A stretch of DNA of 64,000 bases from Anaeramoeba ignava BMAN (Eukaryota; Protista; Anaeramoebae), in the NCBI GenBank assembly GCA_028826165.1, contig JAPDFW010000011.1, forward strand, positions 372,001 through 436,000. The letters are read 5' to 3'. Below, one piece after another: positions 1 through 64,000 of this stretch. Each line of letters begins with the position of its first letter. Within the stretch, counting starts at the first letter, position 1. The notes under the pieces were generated by a model. It had not been told where the DNA came from. It did no database searches and worked only from the letters and a program-made list of their open reading frames with translations. The translations under genes were made by a program, and so were the position numbers.

Positions 1-1822
1 AGAAATTGCAAATCACGATGAAATATTATTTTTAGCGTTAGAAAAATGTTCCGAATTTGTTCCCAGTTTTTCTCGACTTTCTGAGAAGTTTCAAAAAATG
101 ATTCTCAACACATCGATGGTAGAATGTAACATCGGGCAAATTACGCAAGCAGAAGCACCCGAATACCCTTTAACGCAACTTAGTAGTTTAACAGAAGAAG
201 AATATCATTTTTTCATGATTCATTTTTTATTTGATATTTCTGGTGCAGCTGGTCATATTTTTCCTTTTGGATCTTTTGTTGTTTCAAATTTCTTTTGGAT
301 CCGTTTTTATACTTTGAATAATTTATTAATAGATTTTTTCAAATCTTCTTTTTCAGATGTTGAGGATATTTATTCGAGATATTTAAGGAAACAAATTGAA
401 AATTTCAATTTAAATCAAAATGAAAATGAAAATCAAAATCAAAATCAAAATCAAAATCAAAATTTAAATCAAAATCAAAATCAAAATCAAAATCAAAATC
501 AAAATCAAAATTTGAAAATTCACGCTCTTTCTAGAATTTTTTTATTGGCAAGATTGTCAACTCAACAAGAATTTGATTTTGTCTGCAAAAGTTTTGATCA
601 ACAACACGATTTAGTCAAAGAAATCCTTATTCAAGAATTGAATATTTCAGGTCTTTCTCAAAAAATGGCAATTATTCCTTATTATGCACCTGCTTTAATC
701 AACTCAATTTTAGAAAATGAAAAAGCAAATGGAAAAGGAATTCAAGATGGATTAAATATTGTTTTATTAACTCTTGCAAGAATTTTTTTTGAAGTGAGAC
801 TAGGAATTTTAAATAAGAAAAATAATGGAATTGTAAATGCTAATATAAGAAAACTTGCTTTGAATTCTTCAAAAATTCTCACTTCGGATTTTGGAGTAAA
901 TTGGATCACAAATCATGATGCAGAAATTTTTTTTGTGGATTTTACAAAAATAGACCATCAAAATTTTCCCATAAAACCAACACTTTCAGAATTTTTCACA
1001 GATGAAAAACTTGCAGTTATTGGGATTGGAGGAGGTTCTGATGGTGTTCAAGCAGGATTATTAGCGCATCTTTTGAAAAAACAAGGAAAACAAATTGAGT
1101 GTTTGATTTCAGTCAGAACAGGGATACAAGGAAATGGGAAAGAAAGAAAGGTTGAGAACCACGGAGGAATGATTTACAAGAATGTGTATAAAATCAATCC
1201 TACGAGCGGAGGTTCTGGAAGATTTCTGGAAAATATTCCTTCAATTGATTTTCCAATGTATCTTGTTTTGGATTTTGAGGATGAACAACTCACAGATCAA
1301 ATACAAGCAGTTTTAAACCAATACAAAGACCTCAAAACATTGATATCAGTCGATACTGGCGGGGATTGTCTGTATCCTTTTGACCAAGATGTTGCTCAAG
1401 TCAAAGCAACTCCTGACCAAGATTTGAGAGTTTTAAATGCTTTATCAAAACTTTCAAATGAAATTAAAGTGATTTCAAGTGTGATCGCAGCAGGAATAGA
1501 TTCACCACCAAATGCAGAAGAAATTTTGCATAAATCAAACGCAGAATATTATCAACTTGATGATAAAGAAGCCAATTTTGTTGTTCAAAAATATATTGAT
1601 TGGGGTTTTGATAGTTCAAATGAGAAAATTTTTGGATTGACTCCTCTTGTTTGGAAAAAATCACTTCAGAATGATTTGGGTTTACAAGTTGTTTCTCTTC
1701 CAAAAAATGTTGTGATTTCGGACTCTCCTTGGAAACCTTTTGTTTTTGTCCGAGAAAGTATGAAAGGGATTTTTTTTATGAAACTTGAAGATCATTTGAA
1801 ACAAATCAAATCAAAAAAATAG
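1..1822 (+). CDS. 5'-truncated protein with a helical N-terminal region, a poly-NQ insert and a C-terminal DUF1152-like Rossmann-type domain
   Basis: Frame 2 is open from base 2 (EIANHDEILFLALEK...), so the gene starts before the window. The C-terminal part has VIGIGGGSDG, VDTGGD and PDQD motifs resembling DUF1152. Stop TAG ends at 1822. Confidence 0.6.
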   Translation, partial: EIANHDEILFLALEKCSEFVPSFSRLSEKFQKMILNTSMVECNIGQITQAEAPEYPLTQLSSLTEEEYHFFMIHFLFDISGAAGHIFPFGSFVVSNFFWIRFYTLNNLLIDFFKSSFSDVEDIYSRYLRKQIENFNLNQNENENQNQNQNQNQNLNQNQNQNQNQNQNQNLKIHALSRIFLLARLSTQQEFDFVCKSFDQQHDLVKEILIQELNISGLSQKMAIIPYYAPALINSILENEKANGKGIQDGLNIVLLTLARIFFEVRLGILNKKNNGIVNANIRKLALNSSKILTSDFGVNWITNHDAEIFFVDFTKIDHQNFPIKPTLSEFFTDEKLAVIGIGGGSDGVQAGLLAHLLKKQGKQIECLISVRTGIQGNGKERKVENHGGMIYKNVYKINPTSGGSGRFLENIPSIDFPMYLVLDFEDEQLTDQIQAVLNQYKDLKTLISVDTGGDCLYPFDQDVAQVKATPDQDLRVLNALSKLSNEIKVISSVIAAGIDSPPNAEEILHKSNAEYYQLDDKEANFVVQKYIDWGFDSSNEKIFGLTPLVWKKSLQNDLGLQVVSLPKNVVISDSPWKPFVFVRESMKGIFFMKLEDHLKQIKSKK

Positions 1823-1880
1823 AAAAGAAATAATTTCTCTTTATTTTTTTTAAAAACAAATCCAAAATTTTTCTCTAAAA

Positions 1881-3008
1881 TTAAATAACCAATTCATCTA
1901 CTTCTTCGAATTGATTTAAAATTTCATCAGCAGTTTTATTTTCTTTTTTTTTATTTTGAGAATCTTGAACTGAATGAATTAAACTTCTTTTTTCTTCTCT
2001 TGATTTTAACCAACTCTGTTCCATTTTAATATCAAAAATCATAGCAACAGCAAGAATAAGACTAGGAATGATTTCAAAACCGAAATACCAATAAAATATT
2101 CCAGTATAAAATCTATCATCATGATTTTGAGCCCAATGATCAAGAGAATTATTTAAAGTGTTTCCATTGAAAATTATCAATAAATCCCAAATTGTTCTCA
2201 GTAAAAAAATGACAGCATAAATTGTGAATAAAATTATATATAATCTAATTCGTATTTTGCTTTTTTTGGAAAGTGACTTGAAAAATCTTAAAGTACGAAA
2301 TGTATGAGTTCCAATTATTATCATAAGAATAACCAAAATACCAAAAATTATTCCTGAAAATGTAGCAACATGATTTTGGAATTTGTCATTGAATTTTGCT
2401 GCCAATACACTTAAAACAATGCATGCAATGAATAAAAGAATTATAACAACGATATAAATTTTCAATACTATTTTAAATATTTTTTCTTTTCCTTCAAATT
2501 GCAAAGTTCTTTGAGCCAAAAAGATAGCAAGTAATGAAAATCTAGAATTTAATTTCAATTTTATAAATGATTTTATAAAGGATTTTATAAAGTATTTTAT
2601 AAAGGATTTATTACGTAACAAATTGTAAAAATTGAGGAAAGAAAATGATAAAAAAATATGCCCAAAAACCATCATTAAATCCACTTTTAATAAAGCAAAC
2701 TATTCCATATATCAAAGAAATTAAAGTGGAACAAATAAGAAGAATACAACGGAATATATTACTACTTTTGAATACTCTATTTTTATTTGATTTATTTTGA
2801 CTTAATTCAATTCAATTTAATTTTTAAAATGATTTTTTGATTTTTATTCTTCTTTTATTTTAAAAATTTACCGAAGTCGAATTGATTGAATAAACGCAAA
2901 AAGAGAAAGAAATGAAGTAAATATGAAAAGTGCAGATAATGTAAAAAGTTGTGGTTTTTTTGTTTCAAGAGCAGAAGGAAAAAATCTTTGAAAATTATTA
3001 TTTGACAT
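1881..3008 (-). CDS. Multi-pass membrane protein, GPR137/TM7SF1 (DUF1084)-like, 3 exons
   Basis: ATG at 3008 (MSNNNFQRFF), with GT-AG introns at about 2871-2777 and 2614-2542. The spliced product reads FPQFLQFVTFSLLAIFLAQ ... FEIIPS, resembling GPR137 LPVCLQFFTL/WELLPT, and has about 7 hydrophobic segments. Confidence 0.7.
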
Positions 3009-3091
3009 TTTTTATATTAAAATTTTAATAAAAAAAGTGAAAAATAAATTTTCATTTTTTTTCTTTTTAAAAATTTAAAACAAAAAAAAAA

Positions 3092-3999
3092 ATGAAAGAA
3101 AGTTACTTTTTGATTTATTCCTTTTTCTTAATTTTTCTCATTTCAAAAACTTATCAATCAACAACAATTATGCCTTATATGTGTTTAGAAAGGTGAATTT
3201 ATTTACAAAATAATTTTTATTTTTAATTTTTAATTTTTAATTTTTAATTTTTAATTTAAGATGTGATGAAAATATTCAACAAGATCTTCAACAATTAAAA
3301 GAAAAAATCAAATATTTTAAAGCCGTGTCAATTGAACAATTTGATGTATCTTCAGATGGAGACATAATACGCGGGGCTAACTTAACCAATATAATCCCAA
3401 ACTTGAAAGAAATTGGGGTAGAAAAAATATATCCAATGATTTCAACATTTAATGATTCAACTAAAAAACACAGTATTGAAAATATTGGGAAAGTATTTGC
3501 AAATCCTGAAAGATTTATCACACACGCAATATCCTTTGCGAATGAAATGGGGTTCAATGGATTTTCTATTGATTTTGAGCCTTATTCAAATGAGGCAACT
3601 GATAAAGATGGAAATGATTATGCAAATTTCATCACTTTGTTTGCTAATGAATTGCATAAAAATTCTTTGGAATTACTTGTGAATTGTGCACATTGGTCTA
3701 AGCTTTGGAATTTAACAGCCATTTCTCTTTCTTCGGCTGATCTTATCATTGATATGTCGACTTATACAACTAATACTCAAACTTGGGCAACTATTTTTCA
3801 AGAAGATGTTCAACTTTTTTCTTTATCAAAACTTTCAATTGGTTTAGAATGTGATACTGTTCCCCCTTTATCTGACCAAGATTTGAAATATAGATTTACT
3901 CTTTTGAAGAATTATGATATAATTGCTATTGCAATTTGGCAAATGCCAATGCCTGAAAATTGGTTTCAATATTTTGATGAATTATTAAATCATTTATAA
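3092..3999 (+). CDS. Secreted glycoside hydrolase family 18 (chitinase-like) protein, 2 exons
   Basis: ATG at 3092 with a hydrophobic leader (MKESYFLIYSFFLIFLIS). Intron 3193-3260 (GT..AG) joins into the 3325-3999 frame. GH18-type motif GFNGFSIDFE. Confidence 0.75.
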
Positions 4000-5055
4000 A
4001 ATTTAAATCAAAATCAAAATTTAAATTAAAATCAAATTGAAATCAAAATCAAAATTAAAATCTAATTCAAAATCAAAATCAAAATTAAAATTAAAATCAA
4101 AATCAAAATTTAAATCAAAATTAAAATGAAAATCAAAATTTAAATTAAAATCTAATTCAAAATCAAAATCAAAATCAAAATAAAATTAAAATCAAAATCA
4201 AAATCAAAATCAAAATCAAAATTAAAATCAAAATCAAAATCAAAATCAAAATCAAAATTAAAATTAAAATTTAAATTAAAATCAAAATCAAAATCAAAAT
4301 TTAAATTAAATTCAAAATTTAAATCAAAATCAAAATCAAAATCAAAATTAAAATTAAAATGAAAATCAAAATTAAAAATTAAAATTAAAATCAAAATCAA
4401 AATTAAAATCTAATTAAAATTAAAATTAAAATCAAAATCAAAATCAAAATCAAAATCAAAATTAAAATCAAAATGAAAATCAAAATCAAAATCAAAATTT
4501 AAAATCAAAATTAAAATCAAAATCAAAATTAAAATCAAAATCAAAATTAAAAATTTAAAATTAAAATTAAAATTCAAAATTTAAAATCAAAATCAAAATT
4601 AAAATCAAAATTTAAATTAAAATCAAAATTGAAATCAAAATCAAAATTATAATCAAAATTTAAATTAAAATCAAAATTAAAATCAAAATCAAAATCAAAA
4701 TCAAAATTTAAATTTAAATTAAAATCAAAATCAAAATTAAAATTAAAATTAAAATTAAAATTAAAATTAAAATTAAAATCAAAATCAAAATCAAAATCAA
4801 AATCAAAATTAAAATCAAAATCAAAATCAAAATCAAAATTAAAATTAAAAATTAAAATTAAAATCAAAATCAAAACCAAAATCAAAATCAAAATCAAAAT
4901 TAAAATTTAAATTAAAATCAAAATCAAAATTCAAAATCAAAATTTAAATTAAATTTAAATTAAAATCAAAATCAAAATCAAAATTAAAATTAAAATCAAA
5001 ATGAAAATATAAATTAAAATCAAAATTAAAATTAAAATTAAAATTAAAATTAAAA
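4000..5055. repeat. Degenerate (AAAATC/AAAATT)n hexamer satellite between convergent genes
   Basis: Directly visible; source of the spurious ILIL/FDFD ORFs. Confidence 0.95.
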
Positions 5056-5263
5056 AAAATGGAATAAAAAAATGGAATAAAAATTTGTCATTTTGCCCAA
5101 CAATTTTTTTATTTAAAAAGCTCAATTCTCATTTATTCCAAAACTGAAAAAGTTTTAGAAATAATGATCAAACAAAAAAAAATGAAAAAGTAAATGAAAA
5201 AAAAGGTAAAAGAAAAAAAAAAAGAGAAAAAGAAATTTTTTTTTTTGAAATTTTGAAATATTT

Positions 5264-8200
5264 TTAAAGATCTTTGTTTCGAATAAAACTAAGAAAAAAA
5301 AGAAAAAAAGATTTAGTTTAAAAATTTAGTTTAAAAAATAAAAGAAATATATACCGATTTCCTTCTGAACGATGACCAGCATATGTATAATGAGAATATC
5401 CAAATTTTGTACTTTTTTTCTTTTTTGGATTAAATTCAACAACTTTTGTTTCTTTTTTACTCATTTGATTTTGAATTTGATTTCTTTCTTCTTCTGTTAA
5501 TTCAGCTGTAACAACTTTCATAAATTTACCAACTTTAAGTGCTTTTTGTTTTTCTTCTTTTGTAACTTTTGTTGAATCCAAATAGGATAATTTAGGTAAT
5601 TCAGAAATAACAAAAAGACTTTACAAGAGAATTTTAAATTTTAAATTTTAAATTTTAAATTTTAAATTTGAAAATAAATTAATAAAATATTTAATAAAAT
5701 ATTTAATAAAATAATTAATAAAATAATTAATAAAATAATTAATAAAATAATTTATAAAATTATAAATAAATTAATAAAATAATTTATAAAATAATTTATA
5801 AAATAATTTATATATTAATTAATAAAAATAATTTATAAAATAATTAATAAAATAATTAATAAAATAATTATTTAATAAAATATTTAATAAAATAATTAAT
5901 AAAATAATAAATAAAATAATTAATAAAAATAATTAAATAAAATAATTAATAAAATAATTAATAAAATAAATAATAAAATAATTAATAAAATAATTAATAA
6001 AATAATTAATAAAATAATTAATAAAATAAATAATAAAATAAATAATAAAATAATTTATAAAATAATTAATAAAAAAATAAAATAAAAAAATAATTAATAA
6101 AATAATTAATAAAATAATTAATAAAATAAATAATAAAATAAATAATAAAATAATTAATAAAAAATATTTAATAAAAATATTTAATAAAATAATAAATAAA
6201 ATAATTAATAAAATAATAAATAAAAATAATTAATAAAATAATTAATAAAAATAATTAATAAAATAATTAATAAAATAATTAATAAAATAATTAATAAAAT
6301 AATTAATAAAATAATTAATAAAAATAATTAATAAAATAATTAATAAAATAATTAATAAAATAATTAATAAAATAATTAATAAAATAATTAATAAATAAAA
6401 TAATTAATAAAAATAATTAATAAAATAATTTATAAAATAATTAATAAAATAATTAATAAAATAATTAATAAAATAATTAATAAAATATTTAATAAAATAT
6501 TTAATAAAAATATTTAATAAATTAATAAAATATTTAATAAAATAATTAATAAAATATTTAATAAAATAATTAATAAAATAATTAATAAAATAAATAATAA
6601 AATAATTAATAAAATATTTAATAAAATAATTAATAAAATATTTAATAAAATAATTAATAAATTAATTTATAAAATAATAAATAAAATAATTTATAAAAAT
6701 AATTTTATAAAATATTTAATAAATTAATTTATAAAATAATAAATAAAATAATTTATAAAATAATTTATAAAATATTTAATAAAAATAATTTATAAAATAA
6801 TTAAATAAAATAATTTATAAAATAATTAATAAAAATAATTAATAAAATAATAAATAAAATAATTATTAATAAAATAATTAATAAAAAATAATTAATAAAA
6901 TAATTAATAAAAATAATTAATAAAATAATTAATAAAATAATTAATAAAATATTTAATAAAATATTTAATAAAATAATTAATAAAATAATTAATAAAATAT
7001 TTAATAAAATAATTAATAAAATAATTAATAAAATAATCAATAAAATAATAAATAAAATAATTAATAAAATAATTAATAAAATAATTAATAAAATAATTAA
7101 TAAAATAAAATAAAATAATAATTAATAAATAAATTAATAAAATAATTAATAAAATAATTAATAAAATATTAAATAAAATAATTAATAAAATAATTAATAA
7201 AATAATTAATAAAATAATTAATAAAATAATTAATAAAATAATAAATAAAATAATTAATAAAATAATTAATAAAATAATTAATAAAATAATTAATAAAATA
7301 ATTAATAAAATAATTAATAAAATATTTGGCTTGGTTTTGATTCTTGCCAAGTGGCATATTGAGCTTATTGGCTTATCGAGCCAAAAGCAAAAAAAAAATA
7401 ATTGAAACTCAATTAGATCAAAAAAAATACCCCCTATTTTTGCCAATTTTGGCAATAAGATTTAGAATCTGATCAATAAAAATTAAAATCCCTAATTTGC
7501 CAATTAAGAACTTTTTTATTTACGATTTCCTTTTGTCAAAATTCGCATTTGGCAAAAAAAAGTTGAAAAAAATCAGAAAAAAAAAATTTTTTTTGGCTCA
7601 GAAAGCCAAAATTCATTTAAAGAAGAAATCCCTTTAAAACCATTTATCTCCATTCTTAGGACATGTTACTTTATTGTGTCCAGGTTTTCCACATTGAGAA
7701 CAACAATATTTTTTTTCAGAGTTTTTATGTCTTTTTTTTTCGAATCCATTTTCATGTTCAGAAACTCTTTCTTCTGATAAATCAAAATCTTCTTCAGAAC
7801 TCCAATCAGAAAAAGAAGAATGTCTATATAGCTTTCTTTTTTGGGTTTGGCTTCTTTATTTCTGGTCCTCCTTCATCCATCTGAATAATTTTAGTCAAAT
7901 CATTATCTTCTTCATCCATAAAGTGTCTAGAGTTATGTAGAATTGATTTTCAATAAATGGAATATTTTCATTATTTTGATTTGGATCAATCTCCCTCTTC
8001 ATATTCACTGACATAATTCTCTATTTCTTCTTGTATTATTTGATTTTCCTCTTGTTCTTCTAAAATTTGAGAAGATTGTCTCTTCTTCTTATCTTGACTG
8101 TTTTTCCTTCCTTGTTTTTTTCTTACTTGAGAACTTAATCTTAATTCATCCTTTTTTTCTTCATCCTCTTTCCTATATTTCTGAACTTTCTCCCACCATT

Positions 8201-10394
8201 TTGTTGTTTCTTCATTATCTGTTGGAATCTCTTGATGTCCAGTTCTCTTTTGAAATTGAATTTTTTTCTTATCAATTCTTCTTCAGATTTCAATAATTCA
8301 ACCATTTGTATCAATTTGGGTTTTTCATGTCCAATTCTTCTGTTTAATCTTTTATGATATCCTTCTAATGGCCCATTTGTTCTTTGGCTTAAATCTGGAA
8401 AACTTGAGATATTCCATATTTGAGGTGAATATTTTCTCATCCATATTTTTTGAAAATATTTAAAAAATTCTTCACAACCTTTAAAATGAACTTTTATTTT
8501 CTTCAATTTCTCTTCAATCATATTTAATGGAATATAAGTTAATTCCTCTAGTGATTCAACTAATTCCTTTTTTTGATTTTCATCTAATTCTGAACACAAT
8601 TTATTCACCTTTTTCCTTATTGCATTTTTCCAGTGAAAAAAACAACCTATCAACTGTGCTTCTGGAAGAACTTTCTTGATTGCATTCTGAAGAGAAACTT
8701 CAAAGTCACAAGTGACATATTTAAATTTCCATTTGGAATTGAGGAAGTATCTAAAGATGTTTTCAAAGATAAATGTATACATATCCTGCTTAGAAGAAGT
8801 TGAAATTGCATAAACTGCTGGAACGTAAATTCTACTTGAATGATCAAAACACATAATTGTAATTAATTGAGTAAAGGGTTTGGCTGCACTTAAAAAAGTG
8901 CCATCAATAAATATCTGATTGGCCTGAAACAAAGAACTAGCTACACTATCTGAAAACCAACAAACAGCCATTTCTTTTTTGTCTTGAATCAATACTTCAG
9001 AGGAGAATCTCCAAAATTTTTTTCATTTTTGTTTGTGAATAAGGAGATTCAGAAAGGATTCTTATTAATTCAAAAGGAAATCTTGCTTTTCTAATTGTTG
9101 AAATAGTCTGCAAAAACATGATGAGCAGGTGGTATTTCAAAATGATCATCTTCCCCAATTTCAGAATTGATTCTTTCAACAGCTAATTGGTAGATCTCCA
9201 TAGAAGTCTTTCCTAATTCAGATGCCATTTGATTAATAAATTCCCAGAATCTTTTGGATAATGATTCATTTCCTTGAATTTGCTTTTTCACATTCTTCTG
9301 AATGAGGACGATTTAAAACGGTATTGATTGTTGAATCTGATCAATGTTGCACCACAATTAGGAGTCATACACCGATAATACTTCTTCCCTGTCTCTTCAA
9401 CAAAACTTTTTAATCGAAAAATTCTTGAATTGAAAATAAGTTTCGAATTCATCAAAAAAGAAAAATTGAAAAAGTCAAAAATGAGAATGAAAAATAAAAA
9501 ATTTTTTTCTTTTTCTTAAATATTTTTTTTTCGCAAGATCCGTGATTGGGGAGAGATCTTTTTGTTTTTTGGTTTTTATTAAGAAAAATAAAGTTTTTCA
9601 ATTTGATTTCAATTTAAAAATATGTTTATTTTATTTTATTAGCTCGATAAGCCAATAAGCTCAATATGCCACTTGGCAAGAATCAAAACCAAGCCAAATA
9701 TTTAATAAAATAATTAATAAAATAAATTAATAAAATATTTAATAAAATAATTAATAAAATAATTAATAAAATATTTAATAAAATATTTAATAAAATATTT
9801 AATAAAATAATAAATAAAATATTTAATAAAATAATTAATATATTTTTACCGATATCTTTTATAATCATCATAATCTTTTCCAGTAAAAAAATTAGGACAA
9901 GCAGGATTACCCAACATGCTTAAATAAGTAATATTTGGATAAGAAATTTTCATTGCAGAAATAAATTTTTCCAAATTATCAATTTGATTTCTATTAATCC
10001 AAAAAGTTTCCAAAGAACGAATTTTAGGAAAAGAAGTATTAGAAGAAATTTGATTATTATCAAGAACAAGTGATTTAAGTGAAGTAAATTGTTCAAGTCC
10101 ATCAAGTTTATTAAGTTCATTATGACTTAGATTTAATTCCGTTGTTTTTAAAGCAAATTGTCTTATAATTGTTATTGGAATCTCTTCCAAATCTTGAGAA
10201 ATTATTGTTAATTTTCCTTTTTCAAATGCATAACTTAATTCTTCTTTATTTTCTTTCTTGGAATTTCCACTTGTTTTGGCATTTTTTTGTGAATCGGAAT
10301 CACTTTCAGAATCAGAATTACTTGTTGATTCAGATTCGCTTGTTTCGGATTCACTTGTTGTGTCTGAATCAAATAATTTATCTTTATTCTTCAT
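5264..10394 (-). CDS. LRMDA: Leucine-rich repeat protein, LRMDA/C10orf11-like; exons 10394-9850, 5618-5355, 5288-5264
   Basis: Splicing at GT 9849/AG 5619 gives YLSMLGNPACPN..DDYKRYR|LFVISELPKLSYLDSTKVT (LRR cap). The second intron (5354-5289) gives SEGNR|FIRNKDL*, matching the LRMDA C-terminus SEGNRFIRDDQL. Confidence 0.85.
5630..7327. repeat. AT-only ~12-mer satellite (TAATAAAATAAT)n in LRMDA intron 1; it continues at 9696-9847
   Basis: Tandem degenerate 12-mer on both sides of the transposon. Confidence 0.95.
7328..9695 (-). mobile_element. Full-length Mutator-like (MULE) DNA transposon, 2368 bp
   Basis: Perfect 54-bp terminal inverted repeats (GGCTTGGTTTTGATTCTTGCC...TATCGAGC) at 7328-7381 and 9642-9695. 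AAATATTT flanks both ends (7320-7327, 9696-9703). An internal MULE transposase is present. Confidence 0.95.
7634..9452 (-). pseudogene. MULE DDE transposase, frameshifted in this assembly
   Basis: ATG at 9452, then YYRCMTPNC (FLYWCH/WRKY-like Zn finger). The core has IDGTF, TCDFE, GCFFHW and RTNGPLEGYH, and the C-terminus has a CCHC knuckle CSQCGKPGHNKVTC with stop at 7634. Several frame changes lie outside the 8141-8992 core. Confidence 0.85.
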
Positions 10395-10659
10395 AATAAA
10401 CAATTACTAAAATTTTTTTGTTTAAAAAAAAAATAATAAAAAAATAAGAAAAAAAAAATAAAAGAAAGTAAAAAAATGAAAAAGGAAAAAAAAAAGAAAA
10501 AAAAATTTTTTTAATTAAAAAATAAAAAATAAAAATAAAAAAAAAAAAGAAAAAAAGAAGAAAAATGATTTTTTCTCCTTTTTTAAAATAAAAATTTAAA
10601 TTAAAAATTTAAATTAAAAATTCATTTTTTTTCTCTTTTAAAAAATTCTCAATTAAAAA

Positions 10660-12624
10660 ATGTCAACCTTTTATAGAAGATATTTTGATTCTTATACTCA
10701 ACAACGTCTTCCTGAATATATGTTAGCTCATCAATTAGAAACAAGTCCTGATTTTGAAATTAATGATGAAACTACTTTAGAACAACTTTGGGAAGAACAT
10801 CAAAGACTTCTTCCTATATTTAGAGAATTAAGAGAAAAAACTAATTCTGTTATTCCTTTAACTCCTTTTCCAGATATGCCTCAAAAAAAATTACAGAGAA
10901 ATTATTTTTCATCCAAAAATAAAAATCCAGAAAAGATTGAAATTGAATATGAAAATTCAAATGAAAATATAAATGAAAATATAAATCAAAATGAGAATAT
11001 AAATGAGAATATAAATGAAAATATAAATGAGAATATAAATGAAAATATAAATCAAAATATAAATGAAAATATAAATGAAAATATAAATGAAAATATAAAT
11101 GAAAATATAAATGAAAATATAAATGAAAATACAAATGAGAATATAAATGAAAATATAAATGAAAATATAAATGAAAATATAAATGAGAATATAAATGAAA
11201 AGATAAATCAAAATATAAATGAAAATATAAATGAAAATATAAATGAAAATATAAATGAGAATATAAATGAAAATACAAATGAAAATATAAATGAAAATAT
11301 AAATGAAAATATAAATGAAAAGATAAATCAAAATGAAAATGAAAATATAAAATGAAAATATAAATGAAAATATAAATCAAAATCAAAATCAAAATCAAAA
11401 TCAAAATCAAAATCAAAATCAAAATCAAAATCAAAATCAAAATCAAAATCAAAATCAAAATCAAAATCAAAATCAAAATCAAAATCAAAATCAAAATCAA
11501 AATCAAAAATCAAAATCAAAATCAAAATCAAAATCAAAATCAAAATCAAAATCAAAATCAAAAATCAAAATCAAAATCAAAATCAAAATCAAAATCAAAA
11601 TCAAAATCAAAATCAAAATCAAAATCAAAATCAAAATCAAAATCAAAATCAAAATCAAAATCAAAATCAAAATCAAAATCAAAATCAAAATCAAAATCAA
11701 AATCAAAATCAAAATCAAAATCAAAATCAAAATCAAAATCAAAATCTAAATCAAAATCAGAAAAAAAGAATTTCATTTTTGGAATTAAAAAGACAAATTG
11801 CTCACAGAATTGCTTTAAAATGTAGATTTTGTGAATTGAAATGTGGTAAAAATAGAAAAACATCAATAGGAAATTGTCACGCACAAGAAACAAGAATATC
11901 TGCATTCTTCACACACGAAGGAGATGAAGAAGAAATCAAACCATCACTAACAATTTTTTTCACAGGATGTAATTTTGGATGTATTCATTGCCAAAACTGG
12001 CCATTAAAAAACGGAAAAGCAGGGAAATACACATCACCACAAAAAATGGCGAAATTAATAATTTCTTTTATAAAAAAAGAACCAACACTTAAAAACATAC
12101 ATTTTCTTGGAGGAGAACCTTCACTTCACATTCCATATATTCTTGATTTTCTAACTTGCATTGTTTATCTTTCAATCCTTTATCCGGAAGTGTCAAAACT
12201 TCCAATGGTTTTTGATTCAAACATGTATTACACAAAGGAAACTAGTTTACTTTTGGATGGAATAACTGATTCAATGATTGCTGACTTAAAATATGGGAAT
12301 AATAAGTGTTGCAAAGAAATATCTCGAAGACCAAGATATATGCAAATTGTGGGCAGAAATATCAAAGAAGCTCAGAATTTTTGCTTCTTAATCGTTCGCC
12401 ATCTTGCACTTCCTCATCATATTGATTGTTGTCTTGAACCTTGTACTAAATGGTTTGCAGAAAATATGAGAAATGATGTCAGATATCATATTACTTTCCA
12501 ATATCATCCTGACCATTTGGCTAAGGAAGTAGAAGAGTTGGCAAAGGAAATTGATGAAACTGAAAGAGAAAAAGCTACTCAAATCGTTCAAAAATATAAT
12601 ATTCAAAGTTTATCGATTGATTAA
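10660..12624 (+). CDS. pflX: Radical SAM protein of PflX type (PFL-activating-enzyme-like), interrupted by an (NENI)n/(NQ)n tract
   Basis: Motifs CRFCELKCGKNR, HEGDE, GCNFGCIHCQNW (CxxxCxxC), GGEP, ADLKYGNNKC and LIVRHLALP are PflX-type. The N-terminal LWEEH segment at 10660 is in the same frame as the 11761-12624 part. Confidence 0.8.
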
Positions 12625-12673
12625 AATAAAAATAAAAATCAAAATCATTTTTTCATTTTTTTCTTTTTCAAAA

Positions 12674-14545
12674 ATGAATGATTGTTTATTTTTTGGAAGG
12701 AATGAATATCCAATTATTATCAAAAATAAACCAAATATAATAACAAAACCAATTCAACTTAAATTTGAAAATGAAAATGAAAATGAAAATGAAAAACAAA
12801 TTAAACAAATTTCAACAAGTGATTTTGGAACAATTTTCCTTTTTGAAAATGGAAAAGCAATAGAATATTTAAAAGAAAATAATTCAAAACAAAATCCTGA
12901 AAAAATCCAAATTGAAGAAAATATTCAAAAAGTAACTATTGGTGATTATAACGAAGCTATTTTAACAAAAGAAGGAAATGTATTTGCTAAAGGAAAAGAT
13001 ATTAATCCAGATAATCCAAATAAATTTATCAATATTTCATCATTAATTGAAGATACAAATGATAGAATAATTCAAGATATTGTTTCTGGATCCATCTCAA
13101 TTTACTTATTAACTTCAAATCAAAATGCTTATGGAATTGGTTCAAATAGATTTGGTCAACTTGGTTTTGATTCTGAAACACTTCCAAAAACAGAAAAACC
13201 AATTTTAATGATGAAAAATGTTTCTAAAATATTTTCAGGAAATTCTTCAAATCATGTTTTTCTTTTAAATTCAATTCAAGAATTATTTGGATGCGGATCT
13301 AATTATTATGGTCAAGTTGGATTAGGAGAATCAAGAAAACAAGAAAGAAAAATCCAAAAATTAACCAAAATCCAAAATATTCCAAAAGGTAAAATAATTG
13401 ATATTCAATCTGGATGGCCTCATTCAATAATGTTGATTGAAAATGAAGATCAAAATCAAAATCCAAAAAGAAAACTTTATTCATGTGGAAGTAAATACAA
13501 TAATGGACTTGGCAAAAATGAAAATGCTTATGAATTTACTGAAATCAAATCATCTTTATTTGAAAATGATGATATTCTTGATTTTTCTGTTGGTTATGAA
13601 CATACTTTGGTTTTAACTTCCAATTCAAAATTAATTGGATTTGGAGATAATGATTTTGGTAAATTAGGAACTGGAAATACAAAACAACAATTAATTCCAA
13701 TTCAAATTAAACTTCCTAAATTAAGATTTAATGAAAATATTTCTAATTATCATCTTTCTTGTGGTGATTACAGTTCATTTCTTTATTATTCTCCTTCTTC
13801 TTTTTCTTCCAATCTTGAAGAAGATTTGATAAAACTATTTAGAAGAAAAGAATTTTGTGATATTTCATTTAAAACAGAAAATGGAGAAATAATTGAAGCT
13901 CATAAATTAATATTGAAATATAGATTAAATCAAAATGAAAATGAAATTGAAAAACTTCAAGAAATTATTTCAAAAAAATCAATTAAAGAATCAAATCAAA
14001 TATTTGAAATGATTTATTCAAATAATTCCAAAATAAATCCAAAATTATATTCAGAAATTAAAGAAATTATAAATTCAAATGAAAAAATAGAAGAAACAAT
14101 GAAAAGAATTTATTTAAATGAAAATGAAAATGAAAAAGATTTTATAATTGAAAGAAAAGAAAAAAAATATAAATTTCCAAAATTAATATTAATAATGAGA
14201 AGTGAATTATATCGAGGAATGTTTTTATCTGTAACAGAAGATAAATCTAATAAAGTTACAGATTATAGTGAATTAAGTAATAAATCATTTCAAATATTTG
14301 AATATTGGATTTATTCAAATCAAATCAAAGATGAAATTCAAATTACACAAGAAATTATTAATGAAATTAAAACTGGAATTGATTATTTTCAATTAAATCA
14401 AACAAATCCAAATTTATTTGATTTATTAATTAATAAATTTAATAATCAAAATCAAAACAATAAGAAAGAAAAAATTCAAAAAGAAAGAAAGAAAAGAAAA
14501 CCTTTTTTAGAAAAAGAAATAATTAAAATTAAAATTAAAAATTAA
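12674..14545 (+). CDS. RCC1-repeat + BTB/POZ-like protein, copy 1
   Basis: RCC1 repeats (GSNRFGQLG, SVGYEHTLVL) followed by EFCDISF..IEAHKLIL and ILIMRSELYRGMF BTB-like segments. True ATG at 12674. Confidence 0.9.
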   Translation: MNDCLFFGRNEYPIIIKNKPNIITKPIQLKFENENENENEKQIKQISTSDFGTIFLFENGKAIEYLKENNSKQNPEKIQIEENIQKVTIGDYNEAILTKEGNVFAKGKDINPDNPNKFINISSLIEDTNDRIIQDIVSGSISIYLLTSNQNAYGIGSNRFGQLGFDSETLPKTEKPILMMKNVSKIFSGNSSNHVFLLNSIQELFGCGSNYYGQVGLGESRKQERKIQKLTKIQNIPKGKIIDIQSGWPHSIMLIENEDQNQNPKRKLYSCGSKYNNGLGKNENAYEFTEIKSSLFENDDILDFSVGYEHTLVLTSNSKLIGFGDNDFGKLGTGNTKQQLIPIQIKLPKLRFNENISNYHLSCGDYSSFLYYSPSSFSSNLEEDLIKLFRRKEFCDISFKTENGEIIEAHKLILKYRLNQNENEIEKLQEIISKKSIKESNQIFEMIYSNNSKINPKLYSEIKEIINSNEKIEETMKRIYLNENENEKDFIIERKEKKYKFPKLILIMRSELYRGMFLSVTEDKSNKVTDYSELSNKSFQIFEYWIYSNQIKDEIQITQEIINEIKTGIDYFQLNQTNPNLFDLLINKFNNQNQNNKKEKIQKERKKRKPFLEKEIIKIKIKN

Positions 14546-14631
14546 AATTAAAATAAAATTAAAATTAAAATTAAAATTAAAATTAAAATTAAAATTCAAA
14601 AATTATTTTTTCATTTTTTTCTTTTTCAAAA

Positions 14632-16497
14632 ATGAATGAAATTTTATTTTTTGGTGACAATGCATCACCAAAATTTATCAAAAATGAACCAGATAAAATA
14701 ACAAAACCAATTCAATTTAAATTTGAAAATGAAAATGAAAATGAAAATGAAAATGAAAATGAAAATGAAAATGAAAATGAAAAAGAAAATGGAAATGAAA
14801 AAGAAAATGAAAATGAAAATGAAAAACAAATTAAACAAATTTCATCAGGTTTATATTCAACAATTTTCCTTTTTGAAAATGGAAAAGCAATAGAATATTT
14901 AAGTGAAAATCCTCAAAAAATCCAAATTGAAAATATTCAAAAAGTAACTGTTGGTTATTCAAATGTAGCTATTTTAACAATAGAAGGAAATGTATTTGCA
15001 AAAGGAAAAGATATTAATCCAAATAATCCAAATGAATTTATCAATATTTCATCATTAATTAAAAATACAAAAGATAGAATAATCAAAGATATTGCTTGTG
15101 GTGCTTATTCAATTTACTTATTAACTTCAAATCAAAATGCTTATGGAATTGGTTCAAATAGAAAATGTCAACTTGGTTTTCATTCCAAAAAACTTCCAAA
15201 AACAGAAAAACCAATTTTAATGATGAAAAATGTTTCTAAAATATTTTCAGGAAATGCTTCAGAACATGTTTTTCTTTTAAGTTCAAATCAAGAATTATTT
15301 GCATGCGGTGATAATCAATATGGTAAACTTGGATTAGGTTATTCAAGAAAAGCAATAATCCAAAGATTAATCAAAATCCAAAATATTCCAAAAGGCAAAA
15401 TAATTGATATTCAATCTGGAAATAATCATTCAATAATGTTGATTGAAAATCAAAATGAAAATCAAAATCCAAAAAGAAAACTTTATTCATGTGGTTATTC
15501 TCAAAATAATGGGCTTCGCCAAAATGATGATGAAGATGATGAAGATAATGAAGATGATGAAAATACTTATAAATTTACTGAAATCAAATCATCTGTATTT
15601 GAAAATGATGATAATATTCTTGATTTTTCTTGTGGTGATTATCATAATTTGGTTTTAACTTCCAAAGGAAAACTGATAGGATTTGGATGGAATGAATTTA
15701 GTCAATTAGGAACTGGAAATACAGAAAATCAATTAATTCCAATTCAAATTGAACTTCCTAAATTAAGATTTAATGAAGATATTTGCAATTATCATATTTC
15801 TTGTGGATCTTACAATTCGTTTATTTATTATTCTCCTTTCTCTTCTCTTTCCAATCTTGAAGAAGATTTGATAAGACTATTTAGAAGAAAAGAATTTTGC
15901 AATATTTCATTTAAAACAGAAAATGGAGAAATAATTAAAACTCATAAATTAATATTGAAATATAGATTAAAAGATGAAAATCAAATTGAAAAACTTCAAG
16001 AAATTATTTCAAAAAAATCAATTAAAGAATCAAATCAAATATTTGAAATGATTTATTCAAACAGAATAATAAATCCAAAATTATATTTTGAAATTAAAGA
16101 AATTATAAATTCAAATGAAAAAATTGAAGAAACAATTAAAAGAATTTATTTAAATGAAAATGAAAATGAAAATGAAAAAGATTTTATAATTGAAAGAAAA
16201 GAAAAAAAATATAAATTCCCAAAATTAATATTAATAATGAGAAGTGAATTATATCGAGGAATGTTTTTATCTGTAACAAATGATACTTCTAATAAAGTTA
16301 CAGATTATAGTGAATTAAGTAATAAATCATTTCAAATATTTGAATATTGGATTTATTCAAATCAAATTAAAGATGAAATTCAAATTACACAAGAAATAAT
16401 TAATGAAATTAAAACTGGAATTGATTATTTTCAATTAAATCAAACAAATCCAAATTTATTTGATTTATTAATTAACAAATTTAAAAATCAAAATTAA
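14632..16497 (+). CDS. RCC1-repeat + BTB/POZ-like protein, copy 2
   Basis: Intact paralogue with (NE)n and acidic inserts. Confidence 0.9.
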   Translation: MNEILFFGDNASPKFIKNEPDKITKPIQFKFENENENENENENENENENEKENGNEKENENENEKQIKQISSGLYSTIFLFENGKAIEYLSENPQKIQIENIQKVTVGYSNVAILTIEGNVFAKGKDINPNNPNEFINISSLIKNTKDRIIKDIACGAYSIYLLTSNQNAYGIGSNRKCQLGFHSKKLPKTEKPILMMKNVSKIFSGNASEHVFLLSSNQELFACGDNQYGKLGLGYSRKAIIQRLIKIQNIPKGKIIDIQSGNNHSIMLIENQNENQNPKRKLYSCGYSQNNGLRQNDDEDDEDNEDDENTYKFTEIKSSVFENDDNILDFSCGDYHNLVLTSKGKLIGFGWNEFSQLGTGNTENQLIPIQIELPKLRFNEDICNYHISCGSYNSFIYYSPFSSLSNLEEDLIRLFRRKEFCNISFKTENGEIIKTHKLILKYRLKDENQIEKLQEIISKKSIKESNQIFEMIYSNRIINPKLYFEIKEIINSNEKIEETIKRIYLNENENENEKDFIIERKEKKYKFPKLILIMRSELYRGMFLSVTNDTSNKVTDYSELSNKSFQIFEYWIYSNQIKDEIQITQEIINEIKTGIDYFQLNQTNPNLFDLLINKFKNQN

Positions 16498-16686
16498 AAT
16501 CAAAATTAAAATTAAAATTAAAATTAAAATTAAAATTAAAATTAAAATTAAAATTAAAATTAAAATTAAAATCAAAATTAAATTTAAAATCAAAATTAAA
16601 ATTAAAATTTAAAATTAAAATTAAAATTAAAATTAAAATTAAAATTAAAATTCCAAAATTATTTTTTCATTTTTTTCTTTTCGAAA

Positions 16687-18459
16687 ATGAATGAAATTTT
16701 ATTTTTTGGTGACAATGCATCACCAAAGTTTATCAAAAATGAACCAAAAAAAATAAAAAAACCAATTCAACTTAAATTTGAAAATGAAAATGAAAATGAA
16801 AATGAAAATGAAAAACAAATTAAACAAATTTCACCAGGTGAATTTTCAACAATTTTCCTTTTTGAAAATGGAAAAGCAATAGAATATTTAAGAGATTCAA
16901 ATCAAAATCCTTCAAAAATCCAAATTGAAAATATTCAAAAAGTAACTGTTGGTTATTCAAATGAAGCTATTTTAACATCAAAAGGAAATGTAATTGCCAA
17001 AGGAAATTATATAGATTCAAACTTTCCTGATCAATTTATTAATATTTCATCATTAATTGAATATAAAAAAGATAGAGTAATTAAAGATATTGTTTCTGGA
17101 TCTGGTTCAATTTACTTATTAACTTCAAATCAAAATGCTTATGGATTTGGTTCAAATGATTATTGCCAACTTGGTTTTAATACTAAAACACTTCAAAGAG
17201 CAAGAAAACCAATGTTAATGATGAGAAATGTTTCTAAAATATTTTCAGGAAATACTTCAAATCATGTTTTTCTTTTAAATTCAAATCAAGAATTATTTGG
17301 ATGTGGCGCCAATCAATATGGTCAAGTTGGATTAAGAGAATTAATACCAGAAAAAAAAATCGAAAAATTAATCAAATTACAAAATATTCCAAAAGGCAAA
17401 ATAATTGATATTCAATGTGGACATTATTATTCAGTAATGTTGATTGAAAATGAAGATGAAAATCCAAAAAGAAAACTTTATTCATGTGGATATTCTCAAT
17501 ATAATGGACTCGGCAAAGAAAACAAAGATACAAATAAATTTACTGAAATCAAATCATATTTATTTGAAAATGATGATAATATTATTGATTTTTCTGTTGG
17601 AGTAGCTCATACTTTGATTTTAACTTCCAATTCAAAATTAATTGGATTTGGATATAATAAATTTAGTCAATTAGGAACTGAAGATCCAGGAAATCAATTA
17701 ATTCCAATTCAAATTGAACTTCCTAAATTAAGATTTAATGAAGATATTTGCAATTATCATGTTTCTTGTGGACGTTTCAATTCATTTCTTTATTATTCTC
17801 TTTTCTCTTCTTTTTCCAATCTTGAAGAAGATTTGATAAAATTATTTAGAAGAAAAGAATTTTGCAATGTTTCATTTCAAACAGAAAATGGAGAAAGGAT
17901 TGAAGCTCATAAATTAATATTGAAATATAGATTAAAAGATGAAAGTCAGAACCAGAAACTCGAAGAAATTATTTCAAAAAAATCAATTAAAGAATCAAAT
18001 CAAATATTTGAAATGATTTATTCAAACAATTCCAAAATAAATCCAAAATTATATTCTGAAATTAAAGAAATTATAAATTCAAATGAAAAAATTGAAGAAA
18101 CAATGAAAAGAATTTATTTAAATGAAAATGAAAAAGATTTCATTATTGAAAGAAAAGAAAAACAATATAAATTTCCAAAATTAATATTAATAATGAGAAG
18201 TGAATTATATCGAGGAATGTTTTTATCTGTAACAGAAGATACTTCAAATAAAGTTACAGATTATAGTGAATTAAGCAATAAATCATTTCAAATATTAGAA
18301 TATTGGATTTATTCAAATCAAATTAAAGAAGAAATTCAAATTACACAAGAAATTATTAATGAAATTAAAACTGGAATTGATTATTTTCAATTAAATCAAA
18401 CAAATCCAAATTTATTTGATTTATTAATTAAAAAATTTAAAAATCAAAATCAAAATTAA
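16687..18459 (+). CDS. RCC1-repeat + BTB/POZ-like protein, copy 3
   Basis: Intact paralogue, 590 aa. Confidence 0.9.
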   Translation: MNEILFFGDNASPKFIKNEPKKIKKPIQLKFENENENENENEKQIKQISPGEFSTIFLFENGKAIEYLRDSNQNPSKIQIENIQKVTVGYSNEAILTSKGNVIAKGNYIDSNFPDQFINISSLIEYKKDRVIKDIVSGSGSIYLLTSNQNAYGFGSNDYCQLGFNTKTLQRARKPMLMMRNVSKIFSGNTSNHVFLLNSNQELFGCGANQYGQVGLRELIPEKKIEKLIKLQNIPKGKIIDIQCGHYYSVMLIENEDENPKRKLYSCGYSQYNGLGKENKDTNKFTEIKSYLFENDDNIIDFSVGVAHTLILTSNSKLIGFGYNKFSQLGTEDPGNQLIPIQIELPKLRFNEDICNYHVSCGRFNSFLYYSLFSSFSNLEEDLIKLFRRKEFCNVSFQTENGERIEAHKLILKYRLKDESQNQKLEEIISKKSIKESNQIFEMIYSNNSKINPKLYSEIKEIINSNEKIEETMKRIYLNENEKDFIIERKEKQYKFPKLILIMRSELYRGMFLSVTEDTSNKVTDYSELSNKSFQILEYWIYSNQIKEEIQITQEIINEIKTGIDYFQLNQTNPNLFDLLIKKFKNQNQN

Positions 18460-18538
18460 AATAAAATTAAAATTAAAATTAAAATTAAAATTAAAATAAA
18501 AATTCAAAAATTATTTTTTCATTTTTTTCTTTTCAAAA

Positions 18539-20386
18539 ATGAATGAAATTTTATTTTTTGGTGAAAATGAAAAACCAAAACTTATCAAAAATGAACCAAA
18601 TGAAATAACAAAACCAATTCAATTTAAATTTGAAAATGAAAATGAAAAACAAATTAAACAAATTTCAACAAGTTATTTTTCAACAATTTTCCTTTTTAAA
18701 AATGGAAAAGCAATAGAATATTTAAAAGAAAATAATTCAAATCAAAATCCTTCAAAAATCCAAATTGAAAATATCCAAAAAGTATCTGTTGGCTATTCAA
18801 ATGAAGCTATTTTAACAAAAGAAGGAAATGTATTTGCCAAAGGAAAAGATATTAATTCAAAAAATCCAAATAAATTTATCAATATTTCATCATCAATTAA
18901 AGATAAAAAAGATAGAATAATTAAAGATATTGTTTCTGGAGCTCATTCAATTTACTTATTAACTTCAAATCAAAATATTTATGGAATTGGTTCAAATGAA
19001 TTTGGTCAACTTGGTTTTGATTCTGAAACACTTAATTATACAAAAAAACCAATTTTAATTATGAAAAATGTTTCTAAATTATTTTCAAGAAATGCTTCAG
19101 TTTATGTTTTTCTTCTCAATTCAAATCAAGAATTATTTGGATGCGGATTGAATAAGTTTGGTCAACTTGGATTAGGAGAATCAAGAAAATATGAAAGAAA
19201 AATCAATAAATTAACCAAAATTCAAAATATTCCAAAAGGTAAAATAATTGATATTAAGTGTGGATTTACTTTTGCAATAATGTTCAATGAAAATGAAAAT
19301 GAAAATCCAAAAAGAAAACTTTATTCATGTGGATCTTATCCATTTAATGGACTTGGAAAAAATACTTATGAATTTACTGAAATCAAATCATCTTTATTTG
19401 AAAATGATGATGATATCCTTGATTTTTCTGTTGGGAGCTTTTATACTTTGATTTTAACAACAAAAGGGAAAATGATAGGATTTGGATATAATAAATATGG
19501 TCAATTAGGAACTGGAAATGTAGAAGAAACGAAATCAATTCCAATTCAAATTGAACTTCCTAAATTAAGATTTAATGAAGATTTTTCTAATTATCATATT
19601 TCTTGTGGATTTTCAAAATCATTTATTTATTATTCTCCTTCTTCTTTTTCCAATCTTGAAGAAGATTTGATAAAATTATTTAAAAGAAAAGAATTTTGTA
19701 ATATTTCATTTAAAACAGAAAATAGAGAAATAATTGAAGCTCATAAATTAATATTGAAATATAGATTAAATCAAAATCAAAATGAAAATCAAATTGAAAA
19801 ACTTCAAGAAATTATTTCAAATAAATCAATTAAAGAATCAAATCAAATATTTGAAATGATTTATTCAAATAATTCCAAAATAAATCCAAAATTATATTCA
19901 GAAATTAAAGAAATTATAAATTCAAATGAAAAAATTGAAGAAACAATTAAAAGAATTTATTTAAATGAAAATGAAAAAGATTTTATAATTGAAAGAAAAG
20001 AAAAACAATATAAATTTCCAAAATTAATATTAATAATGAGAAGTGAATTATATCGAGGAATGTTTTTAACTGTAACAGAAGATACTTCAAATAAAGTTAC
20101 AGATTATAGTGAATTAAGTAATAAATCATTTCAAATATTTGAATATTGGATTTATTCAAATCAAATTAAAGATGAAATTGAAATTACACAAGAAATAATT
20201 AATGAAATTAAAATTGGAATTGATTATTTTCAATTAAATCAAACAAATCCAAATTTATTTGATTTATTAATTAATAAATTTAATAATCAAAATAAAAACA
20301 ATAAGAAAGAAAAAATTCAAAAAGAAAGAAAGAAAAGAAAACCTTTTTTAGAAAAAGAAATACTTAAAATTAAAATTAAAAAATGA
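18539..20386 (+). CDS. RCC1-repeat + BTB/POZ-like protein, copy 4
   Basis: Intact paralogue, 615 aa. Confidence 0.9.
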   Translation: MNEILFFGENEKPKLIKNEPNEITKPIQFKFENENEKQIKQISTSYFSTIFLFKNGKAIEYLKENNSNQNPSKIQIENIQKVSVGYSNEAILTKEGNVFAKGKDINSKNPNKFINISSSIKDKKDRIIKDIVSGAHSIYLLTSNQNIYGIGSNEFGQLGFDSETLNYTKKPILIMKNVSKLFSRNASVYVFLLNSNQELFGCGLNKFGQLGLGESRKYERKINKLTKIQNIPKGKIIDIKCGFTFAIMFNENENENPKRKLYSCGSYPFNGLGKNTYEFTEIKSSLFENDDDILDFSVGSFYTLILTTKGKMIGFGYNKYGQLGTGNVEETKSIPIQIELPKLRFNEDFSNYHISCGFSKSFIYYSPSSFSNLEEDLIKLFKRKEFCNISFKTENREIIEAHKLILKYRLNQNQNENQIEKLQEIISNKSIKESNQIFEMIYSNNSKINPKLYSEIKEIINSNEKIEETIKRIYLNENEKDFIIERKEKQYKFPKLILIMRSELYRGMFLTVTEDTSNKVTDYSELSNKSFQIFEYWIYSNQIKDEIEITQEIINEIKIGIDYFQLNQTNPNLFDLLINKFNNQNKNNKKEKIQKERKKRKPFLEKEILKIKIKK

Positions 20387-20476
20387 AATTAAAAATTAAA
20401 ATTAAAATTAAAATTCATTTATAAAATTAAAAACGAAAATTCAAAAATCATTTTTTTCATTTTTTTCTTTTCAAAA

Positions 20477-22336
20477 ATGAATGAAATTTTATTTTTTGGT
20501 GAAAATGAAAAACCAAAACTTATCAAAAATGAACCAAATGAAATAACAAAACCAATTCAATTTAAATTTGAAAATGAAAATGAAAATGAAAATGAAAATG
20601 AAAATGAAAATGAAAATGAAAATGAAAAACAAATTAAACAAATTTCATCAGGAGGTTTTTCAACAATTTTCCTTTTTGAAAATGGAAAAGCAATAGAATA
20701 CTTAAAAGGGAAAATAATTCAAATCAAAATCCTGAAAAAATCCAAATTGAAGAAAATATCCAAAAAGTAACTGTTGGTGGTCAAAATGAAGCTATTTTAA
20801 CATCAAAAGGAAATGTATTTGCCAAAGGAGAAGATATTAATTCAAAAAATCCAAAAATAAATTTATCAATATTTCATCATTAATTGAAGATAAAAATGAT
20901 AGAATAATTCAAGATATTGTTTCTGGATCTAATTCAATTTACTTATTAACTACAAATCAAAATGTTTATGGAATTGGTTCAAATCGAAAATCTCAACTTT
21001 GCTTTTATCTCAGTACATACACAGAAACAGAAAAACCAATTTTAATTATGAAAAATGTTTCTAAATTATTTTCAGGAAATACTTCAAATCATGTTTTTCT
21101 TTTAATTTCAAATCAAGAATTATTTGGATGTGGTGATAATCAATATAGTCAACTTGGATTAGGAGAATCAAGAAAAAGAAAAGAAATAATCCAAAAATTA
21201 ACTAAAATCCAAAATATTCCAAAAGGCAAAATAATTGATATTCAATGTGGATTTACTCATTCGATAATGTTGATTGAAAATGAAAATGAAAATCCAAAAA
21301 GAAAACTTTATTCATGTGGAAATTATCAATATAATGGACTTGGCAAAAATGATGAGAATGCTTATGAATTTACTGAAATCAAATCATCTTTATTTGAAAA
21401 TGATGATAATATTCTTGATTTTTCTGTTGGAAATGAGCATACTTTGATTTTAACTTCAAAAGGGAAATTGATAGGATTTTGGAAGAAATGAATATGGTCA
21501 ATTAGGAACTGAAGATACAGAAGATAAATCAATTCCAATTCAAATTGAACTTCCTAAATTAAGATTTAATGAAAATATTTTCCAATTATCATATTTCTTG
21601 TGGATTTTCAAAATCATTTCTTTATTATTCTCCTTTTCTCTTCTTTTTCCAATCTTGAAGAAGATTTGATAAAATTATTTAAAAGAAAAGAATTTTGCAA
21701 TGTTTCATTTAAAACAGAAAATGGAGAAATAATTGAAGCTCATAAATTAATATTAAAATATAGATTAAATCAAAATGAAAATGAAAATCAAATTGAAAAA
21801 CTTCAAAGAAATTATTTCAAAAAAATCAATTAAAGAATCAAATCAAATATTTGAAATGATTTATTCAAATAATTCCAAAATAAATCCAAAATTATATTCT
21901 GAAATTAAAGAAATTATAAATTCAAATGAAAAAATTGAAGAAACAATTGAAAAGAATTTATTTAAATGAAAAAGAAAATGAAAAAGATTTTATAATTGAA
22001 AGAAAAGAAAAACAATATAAATTTCCAAAATTAATATTAATAATGAGAAGTGAATTATATCGAGGAATGTTTTTATCTGTAACAAATGATAAATCAAATA
22101 AAGTTACAGATAACAGTAAATTAAGTAATAAATCATTTCAAATATTAGAATATTGGATTTATTCAAATCAAATTAAAGATGGAATTAAAATTACACAACA
22201 AATGATTGATGAAATTAAAATTGGAATTGATTATTTTCAATTAAATCAAACAAATCCAAATTTATTTGATTTATTAATTAAAAAATTTAAAAATCAAAAT
22301 CAAAATTCAAAAAAGAAAGATTGCTTAATTTTTTAA
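20477..22336 (+). CDS. RCC1-repeat + BTB/POZ-like protein, copy 5; frameshifted here, ends in a CaaX motif (KKKDCLIF)
   Basis: Colinear with the other copies but broken by several extra bases in homopolymers (about 20708, 20857, 21480, 21581, 21806, 21949). Confidence 0.75.
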
Positions 22337-22708
22337 ACAAGAAATTTAATAATTAAAATTAAAATTAAAATTAATAATTAAAAATTAAAATTAAAATTAA
22401 AATTAAAATTAAAATTAAAATTAAAATTAAAATTTAAATCAAAATCAAAATTAAAATTAAAATTAAAATCAAAATCAAAATTAAAATTAAAATTAAATTT
22501 AAATTTAAAATTAAAATTAAAATTAAAATTAAAAATAAAATTAAAATTAAAATTAAAATTTAAAATTAAAATTTAAATTAAAATTTAAATTAAAATCAAA
22601 ATCAAAATCAAAATTAAATTCAAATTAAAATTAAATTCAAATTAAAATTAATAATTAAAATTAAAATTAAAAATCCAAAATTATTTTTTCATTTTTTTCT
22701 TTTCAAAA

Positions 22709-24580
22709 ATGAATGAAATTTTATTTTTTGGTGAAAATGAAAAACCAAAACTTATCAAAAATGAACCAGATATAATAACAAAATCAATTCAATTTCAATT
22801 TGAAAATGAAAATGAAAATGAAAATGAAAAACAAATTAAACAAATTTCATCAGGTGGCTCTTCAACAATTTTCCTTTTTAAAGATGGAAAAGCAATAGAA
22901 TATTCAAATCAAAATCCTCAAAAATCCAAATTGAAGAAAATATTCAAAAAGTGGTTGCTGGTGCTTGGAATGAAGCTATTTTAACATCAAAAGGAAATGT
23001 ATTTGCCAAAGGAGAAAATATTAATTCAAAAAACCCAAAAGAATTTATCAATATTTCATCATTAATTGAAGATCCAAATGATAGAATAATTGAAGATATT
23101 GTTTCTGGAGCTTATTCAATTTACTTATTAACTTCAAATCAAAATGTTTATGGAATTGGTTCAAATCGAAGATATCAGTTGTGTTATGATCTGGGCACAT
23201 ACACAGAAACAGAAAAACCAATTTTAATGATAAAAAATGTTTCTAAAATATTTTCAGGAATTATTTCAAGTTCGGTTTTTCTTTTAAGTCCAAATCAAGA
23301 GTTATTTGGATGTGGAAATAATCAATTTGGTCAACTTGGATTAGGCCGTACAAGAAAAGATATAATCCCAAGATTACTTCAACTACAAAATATTCCAAAA
23401 GGCAAAATAATTGATATTCAATCCGGACTTACTCATTCAATAATGATGATTGAAAATGAAAATCAAAATCCAAAAAGAAAACTTTATTCATGTGGACTTT
23501 ATAGATATAATGGACTTGGCAGAAATGAGAATGCTTATGAATTTACTGAAATCAAATCATCTTTATTTGAAAATGATGATAATATTCTTGATTTTTCTGT
23601 TGGAAATGAGCATACTTTGATTTTAACAACAAAAGGGAAATTGATAAGTTTTGGAAGAAATGATTATGGTCAATTAGGAACTGGAGATACAAAACATCAA
23701 TCAATTCCAATCCAAATTGAACTTCCTAAATTAAGATTTAATGAAGATATTTCTAATTATCATATTTCTTGTGGATTTAATAATTCATTTCTTTATTATT
23801 CTCCTATTTCTTTTTTTTCTAATCTTGAAGAAGATTTGATAAAATTATTTGAAAGAAAAGAATTTTGCAATGTTTCATTTAAAACCAAAAATGAAAGAAA
23901 TAATTGAAGCTCATAAATTAATATTGAAATATAGATTAAATCAAAATCAAAATGAAATTGAAAAACTTCAAGAAATTATTTCAAAAAAATCAATTAAAGA
24001 ATCAAATCAAATATTTGAAATGATTTATTCAAATAATTCCAATATAAATCCAAAATTATATTCTGAAATTAAAGAAATTATAAATTCAAATGAAAAAATT
24101 GAAGAAACAATGAAAAGAATTTATTTAAATGAAAATGAAAATGAAAATGAAAAAGATTTTATTATTGAAAGAAAAGAAAAACAATATAAATTTCCTAAAT
24201 TAATATTAATAATGAGAAGTGAATTATATCGAGGAATGTTTTTATCTGTAACTGAAGATACTTCAAATAAAGTTACAGATTATAGTGAATTAAGTAATAA
24301 ATCATTTCAAATATTTGAATATTGGATTTATTCAAATCAAATTAAAAATGGAATTGAAATTACACAAGAAATAATTAATGAACTTAAAATTGGAATTGAT
24401 TATTTTCAATTAAATCGAACATATCCAAATTTATTTGATTTATTAATTAATGAATTTAATAATCAAAATGAAATGAAAAAAGAACAAAAGAAAAGAACAA
24501 AAGAATTTTTACATCAATTAATTCAAACAAATCCAAAATTATTTGATTTATTAATTAAGAAATTTAATAATCAAAATTAA
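22709..24580 (+). CDS. RCC1-repeat + BTB/POZ-like protein, copy 6; frameshifted here
   Basis: Three overlapping ORF pieces colinear with the paralogues, with frame changes near 22925 and 23895. Confidence 0.75.
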
Positions 24581-24985
24581 ATTTAAAATTAAAATTAAAT
24601 TCAAAATTAAAATTAAAATTAAAATTAAAATTAAAATTAAAATTAAAATTAAAATTTAAATCAAAATTAAATTTAAAAATTAAAATTAAAATTAAAATTA
24701 AAATTAAATTTAAAATTAAAATTCAAAATTTAAATTAAAATTAAAATTAAAATTAAAATTAAAATTAAATTCAAAATTAAAATTAAAATTAAAATTCAAA
24801 ATTAAAATTAAAATTAAAATCAAAATTAAAATTTAAATCAAAATTAAAATTAAAATTAAAATTTAAATTAAAATTTAAATTAAATTCAAAATCAAAATTA
24901 AATTCAAAATAAAATTAATTTTTAAATTAAAATAAAATTTAAATTCAAAATTAAATTTAAAATCAAAATCGAAATTAAAATTAAA
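24581..24985. repeat. (AAAATT)n intergenic satellite
   Basis: Directly visible; the same unit separates the RCC1-BTB copies. Confidence 0.9.
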
Positions 24986-25059
24986 AAAAAAAGCAAAAAA
25001 AAAAAACATTTTTTCATTTTTTTCATTTTTTCATTTTTCATTTTTTCATTTTTTCAAAA

Positions 25060-27594
25060 ATGGAAAGCCCAATCGTTTTAACAAATTCATCATCTATGAT
25101 TAAAGCAGGATTTGGAGGAGATGATGCACCAAGAGCAGTTTTTCCAGGAATAGTAGGAAGATCCAAATATCCGGAAGTGATGGTTGGAATGGGATTTCGG
25201 GATTATTACATTGGAGACGAAGCAGATTCAAAGCGGGGAATACTTGACCTAAAATATCCAGTAACAAGAGGAAGAATAACAAACTGGGATGATATGGAGA
25301 AAATTTGGCATCATTTATTTTATAACGAACTAAGAATTGCTCCTGAAGAACATTATTTGCTAGTTCAAGATTCTTTTTTAGGTCCAAAATCTGATCGAGA
25401 AAAAATTACTCAGGTTTTGTTTGAAACTTTCAACGTAAAAGGTCTTTATATGCTTTCTGGTATCGAATCCGCTTTGTATTCAACAATGCCTTCTGGTTTT
25501 TCTTTATTTGTTCATATTGGTCATGGTTCAACTCAAATTTTACCAATGGATTTTGATAAACCGTTAATTGATTATGGAATTCGTCAAGATTTTGCCGGAC
25601 AAGATTTGGATGATTTTCTTCGATATAATATCGTTCGCGAAAATGATATTTTTTTCCATTCCAATTCAGAATCAAGAATCATTCAAAAAATAAAAGAAAA
25701 TCTATGTTATGTTACTTATGATTTCGAGGAGGAATTGATCAAGAATACCAAATCAATTATCAAACAATATGAACTTCCTGATGCGAAAGTTATAAATTTA
25801 ACGCGCACAAGATTTGCTGTTCCAGAAATACTTTTTTCGCCTTCAATGTTTGGATTTTCTCAAGTTGGACTTCTTCCATTAATTGAACAATGTGTGAGTA
25901 AATTCCCCAAATCGACCCAAGATGAGCTTTTGAAACATATCGTTGTTATTGGTGGTTCAACTATGTTTCCTGGTTTTGTTGATCGTTTTAAGAAAGATTT
26001 ATCAAAAAGTTCTCCAAATGCTAATGTTTTTGCTGATGATTTTAGAAAATATTCAATTTGGATTGGTGGTTCTGTTATTTCTAGTCTTACTTCTTTTTCT
26101 GAAAAAGTTATCCAGAGTTCTCAGTATGATGATCAAGGTCCTGAAGTTATTCATCAACATACAAAAGGAGCATTTTTGGAATCTGAAAGGTTATTTACTG
26201 GAGTTGAATTTTTGGATCGGATTTCACCTTCTTTTGTACAAATTCATTTAAAATTCATTTATAAAATTCATTTATAAAATTAAAATTCATTTAAAATTCA
26301 TTTATAAAATTAAAATTCATTTAAAATTCATTTATAAAATTAAAATTAAAATTCAATTATAAAATTAAAATTAAAATTCATTTATAAAATTAAAATTCAT
26401 TTATAAAATTAAAATTAAAATTCATTTATAAAATTAAAATTCATTTATAAAATTAAAATATTCAAGTTTCAATCACAAGAAAATATTTGCATTATCGACC
26501 AAGGAACTGATAGTTTCAAAATTGGATTTTCTTATGACCAAGAACCAAAAGCAATAATTCCATCAATTGTTGGATTTGAACCATTTGGATCTGACAAAAA
26601 ACAATACATTGGAGAAGAAGCAATAGAAAATCGTGAACTTCAATTAAATCCAATATTCAAAGAAGGAAAAGTAGAAAATTGGGAATATTTGACAGCTATG
26701 TATGATTACTGCTTTAAATCACTTGGAACTTATCCCGATAGTACATCGCTTCTTCTCACAAGACCGCTCAACTCTTCTAATCCAGACACTGAGAAAATGG
26801 CACAAATATTGATGGAACAAATGAAATTGCCAAATCTTGCCTTTGCATTCCAACCGCATCTTGCTTCTTATGCTCTCGACCAAATTCAAACAGGAATTGT
26901 TGTTGATATTGGAAACGAATTTACTCAAATTCTTCCGTTTTATCAAAGATCTTATCCCTTACTTTCACACAAAATGCCGAGCATGCATTACGGAGGAAAA
27001 CATCTTACAGAGCAATTAATTCGTTTGTTCAGACACAGAAATTATGTCTTTTTGACATCTGCAGAATTTGAACTGGCAAAATATATTAAGGAAACTTATT
27101 GTTATATTGCAAGAGATTTCGATCAAGAATATGCCAACTTCCAAACTAGTACAAAAGAACAACGACACATCAAACTCAACGGAGAATCCATTTTGCTTGA
27201 TAACGAATCATTTTCTTCACTTGAACCGTTATTTAATCCAAATTTGATTGGATTATCTTATCCAGGAATACATCAAGCAATTTACGACACAATTATGCTA
27301 TTTGATCAAGAAAAGCAAAGGGAATTGTCTAAGAATATCATTCTTTGTGGTGGTTCAAGTTTGATTCCTAACTTGGTTGAACGTTTGCAAACTGAACTTT
27401 CTAGTTTACTTCCTGTTAATTTTAATCTCAATGTTTTTCGCGCTCCTGATTCTGATGTTAGAACCCTTGTTTGGAGAGGTGGCGCTGCTTTCTCAAAGTC
27501 TGAAAGGTTTTCTAGAGCAATGTTCTCTTCTAGTGATTATTTTGAAATTGGAAGTTCAGTTATTTATGAAAAAAGTTTTGAAGAATATTTTTAA
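25060..27594 (+). CDS. Tandem double actin-fold protein, about 767 aa; exons 25060-26235 and 26467-27594
   Basis: Domain 1 has KAGFGGDDAPRAVFP, ITNWDDMEKIWHH and WIGGSV. A phase-0 intron (GT 26236, AG 26466) leads to domain 2, which has IIDQGTDSFKIG, VVDIG, ILCGGSS and VWRGG. Domain 2 has no upstream ATG of its own. Confidence 0.8.
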
Positions 27595-27744
27595 ATTTAA
27601 ATTTTTAAAAAGAAAAAAAAAGTGGAACAAATTAAGATTATTTTGAAATTGGAAGTTCAGTTATTTATGAAAAAAGTTTTGAAGAATATTTTTAAATTTA
27701 ATTTTTAAAAAGAAAAAAAAAGTGGAACAAATTAAGATTATTTT
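27535..27744. repeat. ~101-bp direct tandem duplication spanning the stop codon and 3' UTR of the actin gene
   Basis: TTTGAAATTGGAAGTTCAG...GTGGAACAAATTAAGATTA occurs at 27541 and again at 27642. Confidence 0.9.
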
Positions 27745-27846
27745 TTTTCCTTTATTCATTATTTAATTTGAAAAAGAACACGAAAGAAATAAATTCAAAA
27801 AAATTTTATTTTCATTTTTTTCATTTTTTTCATTTTTTTTAATAAA

Positions 27847-30278
27847 ATGATTTCTTCTTATTTAATAAAAAAACCTCATTCTTTTCAAAATTATTTTTTA
27901 AAATCATTTTCTAATAGACTTTCTAAAGAATCATCATTATATCTCCAAAAACATGCAAATGATCCAGTTGATTGGTTTCCTTTTGGAAAAGAAGCAATTG
28001 AAAAATCAAAGAAATTAAATTTACCAATTTTCATTTCAATAGGATTTAATTCAGTAAAAAATAAATAATCCAAATTGAAAAAAAAAAATTTTTAATCCAA
28101 AAAAAAAATAAATAAAAAAATAAATAAAAAGTGTCATTTCTGTCATAAAATGCACAACGAAAGCTTTCAAAATAAAGCAATAGCATCAATACTGAATAAA
28201 CATTTTATTAACATCAAAGTTGATAGAGAAGAAAGACCAGATCTTGATTCAATTTATATTCATTTTGTTTCTATGTTTACTGGAAATGCTGGTTGGCCTT
28301 TATCTGTATTCACTCTTCCTAATTTAACACCATTTTTTGGCGCATCATATTTTCCTCCCTTGCAATTCCAAAATCTTTTGAGTCAAATATCAGAGAAATG
28401 GAAGGATTTATCGACTCAAAAAATGTTGGAGAAAAATTCTCAACAACTTCAAACTGAATTGAAAAGAGTTTTCATTAATAATTCGGATAAACAAAAATCA
28501 AATGATCAAACATCAAAAATCCAAATTGACAAAAAAAGAGCATACCAAATTCTCAACAAAACCATTGAGCAATTTCTGTCTATTTTTGATGAAGATAATG
28601 GAGGTTTTTCTACTCCAAAATTTCTTTTACCTAGTGTTTTAGATTTTTTAATTGGATCACAAATTATGAATCCACTTTCTCATTTGGATTCAAAGGCAAT
28701 CGAAATGGCAATTACAACTTTGGATAAAGCCTGTGAAAGAGGAATATATGATCATGTTGGAGATGGATTTTTCCGTTATTCAACTGATGAATTTTGGATT
28801 CTTCCACATTTTGAAAAAATGCTTGTAAATATTTATTCATTTATTTTTTTAGTTTTACTTCCAAATCCAATTTTTCAACTCATTCCTTAATTTTAGTGTG
28901 ATCAAGGTTTACTAGTCAAAACATATCTTGATGCTTACAAAATTACTCAAAAAATCAAATTTAAAGAAGTTGCAAGAAAAACCATTTCTTTTGTTTTCAA
29001 TTATCTTTATAACAAAGAAAAGAAAATGTTTTATAGTTCAATCGATGCTGATTCTTTCCCTTCAGAAAAGGGTTCAAATTCAACAGTGAAACAAGAAGGA
29101 GCTTATTATTTGTGGAAAAAACAAGAAATTGAGGAAATTTTAGGGAAAGGAAAAAGATATGCAAGAATTATGTGAATTTTTCACAATCAAAGAAAATGGA
29201 AATATTCCACGTGATTTGAACTCAAATTCCAATTTCGTTTCCAAAAACATTTTTTACATCAACAAAGAAAAGGAGCATCCAATCAATTCTGGTTTTCATC
29301 CAGAAATGATCAGCAAATCATTGAAGAAACTTGAAAATTTCCGAATCAAAAATCGAAAAATACCTGAAATCAATTCTAATATTATCTGCTCTTGGAATTG
29401 CTCAATGATATCTGCATTGGCTCAAGCATCATCTCTTTTGCACAGTTTTGATGATTCAAAAAATATATCTGAGAAAGAATCAACTAATGAATTGGCAATT
29501 TATGCTCAAAAAACACTTGAATCTGTTATTGATAATTTTGTTGATTTATCCACTTTTGAAGTTTCACATTTTCTCGGTAAAAAAAAGGGATTTTTAACTG
29601 ATTATGCAGAGTTGGTTCGAGCTCTACTTGATGTTTATGAATATTGCAATCAAGATTTCAAATATGTTGAATTAGCAAATAATATTTTTGCGAAATATAA
29701 CGAACTTTTTTGGGATTCAGAACAAAATAATTACTGGAATTTTGCCAAAGGAGAAGAAGTTATTATGCAAACCAGCAATATATTTGATGGTGGAGAAGCA
29801 AATCCTTTAACAATTTCTATTGATAATATGATCCGTTTATCATATTTGTTGAACAATAACGATTATCTCAAAAAAGCAAAACTTTTTTTTGAATTTTCCA
29901 AAAGATTCCAAGAAAATCCTTCAATTGCTTCTTCTTTACTCAAACCTTTTCGAGAACTTTATTTTTCTTCTCCAACTCAAATTACAATCTTAAGCAATCC
30001 AAAATCTGAAAAAGCGAAAAAGTTGATCAATTTAATTAATTCAAAATATCTTCCTCAAAAATCAATTATTTGTTTGAATTCAAATGATTCTGTTAATTTT
30101 TTTTCAAAGATATCATTCCTATTTAACAAAAGAAACAATTCCATTTTCAAATTTTGACGAATCTAATAAGAAAGTATATTATATGGTTTGTCAAAATGAA
30201 ACATGTTATGGTTTTAAAGAATTTGATGAGTCAACTAAAATGATTGATATTTTTCCAACAAATAAAAACAACAAATAA
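27847..30278 (+). CDS. SPATA20: SPATA20/YyaL-like protein (thioredoxin-like DUF255 domain + alpha/alpha toroid)
   Basis: [21 protein letters not shown]; intron 28054-28131 creates S|[12 protein letters not shown]. Also [15 protein letters not shown] and PHFEKML|CDQ (intron 28825-28896). Apparent frameshifts near 29155 and 30100. Confidence 0.9.
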
Positions 30279-30381
30279 AAATAATAATAATAAATAAAAA
30301 AAACAACAAATCTTTTTTTGATCTTTTTTTTTTCTTTTTAATTTTCTTTAATATTTAATAGTTTTAAAATTTTTTAATAAG

Positions 30382-30498
30382 TTTTTAAAATTTGGATTAA
30401 GGATCAAACTTATTAGATATTTTTAATAAATTTTTTTAAAATTTGGATTAAGGATCAAACTTATTAGATATTCTTTAATAAATTTTTTTAAAATTTGG
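30382..30498. repeat. ~51-bp tandem repeat, about 2.3 copies, intergenic
   Basis: TTTGGATTAAGGATCAAACTTATTAGATATT at 30391 and 30442, with a partial third copy at 30494. Confidence 0.85.
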
Positions 30499-30704
30499 GG
30501 GTTTAACTTAATTTATTACACAAAAAAAAACTTTTTTCTTTTTTTTTTTTCAAAAGATCTTTATTTTTATTTTTTATTTTTTTTTTTTTTTCCAATTTGA
30601 TCCTAAAAAAAATATTTAAAAATTCAAAAAATTTCATTTTCATTTTTTTCTTTTCCATTTTTTTATTTTTATTATTATTATTCTTATTATTATTATTCTT
30701 AAAT

Positions 30705-31748
30705 ATGGGACAAAGTAATCATAAAACAAATCAAAAATCAATTTCTCTTATTCTTCAAAAATTTCGACAAATCAAAAAACCTTTACTTCTTTTTGATTCT
30801 TCTGGAAAATTAATTTTTAGTACTCAAGTAATAATTTCTATAATTAATTCAAAATAAAAACAATAAAATTCATTGCGAATTTTTTCCTTCTTCAATTTTT
30901 TTAATAAAAAAAATTTTTTTTTTCCTTTTTTTAATAAAATAAAAACAAAGAATACTCTTCAAATATTAGGCATTAAATCACAAAAAGAACTTCAAAAATC
31001 TTCATATGTTATAATTTCAAATCAAAATTTTATTTTTTCTTTTTCAGAAATTGATACAATAGGAATTATTCAAAATCTACTTTCGTAATAATTTTTTTTT
31101 TAAATTTTAAATTTTAAAACTAAATTTTAAAACTAATTTTTTATTTTTTGCTTTTTTCTTAATTAACTTATTTTGAATTAACAAAAAAAAATTTTTTTCA
31201 CCTTTTTTTTGCTATTTTTTTTTTAAATTATTTTATTAAAAAAAAAAAAAAGATCATTAAATAATTTCCATCAATTTATCCAAATTATTTTCCTTTTAAA
31301 AAAATCTCCTAAATCTGTTTTTGCTAAGATCAAAGAAGTTGAAATATCAGAAACAAAATTTTTCCAAATGAAGATTTTTTCAAATTTTCAAATTCAAGAA
31401 GAAAAAACCAAGAAAAAAGAATTGAATTCAAATTTAAATTCAAAACAAGAAGAAATTGAAGAAAAATTACAAAAGATTTATAATTTTTCCTTTCTTGAAA
31501 ATAACGAAGAGAAAAAGAATCAAATTAATCAAGAAATCTCATCAATTCATAGAATTTTTAACGATCAAAAAGTACAAATAGAAAATCTTTTTAAAGAAAA
31601 TGAAAAAATGAAAATTGAAAAAAAAAAAGAGGAATTAAGGAAAAATAAAATGGAATTAATAAATAATCAATTATTAGAATTAGACGAATTAAAAGGAAAA
31701 TTTGAAGAAGAAATGGGAAAAGTAGAGAAATTTATTGGAATAAAATGA
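30705..31748 (+). CDS. Small protein with a myristoylation-like MGQS start, a degenerate PAS-like domain and a C-terminal coiled coil; 3 exons
   Basis: ATG at 30705 with GT-AG introns at about 30828-30950 and 31085-31252. KPLLLFDSSGKLIFSTQ|NTLQILG resembles a PAS N-terminus. The tail is E/K-rich. Confidence 0.5.
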
Positions 31749-31973
31749 TTATTATTATTTTTATTTTTTTTTTTTTATTGTTTAAATAAAATAAAGTAAA
31801 GGAGAAAAAATAAAAATTTTTCTCCATTCTCACTTTTAAATTTATTTTTTTTTTAATTTTTATTTTTTTCATTTTTTTCTTTTTTCATTTTTTTTCATTC
31901 TCAATTTTACTAAAAAAAAAAAAACCGAAAGAAAAATTTTAAAAAAAAAATTACAAAATTACAAAATTACAAA

Positions 31974-34941
31974 ATGAGTATTTATGAATATAATGGTTCT
32001 GCATTGATTGCGATGGCAGGAAAAGAGTGTGTAGCCATAGCAAGTGATACACGATTTGGAGTTAGAAATCAAACAGTATGGAGAGAAGCACAAAAAATCT
32101 TTCAAATCAACAACAAGACGTTTCTTGGTCTTGGCGGACTTAACACAGACATTTGGACCTTGAAGGAAACCTTCCGCTTCCATCATAATTTGTATGCTCT
32201 TCGTGAAGAACGCGACATGTCACCCAAAGTATTTGCGAATTTAGTCTCCCATGTTCTTTATTCTCATAGATTCGGTCCTTACTTTGTTAGCCCGATTGTT
32301 TGTGGTCTTGATGATGATAATGTCCCTTTTTTGTGCGGTACTGATGAAATTGGTGCTCAGGAAATTACCCATGATTTTATTGCTACTGGTACTGCTGTTG
32401 AATCTTTAATGGGTGTTTGCGAAACTTTTTATAAAGAAAATTTGGTATTTTTCGAAAATTAACTTATTTATCTTATTAATTTATTTATTAATTTATTTAT
32501 TAAATTATTTATTAAATTATTTATTAAATTATTTATTTAATTATTTATTAAATTATTTATAAATTTATTATTAAATTATTTATTAATTTATTTATTAATT
32601 TATTTATTAAATTATTTATTAAATTATTTATTAAATTATTTATTAAATTATTTATTAAATTATTTATTAATTTATTTATTAAATTTATTTATTAAATTAT
32701 TAATTTATTTATTAAATTATTTTATTAAATTATTTATTAAATTTTTATTTTATTAAATTATTTTATTAAATTATTTATTAATTTATTTATTAAATTATTT
32801 ATTAATTTATTTATTTATTTTTATTTATTTATTTATTTATTAATTTATTTATTTTTATTTATTTTATTTATTTTATTTATTTATTTATTTATTAATTTAT
32901 TTATTAATTTATTTATTAAATTATTTATTAAATTATTTATTAATTTATTTAAATTATTTATTAATTTATTTATTAAATTATTTATTAAATTATTTATTTA
33001 TTAATTTATTAATTTATTAATTTATTTATTAATTTATTTATTAAATTATTTATTAATTTATTTATTAAATTATTTATTAAATTATTTATTAAATTTATTT
33101 ATTAAATTTATTTATTAATTTATTTATAAATTTATAAATTTATTTATTAAATTTTATTTATTAAATTATTTATAAAATTTATTTTTATTAATTTATTTAT
33201 TAATTTATTTATTTTTAATTTATTTATTAATTTATTTATTAATTTATTTATTTATAATTTATTTATTAATTTATTTATTAATTTATTTTTATTTATTTAT
33301 TTATTTATTTATTTAATTTATTTATTAAATTATTTAATTAATTTATTTATTTATTAAATTATTTATTAATTTATTTATTAAATTTTTATTTATTTATTAA
33401 ATTTATTTATTAATTTATTTATTAATTTATTTATTAATTTATTTATTAATTTATTTATTAATTTATTTATTTATTAATTTATTTATTAATTTATTTATTA
33501 ATTTATTTATTAATTTATTTATTTTATTTATTAAATTATTTATTAATTTATTTATTAAATTATTTATTTTATTTATTAAATTATTTATTAATTTATTTAT
33601 TAAATTATTTATTAATTTATTTATTAAATTATTTATTAAATTATTTATTAAATTATTTATTAATTTATTTATTAATTTATTTATTAATTTATTTATTAAT
33701 TTATTTATTAATTTATTTATTAAATTTATTTATTAATTTATTTATTAAATTTATTAATTTATTTATTAATTTTATTTATTAATTTATTTATTAAATTATT
33801 TATTTATTAATTTATTTTAAATTATTTATTAAATTATTTATTAAATTTATTTATTAAATTTATTTATTAATTTATTTATTAAATTATTTATTTATAAATT
33901 TATTAAATTATTTATTAATTTATTTATAAATTTATTTATTAATTTATTTATAAATTTATTTATTAGAAGTGGTATTTATTTATTAATTTATTTAATTTAT
34001 TTATTTATTAAATTATTTATTAAATTATTTATTAATTTATTTATTAATTTATTTATTTATTTATTTATTATTTAATTTATTTATTAAATTATTTATTAAT
34101 TTATTTATTAAATTATTTATTAATTTATTTATTAATTTATTTATTAATTTATTTATTTATTAATTTATTAATTTATTTATTAAATTTATTTATTAAATTA
34201 TTTATTAATTTATTTATTAAATTATTTATTAATTTATTTATTAAATTATTTATTAATTTATTTATTAATTTATTTATTAAATTATTTATTAAATTATTTA
34301 TTAATTTATTTTTATTAATTTATTAAATTATTTATTAAATTATTTATTAATTTATTTATTAATTTATTTATTATTTATTTTATTTATTTATTATTAAAAT
34401 TTTATTTATTTATTTATTTTTATTTATTATTTATTAATTTATTTATTTATTAAATTATTTATTATTAAATTATTTATTAAATTATTTATTAAATTATTTA
34501 TTAATTTATTTATTAAATTATTTATTAATTTATTTATTAATTTATTTATTTATTTATTTATTAATTTATTTATTAAATTATTTATTTATTTATTAATTTA
34601 TTTATTAATTTATTTATTAATTTATTTATTTATTAAATTATTTATTAATTTATTTATTTATTAATTTATTTATTAATTTATTTATAAATTTATTTATAAA
34701 ATTATTTATTAATTTATTTATTAATTTATTTATTTAATTATTTATTAATTTATTTATTAAATTATTTATTATTAAATTATCGTTTTGTATTAAACAGGAA
34801 CCAGAAGATTTATTTGAAACAATTTCACAATGTCTTCTTGCTGGTGTTGATAGAGATTGTTTAAGTGGATGGGGAGCAGTTGTTCATGTTTTAACTAAAG
34901 ATGGAATAACTACTCGAAAATTAAAGATGAGACAAGACTAA
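31974..34941 (+). CDS. PSMB3: 20S proteasome subunit beta type-3; exons 31974-32444 and 34798-34941
   Basis: MSIYEYNGSALIAMAGKECVAIASD at the start. After the 2353-nt intron it continues EPEDLFETISQCLLAGVDRDCLSGWGAVVH..KMRQD*. Confidence 0.97.
32470..34780. repeat. A/T-only (TTATTAATTTAT)-like satellite filling the PSMB3 intron
   Basis: About 2.3 kb with G/C only in one island near 33966-33972. Confidence 0.95.
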
Positions 34942-35142
34942 AAATTATAACATTGAATCAATTCAATTCTTTCAAAATTTTCTCTATTGATTGATTCTCC
35001 AATTCTAAAAAACAAGAACAAAAATAAAAAAAACTGAGAATGAATAATAAAGAAAATTTCAATCAAAAAAATTTAAAAAAATTTTTTTCATTTTTTCATT
35101 TTTTCATTTTTTCATTTTTCATTTTTCATTTTTTAAAAAAAA

Positions 35143-35758
35143 ATGAGTAACGAGTTATTATCTTGGGGTAAGTTATTTTTCTTTTAAATCTTTTTCTTTT
35201 TATATTTTATTCTAAATTATCTTTTTTCTCTTTTTTTTAGATGATGAAAATTTTGTTGCTCCAACAGTTCAAGAAAAAAAGAAAAAAAGAAAACCCAAAA
35301 AGAAAAAAACCAAAAATACAAATACAAATACAAATCAAACACAAAATGAAACACAAAAAGAAAACGAAGCACAAAAACTAGAAAATGATAAACAAATGAA
35401 AGAAAAAGAAGAAAAAATTAAAATTAAAACAAAATCAATTAAATCAATTAAATCAATTAAAAATTTTGAACCAAAAAATTACAAACAATTTCTTCAATTA
35501 GCTCAAGCAATTTCAGAAAAAATATTTGAATATGAAAGTGATGTTACATTCAGATTGTTTTTGAATTCTTTTATTGAAGAATTGCTTAATAGAATGACAA
35601 CAGAAGAACATGTTAAAGAGATTTCTGAATATTTTGATGTTTTAATTAATCAAAAAATTATTTCTTTAAAAAAATCAAAAGGAAAGAAAGTTAATAAAAT
35701 TCAGAAAGATTTTGGAGATATAGATACTTTAAGAAGAGATAATTATCAAGTTGATTAG
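35143..35758 (+). CDS. EIF3J: Eukaryotic translation initiation factor 3 subunit J-like protein, 2 exons
   Basis: ATG at 35143; intron 35168-35240 creates SWDDENF. The helical C-terminal domain PKNYKQFLQLAQAISEKIFEYE..FLNSFIEEL..VLINQK resembles eIF3j. Confidence 0.7.
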
Positions 35759-35769
35759 AAAACTTTTTA

Positions 35770-36470
35770 AAAATCAATTTAAATCAATTTAAATCAATTT
35801 TAAATCAATCAAATTAAATAAATTTAAATCAATTTAAAATCAAAATAAATCAATTTTAAATAAATCAAAATAAATAAATAAATCAATTTAAATAAATAAA
35901 TCAAAATAAATCAATTTAAATAATAAATCAATTTTAAATCAATTTTAAATCAAGATAAATAAATAAATCAATTTGGAATCAAAATAAATCAATTTGAATA
36001 AATCTAAATCAATTTAAAATCAAAATAAATCAATAATAAATCAATCTAAATCAATTTAAATAAATAAATCAATTTTAAATCAATTTTAAATCAAGATAAA
36101 TAAATAAATCAATTTGAAATCAAAATAAATCAAAATAAATCAATTTAAAATCAAATTTAAATAAATCAATTCAAAATAAATCAAATTTAAATAAATAAAT
36201 CAAATTTAAATAAATCAAATTAAATAAATCAATTTAAATCAATTCAAATTAAATAAATCAATTTAAATCAAAATAAATCAAAATAAATCAATTTAAATAA
36301 ATCAATTTAAATAAATCAATTCAATTTAAATAAATCATTTTAAATAAATCTAAATCAATTTAAATAAATAAATCAATTTAAAATCAAAATAAATCAATTT
36401 AAAATCAATTTTAAATCAATCAAAATAAATCAATAATAAATCAAAATAAATCAAAATAAATCAATTTGAA
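35770..36470. repeat. Degenerate (AAATCAATTT/AAATAAATC)n satellite between convergent genes
   Basis: Directly visible. Confidence 0.9.
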
Positions 36471-36599
36471 AATCTCAAAAAAACAAAAAGTTTATTTTCT
36501 TTTTCTGATTGATTTTATTTAATTCTCAAAAGAAAAGAAAAGAAAAGAAAAAAAAAATCAAAAGGGAAAAAAAATTAAAAAAGGAAATGAATATTAAAA

Positions 36600-39500
36600 T
36601 TATTTAAGATTATCTGGATGAGGAGGAACTTCTGGTAAAAGGTCTTCAAGATCTGAAATTTTCATTTCAATTTTTTCACGACCATCAAGAGTTAAAATTT
36701 CATCAACACCCAAAATTTTTAAAATTTCTTCATATCCTATAAAATTAGAAATATATTCTGCAACAGTTTCTGAACGTGAATTTTTTTTCTTTAAATCTGC
36801 TCCATGATTCAATAGAATTTTTAATGTTTTAATTCTTTTATAAACTGCTGCTGTAAAAACTGGTGTTGGAATAAATGCATCATTTCCATGAAAATTTGCC
36901 ATTTTGGAATTTATTGAAAATAAAATATTCCATAATTCTTCATCTCCATCATATCGAAGCATCATTGCTAAATAATTTGGACATTCATCTTTTTTTTTCC
37001 GATTTTAATTTTAATTTTAAATTTTTTATCCGATTTTAATTTTGATTTGATTTGATTTGATTTTAATTTTAATTTTAATTTTTATTTTAATTTTTATCCG
37101 ATTTTAATTTTAATTTTTTTAATTTTAATTTTAATTTTAAGTTTAATTTTAATTTTAATTAATTTTAATTTTAATTTTAATTTTAATTTTAATTTTAATT
37201 TTAATTTTAATTTTAATTTTAATTTTAATTTTAATTTTAATTTTAATTTTGATTTTAATTTTATTTTTAAATTTTATAAATAAATTTCAATTTTAATTTT
37301 AAAATAAATTTGATTTGGAAATGTACAATTAACTTCAGGATCAACACGATAAATATCAGCACCTCTTTTAAGTAAAACCTTAATAATTTCAGTATGACCT
37401 TTTTTCATAGCAATAGTAAGAGGATTCCAATCACCACCCAAATTAATTGAAGCATTATGATCTAGAAGAAAAACAAGAATATCCAAATTACCAGATTCAG
37501 CAGCAAAAACAAGAGGAGTATTAAGAGCATTATTAGCTACATCAATAGGACAATCATTTTGAATAAGAAGTTGAACACAATCCTTATGTTGTTGATGAAC
37601 AGCAGCATGAAGAGGCGACCAACGCTCACGAGAAGTGAGTCTTGGATTAGCGCCATTTTTAATCAAGTTTTTCAACACTTCATAATGTCCAAAATAAGCT
37701 GCTTGATAAAGAGGAGTCATTCCTTCTTTATTTACTGCATTTAAATCGACTCCTTTCTTACTAATTAATTTCACTATTTCAAGTTGACCCAATCGTGATG
37801 CTTTTGATAATGCTGTTTCTCCTTGATTATCCTTCATTTCTAGTCTTGCTTCTGGTGAATCTATCAGAACTCGTGCTACCTCTTGATGTCCTGTTTCTAT
37901 TGCTGTATGAATAGGTGTTTCGTTTTGGTTATTTTGAAAGTTCACTAAACTTGGTTTTTCTTCTATTATTCTTTTTGCTAGTTCAACTTCGTTTTTTCGT
38001 GCTGCTGAATGTAAACATGTATCTTGATTTTCTGCTTCTTGTACTTCAAGTGGTACTTCTCCTATTTTTGGATATAATTTTTGGAATTGAAATCCTGAAT
38101 CAGTCATTTGATGAATTATGTTTTGTCTTTCTGGTTCGGAAACCCAATCTATTGGTCCTCCTTTATCCATTAATAAATGAAATAATTCTTCCTATTAATT
38201 TTAATTTTTTATCCGATTTTAATTTTATAAATGAATTTTAATTTTATAAATTAATTTTATAAATGAATTTTAAATGAATTTTAATTTTAAATTAAATGAA
38301 TTTTAATTTTATAATTGAATTTTAATTTTATAAATGAATTTTAATTTTATAAATGAATTTTAATTTTATAATTGAATTTTAATTTTATAAATGAATCTTA
38401 ATTTTATAAATGAATTATAAATTAAATGAATTTTATAAATGAATTTTAAATGAATTATAAATGAATTTTATAAATGAATCTTGAATGAATTTTAATTTTA
38501 TAAATGAATTTTAATTTTATAAATGAATTTTAGTAAATGAATTTTATAAATTTTAAAATAAATTAATTTTATAAATGAATTTTAAATGAATTATAAATGA
38601 ATTTTATATGAATTAATTTTATAAATTAATTTTAAATTAAATGAATTTTATAAATGAATTAATTTTATAAATGAATTTTAAATGAATCTTAATTTTACAT
38701 CTCCAGACTTGATTGCAATCTGCATAGATTCTGGAGAAATTTCATTCGAAGATTGATTATTTTTCAAAAGTTGTTTTGCAAATTCAAATTGAGAATTTCC
38801 AATAGCTTCATCAAGTAAACTTTGTTTTTTAGTAATATTAGCAAATTTTGCCAATAAAGGAAACAATTCTTTTCTTCCAGAAGCAATAACATATTGCACA
38901 GGAGTTTTCCCAGATTTATCGATATAAGAGAGAGTTTCAGGGGATTTCTTGAAGAGAAGTTCGATGACCTCCTTAGGAGCATTTCCGATAATTGCATGAT
39001 GAAGGGCTGTTTTGTTCTCAATATCGATACATTTTGGATCGGCACCAGAATTAAGTAAAATTTCAACAATTTGTGGATCGATAATATGGTCATCTGAACT
39101 AATAACGGACTGGATCAACGGAGTGATATTTTTGTGGTCTCTCGCGTTCACGTTTGCTCCATGATTAATAAGTAGCTTAACTGCGTTTGGATTGTTGTTC
39201 TCAACTGCTTTATGAAGAGCTGTTTTCCCCTGCGTGTTTGTGTTCGAAATGTCCATCTTGCGCGCAAGAATTTTCTTCAGCAAATCTTCTTTGTCATAAT
39301 CTTCGGTTAAAATGTGCAAAATGGTTTCTCCATTTCCATCTGTTGCTTTCATTAAAAATGGAAATTGTTCAAGAAGTTCAAGAACAATTTCTTGTTGATT
39401 CGATTTTGCTGCTTCAAAGAAACACTCTGGAATATCCTTCGCTCCTGACTTGATCAAGAGGTCGATCATCCGCTTCATTCCCTGTTGGCCAGCCAGAGTC

Positions 39501-40847
39501 AGCGGCATCATATGGGACTGATCCTCTGTGCGCTCTTCAAGTACTTTTTTATCTTTCTTAATAATTTTTTCAACTTCTTTTTCATCGTTTCGCAAAACTG
39601 CTACATGGATATCTTTCATCCCTGGCGGTGGCGCTGGGTTCTTCTCGTAGATTTTTGGTGTTTCTGGTGGATTGCTTAAATCATATTTTGGAAATATATA
39701 ATGATCCTCTTTTGGATGTTGACAATAAAGACAGTTTTTTGATATTCCAAATGCTGCTAATTCAAATTTTTGACATTTTGCTTTTTTGCATGCTGATAAA
39801 TTTCGGAATGGGAAACCAAAAACCTATCAATTTTAATTTCAAAATGAATTTCAAAATGAATTTTAATTTCAAAATGAATTTTAATTTCAATTTCAAAATG
39901 AATTTTAATTTTAATTTCAAAATGAATTTCAAAATGAATTTTAATTTCAAAATGAATTTTAATTTCAAAATGAATTTTAATTTTAAAATGAATTTTAATT
40001 TCAAAATGAATTTTAATTTCAAAATGAATTTTAATTTCAAAATGAATTTTAATTTCAAAATGAATTTTAATTTCAAAATGAATTTTAATTTTAATTTTAA
40101 TTTTAATTTTAATTTTAATTTTAATAATTTTAATTTTAATTTCAAAATGAATTTTAATTTTAATTTCAAAATGAATTTTAATTTTATAAATTGATTTTAA
40201 TTTTATAAATTAATTTTAATTTTAATTTTAATTTTAATTTTAATTTTAATTTTAATTTCAAAATGGATTTTAATTTCAAAATGAATTTTAATAAATTTCA
40301 TAAAAAATACCTCAACAACTTTCATAAAAGTAACTTGAAAAACAAAAGCAGACATAAATTCCTTAAGTAAATCAATAGCATAAATAGACAAAACAGAATA
40401 AGAAGCTCTATAATGATGAATAAAATCATCAAAAAGAACAGCAGAATCAGTAGGTCTTTTTCCAGGAATTGAATGCCAAAATTCCAAAGCTTTAGAAATA
40501 CTTTTAGTTTTTGGATCATCAGAATTTTGATTAATTAAAGTTTGAGAAAATTCAAACATTTCAACTTGAAACTTTTGAATATATCTTTGGAAATTATATA
40601 AATGTTTAGGAAGGAAAATTGGTCCTCGTTTTCTTGATTTTTTCGTTAAATTAAACCATTCAATACAATTTGCTTTAAAATCATGTAATAATTTCGCCAT
40701 TTTTGGTGGTGGATTCTCAATCCCTGGAAATGGATCTTGTTGTGCTCGATCTATTAAATCATATAATTGTTTTTCAACTGTTGATAATTCTTGTTCATCT
40801 TGAAATGTGTATCTAAAATTTTGAAGATAACCAACTAAATTATCCAT
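36600..40847 (-). CDS. Large ankyrin-repeat protein with an N-terminal helical domain and a Cys/His motif; exons 40847-40311, 39823-38699, 38191-37327, 36988-36600
   Basis: All three GT-AG introns are phase-compatible and join four ORF-track pieces. Many canonical ankyrin repeats (GKTALHKAV, GMTPLYQAA, WSPLHAAV). Confidence 0.85.
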
Positions 40848-41070
40848 TTATTTTTTAAATTTGAATTTATTTTAATTTTGAATTTATTTTTTTAATTTGA
40901 ATTTTATTATTTTAATTTTGCTTAATTAAAAAAATTAAAAGAAAATGAAAAGGAAAAAAATGAAAATGAAAAAAAATAATTTTGCTTTTTTTTTTTAAAA
41001 AAATTTAATTGAGAAAATTGAAAAAAAAAAAAACTGTTATATTATCTTCTTATTTTTTATTATTCTTATT

Positions 41071-44000
41071 TTATACTTTCCAAACTCGAATTGGTAAATT
41101 ATTTCTATTCTTTCTTATAATTTTCACAACAACAAGTGGAGTCACAAAAATCAAAATAATCAAAATTATAAACAACCAAATCAAATGATTTTTCTTTTGA
41201 TTTGTTGTTTGATTTTCAAATTCAATCATTTCATCCAAATATAAAAATTGATTTGTTTCTCCATCTTTCAATTCAAATTGAGAAGGAAATGGAAAAAATA
41301 ATTCTAAAAATTCTGCTACTTCTTCTGTTACTAATTCAGCTTCTGGATGTGAATAATTTTTATCATCATTTAAACACATAAATTTTGGTCGATTTCTTAT
41401 TACTTCATCTAATTTTTCTCTTGTATCTTTTATTTCGGAATAAACCATAACAAATCCTTGAACTGCTTCATTTTCTTCTCGCATTTCATATAGATTGTTT
41501 TTTTTTGTTGAATATCTTTTTTCAATTAAATCCATAAGATTTTCACATTCAAAAAGTGTTTCAAGTGAAATTGGTTCATATTCTCGATTAAAATTTTCTT
41601 TACTAAAAAAATATTTGAATTTTTCATTTTGATTTTGATTTTGATTTTGATTTTGATTTTCAATTTGATTTTGATTTTCATTTTGATTTTTATTTTCATT
41701 TTCATTTTGATTTTCATTTTGATTTTGTTTTTTTTGATTTTGATTTTGATTTTGATTTTGATTTTCATTTTGATTTTGATTTTGATTTTGATTTTGATTT
41801 TGATTTTGATTTTGATTTTGATTTTGATTTTGATTTTGATTTTGATTTTGATTTTGATTTTGATTTTGATTTTGATTTTTGATTTTGATTTTGATTTTGA
41901 TTTTGATTTTGATTTTGATTTTGATTTTGATTTTGATTTATATTTTGATTTTTATTTATATTTTGATTTTGATTTATATTTTGATTTTATTTTGATTTTG
42001 ATTTTGATTTTGATTTTCAATTTGATTTTGATTTTGATTTTCATTTTGATTTAGATTTTCATTTTGATTTTGGTTTTGATTTTGATTTTGATTTTGATTT
42101 TGATTTTGATTTTGATTTTGATTTTGATTTTGATTTTGATTTTGATTTATATTTTGGTTTTGATTTTGATTTTGATTTTGATTTTGATTTTGATTTTGAT
42201 TTTGATTTTGATTTATATTTTGATTTTTATTTATATTTTGATTTTGATTTATATTTTGATTTTGATTTATATTTTGATTTTGATTTTGATTTTGATTTTG
42301 ATTTTGATTTTCAATTTGATTTTGATTTTGATTTTCATTTTGATTTAGATTTTCATTTTCATTTTGATTTTGATTTTCATTTTGATTTTGATTTTGATTT
42401 TGATTTTGGTTTTGATTTTGATTTTGATTTTGATTTTGATTTTCACTTTGATTTTGGTTTTGATTTATTGGAATTATCTTCAATTCAACTCTTTGTGAAT
42501 ATTGTGAATAATAAGAAGATGTTTGATTAGATCGACTCTCTGGATATCCTATAATCTTCATATAATTGCATAATAAATCATTATCATCTCCTCTATTAAA
42601 AAGCATTTTAAATTGTTTCCAAAATAAATCTGAAACTTTATCACTTAAAAAAGCAGCCAAAATTCTCAATTCATTTTCCTCTAATACACTTTAAAAAATT
42701 TAATTTATAAATTATTTAAATTTGAATTTGAATTTGAATTTGAATTTGGTTATATTTTATACCCATTTTGATTTCTATCTAAAAAGTTATTAAAAAATTC
42801 TGTCATATTGAATTCCAAAGGTTCATGAATTAAATAATAATAATAAGAAAATTGATATTGCATATTTTTTGGACTTCTAAATTGTCTTGAAGAAGTTAAA
42901 TCAAATTGTTCTGACCAACTTTAAATTATTTTCAAAAAAAAAATAAAGAAGAAACAAATTCCATTTTTCAATAAAAAAATTTTCTTTTTCTTTTTCTTAA
43001 ATTCTTTTACTGATTTTGTAATCTTATCATAACTTTTTTATCAATTAAATGTGGAACATGAGCTGGAACTCTTCTTTCTTCAACTTTGTATTCTTTATTA
43101 TATAAATCATTTACAAAACGAAGTGATTCTATAAAAGTATCCAAAAGTTTTCTTTGTGTTGAAAAAGAAACATCATTTTCTTTTATATTTTCCTCAGCTT
43201 CATTAATTTCTTTTAGTTCTTGATCAGGAATCAATCGAGAATATTTATCTGTTAATTGATATTCATTTTCATCATAAGGAGTCAAATTTATTTCCATTGA
43301 ACTATTTCCAAAATCAATTTTATCCATTTCTTTTTGATTTGTTTTTTCATTTTCAATTAATTTTCCAATCCAAAAATTCTCTTTTTCATTTGAAATATCA
43401 CTTTCATTCATTGATTCATCTTTCAAGAAAGTGATATTGAATTTTTTTTCCATATGTTTATCTAGTATGTCTCCAATAATTTTGAATTCAACAGTTTCTG
43501 TTATATTTTTATTGAAAAATGTTAAAAAAATTGTTTTATGTTTTTGAGAATTTGTAGCTGTTCTAATTAATTCTGAATTAGAAAAAGTGACTTTCAAAGC
43601 TTTTCCTCTTTTAAATAAGCTTGTAATATTGATATACATTGAAGGAAATTTTTTAGTAACATAAAATGATTTTTTCTACATTTTTAATTTAAATTTTTTT
43701 AAACATTTCCAATTTAAATTTTTAAATTTTTCTGAATTGAAATATTTTGATGATTTACACCCCAAGTTAAATTGATTCCAAAAAGATTGTTTTGTTACAT
43801 TTTCTATATTACAATCTCCTCCATCATATGCACATTCATAATTATCACAAGCACGATCACAAAAATTATCACTCATCCAACTATTTAAACAACCTTTTGT
43901 GCAATAATCAAAATTTACTTTGGAAATTGATTTTAATTTTATAAATTAATTTTAATTTTATAAATTGAGTTTTAATTTTATAAATTAATTTTAATTTTAT

Positions 44001-45877
44001 AAATTAATTTTAATTTTATAAATTAATTTTAATTTTATAAATTGATTTTAATTTTATAAATAGATTTTAATTTTATAAATTAATTTTAATTTTATAAATT
44101 AATTTTAATTTTATAAATTGATTTTAATTTTATAAATAGATTTTAATTTTATAAATAGATTTTAATTTTATAAATAGATTTTAATTTTATAAATAGATTT
44201 TAATTTTATAGATTGATAATAATTTTATAAATTAATTTTAATTTTATAAATTAATTTTAATTTTATAGATTGATAATAATTTTATAAATTGATTTTAATT
44301 TTATAAATTGAATTTTAATTTTATAAATTAATTTTAATTTTATAAATTGAATTTTAATTTTATAAATTGATTTTAATTTTATAAATTGATTTTACTTGGA
44401 GTTCTTGGTGTATAGCGTGAAGGAGAAGATGGTGTACTTGATGTATTACTATTATTATGTAAACAATCACCTCCATCCCAATTATATTCTGAAAAATTAC
44501 AAGCAATATCACAAAATCCATCTCCAATCCAATTTTGAAGACAACCAAAAGGAAGATCTGGAATTGGCCAAGCAAGAGAAACCTTAATTTTAAAAATTTT
44601 AAAAATTTTAATAAAAAATTTTTTAATAAAAAAAAAAGTGGAACGTTCCAAAAAGAAAAAAAAAATTTGTTTATTTGAAAAATTTTACTTTTTGACCTAA
44701 ACTTGTGAAAAAATCATCTGGCCAAACTTTACTAAAGAAAAAAAAGTCATCATTACAATAAATAAATTTTTCAGAAAGATTTGGAATTGTATGAATATTG
44801 CTTTCAATTGCAGGACTAAAAATAAAAGAATTTTAATTAAAATTAAAATTAAAATTAAAATTAAAATTAAAATTAAAATTAAAATTAAAATTCTTTTATT
44901 TTAATTTTACCTTGAAAAAGTTGGTAAATGACTGAGATTTCTAAATATTTTCTCGTGAGGAATTACAGTAATTTTTGGATTAGATAAATCAAGCCAATTT
45001 GGAATTTGACCATTTGTTACAATATATATATGATGAATCCAAGGAGCATTCATTTGAGCTGAACGTAAAGAATATCTCAACTCTTGATTATCTTGAAATC
45101 TATTTGTTGAAATTACCTCTTTAGGAAAAGGAGGAGGATCTGTTGAATTATCTCCATTTTCTATTTATTCAATAAGTAATTTTTAAATCAATTTTTAATT
45201 TTCAATTTTTAAATCAATTTTTAATTGGAAAATTTACTCCCAAGAATTTTCATTTTTGTTTCATAAAGTAATTCTTTATGTTTAGGATCTGAACCATTAA
45301 CCCATGTATAAACTAAATCAATTTTTTCAAATTTCAAATTCTCAAAACAAGTATTTGAAATATTATCACAAAATTCTCTTTGAACTTTCTTTTTCATAAT
45401 AACTTTTTAATTTTGAATTAAATTTTGTTTTGAATTTTGTTTAAATTTTGTTTTAAATTTTGTTTTAAATTGTTTTAAATTTTGATTTAAATTTTGAATT
45501 AAATTTTGAATTAAATTTTGTTTTAAATTTTGATTAAAATTTTGATTAAAATTTTGATTTAAATTTTGATTTAAATTTCGTTTTAAATTTTGTTTTAAAT
45601 TTTGGTTTAAATTTTGGTTTAAATTTTGTTTTAAATTTTGATTACTAATTCTAACTGTTTGTGAACCAATAAAAAATAATATATTAAATGCAATAAATCC
45701 AAAAATCACAAATAAACAAATTCCAGATGGTTTTGATACAAAATTAACTAGAAAATTATTGAATTTTTTAGGTTCATATTTATCTTCAGGTTGAATTGTT
45801 TTAATTGTTTGAATATCTTGTTCATTATCAATTGCTTTTTTTAATTTATTTCGAATTCGATCTCTTCTATTTAACAT
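41071..45877 (-). CDS. GNPTAB: GlcNAc-1-phosphotransferase alpha/beta precursor (Stealth family with LNR repeats), multi-exon
   Basis: N-terminal TM segment; CR1 [13 protein letters not shown]; CR2 [22 protein letters not shown]; two LNR repeats ([17 protein letters not shown]); CR3 [13 protein letters not shown]; CR4 PKFMCLND; C-terminal TM segment. Some exon edges and the NQ tract (41625-42460) are uncertain. Confidence 0.9.
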
Positions 45878-45951
45878 TTTTTTAAAAAAGAAAGAAAAAT
45901 GAAAAAAATGAAAAAAATTTTTTCATTTTTTTTTTTCTTGTTTTTATTTTT
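45878..45951. promoter_or_regulatory. 74-bp divergent promoter region with TCATTTT motifs on both strands
   Basis: ATGs at 45877 (-) and 45952 (+); between them lies AAAATGAAAAAAATGAAAAAAATTTTTTCATTTTT. Confidence 0.5.
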
Positions 45952-48900
45952 ATGATTAAAAAATTTTTGAAAGCATTAAGATATAACAATTTAAATAAAT
46001 TACAAGAACTTCGCATTTTTGGTTTCAATTTTATTTCAAAATTTCAATTTAAAGATGAAGTCAATTTTTATATTTTTTTTGTTAATTAAAAATACAAATT
46101 AATTTTTTTTATAACTCTTTTTTTCTTTTTATAAAAGGTTCTTGAATCTATTTTAATAGCATCAATGGTTTCAACAAATCCTGATATATTTGATTTTTTG
46201 TTTAAAGTTGGTGCAAATCCTTTTTCTGTTAATGTATTGATTAAATTAATTTAAATCAAAAAATTAATTCATTTTTGATTTAAAACATTTAAATATTTTT
46301 AAACAGCAAGTAAATTTTCAATTTTTTATCAAGAAAACCAAAGAAAAAAAAATAAAAATAAAAATAAAAATAAAAATAAAAATAAAAATAAACTCATTTT
46401 GAAATAGTTTGTATTTTCCATTTTAATAGTTTGTATTTTCAATTTTAATAATTTTTCTTTTTTTTTCAAATTTTCAAAATAAGGGAGAAAATTGTCTTCA
46501 ATTATTTTGTTCTCATTCAAATAATTCTTCAAAAGAAAAAGAAACAATTTTCCAAATTATGTTTGATAATGGAGTTAATTTTAATCACAAAAGAGTTAAA
46601 TTTTTTTTTAATTTTGTGGAAAAGTTTTTCAATTTACCAAAATTTATCAAATTTTATAATAGAATACTACAGCATTACACATATCTTGTACAAGAAATGA
46701 TTATGATTTGGTTCATTTATTATTAAAATTTGGAGCTCAACCCAATTTAAAAGATTCTGGTTTGATTTATTAATTTTTGAAAAAAAATATTTTTTTATTT
46801 ATCATTTTTATTAGTAAGTAAAATAAAATTTTCAAAAAGAGAAGATTTTAGATTTTGTTTAAAAAAATTGATAACAATTTCCTTCTTTTTCTTGTTTTGT
46901 TTTGAAACAGAATGTAAATAAATAATTTTGTTTTTCTTTCTGCTTAAAATTCAATTTTAATTTAAACTTAATATAGGAATTAACACCAATTTCTATAGCT
47001 ACTCAACATAATAGTAAAAAAATCATTGAATTATTAATAAAATATGGTGCAAATACAGGTGCTTTAGTTGTAAATAAATAAAAAATATTTCTTTTATTAA
47101 TTGAAAACAAATTACAAATAATTTATTTTTTTTTAATATTGTAAAATATAATTATAGCAAGATTCCCTTTTTTGTTCAATTATAAGAAACAAATTTTTTT
47201 CTTTATATGATCTATTTCTTGATTCAGGTGCAAAACTTAATCCACAATCTGTAAAAAAAAAAGATTTGATTTAGATTTTAAATATTTAAATATTAATTTT
47301 AAAATAGATTGTTTGAATTATTTTATTTCATTTCTAATTAAATATTTTATTAAATATTTTTTATAGCAAATGCCACCTCTTCATTGTGCTTGTTCAAATT
47401 TTGATTATAGATCTATAAAAGAATTATTAAAAAGAGGAGCAAATCCAAATCTTAAAAATGTATTTCGAAATAAAAATAAAAATATTATCCAAATTACTTA
47501 TTTTTTTTTTAATCAATTAAATTAATTTAACTTTCCAAAAAAAAAATAGATTAATGTTTGCTTTTAAAATTTAATATCTTTTTTGTATTTCATTATTCAT
47601 TAATCTTTTTCTTTTTTTTTTATAATTGATTTCTTAGAATCAATATCCAATAGATTTTATTCAATATTATCATCCTGATAGAAAAAAATTATTTAAGATT
47701 TTATTAAAATACGGAGCAAATCCAAATTTAGGAATTGTAAATTTTCTTTTAGTTTGCAAAAATAAATTTATTGAAATGATTTTTTTCTAAATTTAAATAT
47801 TTGAATATAGAATTCTCCTTTGGCTTCTTTATGTTATTATCCTAATGTTGAAAGTTTAAAATTATTAATTAAAAATGGAGCATTTTTAGAAAAAAAAAAT
47901 GTAAAAATTATTATAAAAATCAAAATTATTTTTGATTAATTGTTTTTGTTTTAGTCAGTAAATTCTCTAAAAAGATTCTTTTCGTTTTTTTGGATCTTTT
48001 CTTATAAAAAAAATTTTTTTTTTAGTCAGTAAAAAATCATATCAAAACGAAAAAGAAAATAATTTAAATTTGAAAAATTGTTCTTTATTTTAATATTTTA
48101 AACAAAGAATTATTCTCCTCTTTCATTATCTTGTCAATCTAATTCATTTGGGAATGTTAAATATTTATTAAAAAATGGAGCAAATCCAAATCCTCCAAAT
48201 GTATTTATTTATATTTATTTATATATATATATATTTATTTATTTATTTTTATATCTCTTTTTAAGGGACAAATTCCTCTTCATGCAGGTTTATATCATCC
48301 TAAAGTTGTAGAAATATTATTAAAATATGGAGCAAATCCAAATTCTAAAAATGTAATTTGGAATCCAAAATGAAAAATCAAAACAATATTTTTGAATAAT
48401 AATAATAAAATCATTTTAAATTAGAATGTAAATTATGTTTTTTTTTTTGAAATTTCTTAAACATTTCTTTTCTTTTTGTTTTTAGAATGTAAATTTCATT
48501 TCCATTTTTTAATTAAAAATCAAAATTAAAAATTAAAAATTAAAATTAAAAGAATCAAATTCCACTTCATTTATTGCCAAGTATGTTTACAAAATCAAGA
48601 AATTCTTTTCTTTTAGTAGAATATGGATCTTATATAAATCCAAAAGATGTAGAGAAGAAAAATAATAATAATAATAATTTATTTTATTTAAATCTTTTTT
48701 CAAATAAATTAGTCAGTAAATATTATTCATTTTTTCTTTTTCTAAAAATTTAAATTAAATTTAATATAAAAGAGTGTAAATTTCAAAATGAATTTTTTTT
48801 TGAATAATAATTATAGTAAATTATATTAAATAATAAATAGCTTTTTACACCTTTAGATTATGCTCTTCAACATTCAAAAAAAGATATTGTTCGTTTTTTA

Positions 48901-50055
48901 ATAGAAAATGGAGCAAAAATAAATGTACATTTTATAGTTAAATTATTTTTATTTTATTATTCATTTTTATTTTGTCTTTTTTCTTAGAATCAAATTTCTG
49001 TAGATCACATTTTCTCAATTTATAAAAAAAAGGAATTTGTTGATTATTTATTGAATCAAATAAGTTTTCAATTTCTTAATGTAAAAAATCAAATCAAATC
49101 AAATGAAATGAAAAAAAATTTTTTAAACAAAAATACAAAAATAAAAAAGGATGAAACAAAATTTGTTCAATCAATTAAAAATTCAAATTATTCCTATTTA
49201 AGATATATTACAGATTATGGATTTGATTTTTCTTCTGTTGTAATTTAAACTTTAGATTTGAAAATTAAAAAATGAATTTATATTTATTATTAATATTATT
49301 AAATATATTAGGATATGAGTCAGTTTGTAAATAATCGGTCAATTAACTCAACAATATTTTTAAATACATATTCAAGTATTATGAAAGATTTCCAAAAATT
49401 TCTTGAAATGGAAACATTTGCAGATATGGAAATTGAAACACAAACAGGAATAATTCAAATTAACAAACAATTTTTTGAGTTTAGATTAGAAAAAAAAGAA
49501 ATTATTCAAAAAGCAATTGAAGTTTTCAAAGAAGAAGAAAGAGAAAAAGTGGAAATTTATTTAAATTTTATTTTCTCAGGAATTATTTACAAAAATCAAT
49601 ATGAAATAATTGAAGAATTATCGAAAAAAATCAATTTGACGAATTTCAAAGAAAAAATAGGAAGAAAAGGATTACTTAAAGATTTAGAAAAATTATATTA
49701 TTGTGAAAAAACAAAAGACTTTCAAATTTTAGTACAAGGAAAAGCATTTAAAGTTCACAAGATTATATTAATTGCAAGAAGTGGTTTATTTGAAGGAATG
49801 TTTTCTTGTGTTCAAGATAGTTCAAATTCTGTTCATGATTATCGCAATTCGAGTAAAGAATCAATTGAAGAATTCATAAAATTCTTGTATTTTGATTCAA
49901 TTCCAAAAAATATTCCTCATTTTATTAAAGAAGAACTAAAAGATGCTATTGATTTTTATCAATTAAATATTTATTCAAATCTTTCATCTCAATTACCAAT
50001 AACTAAATCTGAAATTCCAAAAAATTTACCAGTTTTTAATCCAATTTTTTTTTAG
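45952..50055 (+). CDS. Ankyrin-repeat + BTB protein of about 733 aa, with about 27 exons including about 11 micro-exons of 3-6 nt
   Basis: Main exons: 45952-46059, 46138-46233, 46484-46594, 46663-46759, 46977-47069, 47158-47250, 47367-47459, 47638-47736, 47811-47900, 48108-48200, 48266-48352, 48553-48648, 48841-48924, 48988-49080, 49150-49239, 49312-50055. Most encode one ankyrin repeat (e.g. MPPLHCAC..LLKRGANPN). The last exon is BTB (FKVHKIILIARSGLFEGMF). Confidence 0.85.
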
Positions 50056-50170
50056 AAAATGAAAATAAAAATTTTATTCAGTTTTAATCCTCTTTTTATT
50101 TTTAAATTTTATTTTTATTTTTTATTTTTAATTTTTTCATTTTTTTTCTTTTTTTTTCTTTTTAAAGATT

Positions 50171-53100
50171 ATGAATGAAAAAAAAACTTTTGAAAATGAA
50201 AAAATTTTAAACAATTCTTTTATTCTTTGGTCTTCAAAAAATTATCAAAAACCAAAATTCGTATTATTTAATTTAATTTAATTTAAAAAAGAAATTTTGA
50301 AAAATTTTTTTTTTAATTATTCTTTCTTTTTTTGTTTGGTTTAAATTCCTAATAATTTTAAACTAAAGAACCAACAGGAAAACAAGAGATTAAAAAATTT
50401 AATTTGGAATTATTATAAAAATGAAAGTGAATTTGTTAGATTTCCAAATGAAATTGTTCATTTAAAAAATCAAATTACAATATCATTAGAAAATGTTTGG
50501 AAAATTGAAAAAGAAATTGAAAAAGAAAAAGAAATTGAAATTGAAAAAAAGCAAAATATTCAACAAGATCTATTTAAAAACCAAATAGAAGCTTCTTTTA
50601 ACAAAACAAAATTTGAAGAAACCCAAAAACTTTTTCTTAAATTTCAACATTTAATTTTTTACAAATTTACAGGATTATTAGCCAAAATTATCCTTTCAAA
50701 AACAAGACTTGAATCTTTCTTCAATAATTTTATTGAGGATATTCTGAAGAATTCTTTCCTGCTTAAAGATTTTCAAAAGAAAATAGAATCAGAAAAAAAT
50801 ATTGAAGAAAATGAAATTCAACAAAAAAATATCAATTTTAATACTGAAAACCAAGAGGAATTATCAACAAACATTTCCAAAACAAAATATTATATCAAAA
50901 TATTGTTTAAATTTGAAAAAATAGCCAGTTCGTTAATGCAAAAAAGTTTATTCATTAAACAATGCGATGATCAACATGAAAACATGCAAAAAATTTATAA
51001 AGATTTTATCCGTATTTTTAAGTGGGATATCAAAAGTATTTTAACCAAAATTTGGGATCAAAATACCCATTCAGGATTAGATTCTCAGCAATTACTATCC
51101 TCAAATTCTTATTCACATTTCCCCAAATTTCTTTTAACAATCCGGAATCATATTAAAACATTAACAAAATTATTACCATGTGTTGGAGTTATTAATGACA
51201 TGTTGTTTGTATTTAATGAATTAGTTGATTGTCCTGATTCAGGAGAATGGGGCACAGATTTGTTATATTTCCCTTCAATTTGGGATTATGAAAATGTGCA
51301 ATATTTTCTAAATATGATCACTCTCTTGCACAAAAACATTCAAACAAATGAAAATGGAAAATGGAAATGGAAATGAAAATGAAAATGAAAAAAGTAATAA
51401 TGAAAATATTGAAAAAGAAAATATCCAAAAGCAAAATAATAAAGAATACGAACTTAATTACCATAAATTTTTCCAGCAATTCCCATTTGATACTTTTCTT
51501 GAAAACATCTTCCAAAATCCAAATCTGGAAATTCCAACTATCCAAAAAATTTTATCAAAAATTATCAAGTTGTTATCTATTCCACTCAAACAATTTGAAG
51601 TTGATGAACCTTCAATAACGGAAATTGGCAAAACAATTTGCACAATTTGTATTGAATTCACAAATTTTGTGATTGAATCAAAAGAAGAAAATTATTTCGA
51701 TGAAATTGATTCTTTGGTGATATTATCGGTTGATAGTTTTATTCAATCATCAAAAATTTATCTTTGGTTTTTACTAAATTTACTTCCTTACCATTTAATA
51801 TCAAACAAAGCTGCATGGATTATATTTTATGGATGTTTCACGCAAAAATCAATTGAAAAATACTCTGAAATTGAAAATAAAAATCAATTTGAAATTGACT
51901 CAATGAAAAAATGGAAAGAATATTTAAACGATAATTCACAAATTCTAACCAAAAAAGAAGCTAAAAAAAATGAGAACAGAAAAGTATTTTGGAATGTTTT
52001 AAAAAATCCATCTTTTGGATCACCTCTCATCTCTTCATTAACAAAACTTGTCTTATCACAGAATTCTATGGATACTACTTTTGCAATATGCAGAGAGTTA
52101 TTTATTTGTGGATTTTTGAAATATCATTCTCTTTATTTCCATCCAGTCCTTCAAATATTGAGGGATGTTACTTCCAAAAATCAATTTCTTATTAGTTTCT
52201 TTTTCCAACATATTGCACAGAATGTTGAAAAAATTGAATATTTTATTCAAATCCAAATTTTAAGAGCAATTCCTTTTCATTTATGGAATCCCACTGAGGA
52301 TGATATGAACATTCTCAAAGATTGGCTTCTTTCAGGATTCGATTCAAATCTTTTCAGACTTTCAAAATGGTGCATTGATCAACTTAATTGGGAATATTCT
52401 GAAAGAACTTTTAGTCAAATCAATTCTCAAAATATTGAAAATGAAAATGAAAATGAAAATGAAAATGAAAATGAATATTCAGTTTTTCCAAATGAACCAA
52501 AATTATTTATTCACCCCAAAATTCATCGCCAAATGATTCTTATTCTTACTGATGCATGGTTAAAATACTACTCAAAATTTTCCATCTCAAAGAAAAAATA
52601 TTTTGAAGTTTGGTGTTGGAATACTTTATTCAAACTGAAAGTATTTTCTCCTTTCGGAAGAAGACTTATTCCTGCTCTTCATTATCCAGACGATCCTCAG
52701 GTTAAACTTATACTCCGTCATACATCTAATGAAAAAGATTCGGATCCATTTTCATCATTTTGTTTCCTAATACTTTCAGATTTTTTATTGCAATCAAAGA
52801 AAATTAAAGAATCCAAAAGCAAACAGATTCAGAAAGAATATAAAGAAAGAAAGTTCTTTTTATTTAACACATTGTCTTTCCATGGATATTCCTATTGTTT
52901 TATTAAGCTTCTTTATTATTATATCCCAGAAATATATTTTCAAGAAACAACCAGAAAAGTTTTATCAAATCAATCCCCAAAAAAACACAAAAAACCCAAT
53001 TCCAAATTAAACTCAAATTCGAAATCAAATCCAAATTCAAAACAAAGATCAAATATCAATCTCAGTTCAGATATAAGAGAAATTGAATCACAAGACGCCA

Positions 53101-56100
53101 ACGATAGAAAAGAAGATGAAAAACACAAGAGTTTCAACAACAAAATCAAACTTATTTATCAATGCTCAAAAGAAATATTTGAGTTATTTCGATTTGCAAT
53201 AATGGAGAAAAATATACAAGTTCCTGTGCCACCATTTTTAGAAAAGGAAACAGATGAAATCATCTCAGAACTGGCAGTTTCAATGATTTATATCAGGAAA
53301 AAGAAGAGAGAATTTAGTTATATTCTCTATCAAAAACTTGGAAAGGAAATAAATGAAGATGATATTGAAAAGCAAATTATCGAAAAAACAATCAGCTCTG
53401 ACAGCGCAGATCAGAGTTCCAAGACAAGTAAATTATCAAATCCCCAAAATATGCAGCTTCAATATTTATGCAATGGAGAGGAAATGTTTATTTTTTGGCT
53501 CTGTTTATTAACACTTCTTTCTGATTGGAATCAAAACAAAATTATCCAAAAAACACTGAATAATTTATTTAAATTTGCCTTTCAATTTCACATGGAAGAT
53601 TTGATTCATTATTATCTCAAATTGAAATTTGAACCTTTAGACAAACCATCAGGAAAAAAACCGCAAACTCAAAAACAAAGACTATCTCTTTCTAAATTTG
53701 AGCCTCTACTCCCAAGAATATCATTCACTTTGAATGAAAGAATAGAACTTATGAATACATATCCTTATTTCTTGTTTTTGATCTTACTTTTTGAAACAAA
53801 AATCCAGAAAAACCGCAGATTAATAATTGAGGAAGAATTCTTGAAAAAAAAGAAGAAGGAAACCACAAAGTTTATCAAAGACAAAGTTATCCAAAAACAT
53901 CTAAACCATTTATTTTGGTGGATCGAATTTGCTTTGAATTGCGATCCACAAAATGATTTATTGCCCTTAGTTTTCCAGGTGCTTCTTTCCTTGTTTTTTG
54001 AATGTAAAGATTGTAGTTGGGTTGAGAAAATTGTTGATTTAACAGACCAAAACGATGAAAATGGAATAGATGATGAAAAACAAAAAGAAATTGGGATTGA
54101 AATTGAAAAAGAAATGCAAAATATTAATATGGAATTGGTTGGGAGATCTTTATTGAATTCCTGCTTTGAACTTGAAAATAATAACAAACCCTTAAATGAA
54201 GTAATTTTGTCAAGATTGGAACAGGTTTCAAATGAATTGAAGATCCAAAAACAAAAAAGCGAATTTGAACCAACTGAAAATATTATTTACACAAATTTAA
54301 ATATGATTTATAAATCAATGGGGTTGTGGATTACAGACAACTTGGCATTAATGTATTCCAAGGCAATAAAAACAGAAAACACATTCAATGACCAATATTC
54401 TTTATCAAGATTATTTACTGTATTGATTGGGAGTGTGCTTATCCCTGAGATTGTTTTCACATCAGAAAACGAAAATTTTAGTTTGTGTTTCACTCTTTGG
54501 ATCGATCTTCTAAAAAGACCTAAATTTGTTTTTGTTAATGCATTAAAATATATTTTTGATTTGGATATTGAATTTGAGAAGTTAAATGGAAAACAGAAAA
54601 AAAGGCATTTATCAAATATTCCAAAAAATCACAAAAGAACCATCTATAATCATAGCAACAATAGCTCTATTGATCTTTCATCAATAAACCCAACAGAAAC
54701 ATCTATTACAGAAAGTGAAACTGATGAAAATCGAGCTCAAATCGAACCTCTTTATAAATCTTCTAATAATAGTCGTAGTAATCTTCTTGAAAATTCATCA
54801 AGAGAATCAACTGGAAAAATAAATTTCAAAAAGGGAATGAAAACGAAAATGAAACATGATATATTCCAAAAATGGAAATTGATCCAAAGTAATCGTTTGT
54901 TCAAAAAAGCAAGCATAAAAAATATCGAGAAATGTTGGAATGAAATAATTCAATTTTCAAGTAAATTTCTTTGTATTTGGCGCAAATACAAGCACTTAGA
55001 TTCTCAATTTTTAGCTCTTTTTTCTCATCTACTTTTCTATGAAGAATACTCGCTTGCAATAAAAGGTACCGCAGATGATATCAATGAAATACAAAGAATC
55101 AAGCAACTAAAGCAAAACAGAGAAATATCATACAATTTAATTGTCAATAGAAAATATTCAAATTTAATTTTTGAAGTAGAAACTTTATTTCCGTTTTCAT
55201 TACAAAATAATTTTCTTCATTTCGAAGATTTTGTTCATCATTTGGTTTTAAATCTCAAAGGGAAAATATTTTAATGGAAATCAATTAGAAAATCAAAATC
55301 TGAAAATATTTTTGTATTTATATCAAAAGGTGATCTTGTTAATAAGCACTAAAAATCGTCGATATCCTGCATTAATTCAACTTTTCCATGAAATAATTCC
55401 AGAAATGATGAAAACTTTCGATGAAAAACTGAATGAATTTGAATCAGTAAACATAATTAATCAAGAATACCAACATTTGAAGCAACTAATGATTTATCTA
55501 GAAAAGAAAACAATTCTATGTTTTGTTCAATCGTTGAATATCAAGTTTTTCGATATTGATTCAAAGTTTGCCAAAAATATCAACCAATTCACACAAAAAC
55601 TGATTCGCAAACATTTTCCAAAATATTTTTTTGATTATTTCCAAATAATTTTCCAAAATACATTGAACAAAAAAATACATCCATCAATGTGGAAGTTTTT
55701 GCTATCATTACCATTAGCAGAAAAACTTGAACCTGATTGCTTACTCAAAATAGTATTGTTTATGGGGGAAAAATTTGCTAAATTGAATGAAAAATTGATC
55801 AATGATTATATCTCAGAAAACAATATACAAAAAAACGAAACGCAACAAAATATAATCGAAGATGTTAATTTATCCAAATTCCTTTCTGTTTATACTGAAT
55901 ACATTATCAGTTTTGTTTCTCAAATATCAGAAAACCAGTTATTTAATGATCGAAACCAACTCAAAACAAAAATAGAGAATGATCAAAATTTGCACATTTT
56001 CAAGAATATTTTATTGAAACCCTTTCCTTTATTTGGAATTTTTGAGCCATTGGTTAAAATTACAAGTTTTGGGAATAATTTTTTCCTCCCTTTTTCTTCG

Positions 56101-58488
56101 GAAGAGTCTCAATTAATTCATGGTCGAATCATTTCAAATTTATATTGTAAACAGATGAAAAATTGGGACACTCCAAATATTTTCATTTCAGATCTTCAAT
56201 TAGTACTTGATATGGTTTTTAATAATGAATTAGAATCACACCCACTAGTTTTATTCTTTTTCAACATTTTTGATCAATTTTTCCCATTTAAAGAAGCCAA
56301 ATTGGATTTGGAGTCTATCAAGAAACTTCCCAAAATGATGAATTTTGAAAATTCACTGTTTTTTTGGAGATTGATCGATCGACTTAACTGGAACCAAATT
56401 TCCGATTTTGGATTTGGAGAAAATGAAACATGTGACGAAGAAACGATTCTGCAGTTTTCAATATCGATTACAGAATTTGTTCTCAACTTAATTTATTATT
56501 TAACTTGCAAATTTAATCACCAAGAAAAAAAGGATTTCAAAGATGAAATTTTGAAATTTATTGATAAATTTGAATGGAAAAGAATCACAAATGATTGTTA
56601 TATTAAAATTAATGTCTTCTGTACAAATTGGATTGAAGAAAAAATACAGAATTCAGATCCGTTATTTAATGCCCAAGATAATGAAGGAAATAAATATGAA
56701 GAAATTATTACAAAAGATATAAAAGACAAAGAAACAGAAACAAATGAGATTAAAACAAACGAAAATGAAAACACTGTTGGATATGTTGAGTATTATTTAG
56801 ATTTTGCACAATCACAATCCAAAAAAAAGGAGAACGTAAATGGAAACAAAAATAAAAACAAAGATTTAGAAAAACAAGATAATCGAGAAATGCAGTTAAT
56901 TAGTACAGAAAATATATATTATGCTAAAAATCCCGAAAAACAAAGCATTTTAGAGGAATACACTTTGTATTCAAATTCAGAATATTTCACAGGATTTCTT
57001 TTTGAAGTTATTGAAAGAATTGGGACTTTGAATGAAGGAAATAACATTGAGCTGGATAAATTTAAAACACTTTTCCATTCATATTTTCCATTATCTCTGG
57101 AATCTTATTGATTTCCAGGAAAACGATAAATCATTTCTCCAACAGGAAATGTACTTAATAGATGCAGATTATGAATATCTTTATGATTATTTCTCGATAT
57201 TTAAGACATCATTTGAAACAGTAACAGAAACAAATGAAGAATTTGAGAATTCCAAAAATCAAATTCAAATTCAAATTCAAATTTCCCAGAAATAAGCCAG
57301 GAAAAAAAGCTTATAAACGGACAATATTTCAGTGTTTCTTGGAGATTTGCGATACGATTATACCATAATTTACTTCTTTTTTTCAATCGAGATGGAATGA
57401 TCAAACAGAAAAAATCACGAGAACTTTTTATTCAATGTTTGCATTTATTGAATTATTCGAAAGGAGATTTACTCAACAATCTGATCATATTAACAATCAA
57501 ATTTGCTGATGAATGCAATTTTTTATATGATTTCATGGAATGCTTAATTTTTACAGTTGATTCACCAAAAGTATTAATTCTTGTATTGGAAAAAGTAATG
57601 AGCGCTTTTCTTTCACGTGAATCAAATATTATGGATAAATTGGATGAATATCAAGATCTGAAATTGGATCAAGAGCCACTCAAGCATCATATTGATTTCT
57701 TTGGAGCCTTTAATTTGATATTTTTCCAGTATTTGAAAAATTTAAAATCAACAATTAATGATTCACGTGAAATTTCCTTTGAACATTTTCTTGATATCAA
57801 CAAATGGGTTTTCCAACAGCTTTCAAGAACACCATTGAATTTTGGGAATGAATACACAATTATTTTATTGGTAGCTTTATATTTAAGCAACATGCAACAA
57901 GTATTTGAGAAACTTCAAACATTGAATATTTCCATGTCGAAAATTTCTGTTGAAACTGAAAAAAAAATCCACAATTTATCTTCCATTTTCAAAATTATAT
58001 CAGCAGATTCTTCTCCATTTTTAAAAACAAATGTTTTAGAAATTGGATATAAAATTCCAAAAGTTTTCCTTCTTTCTTGTTCTGCTCTGCATCTTTTTTT
58101 CTCTAATAAAGATCTTTATCTCCAAAATGATAAAAATGATAAAAATGATAAAAATGATAAAAATAAACAAGAATATAAATCACGAATGACAACAAATTTA
58201 AAACAAATTCATGATATTTTTGATGAAATTAAATCTCAATTTTATTCTCAACAAAGAAAAAAATTGGATGAAAATATGTTTATTCATAATTTAAAAGGTG
58301 TTTTTCAAGTATTTCAATCACCGAAATCAAATTTAGCAAAATTTCTTTCAATTTCTTTATTATTAGTTGAAAATATTACAAATATTGTAACATTTTATTA
58401 TAAAGGAGGAGAAAATTTTAAAAAAATTATTCAAAAAATTCTTTCAAGTCAATTTAAAATTGAAATTTCAAATCCTAAAATGAATTGA
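50171..58488 (+). CDS. EPG5: EPG5-like autophagy tethering factor; frameshifted in this assembly
   Basis: About 2700-aa helical protein with ATG at 50171 and an intron at about 50260-50368. Segments QQFPFDTF, IPFHLWNPTEDDMNILKDWLL..QLNW and WWIEFALNCDPQNDLLPLVFQ recall EPG5. Frame changes near 51360, 55270, 57100 and 57290. Confidence 0.72.
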
Positions 58489-59480
58489 AATGAAAATCAA
58501 AATGAAAATCAATTAAAATGAAAAAGAAAATCAATTAAAATGAAAATCAAAATCAAAATCAAAATCAAAATCAAAATCAAAAGAAAATCAAAATCAAAAT
58601 CAAAATCGAAATCAAAATCAAAAATCAAAATCAAAATCAAAATCAAAATCAAAATCTAAATCAAAATCAAAATCAAAATCAAAATCAAAATGAAAATTTA
58701 AATGAAAATCAAAATCAAAATCAAAATCAAAATGAAAATCAAAATCAAAATGAAAATGAAAATGAAAATCAAAATGAAAATCAAAATCAAAATCAAAATC
58801 AAAATCAAAATCAAAATCAAAATCAAAATCAAAATCAAAAAAGAAATCAAAATCAAAATCAAAATCAAAATCAAAATCAAAATCAAAATCAAAATGAAAA
58901 TCAAAATGAAATTCAAAATCAAAATCAAAATCAAAATCAAAATCAAAATCAAAATCAAAATCAAAATCAAAATGAAAATCAAAATGAAAAATCAAAATCA
59001 AAATCAAAATCAAAATCAAAATCAAAATCAAAATCAAAATCAAAATCAAAATCAAAATCAAAATCAAAATCAAAATCAAAATCAAAATCAAAATCAAAAT
59101 CAAAATCAAAATCAAAATCAAAATCAAAATCAAAATCAAAATCAAAATCAAAATCAAAATCAAAATCAAAATCAAAATCAAAATCAAAATCAAAATCAAA
59201 ATCAAAATCTGAAAATCAAAATCAAAATCAAAATCAAAATCAAAATGAAAATGAAATTCAAAATCAAAATCAAAATCAAAATCAAAATCAAAATCAAAAT
59301 CAAAATCAAAATCAAAATCAAAATGAAAATGAAAATCAAAATCAAAATCAAAATCAAAATCAAAATCAAAATCAAAATCAAAATGAAAATTAAAATGAAA
59401 ATCAAAATCAAAATCAAAATCAAAATCAAAATGAAAATCAAAATCAAAATCAAAATCAAAATCAAAAAGAAAATCAAAAT
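58489..59480. repeat. (AAAATC/AAAATG)n hexamer satellite
   Basis: Directly visible. Confidence 0.95.
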
Positions 59481-59744
59481 CATGAAAAAGGAATTTAAAA
59501 GAGAGAAATGTTCTTTATTTTTCTTTTTTTTTATTTGAATTTTTTTTTCCAATTTTAATTTTTTAATCAAAATTAATTTGAAGAAAAAAAAAAAAAGAAG
59601 AATAAAAAAAAATTATATTTAATCATTAAATAATTAATTAATGAATCAATTAATCAATTGAATAGAATAAAATAATTTTGAAAAAACAAAAAACAAAAAC
59701 AAAAACAAAAACAAAAACAAAAACAATTCCACATTCCAAAATTT

Positions 59745-60500
59745 AAATTATTCAAATAAAATCAAATAATTCAAATAAATTAAATAAATCAAATAATTCA
59801 AATAAAATCAAATAATTCAAATAAATCAAATAAATCAAATAATTCAAATAATTCAAATAAAATCAAATAAATCAAATAAATCAAATAATTCAAATTAATC
59901 AAATAAATCAAATAAATTCAAATAAATCAAATAAATCAAATAAATCAAATAAATCAAATAATTCAAATAATTCAAATAATTCAAATAATTCAAATAAATC
60001 AAATTAATCAAATAATTCAAATAAATCAAATAAATCAAATAATTTAAATAAAATAAATAATTCAAATAAAATCAAATAATTCAAATAATTCAAATAAATC
60101 AAATCAATTAAATAAATTAAATAAATCAAATAATTCAAATAATTTAAATAAATCAAATAATTTAAATAAAATCAAATTAATCAAATAAATCAAATTAATT
60201 AAATAATTCAAATAATTCAAATAAATCAAATAATTCAAATAAAATAAATAATTCAAATAATTCAAATAAATTAAATAAATTCAAATAAATCAGATAAATC
60301 AAATTAATCAAATAATTCAAATCAATTCAAATAAATTCAAATAATTCAAATAATTCAAATTAATTAAATAAATCAAATAATTCAAATAATTCAAATAATT
60401 CAAATAAATTCAAATAAATCAAATAATTCAAATAATTTAAATAAATCAAATAAATTAAATAAATCAAATTAAATAATTCAAATAATTCAAATAAATTAAA
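59745..60500. repeat. (AAATAAATC/AAATAATTC)n 9-mer satellite downstream of CLASP
   Basis: Directly visible. Confidence 0.9.
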
Positions 60501-63500
60501 TTATTTTTTTCTTGCTTCCATTCTTCTTTGAATCATTGTAATATGAGCTGAACGTAAAGAAGGAGATAAACGTTTTATTAAAAGATCCTCTCCAACAACC
60601 AAAAAAATTTCAGCAAGAGTATCAATAACAATTTTTCTAATTTGAGAAGAAGTAAGAGAAGAACGAATTTTTGTTTGAAGTGGAGGAAGAATTTTGTCAA
60701 GTAATTTAAGTAATTTCTTTTTTGGAGTGTGTTTTATAAATGGAATTAAAAAATTAATTCCCAAAGTAAACATTTTCGAATTTTCATTTTGAAGATATGG
60801 AGTCAATGCTTCAACTACTGCTTGTGAATCTAATGATGATCTCATGATTTTCAAAAGTCTTTCGTGATTTTTATTTTTTTCATCATTACTTTTTTGACAG
60901 GAATTAAAAAAATGAGAAATTATTTTTTCAGTGTTTTGATAAAAATATTCTTTCTGTTGAATTACTATTTTTTGAAATAATTTTAAAATATCATTTTGAT
61001 CGTCTGTTGATTGTTGGATAAAATAATCTATTAATCTTGTGATTATCAATATAAAATGTTGTTTCCATACTTGTTCTACATTAGCTTCTGAAAATGATAA
61101 AAGTGTTTGAAGTGATTGATTTCTTTGTTGTGGATTTGAAAGTGAATTAAGAAGTGCTTGGATTGTAGTTTTTAGTTTAGATTCATCAATTTCATTTTGA
61201 TTATTTTGATTTTCATTTTGATTATTTTCTTTTTCAATTTGATTATTTTCATTTTGATTTTCAATTTGATTATTTTCTTTTTCAATTTGATTTTGATTAT
61301 TTTCATTTTGATTTTGATTTTGATTTTGATTTTCATTTTGATTTTCATTTTGATTTTGATTTTCTTTTTCTTTTTCTTTTTCATTTTGATTTTCATCATC
61401 AATAAATTCATCATTGTCTACACTTTCGAAATCGAGATCATTAAAAAAGTCATCATCATTAAATTCGTCATCATTAAATTCATTTTCATTTTCATTATCA
61501 TTATCATTATCATTTTCATTTTCATTATCATTATCATTATCATTTTCATTTTCATTTTCATTATCATTTTCATTTTCATTTTCATTTTCATTATCATTTT
61601 CATTTTCATTTTCATTTTCATTTTCATTTTCATTATCATTTTCATTATCATTTTCATTTTCATTTTCATTATCATTTTCATTTTCATTTTCATTATCATT
61701 TTCATTTTCATTTTCATTTTCATTATCATTTTTGTTATTTGCTTTTTTAATTGGTGTTTTTTTAATTGGTTTTGTTTTATTTGGTGTTTTTTTAATTGCT
61801 TTATTTGTTGTTTTTTTAATTGCTTTATTTGTTGTTTTTTTATTTGTTGTTGCTTTATTTGTTTTTGATTTATTTGGTGTTGTTTTATTTTGTGTTGTTT
61901 TAGTTGATGTTGTTTTAGTTGGTATTGTTCTAGTTGAATTTTTTTTAATTAATACTCTTTTATTTTGTGCCTGTTTAGTTGATTCTGATTTAGTTGAAAT
62001 TAGTTTTTTCTTTTCACTAACAATCCTTTTTCTAACTTGTTGATTTGATTTGAAATTTGCAACTGTATTTGCCTTTCTTAATACTTTCTTTTGACTTTGG
62101 ACTTTTCGAATATCTTTAATTGATTTTGTTGGAGATTTTGAAACATTAAGAATGTGTTTATTTGTTTTCGCTTGAGAAACATCTGAATTTTGATCATAAA
62201 TTGATGGATCAAGATTGATTATTGATAGCAAAAAATTTTTTGAAGAAGAAATTTGCATGTTAACTTGTTTCATCAATTCATCCTCATTTTTTTCCTTTAA
62301 AACACGCAATAAATGATGAGAATATTTTTTGATTTCGATTCTTTGATGAGAAAAATAGGGGAATAATTTATTGAACATTTCCTTTGTATTTGCTTCTTCA
62401 GATAAAAAATTATCAGTATCTTCAGTAAAAATAATAACCATTAATTTAAAAAGATGTTTTTTCAAATTGTCTCTAATTGAATCCAAAATTTCCATTAAAC
62501 AAGGAACTAAAACAGCGCTTCCAAAACAAGAACGAATCAAATCAACAATTTCTTGGGAAATGTTTTTGATTTTTTTGTTTGAATCATTAAGCAAAGGAAT
62601 AATATTAATAAAAGTAGCGTTTAAATATTGTTCAAAATTTGTAGTATAATTATCAATTAATTCCTTTAGAACTTTCAAAGCAATAAATTTAAGTTTTAAA
62701 TGTTGGTCGTTCAAAAAACGAATCACTGAAGTGAATGCCTTTTTGAAGAGTTTTTTATCCATCAATTCGTAGCGACTTTCTTGCGTGGAAATGTCAAAAA
62801 GCTTCTCCAAACCTGAATAATTTGTTGATAAATTGAGCGAAGAAAGAGCAAGAATTGCATTTGTAAATTCGTTGTTGTCTTGATTTCTTGGATGGAGATT
62901 CAGCGAGGATATTTCAGATTGTAATGTTGATTGAGGAACTAAAACTGTAATTTTTTGTCGAACTTTTTTGCTTGATTCATATTTCGAAGTTGATTGTGTT
63001 CTTGTGCTTTTGCGAATAGGAACTTTTGAAGGTGATGAAAAATCAATTTCATCAAGTTCATCATGTTTTTTTAAAAGATCAACAGTCTTGACTTTTGGAG
63101 CGCGAAGTTTCTGCTGGGTGATTCCAGTCTTTTTTAATTTTAAATTTTGATTTGATTTTAAATTTTGATTTGATTTTTGATTTGATTTTTGATTTGATTT
63201 TTGATTTGATTTTTGATTTGATTTTTGATTTGATTTTGATTTTTGATTTGTTATTGATAAAGGTGATATTTTTTTGGATGAATAACGAGCTTGTATTTTT
63301 GGTTTTGGAGGGGAAAACTCATCTTCAATCATTAGAAAGTTTTTGTTGTCGAGATTGTTTGCGGGATGTTTGTACGAAATGATACTCATTTGTGTTTTTT
63401 TGTCTTCTTTTAAATAAATAAATTTTGCTCTTTCAGGAAAACGTTTGAAATATTCCCAATAAGACTCCTTTCCTTCTGAACGAGTTATTTCCTTAGCATC

Positions 63501-64000
63501 ATGCAGTGAAATCAATATATTTTTCTCGATAATATCGATATTTGAAGAAAGTTCTTTTTTGCGGATAAATTTGATGCATAATTTATTATAAAGTGAAAGA
63601 AACGCTCTTTGTTGACCACTTTTACTTGATGATAATGCTTGATTCAAAAAGGAAAATATTTTCGTTGTTGGTGAATGAACAAGTAATTGGACAATAGACT
63701 GATGAGCGCTATCCGCTATTCTTTGGATTGAAGATATTGTTCTTTTGAGCAAAGTGTTGAATATCCATTCAAAAATTGCTGAAAATCCAGCCTCAATTTT
63801 TCGTGATATATTCACTATTAAATAACATGTATGTTTAAATAATGCTGATCTTTCGCTTTCAATTAAATCACAAAATGTTGTTTTCATAATGTTCAATGAT
63901 TCCATAAATGTTTGTAAATATAAAGTTGTTGCATTTCCATTTGTTATTCCTTGAAGTTTGAAAATGGAATTTTTTTGTGTTTCCCAGTCTTTTGATTGAA
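60501..64000 (-). CDS. CLASP: CLASP-like TOG/HEAT microtubule-associated protein, 5'-truncated by the window end
   Basis: The frame is open to the window edge (QSKDWETQKNSIFKLQGI). CLASP_N-like DLIESERSAL and LHDAKEITRSEG, further HEAT regions, basic S/T/K linkers and a C-terminal helical domain. Confidence 0.75.
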   Translation of the reverse strand, partial: QSKDWETQKNSIFKLQGITNGNATTLYLQTFMESLNIMKTTFCDLIESERSALFKHTCYLIVNISRKIEAGFSAIFEWIFNTLLKRTISSIQRIADSAHQSIVQLLVHSPTTKIFSFLNQALSSSKSGQQRAFLSLYNKLCIKFIRKKELSSNIDIIEKNILISLHDAKEITRSEGKESYWEYFKRFPERAKFIYLKEDKKTQMSIISYKHPANNLDNKNFLMIEDEFSPPKPKIQARYSSKKISPLSITNQKSKSNQKSNQKSNQKSNQKSNQKSNQNLKSNQNLKLKKTGITQQKLRAPKVKTVDLLKKHDELDEIDFSSPSKVPIRKSTRTQSTSKYESSKKVRQKITVLVPQSTLQSEISSLNLHPRNQDNNEFTNAILALSSLNLSTNYSGLEKLFDISTQESRYELMDKKLFKKAFTSVIRFLNDQHLKLKFIALKVLKELIDNYTTNFEQYLNATFINIIPLLNDSNKKIKNISQEIVDLIRSCFGSAVLVPCLMEILDSIRDNLKKHLFKLMVIIFTEDTDNFLSEEANTKEMFNKLFPYFSHQRIEIKKYSHHLLRVLKEKNEDELMKQVNMQISSSKNFLLSIINLDPSIYDQNSDVSQAKTNKHILNVSKSPTKSIKDIRKVQSQKKVLRKANTVANFKSNQQVRKRIVSEKKKLISTKSESTKQAQNKRVLIKKNSTRTIPTKTTSTKTTQNKTTPNKSKTNKATTNKKTTNKAIKKTTNKAIKKTPNKTKPIKKTPIKKANNKNDNENENENENDNENENENDNENENENDNENDNENENENENENENDNENENENENDNENENENDNDNDNENENDNDNDNENENEFNDDEFNDDDFFNDLDFESVDNDEFIDDENQNEKEKEKENQNQNENQNENQNQNQNQNENNQNQIEKENNQIENQNENNQIEKENNQNENQNNQNEIDESKLKTTIQALLNSLSNPQQRNQSLQTLLSFSEANVEQVWKQHFILIITRLIDYFIQQSTDDQNDILKLFQKIVIQQKEYFYQNTEKIISHFFNSCQKSNDEKNKNHERLLKIMRSSLDSQAVVEALTPYLQNENSKMFTLGINFLIPFIKHTPKKKLLKLLDKILPPLQTKIRSSLTSSQIRKIVIDTLAEIFLVVGEDLLIKRLSPSLRSAHITMIQRRMEARKK

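What the first reader, a model, noticed from the sequence alone, without database searches (positions are those of the whole stretch)
25060..27594. Two complete actin folds fused in one polypeptide
Seen: two actin-like ORFs lie in the same frame, separated by a repeat-filled segment bounded by phase-0 GT (26236) and AG (26466). The phosphate-1 loop of the second fold (IIDQGTDSFKIG) lies upstream of its first ATG (26698), so it needs splicing. Domain 1 keeps actin-like stretches but its nucleotide loops are altered (TNSSS for DNGSG, HIGHG for DSGDG). Established: actins and Arps are normally single-fold proteins. Inference: a covalent pseudo-dimer that could act as a nucleator, cap or scaffold.
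Basis: partly seen in the sequence, partly recalled or inferred. Interest (0 to 1): 0.8.

Follow-up and report, generated by a model that had tools for sequence, protein, structure and literature searches.

The report
Two-exon gene encoding a double actin
This gene of the anaerobic amoeba Anaeramoeba ignava most likely splices two different, complete actin-like domains into one 767-residue protein. It is one of five such "di-actin" genes in the genome. I found no paper describing a natural actin-actin fusion, and its expression and function are untested.

Summary
Window 25060-26235 and 26467-27591 each encode a full-length actin fold (Pfam Actin, E 2e-83 and 4.7e-65). A 231-nt AT-rich tandem repeat (6.9% GC) separates them, bounded by GT and AG. 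The second fold has no ATG before its phosphate-1 loop.

The genome is Anaeramoeba ignava. I found no paper describing it.

Four paralogous loci have the same fold-1/fold-2 order. Their annotated phase-0 introns are 69-93 nt and sit at the same two positions: right after the fold-1 tail, and nine codons before the IDQG loop. The junction codon is always GTA, which makes up only 13% of Val codons here. Fold-1s and fold-2s each form a clade, so the unit duplicated as a whole. Ordinary tandem actins are annotated separately (10 of 10).

A. flamelloides has three more double-actin models whose second folds also lack a start codon.

Fold 1 has lost D11, Q137, D154 and H161. Fold 2 keeps D11, Q137 and D154 but has a shortened D-loop.

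An earlier first-reader note (s1-695287) raised the same idea on another piece of this genome. The nucleator, cap or scaffold function is inference.

The parts
25007..25056 (+). Promoter-like run of CATTTTTT units immediately upstream of the start codon
   Evidence: Tandem repeat. The heptamer TTCATTT lies in sense orientation within 120 nt upstream of the ATG in 46 of 70 long ORFs of this genome, peaking at -20 to -50.
25060..26235 (+). Exon 1: start codon, actin fold 1 (degenerate nucleotide site) and its C-terminal tail; 392 codons
   Evidence: Pfam Actin 2e-83. Maps to residues 1-392 of public protein P0122. D11T, D154H, Q137 and H161 lost.
26167..26235 (+). Linker-coding part of exon 1: 23-residue tail beyond the actin C-terminus, ending ...SPSF
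   Evidence: The tail is homologous to the tails of the paralogous fold-1s. Residues 369-396 of the AlphaFold2 model have pLDDT below 50.
26236..26466 (+). Phase-0 intron of 231 nt (GTACAA...TTCAAG), filled by an AT-rich tandem repeat at 26240-26459
   Evidence: 6.9% GC. Same donor and acceptor positions as the introns of 69-93 nt in four paralogues. Annotated as an intron in KAJ5080316.1.
26275..26277 (+). In-frame TAA inside the intron; ends a 405-aa fold-1-only product if the intron is retained
   Evidence: read-through gives 13 more codons, then a stop.
26467..27594 (+). Exon 2: nine linker codons, actin fold 2 (IIDQG phosphate-1 loop, shortened D-loop), stop at 27592-27594
   Evidence: Pfam Actin 4.7e-65. 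Maps to residues 393-767 of P0122. Keeps D11, Q137, D154.
26698..26700 (+). First in-frame ATG of the second fold; lines up with actin Met82, so it is too far in to start a complete fold
   Evidence: (sequence, read by eye against the actin WDDMEKIW stretch).
27535..27744 (+). 101-bp tandem duplication (2.1 copies, 99% matches) covering the last 20 codons, the stop and the 3' flank; the first copy keeps the ORF intact

Best explanation
Window 25060-27594 is one two-exon gene of Anaeramoeba ignava (public model KAJ5080316.1). Its mRNA joins exon 1 to exon 2 by removing a 231-nt phase-0 intron. Exon 1 holds actin fold 1 plus a 23-residue tail. Exon 2 holds nine linker residues plus actin fold 2. 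The product is a 767-residue tandem 'di-actin'.

The gene belongs to a family of five such loci in this genome. The arrangement is most simply explained by two neighbouring actin paralogues whose spacer became an intron; that origin is inferred. Three paralogous lineages still carry a relic ATG one codon after the acceptor. The window copy has lost it, so its second fold can only be made as part of the fusion.

Inferred mechanism: fold 1 has lost the phosphate-binding and catalytic residues and acts as a non-hydrolysing partner. Fold 2 can probably still bind nucleotide but has a shortened D-loop. A flexible linker of about 30 residues ties them into an obligatory heterodimer. Such a dimer would act at filament ends or as a non-polymerising module (seed, cap or scaffold) rather than as ordinary filament subunits. 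Retaining the intron would give a 405-aa fold-1-only product, which is a possible switch.

Shown: the anatomy, the conserved splice positions, the family and the public model. Inferred: actual splicing, the origin from separate genes, and all of the function.
For: - The public protein equals the model exactly.
- Four paralogous loci are annotated as fusions of 760-782 aa (with a near-identical second copy on C64). The donor falls right after the PS[QHF][SF] codon and the acceptor exactly nine codons before IDQG in all five loci.
- The junction codon is GTA in all four lineages, although GTA is only 12.8% of Val codons. AG at -5/-4 of an ATG occurs in 4 of 69 other genes. The ATG contexts of the paralogous fold-2s are atypical (TTA, GAA, TCG, against AAA in 41 of 73 genes).
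- The annotation does not merge tandem actins in general. 10 of 10 ordinary tandem actins are on record as single proteins, and 0 of 8 single-ORF forms of the pairs are.
- Fold-1s form a clade (SH-aLRT 96) and fold-2s form a clade (93). The window copy is sister to the rest in both.
- All seven fold-1s in two species carry a tail of 20-31 residues. Six of the seven fold-2s end within 1-4 residues of actin's C-terminus; Afl P0123 continues into a longer C-terminal extension.
- Three A. flamelloides double-actin models have a single intron between the folds and no ATG before the second phosphate-1 loop.
- Fold 2 here is an intact 375-codon ORF in a 21% GC genome, yet has no usable start.
- Intron length and GC fit the species: mode 76 nt, mean given as about 300, longest 4168, 8.1% GC (PMC11550330 supplement).
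Against:
- I could not establish whether the public model rests on RNA-seq.
- The donor GTACAA departs from the GTAAAA, GTAAAT and GTAATA donors seen in the six other introns I could check.
- The intron is three times the modal length. It is a minisatellite like those in intergenic DNA, and it carries 11 sense copies of the promoter-associated heptamer TTCATTT, so an internal promoter is conceivable.
- Three paralogous lineages keep an ATG one codon after the acceptor while the neighbouring residues vary. This hints that a stand-alone fold 2 may also be made there.
- The annotation is not curated. It also holds a chance read-through ORF, P0126.
- AlphaFold2 gives no defined packing of the two folds (pTM 0.50).
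Confidence: 0.75

Rival explanations
1. These are two separate genes. Fold 1 is a 405-aa protein ending at the TAA at 26277. Fold 2 is transcribed from a promoter in the repeat and starts at a non-AUG codon or at Met 26698. On this reading the public fused model is a gene-finder artefact.
For: - The spacer is a satellite like the intergenic ones and holds 11 copies of the promoter-associated TTCATTT.
- The paralogous fold-2s each have their own ATG, and the fold-1s have stops 2-4 codons after the putative donor.
- The databases hold many double-actin models of 740-800 aa from animals, plants and fungi; I take most of these to be merged tandem genes, which I did not check.
- The annotation holds an obvious read-through artefact, P0126.
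Against: - There is no ATG in any frame from 26278 to about 26534. A start at 26698 would delete the phosphate-1 loop and subdomain 2.
- Splice positions and the rare GTA codon are conserved across four lineages.
- Ordinary tandem actins 100-145 nt apart are not merged by the same annotation, 10 of 10.
- The paralogous spacers lack the TTCATTT motif.
Confidence: 0.13
2. Fold 1 is a functional stand-alone gene. Fold 2 is a dying copy that lost its start codon when the repeat expanded.
For: - The start codon kept by the paralogues is missing here.
- Fold 2 has the longest end branch of the A. ignava set, 1.23.
- D157N and G158E in its phosphate-2 loop.
- There is repeat instability on both sides of it.
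Against: - 375 codons stay open in a 21% GC genome, with a full-length Pfam match at E 4.7e-65.
- D11, K18, Q137, D154, E214 and the GG at 301-302 are kept.
- Its path length from the fold-2 ancestor (1.23) is close to that of its intact paralogues (about 0.9-1.0).
- Three A. flamelloides second folds also lack a start, so a missing ATG is normal for this architecture.
Confidence: 0.07
3. Both products are made. Splicing gives the di-actin, while intron retention or an internal promoter gives single-fold proteins, so the intron acts as a switch.
For: - Intron retention ends fold 1 cleanly after 2-13 extra codons in all five loci.
- The ATG is conserved one codon after the acceptor in three lineages.
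- Promoter-like heptamers lie in the window's intron.
Against: - There is no RNA evidence either way.
- In the window copy, fold 2 cannot be started on its own.
- This is an elaboration of the best explanation, not an alternative to the fusion.
Confidence: 0.3

Closest known systems
Paralogous A. ignava di-actin models KAJ... (P0002 782 aa, P0003 761 aa, P0004 760 aa) and the A. flamelloides models P0123, P0129, P0130
   Same: Fold 1 with a tail, one phase-0 intron, then fold 2. The A. ignava ones share the derived motifs LN.GS and VHIG in fold 1, and IDQG, TQILP and a short D-loop in fold 2.
   Different: The window copy is the most divergent: 37-40% and 34-35% identity. It has a 231-nt repeat-filled intron instead of 69-93 nt, a GTACAA donor and no relic ATG. 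Orthology with the A. flamelloides genes is unresolved.
Conventional actin
   Same: Both folds match the whole Pfam Actin profile, and their best matches among solved structures are conventional actins. Fold 1 keeps a full-length D-loop and a plug-like loop.
   Different: Two folds sit in one chain. Fold 1 lacks D11, Q137, D154 and H161. Fold 2 has H161Q and a D-loop shorter by about 6-8 residues. Identity to the organism's own actin is 45% and 33%.
Arp2-Arp3 pair of the Arp2/3 complex (established knowledge)
   Same: Two different actin-fold proteins are held together so that they can mimic a filament end. This is the working analogy for a seed or a pointed-end cap.
   Different: Arp2 and Arp3 are separate polypeptides held by five other subunits. 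Neither fold here is closest to an Arp: all 60 listed matches among solved structures are actins. This is an analogy of mechanism only, and it is untested.
Nuclear actin-fold heterodimers: Arp4-actin and Arp7-Arp9 on HSA helices (established knowledge)
   Same: Obligate, non-polymerising heterodimers of two different actin folds, one of which often has a degenerate nucleotide site.
   Different: Those are non-covalent and bound to a remodeller helix. No nuclear signal or partner was examined here.
Mammalian 100-kDa hexokinases (established knowledge)
   Same: Tandem duplication and fusion of an actin-superfamily (ASKHA) fold. In hexokinase I the N-terminal half has lost catalysis and become regulatory.
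   Different: A different family of the superfamily, with a continuous fusion of ancient origin. Here the two halves are joined across an intron.
Covalent actin oligomers made by bacterial ACD toxins (established knowledge)
   Same: Covalently linked actin units bind tandem actin-binding proteins such as formins with high avidity. This shows that a covalent dimer can act on regulators rather than as a filament subunit.
   Different: Those are made after translation by a toxin acting on normal actin. Here the link is genetically encoded and joins two divergent folds.

Membership tests
Actin family (Pfam PF00022) | Full-length match to the actin profile above the curated cut-off | tested here: met
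   Fold 1: 280.7 bits, positions 5-409 of 410. Fold 2: 220.2 bits, positions 5-408 of 410. Cut-off 27 bits.
Conventional (filament-forming, ATP-hydrolysing) actin | Phosphate-binding and catalytic residues D11, Q137, D154, H161 | tested here: not met
   Fold 1: T, lost, H, Q. Fold 2: D, Q and D are kept but H161 is Q, and D157N/G158E.
Conventional (filament-forming, ATP-hydrolysing) actin | Full-length D-loop for longitudinal filament contacts | tested here: inconclusive
   Fold 1 has a full-length D-loop. Fold 2 is about 6-8 residues shorter there. Polymerisation itself cannot be tested with these tools.
Conventional (filament-forming, ATP-hydrolysing) actin | Single fold of about 375 residues ending at the actin C-terminus | tested here: not met
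   Fold 1 has a 23-residue tail that runs into a splice donor. The public model has 767 residues.
Arp1-Arp10 | Closer to an Arp class than to actin | tested here: not met
   All 60 listed matches among solved structures for each fold are actins. Best E 1e-107 and 1e-60. No Arp-inclusive tree was built.
Anaeramoeba di-actin family (defined here) | Fold 1 with a tail ending PS[QHF][SF], followed by a phase-0 GTA donor | tested here: met
   ...SPSF followed by GTACAA at 26236.
Anaeramoeba di-actin family (defined here) | Acceptor AG exactly nine codons before the IDQG phosphate-1 loop of fold 2 | tested here: met
   AG at 26465-66. Exon 2 begins with nine residues, then IDQG, as in all four paralogues.
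Anaeramoeba di-actin family (defined here) | Each fold groups with the same fold of the other loci | tested here: met
   Fold-1 clade SH-aLRT 96, fold-2 clade 93. Quick tree only, with long branches.
Anaeramoeba di-actin family (defined here) | Junction present in mRNA or protein | not testable with these tools

The most novel reading that the evidence does not exclude
Anaeramoeba makes genetically encoded covalent actin heterodimers: a nucleotide-dead fold tied by a flexible linker to a nucleotide-binding fold that lacks the D-loop. These would serve as ready-made filament seeds or pointed-end caps, or as avid decoys for tandem actin-binding regulators. They would have arisen when the spacer between two neighbouring actin genes turned into an intron. 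Intron retention would then switch between single-fold and double-fold products.
Probability: 0.25. Interest if true: 0.8.

Novelty: new variant of a known kind. Interest (0 to 1): 0.6.

Why it matters
To my knowledge, actin and its relatives work as single folds that associate non-covalently. In the paper library I searched I found no description of a natural polypeptide with two complete actin folds.

Public databases hold many double-actin models, and I suspect most are merged tandem genes. Here the case is different. Splice positions are conserved over deep paralogy, second folds lack a start codon in two species, and every fold 1 has a linker tail. Together these argue that the architecture is real and old within Anaeramoeba, an organism with more than 100 actin genes.

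If the protein is made, it is a natural experiment in what a fixed actin heterodimer does, whether nucleation, capping or regulator capture. It may also be a clear example of a gene fusion created by turning an intergenic spacer into an intron. Both points can be tested directly with existing RNA-seq data and with recombinant protein.

Tried and rejected
- **RNA evidence.** No place was reported as human-like.
- **Complex prediction.** Submitted with fold 1 and fold 2 as two chains. It was counted but not folded, by a rule of the tool, so there is no verdict.
- **Word search with fold 2.** This returned nothing. The reason turned out to be the length window: the public protein has 767 aa.
- **'Open frames' of 808-890 aa.** These suggested continuous double actins. 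On inspection they are separate tandem genes with stops. C90 is a single actin with a long low-complexity tail.
- **Harvesting introns by GC contrast and open frames.** My script yielded only three unambiguous cases, so no donor statistics are claimed.
- **Second ORF of the A. flamelloides transcript that carries P0272.** I looked for it to show both folds on one RNA. It was not found. P0272 itself differs from the genome model by an apparent frameshift in an A-run.
- **How the public gene models were predicted.** Not found in the paper or its supplements.
- **Literature on natural tandem actin fusions.** Nothing relevant.
- **Joining the exons.** They were searched separately by reference. 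The only joined sequence used was the public protein P0122 returned by a search, which went into the AlphaFold2 run and the mapping.

Full report
**What is in the sequence**

Window 25060-26277 is a 405-codon ORF. A second open frame in the same phase runs to 27594. Each matches the Pfam Actin profile almost end to end: positions 5-409 and 5-408 of 410, E 2e-83 and 4.7e-65. The best matches of both among solved structures are conventional actins, not Arps.

Between them lies an AT-rich tandem repeat at 26240-26459. The segment 26236-26466 has 6.9% GC, against 33% in the flanking coding parts. GT at 26236 and AG at 26465-66 are there, both phase 0.

No ATG occurs in any frame from 26278 to about 26534. 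The first in-frame ATG (26698) lines up with actin's Met82. A protein started there would lack the phosphate-1 loop and subdomain 2.

**Organism and public record**

The window is G000:C2:372001-436000 of a 42.8-Mb genome with 21% GC and more than 100 actin-family genes. An exact look-up of one of its conventional actins returns 'actin [Anaeramoeba ignava]' KAJ5076689.1.

The exhaustive protein search with exon 2 gives as best hit a 767-aa protein, P0122 = KAJ5080316.1, 'actin-7-related [Anaeramoeba ignava]'. It maps to 25060-26235 plus 26467-27591. So the fused model is already public. I found no paper that describes it.

An earlier first-reader note of this scan (s1-695287) raised the same idea on another piece of this genome, without follow-up.

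**A family of five loci**

Searching the genome with each fold shows four more places where a fold-1-like gene is directly followed by a fold-2-like gene: C64 (two near-identical copies), C75 and C104. Their public models are also fusions: P0004 760 aa, P0003 761 aa, P0002 782 aa.

Mapping these onto the DNA gives introns of 69, 73, 77 and 93 nt.

- In all five loci the donor lies directly after the codon that ends the fold-1 tail (PS[QHF][SF]).
- In all five the acceptor lies exactly nine codons before the IDQG phosphate-1 loop of fold 2.
- The two folds are in different genomic frames in two loci, so the shared frame in the window means nothing.

**Is the conserved GT more than a valine codon?**

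Read through, the junction codon is Val. But it is GTA in all four lineages, while GTA is only 12.8% of Val codons in this genome's long ORFs. It is followed by A or C, giving GTAAAA, GTAATA and GTACAA.

The AG two bases before the codon that precedes the paralogues' ATG occurs in only 4 of 69 other genes. The ATG contexts there (TTA, GAA, TCG) are unlike the usual AAA, seen in 41 of 73 genes.

An intron I could verify by profile continuity in the neighbouring DUF255 gene runs 28054-28131. It is 78 nt, GTAAAA...AAAAG, with Pfam positions 47 and 49 on either side. It looks just like the paralogues' introns. The species' introns have a modal length of 76 nt and 8.1% GC (PMC11550330 supplement).

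**Control on the annotation**

None of eight single-ORF versions of the paired genes is in the protein collection. All ten ordinary tandem-array actins that I tried are on record as separate proteins, although they lie 100-145 nt apart on one strand. So the merging is specific to these pairs.

The annotation is not curated, however. P0126 is a chance read-through of a gene fragment into the next actin. I could not find how the models were made.

**Phylogeny and residues**

In a quick maximum-likelihood tree the A. ignava fold-1s form a clade (SH-aLRT 96) and the fold-2s form a clade (93). The window copy is sister to the other three in both. The two-fold unit therefore duplicated as a unit, and the window copy is the oldest branch: 37-40% and 34-35% identity to the others.

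- Fold 1 has lost D11, Q137, D154 and H161 but keeps a full D-loop.
- Fold 2 keeps D11, K18, Q137, D154, E214 and the GG at 301-302. It has H161Q, D157N and G158E, and a D-loop shorter by about 6-8 residues.
- All seven fold-1s examined, including three from A. flamelloides, carry a tail of 20-31 residues beyond the actin C-terminus.
- Six of the seven fold-2s end within 1-4 residues of it; Afl P0123 continues into a longer C-terminal extension.

**A. flamelloides**

Three double-actin models (895, 793 and 819 aa) each have a single intron between the folds, of 3226, 2224 and 5428 nt. None of the second folds has an ATG between the nearest upstream stop and its phosphate-1 loop. Together with the window copy that makes four second folds that cannot start on their own. 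Their orthology to the A. ignava family is not resolved, because of long branches.

**Structure**

AlphaFold2 was run on the public protein P0122 with a ten-sequence alignment. It folds both halves with pLDDT mostly 80-90 and leaves residues 369-396 below 50. pTM is 0.50, meaning two good domains with no defined mutual orientation. The complex test was not run by the tool.

**What speaks against**

- I have no RNA or protein evidence.
- The window's donor GTACAA is off the pattern of the six other introns I could inspect.
- The intron is three times the modal length and is a minisatellite like the intergenic ones.
- It holds 11 sense copies of TTCATTT. That heptamer lies within 120 nt upstream of the ATG in 46 of 70 genes, with strand specificity and a peak at -20 to -50. 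An internal promoter cannot be excluded. The paralogous introns lack the motif.
- Three lineages keep an ATG one codon after the acceptor while the neighbouring residues vary. This may be a relic of the former separate gene, or a sign that fold 2 is also made alone there.

**Conclusion**

The most likely reading (about 0.75) is a real two-exon gene for a tandem di-actin, a member of an Anaeramoeba family that probably arose when the spacer between two neighbouring actin paralogues became an intron. The function is inferred only: a covalent heterodimer of a nucleotide-dead fold and a D-loop-less fold, acting as a seed, a cap or a non-polymerising scaffold. Intron retention may act as a switch to a 405-aa single-fold product.

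They were searched one by one by reference, and the only joined sequence used is the public protein returned by the search.

Noticed in passing
window 27535-27744: A 101-bp unit is present 2.1 times at 99% identity. It duplicates the last 20 codons, the stop codon and the 3' flank of the di-actin gene. The ORF is unaffected because the first copy carries the stop.
   Followed up: partly
window 24560-24986: About 70 copies of the hexamer AAAATT fill the space between the last RCC1-BTB gene and the di-actin promoter. The region 24581-25059 has 4.8% GC.
   Followed up: no
window 25007-25056, 27809-27839 and 70 gene starts in the fetched loci: TTTCATTTT-type motifs (core TTCATTT) lie in sense orientation upstream of the ATG in 46 of 70 long ORFs, peaking at -20 to -50. 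Antisense copies occur in only 7 of 70. This resembles the TCA-containing initiator of Trichomonas, a relative of Anaeramoeba (from memory, not tested).
   Followed up: partly
window 27847-28824 and onward: A DUF255/Thioredox_DsbH (SPATA20-like) gene with a CHFCH motif. It has two short introns at 28054-28131 (78 nt) and 28825-28896 (72 nt). The first is verified by Pfam profile continuity; the second was read by eye.
   Followed up: partly
L039 (G000:C104:933800-939500), fold 1 of P0002: The fold 1 of the C104 di-actin carries an in-frame internal duplication of about 28 residues at the D-loop. It repeats the YIG...E..K...L.LN.P stretch.
   Followed up: no
L036 (G000:C64:745500-750000): Public protein P0126 (619 aa, 'actin-10-related') is one continuous ORF. 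It starts inside a truncated actin fragment and reads through the intergenic DNA into the next complete actin. It is probably an annotation artefact or a pseudogene remnant, not a second kind of double actin.
   Followed up: partly
L016 (G000:C104:592653-596771): Two tandem actins begin MGINHSK..., with a leader of about 30 residues before the actin fold. This matches the myristoylation-type leaders noted earlier by the scan (s1-704253).
   Followed up: no
P0272 versus P0123 (A. flamelloides): A transcriptome-derived ORF of 375 aa equals fold 1 of the 895-aa genome model up to an A-run, then diverges as if by a 1-nt frameshift and stops. This may be a strain difference, a sequencing error or a real single-fold form.
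   Followed up: partly
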